DNA of 64,000 nt from Neoconidiobolus thromboides FSU 785 (GCA_025603075.1 MU626294.1:75895-139894), one strand, 5' to 3'. Positions 1 through 64,000 are shown, counted from the first letter of the stretch. A program made the numbers and translations. Notes: generated by a model not told the origin, from the sequence alone.

Positions 1-234
1 ATACTAATACTGGTTATGTCCTCTTATTTCCTTCAAAACCAATACATTGGTTAGAATATTCTCATTCTTATAAAAAAAATTCCTTTTTAATTTGAACAAA
101 ACCTCTACATAAAAGTTAATACAAAAGAATTTAAAAATATAGCCCAATAAATATACTATCAACGTTAGTACAAAATAATACTATATATATTTACCTTATT
201 ATAAATATTACTCAGATAGATTTTATTCATAAAT

Positions 235-691
235 TTATTTTTCTTCAGTACGGAGACGAGCAGCGGCATTTAAAAGTTTAACATTTAATTGCTTAGCACG
301 TTCAACGATACCAACACGTTTTTTAGCAGAGATGTTATGAGCGATAACTCCAGCATAAACTTGGTTGTGCATAAGGAGAAGTTCAATATCTTTAGGGTCA
401 CGGATTAAGAAAGATTTGAATCCATCTTTGTTGCAGAAACGAGTAGATTTGTTGGAACCATAACCAATCTTTGGCATAGCAATTTGTCCCTTAAAACGAC
501 GACGGACTCTGTTATCAATACCCTTTGGCTTTCTCCATGAGGTCTATAATTTATTTAATCAAAACTTATTTTTTTATTACTTTGAGCTCTTTTTAATTTA
601 CCTTGACTTTAACATAACGATCAGATTGATGTCTGTTGAAAGCTTTTGGGTGTTTCTTTACTATTTTGGTTTTGTTAAGAGCGGTAACCAT
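235..691 (-). CDS. RPL32: 60S ribosomal protein L32 (2 exons: 691-602, 543-235)
   Basis: Spliced translation [30 protein letters not shown]|[29 protein letters not shown] is typical eL32; GT-AG intron 601-544 keeps the frame. Confidence 0.96.
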
Positions 692-1406
692 GACTAAAAG
701 TGATGTATATTTTAATATTTGAACTAAACTTCATATTATTTAAGTTGAAGCAAATTAATAGTTGGAGTTTCAAAATCTCTTTTTATTTTTTTGTATCCTT
801 TTAGTTCTTCGAATACTCTAGTTAATACTTTGATGGATGTATCACTTTCCTTATCTTCCTTTATCTTTTGCTTCTACTTAGTACTTGCTTTACCTCACTT
901 ATATCCGGTCAATCGGTAGGTAAAAAGGAGAGATTTTCTGCTACTTAATTTGTCAATACATAAAATTCTATTTGTATAGAAAAATGTCGATTTTCAAAAA
1001 AGTTGATGGTATTTGACCAATCATTTAAGTTTATACCTCTTGATTTATAGTCATATAATAAATAAAATAGTAAAATTAAACTTATAATTATAGCTATTAT
1101 TCAAATTAAGCATATACATTTAGACATTTTCATAGTTTTGTACGTACAATTTATTACCAATTCTATATAGGTCTTAGATTCATTTTTAAACTATTACTTT
1201 ATCAAAAAATAAATCAAGTTACTATTTGAAAATGTAAAAAAGAAATAAAATTAGTTTGAACATTAAATGATAAAAAATAAAATGAATTGTGATATGTTCA
1301 TACAGGGTACTACTATTTTACTTAAAGTAGATCATTGTAATATACTGAAGCTGTTTTTATTTATTAAGCATTATTAAATAGCACAAAGATACAATTTATT
1401 ACAATC

Positions 1407-4107
1407 TTAAATTGCAAATAGCTCACTTCTCCAATTTTCAATAGCTGTCTCAATGGCTTGTTCTGAGACCTAAAACAGTTAGTATGGTAGACTATGTACT
1501 CTTTTTATGTACCTTTTTAAAGCTCGACATGGTTTTTTCAAGTACCTCTTCAATGTTTTTCTATGAATAATTAATAATTTTTATTTCATCTGTTTTTAAA
1601 ATTACTTTAATTTCTTCTGAGATCTTCTTTTCAATCTGTGATTTAATCATTGGAAAAACAATAGGAGGTAAAAGTTTCATTAAGATTCTATTCAAATTAA
1701 TTATCCTAATATATGATATACTTGTATATTACCCATGCTTGTTATGATGAAATTTCATTTTCATTCCACCTATCTTCACTTTACAAGCTGCAACATGAAT
1801 TTTATTTTCTAGAGAAGTAGATTGTGATACAGCATTATTTAGTGATATATTCGGGAATGATATAACTAGATTGATAATAATCCCTTTCCCTTCAGGAGTA
1901 CTGATATCAATAAAACCGTCCTATAAAAGTGAATTACTATGATTATCTGTCATTAACAACTTACATCTTGAAACTTAAAAAATCCAATAGATTTTTTAAT
2001 AAAATAAGCAACACTTCGTGCTTCGATATTTAAATTCTGGCTATTCAAGTTTAGTAAAATATAGTTATAAAGGAGAATGTTTACATTTTAATTACTATAG
2101 CATCCGAAACTAATTTATATTGACCATCGAGTTTAGAAGTGTTTTTTAATATTAAACTAGCATTCATTAAATTCTCTCTTTTCAAAACAATGTTATCAAC
2201 TATGAATTGATCCGAGTTAACTTTTCTATAACAGTAAGTAATTGGCAACTAATAAAATATAAATTTTACGACTCAATCCTTGGAATTCTTATATATTCAT
2301 AATTTGATACTTTCTTTAAACTAAGCTTGGATGCGTCTTTTAACAAGCTTAAAATGACCTTCGAACTTTGGATTTTTCCTCCTTTCTTCTTGAAAAAGTC
2401 ATAGTATAATATTCTATATTTTTTCGCAATAGATCTGAGTTTTTTATCTTTGATTATATTTTCAATAAACATTTGCCATTTAGATACGACCAGATCGGAT
2501 TTTTCTTTATAATTCCCTTGTAAATGGGCTTTTATTAAACTGAAATCATTTCTAAACACTTTCTTTGCTTCATCCTTCTTTAAATAATCTGGTTTCTTGA
2601 AAAAATCAATGATGTCTTGATTCAGCTGTAAGAATATCTTTCTCATTTCACGATCATTAATTAGAGAAATATATAATTTCTCAACTGAGCGGATTAGCGG
2701 AGTCATACTCTGATCTCCTAAAAATTTACCAATTGCCTTTTTTGCCTCTTTTAAGGCCATCATTATTTCGTCATTATTTAGGTTGCTCTTATCCAAAATA
2801 TGATAAGTAGTAGGCCCAATTTCTGTCATATTTTTCTGTACTTGGTTACAAACAGAAATAATGAAATCTAAATTCTTATGGTATTTTGGGTTACTTTGTA
2901 ACTCCTTCATAAAGTCATAAAATCTAGAGATTAATCTATCTTTTTGGTCTTCGGTCAATTTGATTGCTCCAATATTCTTTCGAACACCACCCAAATCCTT
3001 TTTTACTTCTTGTAATTTTTCTCTTATGACCTTTGTTGGTTTTTCATCAGACTTTTCTATATCATGTATTAAAGGTTTTGTAACTTCAATTCCTTTTCCG
3101 ATCATAATATCTCCTAAATTTTCTACAATACCCATTGCTTCCTCCTTAAGTTCTTCTTTGTTGGAGGGAATTTGAACTTCCTGGCCTTCGGCTCTTGGTT
3201 TTGATGGTTCAGGTTCTGTAGGTTCTCCTGTAGTTATAGGAACATTAGTGCCTTTTTGTTTAATGGGAACTATTTCAGGACGAGACATATCTAGTTTGAT
3301 ATCAGGACGATTATCTAAGCTTGTGCTTACTTTTGAAGGGGATTTTGATGATTCAGACTCTGTGAATTGTCCTGTAGTTATAGGAATTTCAAACCCTTTT
3401 TCTTTATTAGGGGCTGTTTCCAAATGAGGCACATAGGACTTAATAGTGGGGGAGCCGTTTAAATTACCATTTTCTTTTGAAGTAGATTTTGGTGTTCCCA
3501 CTATCTCTTTTGTTTTAGATAAGGAAGGTAATCTAGTATCTTCAGGTAACAACTTATCAATGTTCTCTTTTGATACATTGTAGATCTCCTCCAACAGGCG
3601 ACGGAGCTTACTCGACGATAGTGATAGTTTGAATAAATCGACCAAACTTTTATAAAGCTTATACGAAGGATTTTTAAGATTCTTAATATTATCAGTCTTC
3701 ATTTTTAAAGCTATGAAAAAAATTAGAATAAGCTAATAATGAAGGTAACTATTACTTGTTGTTTGTTTCCCGCCATATACTAAATGAGTAATAAATTGTT
3801 GGATTAAATCTCCATTGTTTCTTTCGATAAAATAAACTTTAGATTCATCAACTAATGATTTTGTGTCATGGAGTATCTTAGAAGTGGTTTTGCTCGGTTT
3901 AATAGTTCTCCACTCTAATTTTTCAGTTACATTAGTGATCAATCCATCGATTTGGTTATTGTCTGGTAACTTTTTGTTCTTCAAAGCGGTCAACATGTTC
4001 ATAAAGTTGTTTTTTTTATCTAAGAGAATATCTATTCGTAGTGTTTTCTCAGATTCTCTTCTAAGTCTATCTTCAAGGCCTGGATCAACGGTAGGTATGT
4101 AACTCAT
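1407..4107 (-). CDS. Multi-exon conserved fungal protein, HAM1-like / DUF4449-type (putative BPI/TULIP-like C-terminus)
   Basis: ORFs 3733-4107 and 2266-3702 join in frame across a 45-nt GT-AG intron. Further exons down to stop 1407-1409 read DGFIDISTPEGKGIIINL, HHNKH and MKLLPPIVFPMIKSQIEKKISEEI. The N-terminus ALKNKKLPDNNQID...ERNNGDLIQQFITH resembles this family as recalled; no search was run. Confidence 0.62.
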
Positions 4108-5311
4108 TTTGAAACTAAAGATTTATAATTTTAAAATAAATATCTTTCGCTTATATACTTTGAAAATAAAACGCATTAATATTTGCAATAAACATAGCTT
4201 ACATTGATACTGAGACTACAAAATAATGAAGAAAAGAAATAATCAAAGTTTGTAAGTGTTTGGTAATTGATTAAGTTATTAGGAATTTATTTGTCTGAGA
4301 TTTGATGATAAGTATAAAATGCATTCAAAATACCGAATTTCAATGTAGGTGTATAGAGATGTATTCATGCTTATATATATTAATGATATAATATGAGCAT
4401 AAGAGAATAAAACCATATGTACAATAAGGTTATTTTTTGAATATAATTTTTTTAGCATTTGAGATTAAAAGTAATCATTACTTATTTGAAACTAATTTTA
4501 TAGCGTAATTATTTATATCATATTGTTTTATAATTTTTTTAAATTCAAAGAATGAAGAGCTTTGTGTTTATTAGTTTAAAAATACAAGATTAAGAGGAAA
4601 TATTAATGCGGGACAAAATCAAGTATAGGGCGGGTTTTAGAAGTTAGTGAAATAATCCACTATTGTTAGATTGAAATCTGCCCATAAAGGTGGGGATTAA
4701 CAATTTGATTGTATCTTATTTATTGTGAGAGAGTCTAGTAATGGAGAATCTTAGTTCATAATAAATCAGATTCAAGCAGCCAATATAGAGGTCTATAGGA
4801 ATTGAGTAATTGGGACAAAACGTTAACTTAGTGGGAGAAAAAGAGATGAAGATGGGGATAGAGCACATTATCACTGTATAGGGTTTGTTTTGTATAAGAG
4901 GCAAAATGATGTTTAGTTGAGTAGGTTGGGGAGGTAAGGACTCAAAGAATAAACTTCAGGTAGAGATCTAGAGGGAAGCGATGGAGGGACATGGGACAGG
5001 TATGTGAGTGAAGGCTTTGTTTGAATCAAGGCACAACATGTTAATTTATAATCATTACCTTTAGCATTTAATTGCTCTTCAAATAATGTTGCTTAAAGCG
5101 TGAAGCATTTACTAAAAAAGATGACTAACTTTCAATCGAATTTTTCATGCATTATTGGGATAAAATAGAAATTTTGTAAATGCTTAAAAAACTCGAAACA
5201 GTTAAGTTTAAGAACTTTAAGTCGATCTTTAGTTTTAAAGTATAAAAATACATTAATTAAACTAGATTTAATCAATTTACTGTTTTTTATTTTTTATTTT
5301 TATTTAATTTA

Positions 5312-6433
5312 ATGTCTTTTGATAATAATTCAGGCTTGGTTTTTATACTACTTCCAACTTTGGGCTCTTTTGCTCAAGTTGTAAACATTTATCAAACCAA
5401 GAGCTCAAATGGCTTCTCAAAGTTAACTTCTGGTATAACTATTATGTCTAGGTAATAAGCTTTTGTAGTATTCTTTTTCATTACTAAATATTTATCTATA
5501 GTATTATCAAAATATTTTATTGGTAATTAATCTTAATATAGAAAATAAACAGGAATTGTATTTATAAAAAGATAGGTTTACATATAGGATTAGTGACTAT
5601 AATTTATTACTAGAAGGAGTTGTATCAATAATTAGCCAGATATATATATTAAAATGCTGTATCGACTTCAAAGAAGGAAACGAAAAAGAAATGAAGGGAG
5701 GGAAGGAAAATCATAATAATATTGAATCAGATAGTAGTCAAATTGAAAGTTATGGCACTTTAATTTCGATATTATCCATTTTGGTCCTTTTTATAATTCA
5801 GAAATTACAACCAGATTCGAACTCTACTTCTGTTTTTCTTATAATTATTAGGTTGTTAGATGCTGTCATTCCTATTCCACAAATTATACTTAACTCTTAT
5901 TTAAGATCAACAGAAGATTTTAGGTATCTAGTCATTTCTATTTTATTCAAATCTATAGCCTAATTCTATTTTAGTTTCTTTTTATTACTTTCTTGGATAA
6001 TACTTGAAGGGGTAAAACTATCACAATACCAGGACAAAGATCTAAATTATAGCAAAATCAATCACTATGGGGATGTACTATCACTAAGTGTTAATACAAT
6101 AGGACTACTTCAATTTTATTTATTCGATTTAAAGTTTCGTGGGATATTCAATTTAACATTGAAATATTCATTATATACAGTAGTAAATATATTTAAAATA
6201 ACATGTGCTATCGTTTTTATTTTAACTGGATTGGCCAAATATAATCCATTTAAATTTACACCAAAGCAAAAGGAGAGAAAATCGGAGCCTAAAATAGTAA
6301 GTTAATTTTTGTATCAAAACAATGTTTTAAACTATGATTTAGGACCAGAAAGCAACCAAAAAGGAGGATGGTTCTTTTAAATATACTGCTTCGGATGCTA
6401 CTAAACCTAAACCTACCCCGATTGAGAAACTAA
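5312..6433 (+). CDS. PQ-loop membrane protein (PQLC1/SLC66A2/Any1-like), multi-exon; 3' part has an apparent frame inconsistency
   Basis: Exons read FAQVVNIYQTKSSNGFS...IIKIFYW...LLLEGVVSIISQIYILKCC, then IPIPQIILNSYLRSTEDF and LLLSWIILEGVK. The 3' end is uncertain. Confidence 0.55.
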
Positions 6434-6953
6434 AGCAGTTGAAAAATATGAATATGACTAGGGCTAATTCATTAAATGTTTAATTTAATAAAATAATTCT
6501 TTACCAATATATTATCGAATAAATTTAACTAACCCTGGGATTAAAACTTATAGTATAAAACTTATAACAACAACAAATAAATATAAAGCTTTGAATCTTA
6601 ATATGTAGATAAAGGCATTGAGCTTTAATAAAGGCAAATGGCTTTACCTTAGTATAATTATTATGAACCATATTATTATTTTACCCTTGAACATCTAAAT
6701 TAGGAGAATAATCGAGATTGGAAAATTAAAAAAATGCTAGAAAGTAAAAGTTAAGAATAAGCGATATTAAAAAAGCTTCTATGTTACAATTTTACAACTT
6801 TGATATTATACTATTCTATCATATGGTTAAATTAAATCAGTATGTATGCTAATGTTAGTGGATTTTATTTATCATCTACTCTATTATTTTGGTTAATAAG
6901 AGAAACCAGGATCAAATAATAGTAGTACCTATTATAAAAACTATTAAAGGGAG

Positions 6954-7059
6954 ATATAGGGATATTTTTTTTGGCTTCATCACTTTTTTCATTTTTTAAA
7001 CACTATTTGAGCGGAAAAATTGTTAGTAAAATTCTTGAATACAAAATACATCTCCATAT
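6954..7059 (+). mobile_element. MITE family A copy 1
   Basis: ATAT-AGGGATAT...GGCTTCATCACTTTT...CTATTTGAGCGGAAAAATTGTTAGTAAAATTCTT...ACATCTCC-ATAT. Confidence 0.9.
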
Positions 7060-7796
7060 GCACAGTGAAAAAAGAGATGGTTGAAGGTTTCTTGGAATTG
7101 CAGCAAAGATAAAAGGCTAAGTTACTTACGTTGTTTTTCAAGTAAAAAGGAGGTTACCACATACCAACATGACAGTGTTTAATAAGACATCATCTCTTTT
7201 ATTACTATTAATTTGACTACTTCCCTAATTCGTAAATAAACTAATAAAAAGCAAATGCTAATTTAAAAGTAAGGAGAAACAATAATGAGATTAAATTATT
7301 ACTAAGACCACTTGATCTTTATTAAGTTTTGTTATTAAAGCCTAAAAATTAGTTATTTAAACGAGAATCGTGATTTAGCACTTGATACTACTCAAAAGTC
7401 ATTTAAAATAGTCTGGTAGTATGACTTTTAGATGATATGCCTATGTTATTAAAGATGCGTTAAACTTCAATAAAAAGTGTTAGACAGAAGGGGCAAATTG
7501 GGTTTCATACCATTGTTGAAATTGTAATTTTACTATTTTTAGTGTTATGGTGAATATAAGCTCAACCCACGAGTATTGAGTAAAGTTAAGATTTTTTTAA
7601 ATGACTTTTTACCATATTACCATTATTAAGAAAATCGAAAAAGGGATAGCTAACCGTAAAGAATATAATAAATGGAACAAGTAACTATTTCGCTTTAAAC
7701 ATTAAGGAATTCGAGAATATAAATAGTGGAGGAATTACTTCGAATAAGATTATAAAAATTTAACTATTTTTACATTCTTTCCTATCTTTGAAAAAA

Positions 7797-9278
7797 ATGA
7801 AATTTTCTTCTTTCCTCTTAGTGGTCACCGTAGCCATCTCCAGCGTTGTTAGTCAATCCCCAGCCAAAGTAGTAGTAGGGTACTTTTCCGATTGGACTTT
7901 GGATAATTACCCAGTGAGTGCTATTGATTTTAGCAAAGTAACTCACATTAACTATGCTTTTGCCTTGTTTACTGATAATGGTTTTAATCCAAAAATTGAA
8001 ACCGAAAGTACTTTAGTGGAATTAGTTACCAAAGCTCATCAAACTAGTACCAAAGTATCTATCTCCATTGGTGGATGGACTGGATCAAAGTACTTTTCAC
8101 CAATGGTAGCCGATGCTGCTAAAAGAAAACAATTTGTAGCCAATACACTTGCTTTTGTAAATAAATTCAACTTGGATGGTATCGACTTAGATTGGGAATA
8201 TCCAGGAAGAGAAGGTGAAGAAGGAAACATTGTTTCTCCACAAGATACTGCCAATTATTTATTATTGCTAAAGGATTTACGTGCCGCTTTGGGTACCAAA
8301 TTGATTACCGCTGCTGTAAGAATTCAACCATTTGATGGTCCAAATGGCCCAGTAAAGGATGTTAAGGACTTTGTGCCTTTATTCGACTGGCTTAATTTGA
8401 TGTGTTATGATTTAAACGGTCCTTGGGAAACTCAAACTGGACCAGTTGGTGGTTTAGATTATCAACCTGGTAAGGGTACACCGTTCTCTGTTAAACAAGC
8501 TGTAAGAGATTGGAGTAAAGCTGGTTTCACTTATGATAAATTAGTCGTCGGTGTACCCTTCTATGGTTATGCTGAGGGTGTTGGTGTTGATATGACCAAT
8601 ACTGACCAATATCAACAAATCACTAATGCCAATTTACCAAGCTATGCCTACAATGATTTAATTACTAAAAAAATCCTAAAGTCCCCAACTGAAGCCAATG
8701 ATGCTACCGGATGGATTAGAAAGTATGACCCAATCACTCAAACTCCATGGTTATTTAACAAGAATACAAAGACATTTGTTGCATACGATGACATTCAATC
8801 CTTAAAAGCAAAGACTGATTATGTAAGATGTAACGGCTTAAGAGGTGCTATGTTATGGTCCATGGATAATGATTATCAAAATCAATTAATCTCTGCTTTA
8901 CAAAATGTATATAATACTGGTTCTTGTGGCCCTTCCACTACTTCTACTACTTCTACCACTACTTCTACCACTACTTCTACCACTGCCACCTCTTCTACCA
9001 CCCCTGTCACTACTACCTCCACTACTACTTCGGTTACCACCACCTCTAGTTCTAGTTCTACTTCTACCACTATTATTACTACTTCTACTACTTCTGTTAC
9101 TTCAACTTCTCAAGGTCCTGAGCCAACTGGAAGTTGTCAAGATGGTTCCTATACTTGCGGTGCAACCAAAGGATCCACTTATTACCAATGTGCTTTCAGT
9201 AAATGGATCAAGTTATCTTGCCCAGGCACCTCTGTATGTGTACAAGCAGGTACCTCGATTTACTGTGGTAATCCTTAA
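7797..9278 (+). CDS. Secreted GH18 chitinase with S/T-rich linker and C-terminal Cys-rich (CBM19-like) module
   Basis: Signal peptide from ATG 7797; SIGGW and intact LDGIDLDWEYPG (DxDxE); WSMD motif; Thr/Ser linker; 6-Cys terminal module. Intronless. Confidence 0.95.
   Translation: MKFSSFLLVVTVAISSVVSQSPAKVVVGYFSDWTLDNYPVSAIDFSKVTHINYAFALFTDNGFNPKIETESTLVELVTKAHQTSTKVSISIGGWTGSKYFSPMVADAAKRKQFVANTLAFVNKFNLDGIDLDWEYPGREGEEGNIVSPQDTANYLLLLKDLRAALGTKLITAAVRIQPFDGPNGPVKDVKDFVPLFDWLNLMCYDLNGPWETQTGPVGGLDYQPGKGTPFSVKQAVRDWSKAGFTYDKLVVGVPFYGYAEGVGVDMTNTDQYQQITNANLPSYAYNDLITKKILKSPTEANDATGWIRKYDPITQTPWLFNKNTKTFVAYDDIQSLKAKTDYVRCNGLRGAMLWSMDNDYQNQLISALQNVYNTGSCGPSTTSTTSTTTSTTTSTTATSSTTPVTTTSTTTSVTTTSSSSSTSTTIITTSTTSVTSTSQGPEPTGSCQDGSYTCGATKGSTYYQCAFSKWIKLSCPGTSVCVQAGTSIYCGNP
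8933..9110 (+). repeat. Low-complexity (ACTACTTCT/ACCACT)n coding repeat, chitinase Thr/Ser linker
   Basis: Directly visible imperfect trinucleotide-based repeat. It explains the overlapping shadow ORFs 8882-9070 and 8905-9372. Confidence 0.9.
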
Positions 9279-10819
9279 TTTATTTTTTAATAAAAAAACA
9301 TTATTATTTGAAGCTTTTTTATCATTTTGGATGTATTTCATTTTCAATTATAAACATCAAATAATTTTATAAGGGAATTAATTTTTATTGTAAAATGGGA
9401 GATGGGTATAGGAATGTTTCGTTAATTTATTAAAAATTTGTTCAAATTCTAAGCATAATAAATAGAAATATAATATACAAAAGAAACATTCTGAGAATTG
9501 GATTAACCCAAGGTGCCAACTCGAGAAGCTAGGTATATAGGCTTTTTTATGATGTTTGATGTTAAAAAAGAACAGTACAATATTGACAAAGACACAATTG
9601 CTCATATAGCGTATTGGATTTATCTTTAGCTCCAAGAAATATTGAGACTTTAAAGGGTTTTTTTTACATACTCAATTTAGATTTTACTTATCAATTATTT
9701 CATACTTCATGGCAAAGTGTATTATAAAAATTCAATAAAGTAGATTTATTTATGCATATATATGAAAGCATGAAACATTAACATTTTTACTAATATTAAT
9801 GATTATCTAAGTAACAATGATAATAAAATGGTAACTAAGTAAATGTCTTTGATTTCTGTTGAATTGTTATTCTTTTCTACTTTTAATAAACTAGCCTTAA
9901 CCAATTCCAAGGCTGTTTAAATAAATTTTCTATAATCCACCTCGAAATTTAACTTAGCGGATTTCAAATTAATATAATTTTCTGTACTCTGTTTTAAAGT
10001 AGACTATATATAGATGTTTGCTAATTATATATATAATGCATTATATATATGTCATTTAGCTAAAATAATAATTTTGTTATGCTACACTTGTCATCCTAAA
10101 TTATTTAACAAAAAGCAATAGTTTTTATCAAGAAATATAGTATTTTCAAAAGGGCTACTTAGGTCAAAAATCAATGTTGGTATATTTATATAAAAATGAA
10201 ACAAAAGAGAGCATAATTATTATAATAAAAATAAATCATATGAAGTATAACATAAATGGCATAATTATGTATATTATTATTGAAATTGTTTGAACTCAAA
10301 ACCTTTTATAATCAAAATCACGATTACTTTAATATGTTATTTAATTAAATCTAAATAACTACAATAGTTATTTGGTATACAAAGTTGCATCTTTCTACAT
10401 CTTTGTTCTTTTTTAGGCTAATCTACTCATAATATTTCAACTCCAAGTTAATAGTGTCTATTTAGTTTCCTTAAATTAATATTATCTAGTTGAAAAAAAG
10501 TGAAACTCTTTTAAGAATGATAATTATATTTTATAATAACTGCTTGAAAATCAGTAAATTGATCTCCAAAGTGCAGTCTAATTACGAGTTCATGATTATT
10601 AAGGTATGAAGGATAGAGAAGGACGCCTATTCCTACTACTATTCCTTTTAACGATTCTACATTGACTTTTTGTACATACTTGGTCAATATACTAAATTGT
10701 TATGATTCGATATTCAATTTGCAGTACATTGGTATTATATTTTATAAAACCATAAGTTTACATAAAATTATATGAGTATTACCAAAGTAGAAATGTAAAT
10801 TGTAAGGCTGAAAATTTCA

Positions 10820-10925
10820 ATATGGGAGTGTTTTTTTTACTTCATTGCTTTTTCCGTTTTTTAAGTACTATTTAAGTGGAAAATTTGTTAGTAAAATTCT
10901 TAAACACAAAAATACATCCACATAT
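10820..10925 (+). mobile_element. MITE family A copy 2
   Basis: Full length, ATAT on both flanks. Confidence 0.9.
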
Positions 10926-10998
10926 GTTATATTATAGTCTTAATAGGAATTAAACTATTATCATGCCTGAAAAGATATTTGGTATATTTAGATTCACG

Positions 10999-11100
10999 AT
11001 ATAAGGATGTATTTTTTTTAAGAATTTTACTAGTAATTTCTCTGCTCAAATAGTGCTTAAAAATGGAAAAAGTGATGAAACCAAAAAAACATCCTCATAT
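10999..11100 (-). mobile_element. MITE family A copy 3 (inverted relative to copy 2)
   Basis: Reverse-complement copy with ATAT flanks, 73 bp from copy 2. Confidence 0.9.
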
Positions 11101-12306
11101 AATATTTATGAAGTATTAATAAAAGAGTTAAAAGCCTACTTTTAATGGAGTGTGCTGCCTATATGTAATTATAGGATAAATAATAACTTACAAATTTGAG
11201 ATAACTTTTAATGCCTATATTTTATTAAAACCTATCAAAGATATTTACGAAAACAGGTATTTGATAGCACCTGGGTTAATAGAGATAAGCCAATTTTTTT
11301 ATGAATTCTAAAAGAGATGATGGTTCAAGTGTTGAAAATAAAATATCAAAGATGGTTATTCCATTTTATAGTGTAATATAATGTTATATTTTAAAACTTC
11401 CTTTTTAATCGTTTTTTTATGGAACTTTAATATCAAATAAAAAATCAATATCATTTCTAATATTAGTGTTGATTGTTTTTAGAATATTCTTACTCCAGGG
11501 ATTAGTGTATAACTTAAGCTAAACTAAGCTAAACAAAGGCGTTAAAAATATATAATCTAGAATTTCATCAAAACAGCACGCTTTAGATGTATGTAAAAAT
11601 AAGATGTCAATTCTTCCTCTATTTTATATACAGAATATTGGCATTCCTATAGCTATTATAGCTTTTAAGGTGATATAAAAAATTAATATCAAATTTTCCA
11701 AATTATTAATTCCTTTTATTCTCAAGTAATTCTTACATTATAGAGCTTAGCCATATGAAGATTAAATACGATTTATATTATCAAAAACCAAAGCATGCAA
11801 TTTTATATGAAAAAATGAGTAATTATGGTTCGAATAAAAGTTTAATATGTTATAAATGTATGGTTGTTTAAAAAGCTGATAAATATCACCAAATGATATT
11901 CAGCTTTCCGATTTTATATAAAATAAAAATGGCAATTGAAATCATTATGAATAGTAGCTATTTAGAAACCGTTATTTCCGGAGAGCACAAGGTAAACAAA
12001 ACGAGGACTTTTATACACCGCCCCTTTTAAAATTGAAAAACAGCTACTATATCAAATAGAATATAGATACTTTGCAATTCTAAATAACTATATTTTCGGC
12101 ATTAATAAAAATTATTAGAGGATAAACTCAAACCACAACCCATATTTAAAAATCTCAAACTCTAACCACAAATCATTTCCAAATGAGATCATTCTGGGTT
12201 TCTTAAGGTTAATTAATTTTTGTGTTCAATTAAATGGAATTGAATAATTATAAATTTCAATTTTTTTAGGACCTAATTTTGCTTCTTATTTACTTTAATA
12301 AATTAA

Positions 12307-14321
12307 ATGTATTTTTTGCACTTAGAAACGTACCACATTATACCAGCTTTGATCGGTGGGTTCATTCTTTTCTTTGGTTTGATCTCCTTAGTCGTTAAAG
12401 AAAAACTTTTTTTATCTGAAGCTTGTAAGTATATATCTCGATAATGAAATTTCATATGAAATGTTAAATGAAAGACAAAATTCAAAAGCATCTTACTAAT
12501 AGCGTTAATTCCTTTAGTGGTTGCCTTTGTTTTCGGGATTATAGTTGGACCAAAAGCACTTAATTTCTTTGATCCGTTATCTTGGCCAGAACATCAAACA
12601 GTTACTTTGGAATTCTCTAGAATTGTAATTGCGATCCAGGTATTATATTTATAATTATTTTAAATCAGTACTAACCACAACATCAAGGTTATGGCTGCTG
12701 GTGTATATCTTCCGAAGTTAGTGAAACATTTATTCAATAAATTGATCTTATATATTAAGTTTTCGTTAGGAAGTATCTATGGGAAGAAATGAAATCATTA
12801 TTGGTTTTATTACTACCGGTTATGTTCGCCATGTGGTTGATATCAGCTGCAATTATATATGCTTTTTTACCTTTAACTTATGTAAGCAAATTCTATAAAC
12901 CAATTCTATATTTTATTCCTTATTTTATTAGCTTGAATCTCTTATTATCGCTGCTTGTGTTACCCCTACAGATCCGGTAAGATTATATAATGATTTATAT
13001 ATTAAGCTATAATTCTATTAGGTTTTGGCCAACTCAATCGTAAAAGGAAGATTTGCTGAAATGCATGTGCCAATTCACGTTAGGGACATTTTATCAGCTG
13101 AGAGGTAAATTAATTAATTAACTAATATAAGTAATGAACATAGCTAATAATTTTAGTGGAGCAAATGATGGTAAAATGATGACTAAAACATATATTTGTA
13201 TAATATAACATTACTTTTTAGGCTTGGGGTTCCCTTATCTTTTCTTAGCTATTTTCCTTATGCATTATGATAGTACTGGATTAGCAATTGGAAACTGGTT
13301 TCTCCTAATTTGGGGTTATCAAATTGGATTATCAATAGTAGTTGGTGCAACAGTTGGATTTGCTGCACGTAAATTATTGAAATATGCAGAAACTAATGGC
13401 TTAATTGATAAAGAATCATTTCTTGCATTTTGGGTTGCATTAGCATTATTTCTTATGGGAAGTATGGCAATAATTGGGTCAGATGATTTATTTTCTTGCT
13501 TCATTGCAGGGAATGCATTTACCTGGGATGATTGGTTCCGTTTAGAAACAAGAGAATCCCATTTACAAGAAGTTATTGATTTAATCTTCAACTTTTCATT
13601 TTTCATTTACCTCGGTACTATCATTCCATGGGCTGAATTTTCATTGCCCCAGATCGGCATTGAACCATGGCGTTTAGTTGTGATAGGCATTCTTGTTATA
13701 GTCTTACGTCGTATTCCCGCCCTTCTTTTGTCTAAGCCGTTAGTTCCTGCATTAAGAACATGGCGTGAAGCCGTTTTTGCTGGCTGGTTTGGTCCTATCG
13801 GTGCAGGTGCTATATTTTATGCTATTGTTGCTATTGAAGAGCTTGAAACCTATGAAGAAGAATACAAAGTCATACCTTATATTTTCCCAGTTGTATCATT
13901 TTTGGTAATATGCTCAATTGTTGTCCATGGTATTACTATTCCTTTATTCTATATTGGTAAGCATATACGTACTCGTTCCATTGCTACCTCTACCGTTGTC
14001 AATAATATGGTATCAAAATTACCAAAGATACAAATTGGACAAGAAATTGTTATCAAAGGTAGAAAATCAAATGAGCTAAATGGAGCCTCTACTCATACAA
14101 ATGTCTCTGGGGGTGGTGAAATCGAATATGAGCCGAATGAAGTATTTGAAGAGCCTTTAAATACTAATGAATCTTTAAGTGGAGATGTTAATAACAACGA
14201 TAATATAGTTACTTCAATTGATAATAATGATAATAATGAGGCAGATGAAGTTGAAGTAATTGTTAAACAAGATGGTAGAGTTGTCTCTGATGAGTTTTTA
14301 CCAATTCAACATCGTTTATGA
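12307..14321 (+). CDS. NHA1: Na+/H+ antiporter, fungal CPA1 (NHA1/SOD2-like), multi-exon
   Basis: MYFLHLETYHIIPALIGGFILFFGLISLVVKEKLFLSEA, PTDPVLANSIVKGRFAEMHVP, ESGAND, GSDDLFSCF, GWFGPIG and SIVVHGIT motifs across short introns. Confidence 0.93.
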
Positions 14322-15205
14322 CAAAAAAGTGTTTAGAATTAGCTATGATTGCATTTCAAGCGTTAAAGTAATACTAACTCTAAAATCGATATGAACTCCT
14401 TTTCGATATCATTATAATACACTTAATAAACAACGATTATTCATTATTCGATTTTCTTATTTTTTAATCTTCTCGCTTTATTAATATCAATTCAGACATT
14501 GTGTTACTTTAAATCTAAATGTGAAGTATAGAATTTAAAATTGGCTTCATCAGAGATATGCTACTTTTGTAGTAAAAGACCAAAGTCTAAACAAATTAAG
14601 GATAAAATAATAGTATGAGCTATACTGGTGCATCTATTGATAGAAATCAATCTTATATAATGTTTAAATCAAATAGTAAAGATTTATCTTTCAATATTAA
14701 CAACAAAACAAAATTTCAATATCATTTTTTAAAATTCATCTATTTAAAAACTAAATAATCAAGAAACAAAAAAGGCTGCCTCAACATCATAATAAAACCT
14801 AATAAAGTAAATTATTGTGATTTAATTTTGTCAGATTGTTATTTTATTTACAGCCATTATCAGTATTTATATTAAATCAATTCAATTTCTTCAATGTCAT
14901 TTCTTAGCCAATCATTTTCAACATGCAATTTATTTAAAGTAAAAATTGAATTCAGAAAACTTTGATCATAATGAATGAAAAAATATTTCTAAATCGTAAT
15001 CAAATACATCATTGTATGGGTTTTAACAAATAAAATAATATTATATAAACATAACAACTAATCATAAAATTAAATTAATGAAGTAAAGAGTTACTAGATA
15101 AAAAATGATTTATTTAAAAGTTAATTTAGATGTTTGTTAATAAATACTTGTACACACTATACATTTTACTATTAAACATAGGAGTTGTATTTCTTTTTGT
15201 CTTTT

Positions 15206-15616
15206 TTAGTCTAAAAACTGACCGTTTAATATCATATCTCTCATTGGGGATTTTGAGCGTTGTAATAGTTGATTAATATTGCTGGTAAGATCTGTGTCGT
15301 TTGAAATGGTATGGCTGCGTCTCCTTACTGTTGAAAATCCCCACTTTTCAGCAATCCTTTTGGTTTCACTATGGTTTAAGCTTTGCGTACGATAAGGCAA
15401 CTTTGGTTTTTCTTTAACAGGATCGCTGCTTTCCGAGCTAAATGATGAGCTAGTTAAATAGGAGCTTGAGGATGATTTGTGGCTCATTTCTTTATCGTTT
15501 AGAATATTATTATTATTAGTAGAATGAGCATTAATAGGGTTAGTATTAAGAAAGGTAAAGGTAGTTTTATTTAATATTGGGATTGGGATTGAGCTGCTAT
15601 TTTTACTATTTTCCAT
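15206..15616 (-). CDS. Small Ser-rich disordered protein with C-terminal IAEKWGF...SPMRDMILNGQF motif (paralog of 33932-34516)
   Basis: Intronless 136-aa ORF with ATG; two motif blocks are shared with the ORF at 33932-34516. Confidence 0.8.
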   Translation of the reverse strand: MENSKNSSSIPIPILNKTTFTFLNTNPINAHSTNNNNILNDKEMSHKSSSSSYLTSSSFSSESSDPVKEKPKLPYRTQSLNHSETKRIAEKWGFSTVRRRSHTISNDTDLTSNINQLLQRSKSPMRDMILNGQFLD

Positions 15617-16805
15617 TTTAAAAAAATATCATGATTTCTGCCTTTACTGTATTTATACTTTTCAAAAGATAAAACAGTTAAGCTTAACTTTTGATATGGG
15701 TGTGTTATAATTTATGACTTATTTTTATCAAGTTAGAGAAAGGTCAAGTGACATTTGAATTAATAGGATTGAAAGATAAGAGATAGTGAGAACACATCCA
15801 AAATACAATTTCTAGCTCGTACATTATAAACAAGGTATTATGATGGGATAAAACATTGTTATATAATTTAAAAAAGTGCAAATTGAGTTTGAATTTTTAA
15901 AAAATAAAACAAGGTGGGTAAGTCTGGGTTTTAAAGCACTTAATTTTACCTATTAATTTTCTCCATTCAAGCACTAAAGAGTGGAATCTTTAATTTTATA
16001 TCGTTATTTATTTGATAAACCATATTGTTGGATGATGTAACGGTATGCTTGGATCACTTTAGGTTACTTTTAATTTGAGAACTTTATCAAATAAAATTGT
16101 ATCAGTTATGGATAATTTTATGGAACTTTATTTTCTTTACAACTCAGCCTTATCCAGAATAGCCTTTTAATAGGAAATTGAATCTATGCTAACGTATTTT
16201 TTAAAATATTGACACCAATTTATTAGTCTTTATAATTACAATTTTGCCATGATTAAATCAGATTACAGTTTATTTTCAAAAATATATAAGGAACTTATAC
16301 GTACAATTGTAAACTCTAAATAACTCTGTAAGAAAAAATTACTCACGCTTTTAGTTTTATCTAGTTTTTACTTCTTAAGCTCCATTAAGCTTTTGCTATC
16401 AAAATCATATAATAAATAGCTGAATTTTCATGTAATATACAACCACCTACTAATAATAAATGATTTTGAAGCTATAAAAGCAGTTTGAAATGCCTTCAAA
16501 GGTACTATAAACTACGTATTTACTATATTTTTATATTATAATACTAATATTTTAACTCCTTGTGTTGGTAATTAACTAAATGTAGTACAGTTTTACGCTA
16601 TGAAGAATAACTGCCCACTTTTATGCAAAATAATTCTAGAAACTTTATTAACTTATTTTTTATTTATTTGTTACAACAGATATATTTATTCACTGTATCT
16701 TAGTTAATGTTTTATTAAGTTTTTAAAAATACTAACACTAAAATAAATAAATAAACAAAAGCATCTAAAGTTTAAACATCAACGAATAAATCAATGATGA
16801 GTTTG

Positions 16806-17610
16806 TTATAAAGTAATCTTATCAATCAGAGACTTGTTATAATTCTTACTACTATCAAGTACCCAAATTTTTGATTTTGATGTATCACTAAAGAAGAGTT
16901 GCTTTATATTTGAAGAGCTAGTTGCCAATGTTTGTACCTTGTTGTCTGCATCAATAATAAAATTTTGGTTTTTATTTTCGGTTAAATCAAATTGATTATC
17001 ATAAGTAGACACCATTGAAGTTATGATATTGTTTTTTGTGATGTTTTATTAACATAGCTGGAGCTTGAAGAACAATCACCACTATAGAGTTCTTCTGGCA
17101 TAACATTCTTGAAGACGTGATATTGACCTTCTTCCTAAAATCAGTAAGCAATATTGCGATCGAATCCACATCTTTCTTTATTTTAAAGAAAACTAAAGTT
17201 ATCAAGTTGTTTTACAAGCATTACTCCATTGGATGTTTTTTTAGATGCCAGCCCATTTTTGGTGGCTAGTAATAAACTATTGTCTTCAAGAAAGATTTAT
17301 GAAATAAGATTGTTTGTATATTTACTATAATCATAGTATTCTTCACTAATAAACTTACTCATATTTCCTATCAAATATCCAAACACCAAAGTTATCGTTG
17401 CTTAAGAAACAAAGCTTATCTTTAGTGAAAAGCATTGAAGTAAGGGGTTCGTCTTTATCAAAAGTCATTAGCATATCGAGCTTTAAAATTAGCCTCAAAA
17501 TCTTTGCTTTCTCCTTTATTAATTTGAACAAATTTCGCTTTGTTATTATCAAATTCAACATCATAGATTATCCTCAAGTCCTTATTAAAAACAGGGAGCC
17601 TATATATTAT
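16806..17610 (-). pseudogene. Probable degenerate or frameshifted gene, beta-strand-rich protein of unknown family
   Basis: Protein-like segments (LPVFNKDLRIIYDVEFDNNK..., DKDEPLTSMLFTKDKLCFLSNDNFGVWIFDRK, QLFFSDTSKSKIWVLD) lie in different frames. There is an apparent 1-nt shift near 17460 and several GTAAG/TAG sites. Confidence 0.4.
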
Positions 17611-17826
17611 TTAGTTTCGAATCATATTCATTCAAACAACTATTTATTTTAAACCCGGATACAATTTAGGAGCAAAGAAAACTTAAAACCAAAACCGATT
17701 TTATCTTTGTACTATTTATTATTGTTTATTCGTTTCTTTATAGTTAAACAATGCTATATTACTTTCTATTTATATTATTTTTTGATCCTGTTTGGTATTT
17801 TGGTTTATTTGATGTTCATGTTCATT

Positions 17827-17930
17827 AAATGGGGATGTTTTTTTTGGCTTCATCACTTTTTTCATTTTTTTAAATACCATTTACGTAGAAACATTGTTAG
17901 TAAAATTCTTAAAAAAATACATCCCAAAAT
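17827..17930 (+). mobile_element. MITE family A copy 4
   Basis: Flanked by the direct repeat AAAT...AAAT. Confidence 0.88.
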
Positions 17931-18348
17931 ATTATCTTTTTTATTAATCAATTATCAAGTATTTAGTATTTAAAACTGCTCCTACTATAATAAATATTAA
18001 ACCATCTATTCTGGCTTATCTATATATAATCAAACAATTATATAATTATAATATATTTGTTTGAAATGATGTTTTTGTTAGAAGGATAGTATAGAAATTA
18101 ATTTTGGTTTATAATTCGTTATTTTAAAATCGAATTATACTATTATAAAAACTATTATAATGACATATCCTCCTTAATATATTATTAAATGCCATGCATT
18201 AATAATATATTATAGTTTTCTATAATTTAAAGTCAATTATTTTAACTATAAGTAAAATTCATAAAACAATCCTACATGATTATTTTTATTATTATGGTAT
18301 TGATACTAGAGATTATAATATTTTGATAGATTAAGGTATGTTTTTATT

Positions 18349-18452
18349 ATATGGGGATGTTTTTTTGGCTTCATCACTTTTTCTACCTTTTAAGCAATAT
18401 TTAGGCGAAAAACTGTTAGTAAATTCTTAAACATAAAAATACATCCCCATAT
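18349..18452 (+). mobile_element. MITE family A copy 5
   Basis: Perfect GGGGATGT/ACATCCCC TIR with ATAT flanks. Confidence 0.92.
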
Positions 18453-18945
18453 ACTATTTTTTTACCCCTTACCTTAGCTAAGCATTGTTTGCTTTCAAGG
18501 AAAATGCTAAAGTTTATATATAAAAGGGATATTAAGGCAGGAAGATAAGGATAATTTGATAGAAATGACTTGAGGTCAAAATAAATTGAATTAAGATAGC
18601 TACGTCTAACCTTGAATTAAACATCTAACTGATACTATATATAATTTTTTATATTAAAGGTTGCTGTTCTTCAACTGTAATTAGAGTTGAAAGGCATTGT
18701 GGTGTCAGTACTATAATTGCGTTGATTGAAGTTCCACATAAACCACTTGGTTTATAATAAATGCGTTTATAAAAAATACAGCATTATAGCTAACAAATAT
18801 ATATTTCTATAAACAATACTTTTAGAGGTTTAGCCTCTTTTATTATCAAGTTAAAACAATTTATAAACAAGTATATATTTTAAACATAACAAAATCATGC
18901 ATATATATTACATATCTAAAATTTGTCAAATTATCATAAATTAAT

Positions 18946-19047
18946 ATATAAAGATGTTTATTTGGTTTCACCACTTTTTCCACTTTTTAAGCGCTATTTG
19001 AGTGGAAAATGCATTAGTGAAATTCTTAAAAAAGCGCATTCCCATAT
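18946..19047 (+). mobile_element. MITE family A copy 6
   Basis: Internal consensus intact; left TIR decayed by G>A. Confidence 0.88.
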
Positions 19048-21130
19048 AGCCTTATAGTTATGTGCTTCAAGTTAGAAAGTTGGTTAAATAAATAAAAATA
19101 ATTTTAATTTTAAAAAGCATATACTTAGAAGAATTTGAGGTGATAGTTTTTAAATTTTGTAGCTAACAAGTTACTATTATAACTTGTTTACATAGTTGTT
19201 TGGTTTCAAAAGTTTATTTTATTTTAAAATATTAGAATAAAAGCAATATATTAATTCAAAACATTTTAGACTTTAAGCATTTCAAAAAAAATAATAAGTA
19301 TAATTAAAAATACTGCTTTATAAAGCAGTAAATAAATATAAATCAGACTAAAACAATAAAGAAATTAAAATTCTAAATTAAATTTTATTTAGCATAATAT
19401 AATTATGAATAATTTTAAAATAGCTTTTATATATTATTAAAAAATTGTATTATTTTGACTGTTTAATTTAAATTATATGCTAAATTAGTATACTGCGTTA
19501 ATTGAATTTGACCACGTCACTGCTAACAGATTCCATTAGCTTTTGCCCAATAATAATTCAAAAAAGTTACACTAACATACTTTAAACACACACATTTAAA
19601 ACAAGCTAAAAATCCAGATTTTTAATTTGGGATGAAATGAGCGTAATAAAGCTATCATTATTAGAACTTATAGTTAACCTATTTGTAGTTTCTATCCCTT
19701 CACTGAAGCTTAGCTCAAATATTACAATAAGTTCTTACTTCTTCTATGTTTATGTCATCAATGGTATTAATTATTTAATAATTCATAACAAACAAGGTTA
19801 GTTGAAAGTTGAGTTTGAAGTAGAATTAAAACAGTTGAAGCATAATTATTAAAAATTAAATCAGGTCTTATCCAATAAGGTAAAAGGATAATTTGATTAT
19901 TCATAAGATTTATATGCTGGAAGATTTTATAAAAACATTTTTTAAAAGCAGTGATCCTCCACTGATGTATGTTCTGAGGTTTTTGGTATTAAATTAAAGT
20001 AGTTTATTTTTAAAGTTGCTATTTGATTCAGTTTATTCTTATAAAAATGTACTCAAATAATAATGTTAGTTTTACTAAAAATAAGGATATATAGATCTAT
20101 ATTGAATTGCTAAGTTTATACGTAAAACAAATTAAAGACTATAATGCAAGTTAAAACTGTCTACAATTGAGAGTTTAGAATCTTTATAAATTAATTGATT
20201 ATTGCTTATAACCTTACTATACAGTTAAGAAAGGTTCTAAATTAGCATTTCATCTTTATTTTTAACATTTAACATTTTATATAAATAATAGAAAGTATAT
20301 TTCGGTTGCACAGCTCCTTAATTATTCTCTGTGCTAAATATATCCGCTTTTTAATATGCCATTGATTTAGGATTACTTATAGATAAAAAGTAGTTTAAGG
20401 ACAGTATTTAATTATATAAATAAAATAGTATAAACTATTAAGGCTCCTTCTTTATTTGTATACCAAATTAAAACTAAGGATTTACTATTAATAGTAATGA
20501 AATGTAGATTTAAGTAGTTAGTAAAATGTTTCCATTATAAGTTTATTTAACTGAAGTTTAAACGTTAATTCATTATCATTATTATATTAGTGAAAGTAAT
20601 GATTAGATTATTATAATATTAAACAGGTTATTTTTTTATATTGCATAAATAGAATAGCTTTCATTCCAACTATTAAAATTTGATGATTTATTATAAAATA
20701 TTAGGAATATAATATAATTATATTTAATCGCATTTCATAATTATTAAAACCCATTTAAGTATCGAGAATTGTATAGATAAATAACTATTTAATAATAATG
20801 TTTAAAATAAAAGTGTGATAGTAATGTTATGTCTGAAATGAAAATAAAGAATATAATTTAAATAAAATGATCTCATTAAGATCATATTATTAAAATAACC
20901 AAGCGTTTTTTGCTTTTAAAATTAATTAAACATGAGGAATTAAGATACTTTAATTCAATAAAACACCATTTTTTATTTACTTATTTGTGTTATTTCATTA
21001 TTATATTCTACCCCCTAAAATATGATCAAGCTTTGAATCATAGCCACATTATTTTAAATTAGCATATAAGCCATCGAATCATATATAAACACTCTCTTTC
21101 CATCCGAATTTCAATTAACTTTTGAAAAAA

Positions 21131-21694
21131 ATGTCTTTACTAGATTCTTACTCTGCTAGCTTAAACTTATTTAATACTCCTAGTCCTGAGCTTACTTCTC
21201 CAAAATCAAAATGGGAGCGTAAGTTTTCTTACTGTCAAGTAAGCTTACCATCTATCTCTGACTTATTTCCAAACCATTTCTCTAAGCATCACGATGATCA
21301 TGATACGTATAAACGTAGATCAAGTGTTGATAGTTATAGTCGAGACTCTTGCCATCAACAAGATGTAGACTTCAATAACCCAAACCATATGCCTGTCAAA
21401 GGAAAAAGAAAACGTGCTAATTCAGTACAGATTCGCTTTTTGAATCGTGTATTTGAAACCACAGCTTTCCCATCTACCGAGTTAAGAAGTGAACTTGGTA
21501 AACAGCTTGGTATGTCACCAAGAGCAGTACAAATTTGGTTCCAAAATAAAAGGCAATCGTTAAAAGGCAACTTGCCACATGGTGATAGAGATTCTGCACG
21601 TAGAATTTCTATTTCTTTACACTCTTTTGAGTCTAATTTATTACCTAAGCCTACCAAGCTTCATTCTTCCAACAGTTACACATTTTATCATTAA
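21131..21694 (+). CDS. Homeodomain transcription factor
   Basis: KRKRANSVQIRFLNRVFETTAFPSTELRSELGKQLGMSPRAVQIWFQNKRQ has the WFQN.R recognition helix; ATG at 21131. Confidence 0.93.
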   Translation: MSLLDSYSASLNLFNTPSPELTSPKSKWERKFSYCQVSLPSISDLFPNHFSKHHDDHDTYKRRSSVDSYSRDSCHQQDVDFNNPNHMPVKGKRKRANSVQIRFLNRVFETTAFPSTELRSELGKQLGMSPRAVQIWFQNKRQSLKGNLPHGDRDSARRISISLHSFESNLLPKPTKLHSSNSYTFYH

Positions 21695-23082
21695 GTTAAT
21701 TCATTTATTTTTCTTCTATTGTATAGTATTTTTTAAAAATAAACATTTTTGCTTCAATAAACATTAATTAAATTGATTTTCTGATGCATTAAGCTACTTG
21801 ATAATTACATAAATACTGAATAGAATATAAGTTTTATTAAAATTGGAAATATAGCGGGATTTATTTGAGAATAGAGTGAAATAAACTTCACCATTTTTAA
21901 TTTACCCCAATCCCAAAGATAGAGGAAAAGAGTAATGCTTTTATCACTTCAATTTATGAAATAATTAATCCTTTGTTTAATAGTTATGTGCTCTAACTTA
22001 GCTATTGTATGGATGATTCGTATTAAATCAAAATTCCTTCCAAGGTCCTATTACAAATAATAGTGAGATAATGATTTGTCTTCACCAATCATAAAAATAG
22101 TTATGATTTATATTGGACTTTGTTATTTTGTGAATATTTAATAATGACATAATAACTGTCTGTTTTTTTTACCGTCTTGCTATTATAGTTGAAGTAAAAT
22201 GAAATGGGTAAATTAAAAAATAATGCTATTGGCCTAACAATAATAATATTATTAATAGTTTATCAAACGACATCGTTTATTAAAATGAGTAAAATAGGGG
22301 AATTTTGTTTTTAATAAAATCAAACTTGCTGAGATCAACGTTTTAAATGTTGTCATTTTATTTTAAACTCACTTTAAAACTTAAATTTCAAATTTGATGC
22401 AGCTTATTTAATAAAATTTATACTTCATTATTACTTTAATACACAAAAGACAAAATTTCTCACAATGTGGCTTAGTTAAGGATTTCTGGGTGATGAAGCA
22501 GGCACTAATTACATTATAAATGGACTTTTTTAATAAAGTAACTAAGTTGAAATTAAATTAATTTTTTATTAAAAGACCAGTAAAATTTAATTTTATAAAA
22601 TTAATTGTTATTTATTTTAAATCATCGTTTAATTTTTTCTTTTTTCCTTTCATCAAAATTTAATTAAGATTAGCTTATTCCCCTTTTCTACTTTGGTTTT
22701 GGCAATATAAGCTAAAGGCTTATTTTTTATTAAAAAATCAACACCGTAAAATTTACAAATCTTACAAATAATAAAACTAAAATCTGATTAAATTTGCAAT
22801 TTTTTTGGAAATGTTGCATTTTCTAATTAACTGGTTTATGGTAATCAAAGAAATCATTTAATACTTAAAACTTCTTAAGTAGGGATACAACGAATAATGA
22901 AAATCGGTCCACTTTGATTACTATTTTTAATAAATCAATTATTCTTAATAATAAATAAATTTGTTTTATCTCTATTTACTTGATTTGAAACAAATAAGAG
23001 ATATTGACTTCCCCACTTTAGTTTTACAATTTTATTATATTTTTTTATTTTCTGATTTTTATATTTGTAGATTGAAATTAAG

Positions 23083-23172
23083 ATTTGGGGGATGTTTTTT
23101 TGGTTTTATTATTTTCCATTTTTAAGCACTATTTGAGTCGAAAAACTGTAAGTAAAAAAGGCATCCCCATTT
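23083..23172 (+). mobile_element. MITE family A copy 7 (internal deletion)
   Basis: ATTT...ATTT flanks; about 15 bp shorter than consensus. Confidence 0.85.
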
Positions 23173-23852
23173 TAAACCAAGTTTGATCTAAGTGGTATTC
23201 GCCCCATACATTTTATATAAAAGCAAATAAAGTGTGTTTTAGTTTCGAACCTTATTTCAAATCAAACCAAAATTTTTCTCTAATTACTAGCACAAACATC
23301 AGCCACGTTAACCAATTTTATGCCTTTATTTAGAAAAACACTAAGAAATCTTTTACTTAGTGTTTTTCTAAATAAAGGCATAAAATTGGTTAATGTGATT
23401 GGTATTCATGTTAGTGTAATAAGAAATCAAGTGAGTTGTTTGGTTATCTTTATGGAGGGTGGTAACTCACTGATTGTACCACGTTGTACTTTACAACTTT
23501 TTCTACTCTTACTATACCATGCCATTTTTCGCTACCTTACCTTAATTAGTTTAATTTTTTTGTTGGGTAGAAAGCAAACTGGATTTTAAAGTGGTTAGCT
23601 TCAAGCGATTTGAGTTGATAGTGGAGTTATTGTTTTATTATAGTAATATAAACAAAAGATATAATTAAGGGGGGGTAATAATAGTGTTTTTAAAGTAACA
23701 AACGCGAATAGACCCATCAAGATAAACCTAGTTTATTAAAAGTATCGTATTATAATATATTACTATTAATAAATGTATAAATGTGCTTTAAAAAGCTTGA
23801 AATAAATACAAATCAGACGTTATAAAAAAAACTCAAAAAAAGGTTTAATTAT

Positions 23853-24110
23853 ATATAGGCTAGTTTAAAAGCTCGGTTCAAATTTTGCCCAATTTCGATT
23901 TTTAGCAAAAATTAAAGTTGAGCATTAAATATTACAATTTTTTTTGCCTTTTTGCTTTTTTGCTTAATTTTGGATTCTCATACTGAAGCGTTTTTTTGTC
24001 TGATTACTTAAGAGTTTTTTTAAAATTTACACTACATAAAAAATAGTCAAAAAAAAGTAAACTCGAAAATTTATTTTCAATTTTAACCAAGCTTTTAAAC
24101 TAGCCCATAT
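23853..24110. mobile_element. MITE family B: ~250 bp with ~28-bp TIRs (GGGCTAGTTTAAAAGCT...), ATAT flanks
   Basis: Left end ATAT-AGGCTAGTTTAAAAGCTCGGTTCAAATT matches the reverse complement of right end AATTTTAACCAAGCTTTTAAACTAGCCC-ATAT. Confidence 0.8.
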
Positions 24111-24397
24111 ACAGTTAGAACTGGTTGCAGTTAGATTTACAGGGATTTATTTCAAAAGCGATTTGTACAATTTAGTTAGGATGTCCGAATTAGGAAAAGT
24201 AAATTTTTTCAAATTTGCAATTTCTAAATGTTAAATAAAAATGAAATAATATTAACAGGTACTTTTCCAGTATCAATCTAAATGGGTCGATGATGAAAGC
24301 AAGAAAAGTACACTAAAAAGTAATTGTACAAATTTGGGCCTTTAACACAGTAAAATTTGAGTCTTTAATTACGACCAAAACCTCTATAGCTAATATT

Positions 24398-24499
24398 ATA
24401 TGGGGATGTTTTGATTTCATCACTTTTTTCATCTTTTAAGCACTATTTTAGCGGAAAATTATCAATAAAATTCTTAAACACAAAAATACATCCCTATAT
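24398..24499 (+). mobile_element. MITE family A copy 8
   Basis: Full length, ATAT flanks. Confidence 0.9.
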
Positions 24500-24816
24500 A
24501 ATGCTTTCTATAATAAATTTTATATACAAGATATGAACCGTAAACATATCTTTTCTCTACTCTTTTTATATTATTTATACCTTTATTTTTAGCTATTATA
24601 CTTCCTGGGGCTGGTACTGTTTTCTATTTTACCTACCATTTATAGCAATCAAGAGCATTTGTTTCAGTAATAGCAAAATTGAAAGCTAAAAAACAATTTT
24701 TTATATTAAAAAGTATTTTAGAAGTACAACATTAAATTTATTTTATTTTGTATATTTATTAAAACCTATATTAAATTTTCTATAATACTTATATACTAAC
24801 AAGTTTTTTCATTAAT

Positions 24817-24922
24817 ATGTGGGGATATTTTTTTTTGGCTTCATCACTTTTTCCACTTTCTAAACGCTATTTGAGCAGAAAAATTATTAGTAAAATCCTT
24901 AAACACAAATACATCCCTATAT
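24817..24922 (+). mobile_element. MITE family A copy 9
   Basis: Full length; flanks ATGT/ATAT. Confidence 0.9.
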
Positions 24923-25116
24923 TTTAATATTTGTATTTAGCAACTATAATAAAAAGCAATTATTATAAAAATTGATACTTAGTGATTAAAGTTAAGAGTA
25001 TTTTTTGTTTGATCAACTAGCTATAAGTCAAAATAATTTAGTTTACATAATCAAAATATATTTGAATTATAACAATAGCATATAATAAGCTATAAATTAT
25101 ACAAAAATAAAATAAA

Positions 25117-25215
25117 AGATAGAGATGTATTGTGTTTAAAAATTTACTAATAGCTTTTCCACTCAAACAACGCTTAAAAAACGGAAAAAATGAAATGAAA
25201 AAAACACCCTCAGAT
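25117..25215 (-). mobile_element. MITE family A copy 10, inserted in tandem unit A
   Basis: AGAT...AGAT direct flanks; unit B shows the empty site. Confidence 0.88.
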
Positions 25216-26130
25216 ATTACCATAAAATCTATGTAAAATACTGTCAAAAAAACTTTATAACTTTATTAAAAATATAATATCAAAAAATAATTTAATAAAA
25301 AAACTGAGTTATATGAAATCTAATACTCAGTGGTTGGAGTCAAGGCAGTTTTTGTTTGATTGACTAGCCGTAGGTCAAAAGGTCTTAGTTTATGTAACTA
25401 AGATAGGTTTGGATTATAAAGAATACCACTTAATAGGTTATTAGCTATGTAAGATAAATAAAACAAACAATACTAGTAAAATCTACACAAAGTAGTATCA
25501 GAAAGATTTAGTGACTTCACCAAAGGTATGATATCAAGAAGTAATTCAATCAAAAAGCTTCAAATTATTATGTTGAAAAGTCTCTTTTATACTCTAACTG
25601 AGTGACTACATATAGGAATACAATAATAGTTATTCATTACCATAATTACCAAGTATGGACACTAAAAGGGGAGTAATGTCTTTCACAGTTAGGCGGTAGA
25701 AATTCTCATAGAAAACCAAAATAAGGAGCTCTAAATTGATTGTACCACATGAATCATGGTCAAGTTAATTACAAGTTTGTAATTAGTTTTGTAAACAAGT
25801 TAAATGGTTATCATGTTATAATTAATCCGAGAGCTAATAAAATGATATTTCACAATTATTATATTGAAAAAAATTATATTCCAACCAACTAGGTGACTAT
25901 ATATATAAAATATGATAACAGTTATTTTTTATTACAGTTACTAAATATACATATTAAAATAAAAAAATAATACTTTTGTAAAAGTTAGTACTCAGTAGTT
26001 GAAATTAAAAATAGTTTTTGCTTAATTAACTGACTATAAGTCAAAAAACCTTAATTTATATAATCAATATAGGCTTAGATCTATAGAGACAGTATATAAT
26101 AAGCTATGGATTATATAAAACAAATAAAAA

Positions 26131-26235
26131 GACTGGGCATCTTTTTTTGATTTCATTACTTTTCCATTTTTCAAGCGCTATTTTAATGGAAAGATTGTTA
26201 GTAAAATTTTTAAACAAAAAAATGCATCTCTGAAT
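26131..26235 (+). mobile_element. MITE family A copy 11, inserted in tandem unit C
   Basis: Flanks GACT/GAAT; internal consensus intact. Confidence 0.85.
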
Positions 26236-27389
26236 AACCTTTTTTAAATTAGATGATAAAAATTCTTAGCAAATTAAAATATAAAATTTTGAATTAATAA
26301 AACTGCAATTAGTTTTATAAACAAGTCAAGTAATTCATTATGTTATAATCAATTATAAAGCTAATAAAGTAGTGCTTTACAAAAAGCAAATAATTATAAT
26401 AATAAATAAAAACTATTATTATATTGCTTGTATTATATAAAAATGGTCAATTATAATTTTAAAAATAACTATTACCTTTTGTATACCTATCAACTTAGTA
26501 ATATAATTATAATATCATTTATTTATTTGATATTAAATCTACAATATTGACTTATAAAACAGTTAATAATAACTGTTTTTTTGATAAAGTTTTATAAATA
26601 TATATGGTTATTTACATGTTACAACTTTGATTAATATTAATACATAAGTTATATTAATAAAAGTCTTTTTAATCTGGGGACTTTTATTAATAATATATAA
26701 GGATATCTAAATTAGTTTCATCTTTTCATCCAATTTTCAAGTACTTTATACTTCAAAAATAATTTTTTTTATTAAAAAGCAAAAATACATAATACAGTTT
26801 TAAATTATTTTATTATAAGTTATACTATAAATTAGCTGAATTTTTATTGAATTTAATAACACAAATATTTGTATAATTTTAAAAAAAAATTAATTATTTA
26901 TTAAAGCTATTAATTTAGTTATATTGATTTTACCTTAATATAAATTTTTTTAGCCTAGTTAAAAAGCATTTAAAACAAAATTAAAACTTCAATTTATTAT
27001 TATTATAATTATTCCAGATATACAAATTTTTTTTTAGTTATTCATAAAGTTGGTTATGTATTTAAAAATAAAATTGATAGTTTCGAAATATTATATTTTA
27101 ATAATAGTCTTTAACAGCTTATTAAAAATTTTAAAAAATAAAATAATGTTAAGTATAATTTTATTGCCCACTTTTTGATTTTTCTAATTTTTTGTTTTTT
27201 TAGCCTGAGATTTACTTGAGAAAAATACAATAATGTATTTTTTAAATTGCTTTTTAGATTATGCAATATTTGATGCAAAAATTCGAAAATATACTTAAGT
27301 TGTTTAAATTGCTTTTTGTATTATAAACAATGAAATCATAAAAATGTAGATGAGATAAAATACAATTTGAATAAACAATGTAAATCTAG

Positions 27390-27495
27390 ATATGGGGTTG
27401 TTTTTTTTAGTTTCATTATTTTTCCATTTTTTTAAGCGCTATTTGAGTGCAAAGATTGTAGTAAAATTCTCAAACATAAAAACACATCCCCATAT
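27390..27495 (+). mobile_element. MITE family A copy 12
   Basis: Full length, ATAT flanks. Confidence 0.9.
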
Positions 27496-27978
27496 AGTAA
27501 CTTGTATATAGCTGATTTAAAACACTTTTGTAATATTTTTTTGTAATTTAATTATAACCAGTTTCAAAAAAATAAATAAACTTATTAAAGTCGGAAACCA
27601 CCATATATACTATTAGTCCCCTTTTTTATGCCTTTATGCCTCTATAATATAAGCAAATAATAGTTATATATTAAGGATTTGTTTTTTATATAAATAAGAA
27701 GCTAAATTTCTATAAAACAACCGATTTTATACTTACACTAAAAAAGGTCTTAAGTAGTTAACCCCTGAAACTTAGTATATTTAGTAAAGTACAAAAATTT
27801 ATTTAAAAAAATTTTTATCGTGTTTTATAAACAAGATAAGTTTTAGGAGTAACTACCTGGGATCTCCCTTAATTTATACATATTTATTATTATCAGAATA
27901 TGAACATAATGGTAAGTATGGCTGTTAATTACCTCGTTTAACTTTGCTTAATTTATTTTGCTTTAAAGTTCTATTTTA

Positions 27979-28077
27979 ATGTGGAGATGTGTTTTTTTGG
28001 AATTTTGCTAGCAATTTTCCCGCTCAAACAATGCTTAAAAAATGGAAAAAGTGATAAAGCCAAAAACACCCCCATGT
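27979..28077 (-). mobile_element. MITE family A copy 13
   Basis: ATGT...ATGT direct flanks. Confidence 0.88.
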
Positions 28078-28338
28078 ACTATAGATAAATAATAAATTAA
28101 TTTTTATAATAGTGCTAATGCTTGTTATCAAGTGTGATATTATTTGGAAAAATTGTAAAGCTTTATCGCTAAGAGAATTATAAAATAAGATTTAATAGTT
28201 ATCTTTTATTAAAAGATCATATAATTTAGATATTTATTACTATAATATTATACCTTAAATACTAGCTAACTGCATTTTTTATTTCAACATTTCATAAATC
28301 ATAATAAATGCATTATTTTAAAAGACATGATACAATTA

Positions 28339-28522
28339 TTTATGCTCAAATATGCGGTGTTTTCCCGTATTTAAGTTGAACGTAGATTGGGCATTATCAA
28401 TTTTGTATTGCTGAATTTATCTACAATGATTTTTTCTATTTATACATTTTGCAATTACAAATTGAAAATGCTCAATTCTGTTCAACTTAAATGCGAGAAA
28501 ACACCACATATTTGAACATAAA
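28339..28522. repeat. Fold-back inverted repeat (~72-bp arms, ~38-bp spacer)
   Basis: TTTATGCTCAAATATGCGGTGTTTTCCCGTATTTAAGTTGAAC... pairs with ...GTTCAACTTAAATGCGAGAAAACACCACATATTTGAACATAAA. Confidence 0.88.
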
Positions 28523-28736
28523 CAGCTATAGTAGCCTGTTATATAAAATAAATAACTTTGATTCTCTTTTTTAAAGCAACTTTTACTAATAGTTGTGTAG
28601 TATTTTTAATGAGAAATTAAGCTTATAAAAAGGTTTCTATTTTTTCAATATTAAAATACTCTTTAACATAGCTTAAAATAATTTAAGGCAAATTACTCTA
28701 AAACGATTAAAAATTCCAGCTAAATGCTAATCTAAT

Positions 28737-28841
28737 ATATGAGGATGTGTTTTTTTGTTCAAGAATTTTATTAGAATCTTTCCACTCAAATAGTCTTTGA
28801 AAAATAGAAAAGTAATGAAACCAAAAAAAACATTACTTAAT
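28737..28841 (-). mobile_element. MITE family A copy 14
   Basis: Reverse copy; right-hand end decayed. Confidence 0.82.
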
Positions 28842-29405
28842 TACATTACTTTCTTTACTAACTCTGCCTTATATCGTAATACTTTCGATAATTTTTATAT
28901 CATAGCATAACACAGCTAGAAGACTGATCTTGCTATTTATTACATAACAGCGGTCTATACCTTTTCTAAATAACCTATTCATATATTAAGCTTATATTTA
29001 ACTTAGAGTTTACTGTAACTATTTTCTTTTTCAAAAATTATATGAATTTAATTTATAATAAACTTACATTTATTATCAGTTAGATTTTTCCATGATGAAG
29101 CATTTTACAAAGAGTCTATATTGGAAATCTCCTATGACCTTAGATTACTCACTACACAAGCTGTTTTGCGTTATTAAAAACAATGATCGCTTACTGAATC
29201 TTCTTCACCTTAAATAGTCATGTTGAGGTTTGTTGATTATATTAAATTGCACTTAAAATGAATTTTAAAAAATAAAGCCTAGTTTTAAAGATTTGATTAT
29301 TTCAATATAGTTGTAGATATATCTGTAAAACAGATTATAACTATTATTAAAGAAGGATTCATAATTTTTCTAAAACTAAATTATAAGAAATATTTATTAA
29401 ATTAT

Positions 29406-30308
29406 TCATAAATTATTACAAAATAAAGATTTGACTTTTTCAATCACTTTTTCAGCTTCATTTGAAATACCTGTATGTAAAAATAAAATAATTGATGAAT
29501 TGGCAACCATACCAATAGCAAAAAAGATAACCGAGATAGAATGCATAATACCAGATTTTTCAATAAAGCTTTCTGTAAAGTAACTAAAAACGCTTTCTAA
29601 AAAGGAAGTGAGTGTTGTACCAAACATACAAATGGTATAAATAATTAATACTGAATGAACTTTTATAAATGCTTTATAATAATTTTTGGATTTCTTTTTT
29701 ACAAATGTAGTTGGATCATAGTTAGTCCCACTAATAATTTTCCATGATCCAATGACTTCTTTAGAGATTTTGGAATAGCAATATAATATAACAACGATTC
29801 CAAGAAGCCAGTTGAATTGTGAAAAGTAAAAAGTGAACGCAGCCAATATATGTTGACGCTTATTTAGCAAACAAACAAAGCCTGAAGGAATAGTTGAAAA
29901 TTGATGTTTTATTGCACATGTAATCAACAAAGTTACAAAACAGAATGAATTAAATAGAAACAAAATGATTATACATTTGATCCATTTTGATTTACTAAAC
30001 TTAGAGTAACGTTCTAAAGATAATATACTATTAAGTATAATTTCAAAAAAAAGAACTAGATCTACAAAAAAACCACTGAAGGTACAGCCTTCGTTTGTAG
30101 CAATAAATTCTTTACCAGTAATTTTATTGAAAATAAAAATCACTATTAATATAAATAACGGTATATATTCAACAAATGCAATAGCTAAAATTAGTTGAAT
30201 ATCTTGTCCTTTATGCTCGATTCTATATGCAAATAGTATTAAAAAGGTGCTAATTATTAAGGCTATAATGGCTAATATGACACTGATTATATAAATAGAG
30301 TCAATCAT
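29406..30308 (-). CDS. Family-A (rhodopsin-like) 7TM GPCR-like protein
   Basis: Intronless 300 aa with seven hydrophobic segments, a Cys at the top of TM3 (GCTFSG), LSLERY at the DRY position and an ECL2 Cys (SGFVCLL). Confidence 0.82.
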   Translation of the reverse strand: MIDSIYIISVILAIIALIISTFLILFAYRIEHKGQDIQLILAIAFVEYIPLFILIVIFIFNKITGKEFIATNEGCTFSGFFVDLVLFFEIILNSILSLERYSKFSKSKWIKCIIILFLFNSFCFVTLLITCAIKHQFSTIPSGFVCLLNKRQHILAAFTFYFSQFNWLLGIVVILYCYSKISKEVIGSWKIISGTNYDPTTFVKKKSKNYYKAFIKVHSVLIIYTICMFGTTLTSFLESVFSYFTESFIEKSGIMHSISVIFFAIGMVANSSIILFLHTGISNEAEKVIEKVKSLFCNNL

Positions 30309-31735
30309 TCTCTTCTACTTTAACGTCAATACTTCTGCTATTTAATATATTTTGACTTTTTTGTTTAATTAAGAAGTACACATCATGCTCTTTGTTCTGT
30401 ATTTATATCCCTTTTTAGTACCTTTATTAGACTAAAATATTATATGTATGCAAATCAAAAGTTGAGTTCAATATATAAATACAATGCTTATTTTATTTTA
30501 TTAGAACCAATTTATTAAAATCAAGTTACAAGTTTTGATCTAAAATGGCAATTACACTCCTTTATTAACAAAGTTTATAGCAACAAATAAATTATACTTT
30601 TAAATCCGGTATTATAAAAAATCAAAACAAATGATATAATTCTTTATTTAAATTAACATTAAATAAATATATATAATATTACTTTTAATATAATTTTTTT
30701 GTGTATATTATTAAATTATTTATACATGTCTATGTTTGTTATACCTATTAATGAAATTATAAAACATTTATAAAATCGGTTATAGGTATGTTTTAATCAA
30801 CATAACTCTAAATTTTAGTAATTCAAGTTATTAGTTTAATATTGTTTGCCTTGGAGCATCCGTCACGTTTTATTATAATAACATTTTAAACTTATTCTAA
30901 TTGGTAAATTTGTTATATTTTTATAAAATCATTCTATTTTGTTGACAATATTTATTTCAATTAACTGTAAAATTAGTCTAGCTTTTAATAATTATGTTAA
31001 AGTCTCCTTTTACTTTATTTGACTATGTAGTAGAATCAAAAGCTCGAATCAATAATATACATAACTTATTGAGATGTTTTTTATAACTACTATTACTTAA
31101 TTTTAAGTACTATTGTTATTTGTCTTATTATTTTATTAATTTAATATAAGATTTTATTATCAATAAATAAATAAATAAATATTTGATATAATAATTGAAG
31201 TATACTATAACCTTATTACCTTAAAAGTAGTGAGGAATAAAGACAAAAGAATGCATTATAGTTTACTTAAGTTCTGTATTTGATACAATTCATTAAAATT
31301 CCAAACTAACATTGCTATTTTGTATCTTAATATCAAGGATTAATTTTTTTAATAAAAATAGATATATTAAATAACATCATTATAAATAATTTATATATTT
31401 ATATAGCATTCTAATTATCTCTATTAAGGTTTTTCCTTAAAGTTAATTTTATCTTTTTTGGCTTTAATTGCGACCCGAATAATGTCTAAAACCCACCTTA
31501 ATCTACCGATTAGATGATTAATTAATCCCCTAAAAATTCATGTTAGGCTCATTATTATAAAAGAAAGTAGTAGAATTTGAATAGCTGTTTTACACTTGTC
31601 TATGCAGGAGAACACAGTAAAAGATAAGGCTGTTTTTATCAATTTTGAAATCATTACTTAAATTTGAAATCAAAATAAATAATAATTAAAGATAATCGAT
31701 TTAACGACTTCATTTCATATTGAAATAAATTACCT

Positions 31736-31838
31736 ATATGAGGATGTGTTTTTATGTTTAAGAATTTTACTAACAATTTTTCTGCTCAAATAGCACTTAA
31801 AACATGAAAAAAGTGAAGTAAAAAAAACACCCTCATAT
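31736..31838 (-). mobile_element. MITE family A copy 15
   Basis: Reverse copy, ATAT flanks. Confidence 0.9.
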
Positions 31839-32066
31839 CATTCTTCAATATTTGGGTTAAAATTAAACTATTTAAGAAATATTTATTTATTTTATTAATT
31901 TACTACTAATTTTTCTAAAAGTATTTATTTTTATTTTTATAATAATTTAATCTAAAATCCAATTATAGACCAATAACTCTCTATTTTGATAAGTTATAAC
32001 AAAACTTAATTTTAGTTCATAAAGTATAAAAAAAGTAATATGATTTGTTTAAAAATATTTGTTATA

Positions 32067-32172
32067 AATTGGGAGTGTTTTATTTGACTTCATTATTTTT
32101 CCACTTTTTAAGTATTATTTAAGTGGAAAATTTGTTAGTAGAATTCTTAAGCACAAAAATATATCCCCAATT
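32067..32172 (+). mobile_element. MITE family A copy 16
   Basis: AATT...AATT flanks. Confidence 0.88.
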
Positions 32173-32809
32173 ACTAAGGTATGTTTTATTTGTTTTTATT
32201 ATAATCTAAATAAAAGTAATTTAATTTTTAACCTAAGATCAATATAGTAAAACTAATTGAAGAAGTAATAATAAATTTAATAAAGAAACTTTTATCTACT
32301 TTGATTTGTAATATGCCATTATTTTATAAAATTTAAGCTATTTATATTATACATTTTAATTAATATTTTAATAATAAATCTTATTAATGCCCTTGCTTTA
32401 AATATCATAATATCAAAATAAAATAGATAAAGTATAAAAAAAGCAGGTAATTAGCTGAATAAAATAATAATCGAGTATCCTCTAATATTAATAAAAGATA
32501 TTTATACAAAACTTTATAATTATTAAATAATTTATAAGTTTATAGTTTATTGAAATAATGTCTTTAAAAAAACAGATAAATTAATATTTTATTAATAGTT
32601 TCAATACTACTGTTTAAAATATAAGACTAATATTAATACTATAAAAATAAATAATCTAAAAAACAAAAATAAATTTCAATTATATATTATTAATGACGTA
32701 TTTGATATTTTAGTATGCTACTGATTCTAGATAGCAAATAAATGAAACTGCTTATTCCAACTGTCCAATACCTTGTAAGCTTTATTAAAAATACTAGTTT
32801 GGTCTTTAA

Positions 32810-32901
32810 ATTCAGTTTTTTTCGCTTCATTACTTTTCATCTTGTAAGCGTTATTTGAGTGAAAATTGTTAGCAAAATTCTTAAATAAAACATCTCTATT
32901 T
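32810..32901 (+). mobile_element. MITE family A copy 17 (left end lost)
   Basis: GCTTCATTACTTTT...TATTTGAGTGAAAATTGTTAGCAAAATTCTT...ACATCTCT; start coordinate approximate. Confidence 0.8.
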
Positions 32902-32920
32902 TTAGTCATTAATAAACTTA

Positions 32921-33025
32921 ATATGGGAGTGTTTTTTTTGGCTTCGTTACTTTTTCCCTTTTAAGCGCTATTTGAGTGGAAAAATTATTAGTAAAATTCT
33001 TAAATACAAAAATGCATCCCCATAT
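32921..33025 (+). mobile_element. MITE family A copy 18
   Basis: Full length, ATAT flanks, 19 bp after copy 17. Confidence 0.9.
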
Positions 33026-33931
33026 TTTTATTGATTAATACAGAATTAATAAAAATCTTTAATTAGAAATACAATTTCTATAGTTAAGTGAAATAGGTTT
33101 ATTAAATTTAATAATAAAACTATTAATAAAAAATCAAATTATTAAGTAATTATGACGATAGATTAAAATCATTATTTCATTGAATAAAATATATAAAGTA
33201 TTTAAATACATTTATTGTAATCTAATGTTTTTGTCAAAAACATTTTATAAAATAAATTTTGAAACTTAAACTTATTTTTATTGAATCGAATTTTGTTAAA
33301 ACTTAGATATAAATGCTGATTGTAAAAATTAAAAAGAATCTCAATTTGAAATCAATTCATCAAATAAGCTTTAACAGTTCTTATATTTAACTCATAGCTA
33401 ATTACTCAATGTTATAATATTGATTTTATAATGTCAAAATAAACTGATTTTTTTCAGATATTTATTTACTTTAAGCATAAAATCATCGAATTTCTCTATT
33501 TAAATTTCAAACAAGAAACGTCAGCCTTTATGAATAACTTTTTATCTTCACTAAGTTAAAATTTAGTTAATGATTTTATTTCTTATTATGGATAGAGTGT
33601 GTCCTTTTTCTTTATTATTTTTACATAACAAATTCAGTCAAACTACCTCAGTACATTTCATGAAAAAAATAATATCTTTTAATTAAACTTTAAAGCTTTT
33701 AATGCCGATTCAAATTTAACAACTTTCTATCTTATCAAATCATTATTAAGCGTGTGAATGTGAATGTATTTTGAAACATCTTTAAAATCTTAAAAAAGAA
33801 TAAACAGTTTACTTTAAAAGGTTAATTCTAATTCAAGTGTAAAAAAAACTAAGTTAGTTTATTTATAAAAGCATAAAAAATAATAGTTATACACAATAAA
33901 AAACGATAAGGGTTATAAATAAAAATGATAT

Positions 33932-34516
33932 CTACATATCGAATTGACCTTTAAGGATAAGATCTCTCATTGGTGAACGTGAACGATTTTCTTTAGTTGA
34001 TGAAGTTTCTCTTAAAAAATCTGCTCGAGTTTTACGCATATTTGGTAAAGTTTTAGAATATTCTTTAGGTTCACGTATACCGAATCCCCATTTTTCAGCA
34101 ATACCAGCTGTATTATCATTTCTAGCATCTGATGTACTAAGAGTTCGAGTACGACGAACCAATGGTCTCTCTTCTTTTTCTGGCGAATTAGTTGCCTTTA
34201 CTTCCTTAGTTGGCTTATTTGTTTGAAAAAATGGTGTAGCTAAGGAGCTAGCACCAATATTAAGACTCATTCGACGTCCCAAATTAACTGTATTTGGTAC
34301 ATTTTCTACTTGAGAATTTAATGAGGATGGTGAGGCTGGTGACAATGGTGGTAAACTATTACTTGGCGATGCGGATGGAAATACAGGATGTTTTCCACCA
34401 CCAAGGATACTACCGGATATTGGGGACCAGCTCCCAAATGAGCGGTTAGTTAATTGATTTTTGTTAGTATTGATAGAAATAGGTTTCGAAGGTTTAAAAG
34501 ATTCATTATTAGCCAT
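33932..34516 (-). CDS. Ser/Pro-rich disordered protein with IAEKWGF...SPMRDLILKGQFDM C-terminus (paralog of 15206-15616)
   Basis: Intronless 194-aa ORF; shared terminal motifs; several RRxS and SP sites. Confidence 0.82.
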   Translation of the reverse strand: MANNESFKPSKPISINTNKNQLTNRSFGSWSPISGSILGGGKHPVFPSASPSNSLPPLSPASPSSLNSQVENVPNTVNLGRRMSLNIGASSLATPFFQTNKPTKEVKATNSPEKEERPLVRRTRTLSTSDARNDNTAGIAEKWGFGIREPKEYSKTLPNMRKTRADFLRETSSTKENRSRSPMRDLILKGQFDM

Positions 34517-35083
34517 TTTTTAGAAGAAATGTAGAAAGTATTTAAAAAATTTAATGACTCTATTTATACTTTCTGAACCTTGAATGCATGTGGGGAATTC
34601 AATCAACAGCTGATCCAAGCTGCCAATCAAATAAATTAAATCGATAGGTTTTACGTAATTTTGTGAAACTGGTTCAATAATGCAGTCACAGTTTGAATGT
34701 TCTTTCTCATTTATTATCAAATCATGCTTAACCTTATTTGAAACAACATTTTTATCTTTTAATGCTAAGCAACTGATTTTTTGTATTATTAACTAGATTT
34801 CAATTGAATTAGACTTTAATTGGTTAACTTTAAATTAAATCATCCACTTAAATTAGGATTTATAAAATTAAAACTGGTTGTTTACCCATTTCTGCCCAAC
34901 ACGCTTGATTGTATATCCTGATTATTGAATTACAATATATTATTTCAATTACCTGCTTTTAAAGCTAATTATAATAAGAATTAGATAATAGTTATAATAG
35001 TTTTAAAATAAAATTTAATTTATCCTAAATAATGAAAATATTAAAATATTAAATAAAGAGCTACGAAAAGTGATTCAATTTTA

Positions 35084-36184
35084 TTATGAATAATTAGCAT
35101 AATCTGAGTAACCAACATATCGTTTTCCATCACTATAATTATAAAGAGAAAAGTAGTCTTTGATTGGTGATAATTCATAATTATTGAAAAAGCGGTTTGG
35201 GAGATCCGGATTAGCAACAAAAGGACGACCATAAACAATAGCGTCTGCCTTATTATCTTCAATGAATTGATTACCTTCTTCAGCAGAGAAACCACCATTA
35301 ATAAAAATCTTAGCATTTTTAATTAATCGAAAAAATGATTCTAGATTTAAATTAATGCCCGATTTATTACTGTCAAAATTGGGATTATAACGTACAAGTT
35401 GAATATATCCAATATTACGTTGATCAAGTTGAGTTATTACATAATTATATAACTTATAAGCCTCTTCTTGATTTTTCTCTCCCATATCATTATACCCACC
35501 ACATGGACTTAATTTAATTCCAACTCTACTTGGTGGATAAATTTTAACAAATTCATCAATGATTTCCAATAAAAACTTAGCTCGATTTTCAACATTGCCA
35601 CCATATTCATCTGTACGTTGATTTGAACGTGACTCTAAAAATTGGTGAACTAAAAAGCCACCACTAGCATGTAACTCAATCCCATCAAATCCAGCTTGCT
35701 TTGCGTTAATAGCTGCCTTTTGAAACATTTGTATATAATATTTAGGATTCTCAATAGCTTTAGGAACTGAATACCCTGGCTCATCAATCAACAAACGAAA
35801 TGAGCCACCACTGGCTTTAATAGCTGAAGGAGCTGGTGGAGGTACTCCAGCATTGTGTAATGCATTCGCTGCTCTACCAGCATGCCACAATTGAGCAAAT
35901 ATTTTCCCATTTCCTTGATGTACACTATCTGTTAACTTTTTCCAGCCATCAATTTGTTCTTGATTCCATATCCCTGGCGCTTCAAGCCATTCTACACCTT
36001 GAGGTTCTATTAATATACTCTCACTCAATATTAATCCAGAAGAGGCACGTTGAGTATAGTAATCGATGTTATCTTGATTTGGGGTTTTACCTCGGTTACG
36101 AGTCATAGATGCTACAATCACTCTATTGTTTAAAGTTAAATCGCCAAGTTGTAAAGATTGTTGTAAATGCTTGTTGTAGCTCAT
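35084..36184 (-). CDS. NADH:flavin oxidoreductase / Old Yellow Enzyme family, atypical active site
   Basis: ASMTRNR, QLWHAGR, GFDGIELH, RTDEYGG..ENR and GRPFVANPDL OYE motifs; intronless 366 aa. Confidence 0.95.
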   Translation of the reverse strand: MSYNKHLQQSLQLGDLTLNNRVIVASMTRNRGKTPNQDNIDYYTQRASSGLILSESILIEPQGVEWLEAPGIWNQEQIDGWKKLTDSVHQGNGKIFAQLWHAGRAANALHNAGVPPPAPSAIKASGGSFRLLIDEPGYSVPKAIENPKYYIQMFQKAAINAKQAGFDGIELHASGGFLVHQFLESRSNQRTDEYGGNVENRAKFLLEIIDEFVKIYPPSRVGIKLSPCGGYNDMGEKNQEEAYKLYNYVITQLDQRNIGYIQLVRYNPNFDSNKSGINLNLESFFRLIKNAKIFINGGFSAEEGNQFIEDNKADAIVYGRPFVANPDLPNRFFNNYELSPIKDYFSLYNYSDGKRYVGYSDYANYS

Positions 36185-36759
36185 TGTAGATTTTTTGTGT
36201 TATAATTTTTTGACTTTTTAATTTATTTCTGTTACATTTATATACTCAAACTGAATCTTGTTCATTTGATTCAACTTTCCTTCTATTCTTCCTTATCTTT
36301 TCAGTATCTTTTCATTCTTTATTGAAATTTCCTTTGAATTTTTTTGCTTCCATTTAAAATTGCGAACTTCCGAGGAATTCGAATTTTTTTTTGAACAAAT
36401 ACCGATTCATTTAAATTTGAACTAATTTGTACTAATTAGTAGTAGTCGTTGGAAAGTAAAAAAATTTCGAATTTTTCAACCAGGATCTTTTGGTGCAAAG
36501 AATTTGTCTTTTAGGCATTGTTGGAATAAATAGATTGCTACTTTAAACAGACGATCAGAATTACACTATTTATTTTCATACAATTTTGGTTTATAATTTT
36601 GATCTTCATATAGTTTTACTTTTAATAACATATCAGTCTTAGAGTAAATCATTAAAAAATCTATCAGCACCATATAAACTTTGAAACAAGCTCCCATAAT
36701 AATTTCTAGATAATGATAAAAAATCAAAAAAAAATGGAAAATCAAAGAAAAGATTTAAA

Positions 36760-39591
36760 ATGCTACGTAACACAGCAAGATTGACCTTAAGAAATAGATT
36801 AAGAGTAATAGATACTAATAATACAATACTTCAGCCATTGTTAATCGCTAATCTAATGTAGCTTACTAGTCTATTATCCCATAGTGCCCAAAGAAACTTT
36901 AGTCTATCAAGTGTTAAAGTAAATAATAATGAATGTAAAAATGGAAATTAAACCAATTTAATTAGCTTACAGAAACTAGAAATAATATAGAAAAGCATGA
37001 GTTTAAAACAGAGACCAGTAAATTATTAGATATTGTTGCTAACTCTTTATATTCTGATAAAGAGGTAATTATAATAATTATTAAAATGTTAGAAAACAAT
37101 TTATCTTTATTACTATTATTTAGGTTTTTATAAGGTAAATCAGAAATCAGCAAATAATTAATAGAAATATTCATTATGTCTTTAGAGAACTTATTTCAAA
37201 TGCAGCAGACGCAAGTGAAAAATTAAAGCATAACGAATTAGTTAACAAGGAAAGTTTAGAATTAGATGACTCTCAAGTTCAACCTGAAATTGAAATTAGT
37301 TTAGATTCAGCTAATAATACTTTTACCATTCAAGTAAATATTTTAAGGAATTGATAAAATAAGATATAATTGAAATTCAATTACTAGGATAGAGGAATTG
37401 GATTAACACTTGAAGAATTACATAAAGTAAAGCATATTAAACAATAGCAGTGGTATAACAATTAATGAAAATTATAGAATTTAGGCACTATTGCAAGTTC
37501 CGGCTCTAAAAAATTTATTCAAGACTTAAAAAACGAAGCTGGAGGAGATAAAGACCATAAAATCATTGGTCAGTTTGGTGTCGGATTTTATTCAGGCTTT
37601 ATGGTCAGTAATAAAATCGAAGTATTTACACGTTCAGCTTTGAAGGGCTCAATTGGATACTGCTGGTCATCAGATGGGTAAGGAGGTAGTTATAATAATA
37701 TATAAATTAATAATATTTCTATAGATTAAACTCTTACCAAATATCTGAAGTGGCTGACTTACCAGTTGGAACTAAAATAATTTTACATTTAAAAGAGAAA
37801 GAATTTCTAGATAAGGAAAAAGTAAAATGTAAGTATAATTTATATTGTTTGATTTGATTTTTAGTAACAATTACTAGCTATTATTAAAAAGTATAGTAAC
37901 TTTGTCAGTTTTCCTATAAAATTAGAAGGGGATGTCATTAATGATGTGGAGCCTATTTGGAATAAGGTAAGCTAGTAGCATATATATATAAGCTATACAC
38001 TAATTATAATAGAATGCACATCAAATTACCCAAGAAGAGCACGATGCCTTTTATCAATCAATTACTAAAGTAAAACAATTTAGCATATTACAATATAATA
38101 TAACTAATGATAGTATAGAAAATGGATAAACCTTATTATTCTTTAGCATATAAAACAGATGCTCCAATAAGTATTAAGAGTGTATTTTATATACCAGAAA
38201 AGAACAATAATTTATTTAATAATGAAATGAATGAGGCTGGTGTTACTTTATATTCTAGAAATGTTATGATTAGTAATAAAACTCATCTATTATTACCTCA
38301 CTGGTTGAGATTTGTTCAAGGTAAGTCATGATTATATCATTTTTATATAAAAATATTTAAAGCTATGTAAATTATAGGTGTGGTCGACTCAGAGGATATA
38401 CCATTAAATTTGAGTAGAGAAATGTTACAGAAAGGTGCCTTAATTAATAAATTAAAGAGTATATTATCCACCAAAATTATTAAATGGTTGAAAGACGAAG
38501 CTAAAAGAGATGGGGCTAAATTTAATCAATTTTATTTGAGCTTTAATCGCTATTTTAAAGAAGCTGTTATCTTAGAAGAATTTAGTCAGTATAGAGTAAC
38601 TTTGTATTTTTATTTATTGTCTATCAATTTAATAACATTTTCTCTTTAGAGCGATGTAATTCCTTTATTGAGATTTTACTCATCCCACGCCGACGATTTA
38701 ATCCAATTCTCCGATTATAAACAAAGAATGAAACCAGATCAAAAATCCATTTATTATAGCTGCAGTAATAAATCTGAAGCTTTATCAAACCCCTACTATG
38801 AACCTTATAAAAAGAATGATATTGAAGTAAGTTATTATTAATGATAGTAATAACGGTTTATTAAACGAGTGTTTAATTTTAGGTGTTATTCTTAAATGAT
38901 CAAGTAGACAAAGTATTAGCTGATGTAACAAGAGAATATGAAGGTATCCCATTGGTTGATATTGAATCCACTGTAGGGAATGAAGAGATAGCTAAATTTG
39001 ATACGACTCCAGCACAAGATGAAGGACTTAAACAAGAAGATTTTAACGAATTAAGAACTTTTATTATTGAGAAATTAGGTGCTAAATTAGCTGTATCCAA
39101 AATTGAGGTAAATGAGCCATTGAGATTATTTGTATTTATTTAATTTATTCTTTAAGGTTGCAAAAACAAGCACTAGTTATCCAGCCTTAGCTGTTGGACA
39201 TCAATATGATAAAGATCGTAAGCTTCCTCTTAAAACAATACATTAGAATATTTTACTTACATTAGTTATTAGCTTATATGAGAGAAGTATTAAAGCAAAG
39301 TTTAGCTCCAGGACAAGAAATGCCTTTAGTACCAATCACTATTCAAATGTCAAAACAACATTCAATTGTTATTGGATTGGCTGAATTAATTAAATCAGAC
39401 CCTACATTAGCCGAAGCTATTTCAGAACAAGTAAAATATTATTTATCTTAATTTCATCCTTCTATAACTTATTTTTATAGATTATTAATAATGCAAGAGT
39501 AGTAGCAGGTTTAAGTGATGATATTAAGCCTATGATGAGTAAACTAAATTTGTTAATTGAACAACTAGTACAGCTTAAAGTAAAACAATAA
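36760..39591 (+). CDS. TRAP1: Mitochondrial Hsp90 chaperone TRAP1/HSP75, intron-rich
   Basis: Arg-rich presequence [15 protein letters not shown]; [55 protein letters not shown] and [15 protein letters not shown]; stop at 39589-39591. Confidence 0.92.
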
Positions 39592-39674
39592 ACCAAAAAT
39601 AAAATAGAACTACAGTAATAATGATTTTTTATTTATTTATTTTAATCTATATTCTTTTTTATAAATAACCAAGT

Positions 39675-41548
39675 TTATTCTTTATTAAATTCTATTTTTT
39701 TTAATGTTTCCTAGAATGAAATTAGATCCTTTGATTATAATAATTAATATGATTCTTACCTGATAATTCAACTTCCAAGGTTTAAATTCTTTTTCAGCAA
39801 CATGCATTTGTTTTAGAAATTCTAGTCTAGATGCTTTAGCTTGCATATTACGGAAAGAAGTCACCTAATTTAAATTGTATATAAGACACTGTAATGAAAA
39901 ATCATTTCATATAAAAATACCTCATGAAGTTCCAACATTGTAATTGATAAACCATCTTGATTTGCTCTAGCTGTTCTTCCCACACGGTGAATATACTGTT
40001 TGATAAATTGTGGAGCATCGTAATTAATGACTCCCTCTACGTTATCTACATCTAAACCACGAGCCAATAAATCGGAACAGATAAGCACATTAATCTCATT
40101 TTTTTTAAATCCTTTTAAAACATCCAACTTTTGTTTTCTACTTAATTCAGAGTGATAACTTTTAACGTTCAATTTCAAAAGATATTCTTTCTCTTTTTCA
40201 TTTGTTATACTTTGTACATATTCATTAATAAAATTAAGTAACATATCACACACATTGATTGACTTTGTAAAGACCAAGACTGAGTTTAATTGGGCTTGAT
40301 TTAATAAATATAATAACAAAATAGGTTTGTAACTGGGTGAACATGCCACATATTTTTCCACCAATGACTTGGGAGTATTGTATCGGATAGTTTCCTTACC
40401 ATTAGGTTGAATTACAATATATTTTGGTTCTTTTAATTTTAAGTTACTAATCTTTCCTGGATTTCTTGTCAAAGTAGCACTAAATAACAACTTTTGTAGC
40501 TGTTCTCTTCGACTTGAAAGTTGATATTCTTCCTCTTCACTAACAGTTATTTCTTGATTGACAGCGTCATGTCTTAATGAAGATACGTCCATACTGTTTA
40601 AATTAACATTTAATTTGCTATTTAAACTTGGTTTATTGTCTACAGCGTCTAGAACTTTATTTAGCCAATCATAAAATGTTTGATTCAACAAACGATCCGC
40701 TTCGTCAATTACCAAATATCTCAAATGTTGTAGACTAAAATTTTTAGTTTTTGATATGTGATCCATCAACCTACCAGGGGTAGTGATCAATATATCTACT
40801 TTGCTAGATCCTCCTAATAGACTTTTATATAAAAACATTATTACCTTGAATAAAAACTGTGATACATTAACTTACTCTTCATTCAATTCATTAACCAATA
40901 ATCCCTGTTCTGCCTGAAAAGAGTTCATTTTATAAATACCAGCTACCTAAACCCACCTTAATTAAAAAAAACTTCATATAATTGTCAATTTGAAAATTTA
41001 CCTTCAGATCTGTTCCCTTACAGAAATAGGCAAAAGTTTCTCGAACTTGAGCCACAAGATCATAGGTAGGTAGCAAAACTAAAGCTCTCAATCTCACCAC
41101 AACACGTGGCATTAAATTTTGAATAATTGGTAATACATAAGCTAATGTTTTACCCGAACCTGTGGGCGCAGAGACGCATAAATCTCCAGGAAAGTAACGG
41201 GTTGATAAGTAATTGCTATTAATTAAGATGGGTAGCACTGCTTTTTGAACTATATGATCATTAGATTATTTTTTCGGTTTTATTATTAGATTAAATTATA
41301 CCAGCAAACAAGGACGTTATATTTATACTATTACATCCCTCTATCAATTTTTGATTTAATACATCTGTTAACTCGGTTATGTCCTGGGCCTCATCGTTGT
41401 CAATAATTGTTGGATTGGCAAGCCAATTTGGTAAACCTAGCTTTGAGGTTTTAAACTCTTTCTTTTTAGTTTCTAAATCTTCAAATTCTTGCTCAAAACG
41501 TGTTAAACCGAGCTCTTCGCGCTCCCTTTTAATGCTGTTTTCGGTCAT
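39675..41548 (-). CDS. DBP6: DEAD-box RNA helicase Dbp6/DDX51, multi-exon
   Basis: GDLCVSAPTGSGKTLAYVLP, RLRALVLLPT, TPGRL, DEADRLL, SAT, ARGLD and HRVGRTAR motifs; last exon ETLKKIEFNKE*. Confidence 0.92.
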
Positions 41549-42288
41549 TGAGAGTTTTTTTTTTAGAAAGTAAATTCAAAAGACAAAATATTAGATTAAA
41601 ACTCGATTTTGTTAGTAGTTTGTTTATACTCAAGAATTTAGTAGACTTGTCTTATTTTTATGCCCAAAATTTAATTTTTATTTTTTTAACCAGATTAAAA
41701 TAATTTTTACTAAAATGTGATTTATAAGACACCAAAACATTAATTTTTAGGCTGATATTGTAATAAATTATTTTGGCCTACTAACAACCATGTTTTATAG
41801 CGACTCTGTAAAATCTTTAAGTAGATTAATATTCGGCTTCAACTTTATCTCGAAGCTAATAGCCAACTACCGTTTGTTTCTACATAAACCTATTGCCTCT
41901 TTGGTTATCATTAAAATTTCGGCTTTTATTAATATCCTGCTCCCTCTTTTTTCTGCTAATTATATAAAAAGGCTAAAATAGTTTAGTCTTACAGTAACTT
42001 AAGTCGCTCAACCTTAGGATGTTGCAAGTTACCTTGCCTAAGGATTTTTTACTAATAGTATGTATTCAACATACCTTTAGTTTTATTGATAGTAGATCAC
42101 AGTTTATGCATACTTTAAAAAAAGTTTAATAAATGGTAATAAGCAAATTATACTACATTGTATTTTATAGTAAGCTTAAAATATTGTGAAAATTATCAAG
42201 TTTCTAATGTACTAAGTTTTGTATACAAAAAACTATGTTATTATTTTTATTTATTAATTTAATATAGAATAGTTGGAACAATTTAAAA

Positions 42289-45200
42289 TTAAAGCTTCAA
42301 AGTATCACTTAAAAATGAAACTTTACCCACAATAGTCTCGCGGCTAACCATTCCAATGATTTTTGTTTGTAAAGCAGTAGGCGCAATAGTAATTCCTAGG
42401 AGGAAGACTCCAATAATGATGAACAAGATTCCGTACAAAATACATCTACGACGGCGAATAGCTTTTTGTCTAATTGAAAAGATTGGTGGTCGGATTTGAC
42501 GTGATGGGCTCAACCAGAAAAGAATCATTGAATGCCATTTGTCTGCTAATGGGACCAAGCAGAATGGAGCAAGTGAAATCAAGATGATGTGAGCAATGAT
42601 AAAATCAGTGGCAAAGAGGGACATTTCAATAATCTTACATACAAATTCACGTAATGGCTGGGTAATTGCCATCCATCCTAACCCAGCCGATGCCCATTTA
42701 CCGGTCCACCAAGCACAGTTAGCACCATCATGCCCGAATTCTCTTGTCAAAAAAAGGAACATTAAAAATCCGAAAATAAACCGTTGAATAAACATTGCAG
42801 CTGTAAGACCAAGTAAAGTTCTAGCTAAACTAAAGTTCTCTAATACATAAAGAAGAAGAGCACAGATAATTAAATTAAGAACGGACCAAGCATGAGCAAT
42901 GGCTGCGATTACTCCACCAAACTTCTTGAAACAAGCTGTTGCGATTGGCCCTAAGAGTAAGGAGATTGGGAATAAAACAACTAGTATACCAGCATTTAAG
43001 GCAATAGGAGCTAAAGCGATTACTCCAGCTTTCATTATACCACTTGACTTAGCATTGGGTGGAAATGTCTTAAGTGCTTGATATGGACTTGTGTTCTTAG
43101 AGGCTTTTTCATAATATGAACTTTTAGAGTTTCCATAAGTTTTCCATATTGCTGCAGGGTCATATGAAGACATAGTGTTGTAAATCAACACTACAATAAT
43201 GGCAGACAAGAGAGGAATTAAAACTTCACTAGCAAAAATGACGAGTCGATTAGCTCTAGGAACATGCCCACCTATTTTACGCTCTTTATCACCGAGTTTC
43301 TTACGCTTTTGACCAGTAATTCTAGTACGTGCATAACGACAATGAGAAATCCACGAGTCTTTAGCTGTTTGAGAGTTACCTTTTGACATCCAGCGCATAA
43401 ATGCACGATAATCCAAAATGAATTCGGCTAATGAAAATTGATGTGGATTGAAAATCCATGGACTCAAAACCATACCACAGACTGTAAACCAGAAATAAAG
43501 GTAAGATGGCTGCCATGTATTTTCAGCTAAACAAGCAAAAAACAAGAGTAAGAAGCAACGCATACCAGTATAGAGACTTGATGAAGCAAAACGGGAATAA
43601 AGAGTAGCAAATGGTTGACGAGTGGTTGCAAAACCACGACCTGTACCAATGTAGCGAGCACCACCAAAGCTCATGTTACTGAGAAGAGCATTTGAGTATA
43701 TCTGAGTTGTGAAGATTTCAAAGAGAGGTGCAAAAGAGCCTACTTGTTTTAACAAACGCGTAATCATCCTTATAAATCCTTGTTCAGATAAAACTTGCAT
43801 CATTAATGGTAAAAACGTAATAAACAAAACTAAAAAAACAGAAAGGATAGTACGATTGATCCAACCACCAATACCTGCTATGTTCAAACATTCAAAGCTT
43901 ACAGTTGGAATTTCAGATGAACTAGATGCACAAATATTTTGAGTAGAAGCTATCACACCATAGCATGCCAAAACAAACATAAAAACTTGAATTGAGAACA
44001 TGATCATAATATTGTTAATTTGGAACCCAGGATGAGCATAAAACAAAGTAAGCATTCGATCAAGAGGTAATTGAGTATATAAATAATAATATTCTCTTGA
44101 TAAAAGTTGTTCACCCATACCAGTACCAATCTTAGTAGTAAAGTTAAGTACTGAGCAAAAACCGAGATCACGACCTTTACCACACTGTACATACTCACAA
44201 TGTTTAACTCTTCCACCTCTTTGAAAAGCATTCATACCAGCATAAATATCTTCATTTAAATGAAGACCTTTTTGTGCTTTGGAAAGGCCACCTCTTGTAT
44301 TCATAAAAATCATATTAAGGAAATCAGGATGCCCATAATGTAGACGACCACCAACAGTTGACAAAATACGATGAGTCAAAGTACCAAAGGTTGCTTCTTT
44401 ACCAGCAGCAATATCACCAAGAATACCAATATTCTCAGAGAAAATATATTCACGTGCACCCAAAATTGCAACAGGCTTTAATTCTTCATCAAGATGTGAT
44501 GGAGGAGAATAAGGAGAATGTGGAGGAGGATGGTATTCTTCAAATTCGGCTAAAACACTACGGATCTTAAGAGCCTCTTCAAGGTAATTGTCTTGATTAG
44601 CATCAATAACCTGTAAATATTCACCACGGGTGAAAATGACTGAATGATTTTGATTATCTGATTTACCATCACCAAGAATAGGATTACCAGGAATTCTTAC
44701 ACGATATCTTGGGATCCTTTTACCTTCTTCATTAAGCTCACAATGTCCATCAATTAAACAACTGTATATTTTAGGTGATTCACCCTCTTTGTCTGAAGGA
44801 ACTTCATCTAAATATGCAATTTGTAGGTCAGGATATGTTTTCATTAAAAATTCTACATTTTCTTTTTCTTCTTTGTTGAATTTTGTAAAACGTTGCATAG
44901 ATATAAGGAAGTTGAACTTTCTGCGTGCCATTAAATTAAGCTCAGTTTCAAGCGCATCCGAGTTTCCACCAAGAATATGAACTAATTCAGGGTTTTCAAT
45001 ACGATGTAATAGCTTAAGCGCTTTTGAATAGTTCATAAAACCAGAAATTGTACGATATAAGGTTTGAGTACGAAGAGATGCCCAGATACGTGTACGTAAA
45101 GTAAATTCGGGCGCAGCAGACTTGAAACCAATACAATAAAATGGCAAGTCTTCAGTTTTAACTTTACCATCGCTCTTTTCATCTTCTTGGAAAGTTGGTG

Positions 45201-48114
45201 GTTCATCAGACATAATTGCATTTTCTTCTGCAAGAACTTTCGAATCTTTAACAAAGTTATCCCATTCAACAGAATAGAGTGATTTAAGATATTCTAATAA
45301 TGTAACACGAGTAAATTGATCATCTTCACGGATAATTTCACGGAGAGATAAAAGGATTTTTTCAGAGTAATGTGGAGTGAATACTGTGAAAGTTGGCATG
45401 TTTTCTACTGGTAATGGCTCTGGAATGACAGTTGATAAACTTGAAGCAAAAAATGAAACACGACGTTCAGCTTCAGATCCAGGTGGGTAAAACTCTGCAT
45501 TTAATCCAACATCCTCTTGTGCAACAAAGAACGTAGGAGGTTTAAGTTTCTTTTTTCCTTCAATGTCACTTGCAACTTGTTGGTACAAAAGTTTTTGTAC
45601 ATGATCGATTGAAACGAGGTGATCACGATACATCGAAATTACTACGGCATTCCATACTTGGGAACAAAGCATTTTAGGACGAAGTTTTATTTCCATGTTT
45701 GATGTTGCTAAAACTTTAGTATATATACGTTTTGGCATCATTCCAAAAATATTTTTCCAAGGAGAAAGAACCGATATACCCATTTGGAAAGCGTTTGCGA
45801 CACTAAATAAGGAAGTTACAATAACGTACCATAAATAAGTATCTAAGAAAAACATAATCAACAATAAAAGCAGCATAAACATCATAGTGATATATACAAA
45901 CAATGTACATAAATCTTGACTACCAATACTACTACCAAGTAAAGCTTCATTACATCTCTCCATTCTTAAGTAAACAAGGGTACGGAATGCGTCTTTGAAG
46001 GATAAAAGTAAAGAAAAGTAACTTTCAATAAGTTTAGCTAAGAAAATCAAAGCCCACATAGCAATAGATGTTGCACGATTATTGTATGCAAGAGGAGCAT
46101 AGTCAGCTGTAAATGCGCGATTGATTATATTTGGCTTGGAGCTTGTTTTTAAAGTAAGTGCTGGGATACGATTAAAAAGATTTGCTGGTGGAATTATTGT
46201 AAGAACAACTATAGTTACAATACCAATAAAAAGATGTACACCTGCTACAATATAGCCTACAGTGGTCTTCTTTAAATTGGATGGGGTTATACTAAACATT
46301 GATAGTGGTACATCAAGCTGAGATGATGATTTTACCATACTACCAACTTTGGGTTTTGCTTTATTATCGGTGTCTATTTCAAAATAGAAAAGGTAAACGG
46401 CGGGAGCAAGATTCACAAGAAATATGATAAATAACAGTAAATATCGACGAATCAGTATCTTGTAAATTCTCATCGACCTTTCAACAAAAAAGAATTCACA
46501 AAAAGTTGCCCACATAGCAATACCTGCAGCTATTGCACCACCACATCCAGCAAGAGATAGCACATGAGGACTAAAATCATCACCAAAGCTACCTGGTGGT
46601 AGAGTTGAACTTTTATTAACCTCTCTGTATTTTTCATATGTAGTAAAAATAAATTGAGAATTCATTATCCAAAACATGAAGAAGACAGAAAAATGGAAGA
46701 CCCAAACACGTGAAAAGTTAGTAATAATATGGAGCCATGTACGACGTTCAAAGTAAGTTTTTTTAATAGATTGTTTCCAGTTTACTTCTGTTAATTTTAA
46801 ATAGCGATCTCCAGGGGCTAATGAAATTAACTGGGTCTTTTTATCCGACAAGACCAATCTTTCTATACCCTCACGTGACCAAAAAGTTTCATTAATGTCA
46901 TCATAACCAACGACTTGTGCATGATCCTTTTCTCTTTTGAGGAACTGACCATTAACAACTTCATAGGTTTGATCTCTAGTAAATTCATATAGAGGTGTGA
47001 TGACAGTATCTAAATATGTTCCCTCAGGGAAATGTGTAGGGTTATGCTCAGTTGTTAAATAGTAGTCATAAGCAACTTTATAAATAAAGCATATAACCTC
47101 TGGTAAATAACGGACATTTAATGCTTCACCCCAAATACAAAGGTATAAACCAATTTGACGAACACGCTCTACTGAACTGAGTTTACTCATCTTATTACGC
47201 CACCATTCTTCTAATGAGTCATTCATCATAATATTATCAGCTTCATTATCATACCCTTCTTTCATACTGCTAAGTGGAGTATCTTTATTAAATTCTGTAG
47301 CAAAATACCACTTACGGAAGTTTGCATTTTTACCACCAATATAATCGGCATGTAAAGTGAGAAGAGCCAAAGATGGGGTCATACGTGAAGCTCTAGAATC
47401 TAACATGGTAAGAAAAGCATCATATTGATTTTTTACACTAGATTTCTGAAAACCAAAGCGATTGGAGAGATCTTCAAAGATATCCCATATTTCCTCTTTA
47501 CTAATTGGTACTTGATTTTCAACACTCCATGCAGGCCAAGGATAATCTTTAGCTAAAGAACGATGTGGAGGAAGATCAAAGTAATCGGTATTCCCATTAG
47601 CTTCAGAAACCCAAGAGCTTGCTCTTGAGAATGAAGAAACAGATTGAGAAGCAAAGTTATTACGTTTGCTTTCAACTAAAGCTAACAAAGACTCAGTCGA
47701 TGGTGCATAGGCAGCATATCTAGAGTCTGATAATTTTGGGTTTCCCAAAGAACTATAAATATCAACCCCATTAAATCCTCCATTATTGCCATCTGAAAGA
47801 ACTGAAGCTCTACCTTGAGATGGAGCAATTGAGTCTGAATAGTAAGACTCTCTACTTTGATTGCCTCCAATCATACGTGGATCAAGAGCTGGTGGAGGGG
47901 GAGCGAATTGTGGTGAGTTTTCACCGGAAGAATTAGAGGAATGATAGGGAGAATGACGCCCTTGTTCTTGTTCATAATCTGAATACCCTTCATACTCTTC
48001 ATTTGAATATGGACTAGATAACCCCTGGTTGATAGAGTCACTGTTACTATGTTGTAAGTATGGATCATCCGAATTAGAATTATGAGCAGGATAACCTTGT
48101 TGATTTCTACTCAT
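42289..48114 (-). CDS. FKS1: 1,3-beta-glucan synthase catalytic subunit (GT48), intronless
   Basis: 1941-aa ORF with LYLCIWGEA, YDDINE, MPTFTVFTPHYSE, ILGDGKSDNQN, DANQDNY, LHYGHPDF and LHLNEDIYAG. Confidence 0.98.
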   Translation of the reverse strand: MSRNQQGYPAHNSNSDDPYLQHSNSDSINQGLSSPYSNEEYEGYSDYEQEQGRHSPYHSSNSSGENSPQFAPPPPALDPRMIGGNQSRESYYSDSIAPSQGRASVLSDGNNGGFNGVDIYSSLGNPKLSDSRYAAYAPSTESLLALVESKRNNFASQSVSSFSRASSWVSEANGNTDYFDLPPHRSLAKDYPWPAWSVENQVPISKEEIWDIFEDLSNRFGFQKSSVKNQYDAFLTMLDSRASRMTPSLALLTLHADYIGGKNANFRKWYFATEFNKDTPLSSMKEGYDNEADNIMMNDSLEEWWRNKMSKLSSVERVRQIGLYLCIWGEALNVRYLPEVICFIYKVAYDYYLTTEHNPTHFPEGTYLDTVITPLYEFTRDQTYEVVNGQFLKREKDHAQVVGYDDINETFWSREGIERLVLSDKKTQLISLAPGDRYLKLTEVNWKQSIKKTYFERRTWLHIITNFSRVWVFHFSVFFMFWIMNSQFIFTTYEKYREVNKSSTLPPGSFGDDFSPHVLSLAGCGGAIAAGIAMWATFCEFFFVERSMRIYKILIRRYLLLFIIFLVNLAPAVYLFYFEIDTDNKAKPKVGSMVKSSSQLDVPLSMFSITPSNLKKTTVGYIVAGVHLFIGIVTIVVLTIIPPANLFNRIPALTLKTSSKPNIINRAFTADYAPLAYNNRATSIAMWALIFLAKLIESYFSLLLSFKDAFRTLVYLRMERCNEALLGSSIGSQDLCTLFVYITMMFMLLLLLIMFFLDTYLWYVIVTSLFSVANAFQMGISVLSPWKNIFGMMPKRIYTKVLATSNMEIKLRPKMLCSQVWNAVVISMYRDHLVSIDHVQKLLYQQVASDIEGKKKLKPPTFFVAQEDVGLNAEFYPPGSEAERRVSFFASSLSTVIPEPLPVENMPTFTVFTPHYSEKILLSLREIIREDDQFTRVTLLEYLKSLYSVEWDNFVKDSKVLAEENAIMSDEPPTFQEDEKSDGKVKTEDLPFYCIGFKSAAPEFTLRTRIWASLRTQTLYRTISGFMNYSKALKLLHRIENPELVHILGGNSDALETELNLMARRKFNFLISMQRFTKFNKEEKENVEFLMKTYPDLQIAYLDEVPSDKEGESPKIYSCLIDGHCELNEEGKRIPRYRVRIPGNPILGDGKSDNQNHSVIFTRGEYLQVIDANQDNYLEEALKIRSVLAEFEEYHPPPHSPYSPPSHLDEELKPVAILGAREYIFSENIGILGDIAAGKEATFGTLTHRILSTVGGRLHYGHPDFLNMIFMNTRGGLSKAQKGLHLNEDIYAGMNAFQRGGRVKHCEYVQCGKGRDLGFCSVLNFTTKIGTGMGEQLLSREYYYLYTQLPLDRMLTLFYAHPGFQINNIMIMFSIQVFMFVLACYGVIASTQNICASSSSEIPTVSFECLNIAGIGGWINRTILSVFLVLFITFLPLMMQVLSEQGFIRMITRLLKQVGSFAPLFEIFTTQIYSNALLSNMSFGGARYIGTGRGFATTRQPFATLYSRFASSSLYTGMRCFLLLFFACLAENTWQPSYLYFWFTVCGMVLSPWIFNPHQFSLAEFILDYRAFMRWMSKGNSQTAKDSWISHCRYARTRITGQKRKKLGDKERKIGGHVPRANRLVIFASEVLIPLLSAIIVVLIYNTMSSYDPAAIWKTYGNSKSSYYEKASKNTSPYQALKTFPPNAKSSGIMKAGVIALAPIALNAGILVVLFPISLLLGPIATACFKKFGGVIAAIAHAWSVLNLIICALLLYVLENFSLARTLLGLTAAMFIQRFIFGFLMFLFLTREFGHDGANCAWWTGKWASAGLGWMAITQPLREFVCKIIEMSLFATDFIIAHIILISLAPFCLVPLADKWHSMILFWLSPSRQIRPPIFSIRQKAIRRRRCILYGILFIIIGVFLLGITIAPTALQTKIIGMVSRETIVGKVSFLSDTLKL

Positions 48115-49770
48115 GATGTATGTGGATGATAAGTAATAATACTTTTAATCTCAATTGAATATTAACAAATTATATATAATTAACTAACTAAAAAACAAAA
48201 TTAATTTATAAAAGAAAGTTTTGGATATAAGTATGTGCAATTTTGATATCCTTATCGTTTAAGAAAAAGATAATAAATTAATATTTGTAGGTTCTTGCCA
48301 AATATTATATTTGTTCCATTAACCACGAACCACTACAATTTATTCGTTTAGAGCCAATTAAAATAACCCCTTTTTGCAAATGGCCAAATTAAGAAAAAAC
48401 CCTAAATAATAATCTTTATGCAATAATAATTTGCGGACAAATCTCACAATTATTCTGCTCATTTATCAAGGTGGTATTCTGAAACCGAAATAACTTAATA
48501 TTTTGTCTTATACGAATTTAATATAAAGATACCTTTTGTATAAGCTTTGATCGTAAGTAAATGACTATATTGTACTATTTTTGAAAAAATGTAATATATC
48601 TAGCCAAAGAATAAATGACCTATTTTATATCTAATTAGGAAGAGTTTGAGCTATTTCATCTTTATATTTACTTTATTGGATTGTTTAGATTTTATTTTAC
48701 GTCATCTTATTCCAAACTAAGATATTTAAATAACTTAAAACATTTTGTGTCCAATTAATTAACGTAATTTATTATTTTTTAAAGCTGCTAAAACTGTGAC
48801 CCTTTTAATGAACTTTGAACTTTTGGTCATCAAAATTATCAAGTTGAATTGATTTGCTAAAAAATCAAATAAATTTCAGAACCACCTATTCTAATCTAAT
48901 CAATAAATTAAAGGGTCAACAACAATGCAGTTTTTCCCATAGTATTCTTTTTAATATACGCAAGTCAATTTAACTCAGATATTAATAAAAATAGATTATA
49001 TCAGCCATAAATAAAATTACAGTCTTAATTTTAATTTCATTAAATATCAACTTATCTTAAACATTAATAATGTTCGTATGTAGATTTAAATCATATGTAT
49101 AATAAATATTGCTTAATTTATTATGATCTTGTAATTTATTAAACCTGTTATTCTCAATAATCTAAAAATAAACTATTACTTTATAGATTATAAAGTAACC
49201 ATTTTTTTAAAAATTAAATAATGCTACTTCCGAATTTGCTTTATTAGTGTATATTTCAACTTTTCTGATTTTCTATTTAAAGCCTATATAAAAATGAAAA
49301 TCACTAACTTAAGCTATGAAACAAATTTAACAAATCTTATTAAATTTATTTACTATAATTGTTTTCTTAAACTATGTAATTTGCCAATTTTTTATAACAT
49401 GATGAGTTTAAAGGGCTATTAAAATTATAATACAAACATTTTCAATTGGAAAATACTGCCAAAAAGATAGCGTAATTCAAACAGTTATTTTTAGGAGCTT
49501 TGAACAATAAATTAAACAAAGTGAACAAAACACTTATTATTGCAATACAATTGTAATATCACATCAAAAATAAATTTCATTCATTTTTTTGTTTACTTTC
49601 GTTTTGAATATTATTAGAATTTTCAAAAAACAACTTCAATTATACCACCCCACCCTTTTGGAAATATTTTCTGAAAATGCTATAATTTTTACAATATAAA
49701 CTATTAAATTGCAAAATCTAAAAGCATCATTAATATTTTGTCCAAATTTTGAAAATTACCAAAAAACACC

Positions 49771-49929
49771 AAAACCATTCTTGTAATATAGGTTAAACTG
49801 ATACACTGTATGAGAACGTGAACCATTTACTCAATTACCAAGAACTTGTTTGTAATTGTTAGTAATTGAGTAAATGGTTCACATTCTCATGCAGTGTACT
49901 AGTTTAACTTATATTACGAGAATGGTTTT
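49771..49929. repeat. Fold-back inverted repeat (~70-bp arms, ~19-bp loop) upstream of FKS1
   Basis: AAACCATTCTTGTAATATAGGTTAAACTGATACACTGTATGAGAACGTGAACCATTTACTCAATTAC pairs with its downstream reverse complement, with about 7 mismatches. Confidence 0.92.
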
Positions 49930-50319
49930 TTATAATATAACATTAGTATTTAGTTAATAATACTTTTATAAGTACTTAAAAACGTTATGAAGCTAAAGGT
50001 TTTAGTTTTTAATTTACATCTAGTAACAGTTGAAATTATTTAAAAGTTCGCTGATTTAGATTCAACTTTTGAGCTAATCTTTGCTCAAAATGCGAAATAA
50101 AAATTTTTAGAAGTGAAATATAAAAACTTAAGTGAACTTCAGCTTCCAGAAAGCAAGCCAAAAATTTAGGGAAAAGGTGCACTTGATTAATCTACAAATT
50201 TGCAACTTAAAAATGAAAAAAAGTTGAAGTCCTGATTTTAATTTATCCAAACAATTTTCAAATTCTACTTTTTATAAATCAGCAATAGATTTTTAATAAA
50301 GACACAAATACAATAGACA

Positions 50320-50877
50320 ATGAAGTTAAACGAATATATAAAGCACATGATAGAAAAAATTCAACACAGCAGATTTACAATCAATGAAATAACACTAATC
50401 AATTTCAAATTAACATTAATACCATGGAATTCTACAATAAATAATTTACTTCAACAAAATAAGATGGGTTTATTAATTTGCAATTTAGTTCTGAATCTTG
50501 CTGAAGTCAATGACAAACAAGTAGAAAAAGGGTATTTAGTTCTTTTAATCAATTCTTTAAATAATATAATACCCAATTATACTAATAAACAAGATAAAGA
50601 AGTATTAGTTCAGTTTAAAATATTTTATGTTAGCTACTATGCTTATCTACTACAACTAAATAATGAGTTAATTGAGGCTGAAGCTAACTATCAAGCAGTA
50701 TTAAGTATAATTAAAAGAAACAAGGAGTTAAGGGAGTTAAAGATTTGTATTTTAAATAATTTGGTATTGTTAAATAGTAATAAAGGAAATGATAATCTAT
50801 CTCAACTTTTATTTCAAAGAATGAAAAAAGAATGTTTATCAGATCCAAGTTTTAATTTGTTTATAAAAGATGAATAA
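50320..50877 (+). CDS. TPR-like helical protein, possibly a MAU2/Scc4 fragment
   Basis: 185-aa ORF; EAEANYQAVLSII...ELKICILNNLVLL...LFQRM resembles a MAU2 TPR segment as recalled, but the ORF is far shorter than MAU2. Confidence 0.45.
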   Translation: MKLNEYIKHMIEKIQHSRFTINEITLINFKLTLIPWNSTINNLLQQNKMGLLICNLVLNLAEVNDKQVEKGYLVLLINSLNNIIPNYTNKQDKEVLVQFKIFYVSYYAYLLQLNNELIEAEANYQAVLSIIKRNKELRELKICILNNLVLLNSNKGNDNLSQLLFQRMKKECLSDPSFNLFIKDE

Positions 50878-50983
50878 TTTAATTATTTTTACTTTATATT
50901 ATAATAAGAATGAGTTTTAAAAATAGAGACAGTAAAAAAAGAATGGCTTTATTGTTAATAATTAATAAAATTACGGTCAAAAA

Positions 50984-51934
50984 TTAATAATGGAAGAATA
51001 TACTAAGTAAAAGGAAACTTATCCCTGCAATAGAAGGATTTGTTAAGAAGGCACTGGAATGAACTTGCGTACTAATTTCTTTTCCAAAACTTTCTCCATC
51101 TGCAAATGCAACGCTAGCATCATTGATTGCAATACCAAATAAAGAATTGTATATTTTCAAAAATTTAGTATAACGAGCTTTAACATTTTCCAAAGGTAAG
51201 TAACCTGATTTAACAGCTTGCCTTGATGCTGAAATACCCATGATAAGTTTTGTTTGAGCATCTTTAGCATAGTTATCCCAAGCTTCAAGGTTTACGTTAG
51301 GGTCCGAATCACATTTGTCATTATCATATAATTTAACGTTAATGAGATCAAAGGTTGAATTTTGTAAAGCGTCTTTAAGATCATCATTTTCAAAATCACA
51401 GCCTGCAGTACCTGTAATGATAATTTTCTTATCATTTTGTTTACTAATGTCACGTAACTCATTAACAAAGTCGGAGTAGAATCTACCCTGTCTGTTTTGG
51501 ATACTCAAATCAATACCATCTAATTTAACATCACCTAATAACTGATCTTTTGAAGCACCAGTAAAGAAGATATCGGTTATTTGTTGGGCCAACTTTTTAG
51601 CAAGATCAGGAGAACCAACACCATATAACCCTTTAGGCCCACCTAAAGAAAGTAAAACTTTTTTACCCTTGGACTGACATGTACGAATACCTCCCCCAAC
51701 TCCTGGACACCAAGTCCCTTTGCAACTACTCTTTAAATTTAATTTAGGGGTCTTGGTACCATCAAAATCGCTTAAATATTGGATGATGATTATATCAATC
51801 GCATTATCATTACAATAATCTTCCAAATTCTTCTCGTTCCCTCCTAAGTTTTGTCCCCAGAATGCTACCAACATTGAGCATTGTATTATGGATACCAAAC
51901 TGAATAATGTTATTAATTTTAATTGGAAACTCAT
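50984..51934 (-). CDS. GH18 class-III-like chitinase-like protein, predicted inactive and GPI-anchored
   Basis: Signal peptide from ATG 51934; AFWGQN, KVLLSLGG and LDGIDLSIQ (DxDxE changed to DxSxQ); hydrophobic C-terminus. Confidence 0.9.
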   Translation of the reverse strand: MSFQLKLITLFSLVSIIQCSMLVAFWGQNLGGNEKNLEDYCNDNAIDIIIIQYLSDFDGTKTPKLNLKSSCKGTWCPGVGGGIRTCQSKGKKVLLSLGGPKGLYGVGSPDLAKKLAQQITDIFFTGASKDQLLGDVKLDGIDLSIQNRQGRFYSDFVNELRDISKQNDKKIIITGTAGCDFENDDLKDALQNSTFDLINVKLYDNDKCDSDPNVNLEAWDNYAKDAQTKLIMGISASRQAVKSGYLPLENVKARYTKFLKIYNSLFGIAINDASVAFADGESFGKEISTQVHSSAFLTNPSIAGISFLLLSIFFHY

Positions 51935-53496
51935 TTTGTTATCTGTTAGTTGTAACAAGGAATAGATTTTTATAAATGTTTATTATAATTTATAGTAAAA
52001 ACTTGGATATTAGTTCCTGTAGATATGAAATAATTAAAGAATAAAATAAACAATAAAATAGAGAAGAATAGGATTTAATTAAAATTAAAATGAGTTTTAT
52101 TTTAAATTTTGTTCTTAGGATCTAAAATCCTTTGCTTCATTTTAACTTCTTGATACTTATTTTAAGCGGGATATTATGATAATTATCTATAAAAGTTCGC
52201 TTTTTTATTAAAATGAGGTAGTTTTTCAAATCAAGAGAAAAAAGAGAGAAAAAATCAATTTAATGTAACTGTTTAGGTTACAGTTTAATTAATAGATAGT
52301 GTTTCATCTCCTTTGACTACTAAAAATAAATAATCAAAACGAATCAAATTCTAGTTCTCCTTTTTTCTATTCAAATTTGGAGCATTCTTTATTATCCAGA
52401 AGCAGCTATTTGGTTCTTTATTTATTTAACTTATTTATATCACTACCTTGTACTATTATTAGTTTTACTAAGTATTTTGGAAAATTTAAAATAGATTCTA
52501 ATATTTGTCACAAGTTTCTTTTTACTGAATCGCCAAGCATTCGGAAAGTAATTAGAATAACATTTTAAAAGTTTATGAAAATAAGCACATTTATATTTAT
52601 TTATTAAATCATTATATAATTTAATAATTCCTCAGTTTATTATAAAAGAGTAAATCTTGGACATTAAATGTTAAATCATACATTACTGAACTTCAATAAG
52701 ACAATGAAGGATATAGCTTTTTATTACATAAATACAATAAGTCTTTGAAAATAGTTTATATTACAGATTGGACTAATATAAAATTACTGCTATCTCATTT
52801 AATATGATAGCATTTTACAAAAATATAAGCAAAAATGATTTATAAGAATGCGGGTAAAAAAATAAAGGAGATACCTACCCTTTGTTAATGATAATAAATA
52901 GAGATCCTTGAAAAATTTTGAGGATATTTAAAAAAGTCAAAATTACAAACTTTCTTGATATAGATTGTAGCATGTTTAAAATTAATTCTCCTTTTATGGA
53001 AACCACTTATAATTATTTAAATATAATCTATATATCAAACGTATTTATTTAATATATATGTGTATAAATATAACTATACTAAATTTTGTACTAGTGATAT
53101 CTAGAATAAAACTTCTATCTCATTTTTTTAAAGTTTCAAGAATGATTTTTCAATCATAAAAATATAAGTAGTATAAAAATTAAAAGTTATTATAATATTG
53201 ACGCTAAACAATATTACAAAATAACAAATGAAAAATTTAGTGTAGTAAGCTTTTATTGAATTGATATTCAAACAAAAAGATTATTACGCTTAAAAATATA
53301 TAATTTTTATTTATTATAACATTTATATTTAAATACAACAAATTTATTTATTATTGATATAAAATAGAAATAATAATACTTTTAAAAAAAATTGTTTTTT
53401 TATAATTAAATACATTTTCATAAATGCTTTTAAAATATTATAAATCTTAGCTATATAAAGGTGTTAATAAAATATCTCAGTTATAAAACTTTGAAT

Positions 53497-53608
53497 ATAT
53501 GGGAATGTTTTTTTTAACTTCATCACTTTTTCTATCTTTTAAGTGCTATTTGAACAGAAAAATCTATAGTAAAATTCTTTAATGTAAAAGTACAGCCACC
53601 CCACATAT
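53497..53608 (+). mobile_element. MITE family A copy 19
   Basis: Full length with a small insertion in the right TIR; ATAT flanks. Confidence 0.85.
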
Positions 53609-53879
53609 TTTAATTAAATCATCATTTTAGTTAATACTGAATGTTATACTAATGAATTAAAATTGATAAAAAAAGTAAATTAAACCTTTTATATTGAATT
53701 TGTTGATGCTTTGATATATTATGACATAGAATCTTAACATATTCAAATATAATATTCAATCTAGTTATTATAACAGGCCCAATAGGAGTTTTATGACACT
53801 TTTTAGATAGCTATTATTACAAAATTAAAAAACATTAAAGCATAAAAATAAGTATTTTAATTCTATATTAAAAATATTA

Positions 53880-53934
53880 ATATATGATTTTTTTTTGTTC
53901 GTCACTTTTTCCATTTTTTAAGTGCTATTTGAGT
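53880..53934 (+). mobile_element. MITE family A copy 20 (truncated, left half only)
   Basis: TTCGTCACTTTTTCCATTTTTTAAGTGCTATTTGAGT, then similarity ends. Confidence 0.75.
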
Positions 53935-55029
53935 AATTTTAAAAGTGTTCCTAAGTAATTTCAAGCCTAATAAATTTATAGCGAAAAAACTACTTAAATT
54001 TTAATATATATGATAATTAAAGTAAACTTATATTAAATTTTAATAATAAAAGTTAAAAATATAGCTCTTTGGCTTTATTGAAGTAAGTTTCCGTACTTTT
54101 ATTTTCATTATCGAAATATGTGGGAATATATTATCTTTTAAAGTGATAAAAAAATAAGCTGAAGTTCTAAAAATAACATTTTAATTAAATAATATTTTAA
54201 TAGTATTAGTTAAAATGTGATGTTATGAATATTTGTTCTATGCTTATATCTATTATATTAATCTTTTTTCTATAAAGTTTTCGAGTAAAAATTACATATC
54301 AAATGAAGTACTTTTTTAAATGTAGGATTAGTTTATTTAAATTTCTTAAATGTAATTCTTATTCTTTTGTCAGTACTTTTATTTGTAATGTTGTACAATA
54401 ACCTCTTTAACTTTTAAAGGCAACAACTTTAATACAATATATAAATAAATTCAAATGATAAAAAGAATACTTGTCTCATATATATTAGTTTCAAATATTT
54501 CATTAATTTATTTGGACTTTTTTCTTTTAGTTTGAACTATTTTTCAAAAAATTCCATAAAACTCTCATTAACCTTGTAACAACAAACCTGAAATAATATA
54601 AAATGCTACTCGTCATAATTTTTAGTAAAACTAATTTTAATGCCTTACTATTTCTCATATAATTAATCCTCCATCTATTCTTCCATGACAACTTTAATGC
54701 CTTTCCGCTTTAATCTATTTCTCACTGCTTAGCTATATATTCAGAACCAAAAAATCACAAGGTTGTATTAGGTGGCTAACATTTATTGTATGGTAGAAAC
54801 ACTTTAAAGGAAAAAGTGAACAGGTGATGAAGGAGAGAACAAATTTGATAGGTTGAAGTACAAGTTTAATTTTTATTTTTGAAAATATGAATTTTAACCA
54901 TAAAATACTTCAATAATAAAATCTTTTTAATTTAATAGAATAAAAAATACTAAGGTTGGATAAAAAATGACGCGTTAGAATGTAGAGGGGTGTGTCAATG
55001 GAGAAGTAAATGGGATGATTATACGCAAT

Positions 55030-55870
55030 TTATAAAATAACACAACATCCATCTTGAGAAGCTTCATTATATCCTTTTTCAGTGATAGGAATATTGTTAG
55101 TGTTAGAGTTGGGGTCTAACTCTTTATTAAACCTACGAATTTCTCTTATTAATGTATAAAATGCTTCTTCTACATTGATCTTTTGTTTTGCACTTGTTTC
55201 AAAAAATTGACATTTAAAGGTGGAAGCTAAATCTTTACCCTCTATAAAAATTCAATGTGTAAATAAAAATATTTATTATCTAGTCACAAAAAATAGCTGT
55301 TGTAGCAGATAAAGAATTAAAAAATTAATTTACCTTGTACTGTAACCTGTCTTTCGCTTTCTAAGTCACATTTATTTCCTGCGATAACAATAGGAAATAT
55401 ATCCTTATCTTTGACTCTCAATATCAATTCTTTTAAAGCGGATACTTCTAAAAAGGATTCTTTATCTGTAATCGAATAAACCATTAAAAACCCTTCTCCT
55501 GTACGCATATATTGTTCCCGCATTGCACTGTATTCTTCTTGTCCTGCTGTATCGAGAATATCTAACATAGCTACCTCATTATCTACCACACATTGCTTAC
55601 GATAAGAATCTATGAAAGAGAGTTATTAATAAATAGAATTAAACAATTATATCTAATCTTATTTATAATAAGAAAATGAAAATTACCTTCAATAGTGGGA
55701 TCATAGTCATATACGAAATGTGACTGTATCAATTGTATAGTTAAGGCGGATTTACCAACAGCTAAAATAAAAATGTGTTTAATAATAGCTTATCATTAGA
55801 TTAACTATTGCTTACCACCATCACCTACAACAACTAGTTTGTATTCTCTTATAAATTGGTTTTTACTCAT
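55030..55870 (-). CDS. RAS1: Ras small GTPase (5 exons), CAAX C-terminus
   Basis: [62 protein letters not shown] and terminal CCVIL*. Confidence 0.96.
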
Positions 55871-57999
55871 ACTTTGGTAATATACTTTTATTTTAAATTG
55901 ATTTTATGAAAGTACTAGTTGGACAATAGATTAGGTGGGAGATCTTGAGTTTATAGATAGGATCCAATTCCAAATAAATAATTTAAATAAAAATAAAAAA
56001 GAAGTAAACTTTAAAAAAAGGATAAATTAAACTTTATTTTGTTTTTTCAAAAATTTTATCAAATCATTGCAATTGTTTTTATCTTACTTTTTTAATATAA
56101 TCTTATTTATTTTAACACCTTATTTAAAAATGATGCCTTGTTATTTTTGGTTTATGCTAATATCAACTTGAACTACTAAGTTGATAGTTGGGGAAACAAT
56201 TTCAGCACCGTTTGCAAAGAATTTTTCCTCATTTTTTAAAGTGGTATTTTATTATTTTATTTATTATTCCTATATAATAAGCACCATATTATATTAAATG
56301 ATTCATACTTATATTATAGAAAATAGTGTATATCTTATACTATACTATACCATACTATGTAACATTACTTATTTAACATGTAAAATTAAATAATATAACT
56401 TAAATTAAACTGACTTAATCAATCCCATGTTTTTATTTATTTACTTAACGTTAATTAAAGTTTAAAATGGCATGTTGAATGCATGAGTTTCCAAGTTTGA
56501 TTTCATTGTTACAGTAAAATTTTAACTGTTTGTTAATTCAAGATAGGTAGAATGATAGTATCAACAATATACAGTTAATAACATAATTTAATATTAACGA
56601 GTAATAATTAATAAATTTAGTTTAAAAATTTTGACTTTTTATTTATTTATTCATTACTAATATAAAACAAAAAAAGTGACATAAGCAACTGCTCCCCCTT
56701 AACAGTTTAAGTTAAGTGATATTGAATCGGATTCGATTTATTGCATTATTAAGTCACAAAAAACCACTACTTTTCATTTCATTTTCCCCAGCTTATTTCA
56801 ACTAACTATAGTAAGCCCCACTACTAAAAATAACTTTAAAAGGAGCATAATGATGTCGAATTTTTCTAAAAGTTACTTGATGCAGCCGAAGATTTTCATA
56901 TTTATGGCCTTTTATTGATTATTTTTTCAAATGCAAAAAGCTTGCATTTTTTCCAAGGTTAGAGTTTCATTGAACTGAAATTTAACTGATAAAGCATTTA
57001 GTTGAATTCAGTACTTAAATATTAAACCTTGTTAGATGAGGGTCCTTTTTAGCTTTAATAGTATTATTATTAATTATCTTCGTTAACTTATTAAACTTTT
57101 TTTTACCTGATTTTTAGTTGATACAAACACTGGACTAAAAATGTCAAGCTTCAATATAAAAATTTAATTTGTCCAAGTATAGTATTTTCAAGCTATTATG
57201 TTTATCAAGAAAAAAAGCAAATCAAATTGAGATTTTTCAATAATAATTTTCAAAAAGTAAGCAAAAAAAAAAGTAATTTTGATCTAGAGTACATTGCTTT
57301 AAGCAGAATTTGTCTAATTTATCTAATATTATTTGCTATTTTATTTGCTTTTAATTGATACTATTATAGAATTATTTGAATGGAGTTGACTAAATTTTTT
57401 CTGTAATAAACATGATAGCTTCAAAATAGAGTAGCTTTCATAGTCTTTTACCAGCATCAATTTTTTTTATTAAACTATATTTGTTTATTTTTTTAATATA
57501 AAATTTCAACTAGTTATTAGTTCCAAACTAGAGTCAAAACATATTTAAATCGATTTAATGAATTTTATTTCAAAACAAAAATATTGTTCGAAAGTTGAAG
57601 CTTTTATTTAATAGCTCATTTCAATAGAACTTTATATTTTAATCAACTTATTATTGCTATAGTTTTTTACATCTAGACTTTGATTTACTTATTATATTTT
57701 AAAGAAAGAATTCAACTAAATCTATTTTTATTAAAAATAGTAAAAATTCAAGTGTCATTTAATTCAAAATAATCAATCGAAAAATTAGGACAATTAATAA
57801 CTTCACTAAAAATAGTAATTACAAGTTTATAAACTCAAAATAAAAACTCGTATAAAACTTACAACATGTTGATAAGACTCTTTTCTTTAGTTTGACTTTT
57901 ATTTACTATATTTTGATAATATAATACTCATCACATTTTTAAACTTGATATATTCCATTTTTTATACAACAATTGATTCACTAAAAATTAAAATATCAA

Positions 58000-59343
58000 A
58001 TGTCCACTTCAACATCTGAACAAATACCTCTACCAAAACTACATAATGGTAATTGTCAATTGATTAATGATACTATATATTATTTAGGAGGTAGTGAGTA
58101 TGATAACAATAATGAAGTTAAGGAATTAAATTCAGCTATTTATAAACTTAGATTGAATCAAAATTTACAATTGATGGAGGGTATTCGTTGGGAAAAAATA
58201 AAACCTGAAGGGAGAGCAATAGTTAGTAACCTTGGTAGAACAATAGTAATGAATAACAATCAAGAGATATGGCTTATTGGTGGTAATGGGGGTAAGAATG
58301 GAGAAATAATACGGGTTTATGATATTGAAAAGAATGAATGGAACTTGAATAAAAAACAAAATGCCCAGTTGAGCTCCATATTTAAAAAGGAAACTAGTTT
58401 ATTAGATACTAATTTAATTAAAGATAGCTCTAATAATTATTTATATTTATTTGGGGGCTATTTAGGTATTAATAATGCTCTAAAGCCAAATTTGAGTTTA
58501 GTCAAGTACTCTATTAAGCAGAAAGAATGGAGTAAAACCCCTTTTGATTTCCCAACTACATTAAATAGTGAATACAAATATCATAACTCAAATCGTTTAT
58601 TTACTGTAGGTGGTAATGATCTTAATATGAAAGCAATTAAGATGAATTATTTAAGTTTTATTCAACTAGACTTAAATCAAAGTAAATTGCAATTGACTGA
58701 TGGTGAATTACCACCTGCCTATTTAAGTAATCATTCTTTTATTATTATTGAAGATTATTTGTATTTAATTGGAGGTAACAATACCAGAATGAAAGACAAT
58801 TTATATCAATTAGATTTAAAAACATATCTTTGGAAGAAAATAAGTATATCTGGTTTATTACCATTTAATCATGGGTGTTTAATTGAATATAATAATCATT
58901 TATTTTATTTATTAGGTAAAGATAATAATAATAAAATCAATCAAAATATACAAATTATTTCTTTAAATCAAACTAAGCTAATTACCAACTATACTGTTGA
59001 GAGTACTATGCTAAATACTAATACTGCTAATAGTTTACCCTTAATATTAGGTATAGTTATACCAATAATTTTATTATTACTATTAGTGATAATATTATAT
59101 TATTATTATAATAATAAAAAAGAGAAATTCAATAAATTAGGAACTATAGAAAAAACGATTCCACAAGTAATTCAAGATTTACAATGGAATAGAACTTCAC
59201 TTAATATATCAACAATAAAAACAAATCATTTCAATACTTTAACTACTATCATTGATGACGATTTAATATGTCCTTATCAGGCTAATTTATTAATAAAAGA
59301 AGATAATCCATTATTAAAAGATTTAAGTTTAACTTATAAGTAA
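58000..59343 (+). CDS. Kelch-repeat protein with a single C-terminal transmembrane helix
   Basis: Repeated YYLGG/WLIGG/YLFGG/FTVGG/YLIGG with spaced Y...W; hydrophobic LILGIVIPIILLLLLVIILYYYY segment. Confidence 0.85.
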   Translation: MSTSTSEQIPLPKLHNGNCQLINDTIYYLGGSEYDNNNEVKELNSAIYKLRLNQNLQLMEGIRWEKIKPEGRAIVSNLGRTIVMNNNQEIWLIGGNGGKNGEIIRVYDIEKNEWNLNKKQNAQLSSIFKKETSLLDTNLIKDSSNNYLYLFGGYLGINNALKPNLSLVKYSIKQKEWSKTPFDFPTTLNSEYKYHNSNRLFTVGGNDLNMKAIKMNYLSFIQLDLNQSKLQLTDGELPPAYLSNHSFIIIEDYLYLIGGNNTRMKDNLYQLDLKTYLWKKISISGLLPFNHGCLIEYNNHLFYLLGKDNNNKINQNIQIISLNQTKLITNYTVESTMLNTNTANSLPLILGIVIPIILLLLLVIILYYYYNNKKEKFNKLGTIEKTIPQVIQDLQWNRTSLNISTIKTNHFNTLTTIIDDDLICPYQANLLIKEDNPLLKDLSLTYK

Positions 59344-59358
59344 TAACATTTTATTAAA

Positions 59359-62300
59359 TCAATCGTCATCTAATTCATCAAAGGCACCATCATCATCATC
59401 AAACTCATCAGCAAAGTTACTCATATTAAATTCCCTCGTTTGATTATTACTAGTATTAAGGAATGAAAATGGATTATTATTATTAATAATAGTGTTGTTA
59501 CTAAAGCCAAATGAAGTTTGAGTATTACTATTCTCATTCTTAGTATTAATAAATGAAAATTGAGTGTTATTAGCATTAGTGGTATTGGTAAATGAAAACT
59601 GAGTAGTAGTATTATCCTTATTAGCAAATGAAAATGGATTATTATTCCCACTATCATATGGAGTTTTTAATAAGCTTCTGTTAGATTCCCCATTAAAGTC
59701 TCTACCAATCGGAAATTGAATAAAATAATTATTCTCCTTCATTTTTTCCAATGTAATTTGTAATCTAAATTGAGTTGCTTTTAATTTTAAATCTAATTTT
59801 GGAAAATATTCTCTTTCAATATATTCAATTTGTTTAATTGCTTGGGTTTTATAACTCACTATTAATTTACCACCACATACCTAATTATTTGTTATCAATT
59901 TAATCTTATAATAATTAAAGAATATTACTATTAAAAAGGTATTTAATAACTCTGCTGATACTTCATTAGGTGCTACAATTAAACATCTAGATAACCATAA
60001 CCATGCATGATCAATCCCATAGGTATTATTGATTCCGTCTAAAATGATATTAAATATTAATATTAATATTATTATATCATTTTAATTATCATTTTACCTT
60101 TTTCATCAAACTGTAATAGAGCACAATATAAATAAAAGATAGCATTAATTCTCTTAATATAAACATCCAACTCTTCAAATCTATTATCTTTTTGAATATA
60201 ACCCATCCTTTTTTTATATATTTCAGGTTTTATTTCCTAATTAATTTAATTGCTAATTGATATATATTTTATATCTTAAATAATAATCTTTACCTCTGAA
60301 TACTTTGGTAAAGTATTGGGTAAAATATAAGGGCAACGTTTATAAAATCGAATATTTAACAAATTTCTTAATTCAAAGTTGTTTTTGCATAATAATAACA
60401 ACAATTTTGCTAATGGAAATGCCATACTTAAATTGGATATAATTTCTGTTTCTGTTTGTTTCTATTTAAATAAAATCAATTTTAACGTATAAATTATATA
60501 GAATTAAAATTTTGCTTACAATAGCTTGTTTCACCAAAAAATTTAATGTCCAAATATATAATGAATGGTGGCATAATTTAGCATCATTTAAAATGGCTTG
60601 AATGTTATTCAACTAAATAAATAAATTAAAATCAATTGAAACTCATAATACCAATAGTTAATCTACTTACCACTTCCATAACCACCGTTCTTGTGTTATT
60701 AATTTGACTTAATTTAGGTCGTATTTTTTTACGTATATCAAATCTTTTTTTCTTTAGTTCTATTTTACTATCTATATTTTGATTTAATTTTTTAAGTATA
60801 TGAATTCCTTTTTGATAATTAGCTGCTTCTAATTGCATTTCTTGAACACATGTTTGCTATTTGAATAGTAAAAAAATTAACGTTGTATTAGTATTATACA
60901 GTATATAATCTTACTTTAATAGTATATTCGCTAACCTCCTGTTGACTACTATCTTTAAGTTTACTAATATTCGTATTCTTGTCATCCAAATTTTTTGTTA
61001 GTAAAAGTTCAATCTCATCTTTAATTTCCTTAATAATTGATTGATTTGGCTTATTATTCGATTCAGTTTGTAAATATCTTAATAATTTAATTCCTTGTAT
61101 TTTATAGTCTTTTATTAATTTAGTTCCGCATTCCTTATCGCAAAGTCAATATTATATCATTACTAATTATATAACCTTACTTTTAACATCAATTTTAAAT
61201 ACGTCGAGTATTCAGAACCAATTAAGTCATTGCTAATAAATCTTAATAACCAAATCCAAATCTCTTGAGTCTCAAACCGATCATTTTTATCTTCAAATTC
61301 TATTAAGTTTTATTAGCATATTATTATAGAGGAATATATTGTTATTACCAGATATAATACCATCACCGGAAGTTAAAATTAATTTACAGTACAACTCAAA
61401 ATAAGGTAAACTATTTTCAATTAAAGCTGACTTGCTTTTCCATTCTCCGTAAATTGGCTCCTAATAAATATATTATTATTATCATTATTGTTACTATATG
61501 TACTTATTACATTTTTATTTTTATCAATTAAACTGGGTAGAATGATAGGGCATAAAAATAACAGTTTACTATACATGTAATTGAATAAGGTATCGTGTTG
61601 ATTTCCAAGCATCTTTAAACTTAATACACATAACTTGTTATTATTATTTAGCTGAATGCTTTCACTCTATCAGGGTATTAGTATATCATTTTTATTCTTC
61701 TATGATAAACTTACTATTGCTTCATCAACAAAATTAATGATAAGTAAATAATATAGATTGATAGAATAAAAATGTGCTTTTTTTAATAAGATATCTATAG
61801 AAGATACCTAAAAATAAAATTAAATAATTTTGATAATAAATTATGATTTAAAAAGTTACCATCATTTTAATTTCATTGAAATCATTGTCATTACTAGGAT
61901 TTTGTTTAATTTCATTAATCCAATCTTCAAATTCATCAAATAATGATAAAATTTCTTCTTTCTCTTCTTTATTTTCCAGTATATTATTCTTAATTTCAGC
62001 CTCCTTTTCCTTAATTCCCTTCATAAAATGATAAACCTTATTCAACTTTCCTGCCTCAAGTTTACTTTCTTCAATAACTGATGTCTAAACTTTTAAGAAA
62101 ATAAGTCTATATAAAAATAAAGCTAAACCCACCATAACCGAAGCTGCATTCTTCACTTCAAATAGATCCCAAACTCCACCTTTTGTTTTGACAAAAAACT
62201 TTTTACTCATATATTTAGTTACTTTCATCTCTCTTTCTTTTTTCCTTTTAGCCAAAATTTCTCTTTGAAGTTTTTCTTTTCTCTCAAGTTCTTCCACCAA

Positions 62301-62606
62301 AAATTGATTCTTAGCTCGTTCTTTCTCCTCTTTAATCTCCAATTCGATCTTTTTATTAAAATCATTCAAAATTTTATTGATGATATTTCTCATCTCGTTC
62401 TTAATTATCTTTTTCTTCAAATCATTTTTAATGGATTCTCTTTCAAGCTCTATTTTTTTTAAAACTCGTTCACGTTGTAAGACTAATGCAACACGATCCT
62501 CGGCCTCTTGAAGACCTATCCTGTATTATCTATTAACATGCGTTTTTGATTTTTTAGATTATTGAATTTACTTTTCACTCGTTTCTAAAGTTAATGGAAG
62601 TGTCAT
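59359..62606 (-). CDS. GLE1: Gle1 mRNA-export factor: coiled-coil N-terminus, duplicated Gle1 domain, FxF-repeat/acidic tail; about 12 exons
   Basis: AFPLAKLL...RFYKRCPYILP, YIKRINAIFYLYCALL, DHAWLWLSRCL and YKTQAIKQIEYIEREYFPKL...RLQITLE. Exon junctions from ATG 62606 to stop 59359 stay in frame where checked by hand. Confidence 0.85.
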
Positions 62607-62933
62607 GTTGATTCGAACTAATTTTTTTAGAAAAAATAAGTTTTGAACATAAAATAAATAAGCCTAATAGTATGCTTTTGATTGGTGCTTGGAGATAAGT
62701 TTAGTTTTTTTGGTTAAGCATGTAATTTTTGCCCAAATATTTATCCTATTAAATCGGTTATTATAGACTGCTATGCTTTTTATATAACTGGACGATTTTG
62801 TAATTTCAATATTGCTATATAATTATGACTTTACTAATTACATAGTAGCATTTAATTATAAAACCATCCACTTACATAAGAAAATTCACAATTAATTTTT
62901 TTAAATAATAGGGAGCGATGTGTTGAGCTATTT

Positions 62934-62983
62934 TTTTAGCTAGTTCTATCTATTATTTTAGCTAGTTCTATCTATTATTTTAG
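62934..62983 (+). repeat. 22-bp perfect tandem repeat x2.3 (TTTTAGCTAGTTCTATCTATTA)
   Basis: Directly visible, upstream of GLE1. Confidence 0.9.
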
Positions 62984-63234
62984 TAGATAACTAAGTAGAT
63001 ATGAGTCTATTTTCAAATATTATTATTGGATAGTAGGTATTTTAAAATAACTGGTGTATTAAGTATAATTTGTCATAAAACAATAAACTGATTTCAAATA
63101 CATTCTTTACACTTTGATAGTAAAATTTTATAATGTAAAAATTTTATGTTTTTACATATCAATCACTTTATACATTTTTAATAACATAACTTAGGTTCAA
63201 ATTTAATGATTCATGTGCTAACAAGTACTACAAG

Positions 63235-63341
63235 ATATGGGGCTGTTTTTTTTGGTTTCATTATTTTTTCCATCTTTTAAGCGCTATTTGGGTGGAAAAA
63301 TTGTTAATAAAATTCTTGAATACAGAAATACATCCCCATAT
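63235..63341 (+). mobile_element. MITE family A copy 21
   Basis: Full length, ATAT flanks. Confidence 0.92.
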
Positions 63342-63437
63342 GGTAGTATTTTTTTTGGCTTTATCACTTTTTCTCTCTTAAGCACTATTTGAGCGGAAAA
63401 ATTGTTAATAAAATTCTTAAAAAATACATTTCTACAT
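63338..63437 (+). mobile_element. MITE family A copy 22, head-to-tail with copy 21 sharing one ATAT
   Basis: ...ACATCCCC-ATAT-GGTAGTAT... junction. Confidence 0.88.
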
Positions 63438-63761
63438 ACTATACTATATAATATAGTAATGATATCTTGTAACATTTTGGTTCAATGATTAAAAACATAT
63501 TTAATAATTTTAATACTGGTTAAAATGGGGATTCCTAGATATTGAAGTATAAATATTTTGACAATACTAATAAATAAACAAAATGGTTTCAAACTCAAGA
63601 GACTATAAATATGATATCACAAAAATCATTGATACTCAAATCAATAAAATGTTTTTAACATAAAAGCTAATTTTGATGAGTCGTGTTTAATATTTGGACA
63701 ATAATCGTGAAATTTACGTTGTTAGGGTTATTAAAATAAGCAAGTATATTATCTTCTGCGT

Positions 63762-63977
63762 TTAGCAATCGGCACCACAGCAACAGCTACCCCAATCACA
63801 ATCTCCATTAATACCCCATTTTGGACTTCTAGGGAAGTTAGAGCAAGCATTTCCACATTCGTGATCAGCAACACAAGTTCTGCCTACAGCACCTTTTTTA
63901 TTACATCTTCTGCAGATATCAGAGGTTACAAAAAAGACGAAAAAGAGAACTAATAATAATTTGAAATTGGTAAACAT
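63762..63977 (-). CDS. Secreted 10-Cys defensin-like (CSαβ) peptide
   Basis: Hydrophobic signal peptide, then C-x2-C, C-x5-C-x3-C, GDC-x4-C, CCC and a terminal C. Confidence 0.8.
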   Translation of the reverse strand: MFTNFKLLLVLFFVFFVTSDICRRCNKKGAVGRTCVADHECGNACSNFPRSPKWGINGDCDWGSCCCGADC

Positions 63978-64000
63978 TTTAAATATTCTAAAGGAAATAG

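Follow-up and report, generated by a model that had tools for sequence, protein, structure and literature searches.

A GLE1 gene with an internally duplicated and diverged Gle1 domain in Neoconidiobolus thromboides

In Neoconidiobolus thromboides FSU 785 (Entomophthorales), the GLE1 gene encodes two consecutive Gle1-type domains. Between the N-terminal coiled coil and a canonical Gle1 C-terminal domain (block B), the predicted protein carries a second, strongly diverged copy of that domain (block A). Gle1 is essential: it activates the helicase by which export factors are removed from mRNA at the nuclear pore. The reading that we favour, and in which we have good though not complete confidence, is that of one gene in which the Gle1 domain was duplicated at the DNA level, with a working block B and a folded, non-activating block A. 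The protein is a well-known one with an additional second domain, and the double-domain arrangement is a real variant of it. Gle1 proteins known so far are described with one such domain (PMC5998080), and a full-text literature search gave no paper that describes a Gle1 with two domains, or Gle1 in Conidiobolus.

Gene model and transcripts

GLE1 lies on the minus strand of the window, a stretch of 64,000 nucleotides, in very A+T-rich DNA and with short introns (Table 1; positions are counted from the first letter of the window). Hand splicing, in which each GT..AG was checked, gave a reading frame that opens at the ATG at 62606, closes at the stop codon at 59359-59361 and runs through 854 codons without a frame break. 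An earlier note on this DNA had located the duplicated domain at 59730-61990; the place was right, while the extent has to be widened slightly, the feature covering 59689-62084.

Table 1. Features of the GLE1 gene, with positions in the window.
Feature	Position	Strand	Remarks
Whole GLE1 coding region	59359..62606	(-)	854 codons + stop; 14 exons separated by 13 GT..AG introns (47-59 nt each)
Exons 1-2, K/E-rich N-terminal coiled-coil region, aa 1-141	62133..62606	(-)	From translation; RNA joints 62519/62571 and 62084/62133
Intron 1	62521-62571	(-)	Inside the exons 1-2 region
Block A, exons 3-8, aa 142-449, diverged Gle1-like domain	60915..62084	(-)	
F284-L285 of block A, at the site of the IP6-binding basic pair before the conserved Cys-Pro	61553..61558	(-)	From alignments and residue check
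Intron joining blocks A and B, 58 nt, phase 0	60857..60914	(-)	Donor GTAAGA; acceptor AAATAG; branch-like motif TACTAAT
Block B, canonical Gle1 C-terminal domain, aa 450-745, encoded by exons 9-13 and the first part of exon 14	59689..60856	(-)	
K583-R584, the block B counterpart of the yeast IP6-pocket residues K377-K378	60336..60341	(-)	From phmmer alignment to 3PEU chain B
C-terminal extension: N/T-rich stretch with FSF repeats (four) and an FGF repeat (one); then acidic end and stop codon	59359..59688	(-)	

The interval 59200-62800 was compared with four RNA runs (X1-X4) from two organisms, X1 being from the same organism as the window and X2-X4 from a second one, about 2% diverged. In X1, a contig of 3951 nt at a depth of 350 follows the gene from 62467 to 59200 with zero mismatches, the introns of the model removed and the joint between the blocks included. 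RNA joints are listed for twelve introns, and the thirteenth (60039-60097) separates adjacent pieces of one RNA contig; these joints recur in X2-X4, intron 1 included. The C-terminal extension is free of introns, since one RNA contig runs unbroken over 59200-59877. The joint between the blocks (60856/60915) is present in 4/4 RNA runs and is bridged by 186 letters in X1. With all 13 introns removed in RNA and the blocks spliced together, we conclude that there is one gene and not two: the proposal of the earlier note that the blocks join in one gene passed the transcript test, a single RNA contig carrying both. The junction which that note had proposed, DSSQQE|QTCVQEMQ, was correct as to frame and incorrect as to donor. 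The GTTAGC that follows ...DSSQQE is unused; the real donor, GTAAGA, lies seven codons downstream (...SEYTIK|QTCVQE), and the true joint given by the RNA is ...DSSQQEVSEYTIK|QTCVQEMQ.

The region could also be read as a pair of neighbouring genes, the upstream one Gle1-like and closed by the TAA at 60894-60896, the downstream one a GLE1 that begins with the ATG at 60838. Indeed, unspliced exon 8 meets a stop 20 codons beyond the donor first proposed, and an in-frame ATG occurs 18 nt inside exon 9. However, the two genes would be separated by a gap of just 55 bp, and the removal of the 58-nt intron in every run, the one contig that spans both blocks and the in-frame joint make such an arrangement extremely improbable.

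The block A cassette measures 924 nt, exactly 308 codons, and it has phase 0 at both ends (the end of exon 2 and the start of exon 9), so that it could be lost or skipped without harm. Exons 3-8 might hence form an alternative cassette, and skipping from exon 2 to exon 9 would yield a single-domain Gle1 isoform. Splicing is in fact not uniform, one X2 contig (record 6, 61349-61666) having kept intron 5. However, the joint from 62133 to 60856 that skipping predicts was found in none of the RNA contigs of the four runs, while the constitutive joints were seen at full depth; this absence weighs little, as contigs drop rare variants, and we regard such skipping as quite unlikely.

An exhaustive phmmer search with exon 11 among 1.84 billion representatives returned five proteins, the best of which was 100% identical: KAI9296643.1 (hereafter P0001), a 'GLE1-domain-containing protein' of N. 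thromboides FSU 785. P0001 corresponds to aa 266 to 807 of our model, and both blocks are read through in it. Judged against the RNA, it starts at an internal Met of exon 5 and ends with a spurious intron in the tail, where the RNA is contiguous; the present 14-exon model therefore corrects a public one that is truncated at its N-terminus and mis-spliced at its C-terminus. No second Gle1 from N. thromboides occurred among the exon-11 matches, and because that search gave no other protein from this species, the 854-aa protein is probably its only Gle1. Word-index searches for homologs, using the whole of P0001, its block B region or a 4-sequence alignment, returned P0001 alone, probably because low-complexity words dominate them. 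A scan with exon 11 of genome contigs, all bacterial or archaeal and hence uninformative, gave no match.

Homology and origin of the two blocks

Sequence similarity, cognate exons, introns and the Pfam match all agree with the internally duplicated Gle1 domain that had been proposed. The paired peptides on which the earlier note had based this proposal were all found in the sequence, in cognate exons of the 14-exon model. Exons 4 and 10 each measure 93 nt and encode 31 aa; exons 5 and 11 end in ...CPIILPSLIDKNKN and ...CPYILPNTLPKYSE, respectively. FELYCKLI and FYLYCALL are encoded by exons 6 and 12, IWIWLLRFI and AWLWLSRCL by exons 7 and 13, and CGTKLIKDYK and CGGKLIVSYK by exons 8 and 14. 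The Smith-Waterman alignment of block A with block B scored 146; shuffled sequences averaged 43 (sd 6.9, z 14.9), and none of 1000 reached the real score. By blastp, the identity was 28% over 132 aa (E 2e-9). When each exon of one block was compared with each exon of the other (a 6x6 matrix), the cognate pair topped its row in six of the six cases, with z ranging from 7.1 (exons 8 and 14) down to 1.6 (exons 4 and 10). The similarity of exon 3 to exon 9 is weak (z 2.6), and gene structure is therefore the main ground for assigning the ~70 residues that exon 3 encodes at the start of block A.

The matching intron positions were also borne out. Each block has five internal introns, and their phases are 0,0,0,1,0 in both. 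We aligned the blocks under the guidance of an HMM built from the Gle1 of Entomophthora, Smittium and Polychytrium alone, and hence independent of both; in this alignment, three of the five introns fall at identical columns and the remaining two within 4 columns.

The same HMM, made of three other fungal Gle1 domains, recognised two collinear domains in the protein, at aa 211-400 in block A (19.6 bits) and at aa 457-732 in block B (202.7 bits), and hhalign of block A with three foreign Gle1 sequences gave P 3.7e-5 over 188 columns. The Pfam profile PF07817 had been expected to match twice, and P0001 does show two stretches, the block A part, above threshold, and block B. Taken alone, residues 1-184 of P0001 (aa 266-449, the C-terminal 60% of block A) scored 29.3 bits with PF07817 over profile positions 109-250 (E 6.7e-7, cutoff 24). 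Single block A exons gave no GLE1 match in Pfam, the N-terminal part being tested exon by exon; local profiles extend the match of block A back to aa 211-214. In a four-way alignment, the CP..P motif of block A retains its Cys and Pro, and the WxW and G..Y..Q..K columns are likewise invariant. All together, these comparisons establish block A, at the level of sequence, as a homologue of block B and a Gle1-like domain.

Block A is encoded by DNA of about 75% A+T, and its product is rich in N, K and I. This composition, together with the failure of single exons to match Pfam, would be compatible with a chance resemblance in A+T-rich low-complexity coding sequence; an artefact of assembly might also be invoked. 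However, the shuffles that never reached the observed score preserved composition, the Pfam score lies above the curated cutoff and the introns match. As for an artefact, independent RNA and DNA runs contain the region, and copies that are 25-33% identical are not duplicable by an assembler. We therefore give chance and artefact next to no weight.

The matching introns show a tandem duplication at the DNA level of a six-exon unit, and a retrocopy origin of block A was rejected on the same ground. In the favoured reading, an ancestral unit of six exons encoding the Gle1 C-terminal domain was duplicated within the gene, introns included, the two copies were joined by a new phase-0 intron, and one mRNA now encodes the coiled coil, block A, block B and the FxF tail. 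Block A scored 146 against block B and 57-72 against the Gle1 of Entomophthora, Smittium or Polychytrium, whereas block B scored 223-354 against foreign Gle1, above its 146 against block A. In the phylogenetic tree, blocks A and B cluster with Entomophthora muscae Gle1 (support 92/92). Whether block A was made the sister of block B only or of a clade of block B and E. muscae changed the log-likelihood by 1.0 (AU p 0.23), and the duplication could thus have occurred before or after the split from Entomophthora, either order fitting the tree.

A canonical block B and a degenerate block A

Block B matches PF07817 at 179.4 bits (cutoff 24) over profile positions 5-249 of 250. In phmmer comparisons with solved structures, it matched human GLE1 (6B4F/7TBL), its best-scoring solved relative, with an E of 1e-27, D. 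hansenii 9LT9 with 1e-25 and yeast 3PEU with 6e-20. Yeast residues are numbered here by adding to 3PEU chain B an offset of 241, with which R374, the H337R mutation and V513/A516/I520 agree. R491, K539, K543, R580, K583 and R584 of block B are equivalent to yeast K286, K333, H337, R374, K377 and K378, respectively, so block B is basic at six positions of the IP6 pocket; yeast K264 lies outside the reach of the alignments. K264, K286, K333 and R374 are essentially invariant in fungal Gle1 (Lin et al. 2018, PMC5998080). At the triad that contacts the Dbp5 N-terminal domain (NTD), block B has A716, F719 and I723 in place of yeast V513, A516 and I520, hydrophobic character being kept; in yeast, the substitutions V513D/A516D/I520D abolish Dbp5 stimulation (Lin et al. 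2018, PMC5998080).

Fungal Gle1, as known from S. cerevisiae and C. thermophilum (3PEU, 3RRM, 6B4E, 6B4G), consists of a coiled coil followed by the C-terminal Gle1 domain, as here. Nearly the whole solved domain (3PEU) aligns with block B, with the basic residues of the pocket and the hydrophobic triad kept. The N. thromboides protein differs from these proteins by the extra diverged Gle1-like domain of ~300 aa, which separates the coiled coil from the canonical domain, and by the tail of FxF repeats with an acidic end that follows the latter. Block B itself has the features of an ordinary, canonical Gle1 C-terminal domain. It would do the standard job, binding IP6 through its basic pocket and, on the cytoplasmic side of the pore, stimulating the DEAD-box ATPase Dbp5, and this IP6- and Dbp5-dependent work is what it most likely performs.

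Block A presents the opposite picture at both sites. The earlier note had stated that the upstream copy has lost the basic pair, and alignments and a check of the residues agree: in block A, F284-L285 take the place of the pair that is K583-R584 in block B and K377-K378 in yeast. The exon that encodes F284-L285 has no listed between-strain change. The pocket positions of block A are occupied by D244, S248, K281, F284 and L285, so that only one of the five mappable positions is basic (K281, equivalent to yeast R374), and no basic residue was found near the position of yeast K286 in the ungapped register. At the Dbp5-NTD triad, block A has E412, D415 and L419, in an alignment that is tentative as the helix is poorly conserved. 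Block A also lacks ~15 residues ahead of the LYC helix, an internal deletion, and its branch in a five-sequence tree is about 5.5 times as long as that of block B (3.48 and 0.63 substitutions per site, respectively). These features show block A to be a strongly diverged, degenerate copy that has lost the IP6 pocket. Block A would be unable to bind IP6 and would not be a Dbp5 activator.

The earlier note had also cited human K526/K527 as binding IP6, which is outdated: IP6 binding by human Gle1 was undetected (Lin et al. 2018, PMC5998080), and its pocket is not strongly basic (PMC5998080). In this respect human Gle1 and block A are alike. However, human Gle1 still activates DDX19, and its triad (G666/I669/Q673) is not acidic, whereas block A has E and D there; moreover, human Gle1 is a single-domain protein, unlike that of N. 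thromboides.

We examined whether structure prediction gives information on the fold of block A. The AF2 model of aa 266-449 was poor (pLDDT 57.6, pTM 0.55), and in the AF2 model of P0001 the pLDDT was <50 across most of block A. The best Foldseek matches of the former in the PDB were Gle1 C-terminal domains, with a probability of 0.95-0.98 but an E of 0.16-0.4 and a TM of 0.5. VIA-align placed the block A model on the expected part of yeast Gle1 (residues 359-530) with Z 6.7-7.4, which is no better than for other MIF4G domains. MIF4G domains (eIF4G, CWC22, SLIP1, Paip1) are of the general helical-repeat fold class predicted for block A and appear beside Gle1 in the structural matches (Z 6.6-8.4). 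Block A most likely still folds as a MIF4G-like helical domain, and the models lend this weak support. Past the fold, no sequence relationship links block A to the MIF4G regulators, and its acidic triad argues against a Gle1-type helicase contact.

Possible roles, selection and phylogenetic scope of block A

Mammalian eIF4G contacts one helicase, eIF4A, through two HEAT-type domains, a precedent for a two-domain regulator. By analogy, block A could be a working second platform, either for two-site regulation of Dbp5, in the manner of eIF4G and eIF4A, or for the binding of a Nup42-type partner or of the protein's own FxF/acidic tail. E412 and D415 at the position of the Dbp5-NTD triad speak against the first possibility, and block A as a second helicase docking site is disfavoured by the alignment; all in all, we consider a working second platform unlikely. 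If it were true, the last step of mRNA export would be rewired in this lineage, and a block A that binds the tail or a partner would substitute for IP6 or Nup42, which stabilise ordinary Gle1 domains.

At the other extreme, block A may be a tolerated relic that has lost its activity and drifts, kept open and spliced only to spare block B and selected at most against misfolding. We classified 39 differences between the window and another organism (organism B) as synonymous or nonsynonymous. In block B, 12 changes are synonymous and 7 nonsynonymous, and only 4 of its 16 transitions are nonsynonymous where 63% would be expected (P 0.002). In block A, there are 6 synonymous and 7 nonsynonymous changes, 6 of the 12 transitions being nonsynonymous (64% expected, P 0.24). 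The changes in block A are thus indistinguishable from neutral drift, although they are few, and its constraint is weaker than that of block B. Moreover, an open frame of 308 codons has a probability of about 7e-15 by composition alone, but a stop in block A would also remove block B, and the intact frame is therefore no proof that block A has a function of its own.

The undepleted nonsynonymous changes, the long branch, the internal deletion and the loss of both the IP6 pocket and the Dbp5-NTD triad are what a relic would show. On the other hand, the cassette could be deleted harmlessly, being of phase 0 and made of whole codons, and yet it is kept with all its splice sites in two organisms; the hallmark core residues persist, Pfam detects block A despite its long branch, and its crude pN/pS is about 0.25. 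A relic is thus a possibility to be taken seriously, although we lean against it. The favoured reading is that block A is a folded, non-activating module, which most likely has a structural role or none. Its features suggest that it is most probably a non-catalytic structural or docking module, which would be placed between the coiled coil and the working domain.

The nearest relative found, the Gle1 of Entomophthora muscae (KAJ9067801.1, P0002), comes from the same order, is 44% identical to exon 11 and matches PF07817 at 96 bits. In P0002, the coiled coil runs straight into a single Gle1 domain; unlike the N. thromboides protein it is without block A, an absence that rests on one C-terminally truncated gene model. 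The share of block A 31-mers was 0.87-0.92 in DNA runs of a further organism and 0.41-0.57 in the RNA runs of organism B, while a scan of metagenome contigs returned no relatives of block A. Shares of 0.06-0.08 were also recorded in two other organisms (C and E); these may be simple A+T-rich words and were not counted. Since it has been seen so far only in N. thromboides and close relatives, the double-domain Gle1 is probably lineage-restricted.

The N. thromboides protein offers a natural separation-of-function pair in one polypeptide, a canonical Gle1 domain next to a paralogue without the IP6 pocket and the helicase-contact triad. The comparison of the two could reveal which surfaces of Gle1 are dispensable when the fold is retained, and it could also reveal any scaffolding role of a pseudo-activator domain at the nuclear pore.

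The FG-like tail and the 3' neighbour of GLE1

In yeast and human it is a separate protein, Nup42, that supplies Gle1 with FG repeats. In contrast, translation of the N. thromboides gene showed FG-like repeats built into Gle1 itself, as a C-terminal tail. The whole tail lies in a stretch that is unbroken in an RNA contig (59200-59877). In the public partial model of the gene, P0001 (KAI9296643.1), part of this tail is removed as an intron and the end is read in a different frame; the RNA contig is contiguous there.

A 3951-nt RNA contig of X1, the run from the same organism, extends beyond 59200 into a Kelch-repeat/TM gene, and the transcripts of the two genes thus probably overlap at their 3' ends. 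The neighbour's end and the stop codon of GLE1 (59359-59361, -) are 15 bp apart.

Features at the GLE1 locus
Feature	Position	Strand	Remarks
FG-like Gle1 tail	59359-59688	-	FSF at aa 764, 776, 789, 819; FGF at aa 805; acidic end last
Block A cassette	60915-62084	-	924 nt, symmetrical, phase 0 at each end
Kelch-repeat/TM gene	58000-59343	+	convergent with GLE1

Splicing of the 5' exons

Compared with window positions 61612-62606, P0001 begins at Met266, within exon 5, and lacks exons 1-4, so that the coiled coil and the N-terminal 124 residues of the diverged Gle1-like domain (block A) are missing from it. Contrary to this start, exons 1-4 are spliced to exon 5 in RNA. After exon 2, RNA of four runs gave a 48-nt intron at 62085-62132 (-), which ruled out a 138-nt in-frame intron (62085-62222, -); 62133-62222 is therefore coding and part of exon 2. 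Intron 5 (61461-61510, -) was spliced out in X1 and in X3 and X4, two runs from a second organism about 2% diverged, and was kept in one contig of X2, also from that organism (record 6, 61349-61666, unspliced). Reading through it would meet a stop at ~61421.

Intron sizes and the block A cassette

GLE1 introns fall into two size classes (59881-62571, -): those before and inside block A measure 47-52 nt, while the intron joining it to the canonical domain (block B) and block B's first four introns measure 57-59 nt; block B's last intron is 48 nt. No exon 2-exon 9 joint was seen among the RNA contigs. Skipping of exons 3-8 would leave an in-frame, ordinary single-domain Gle1.
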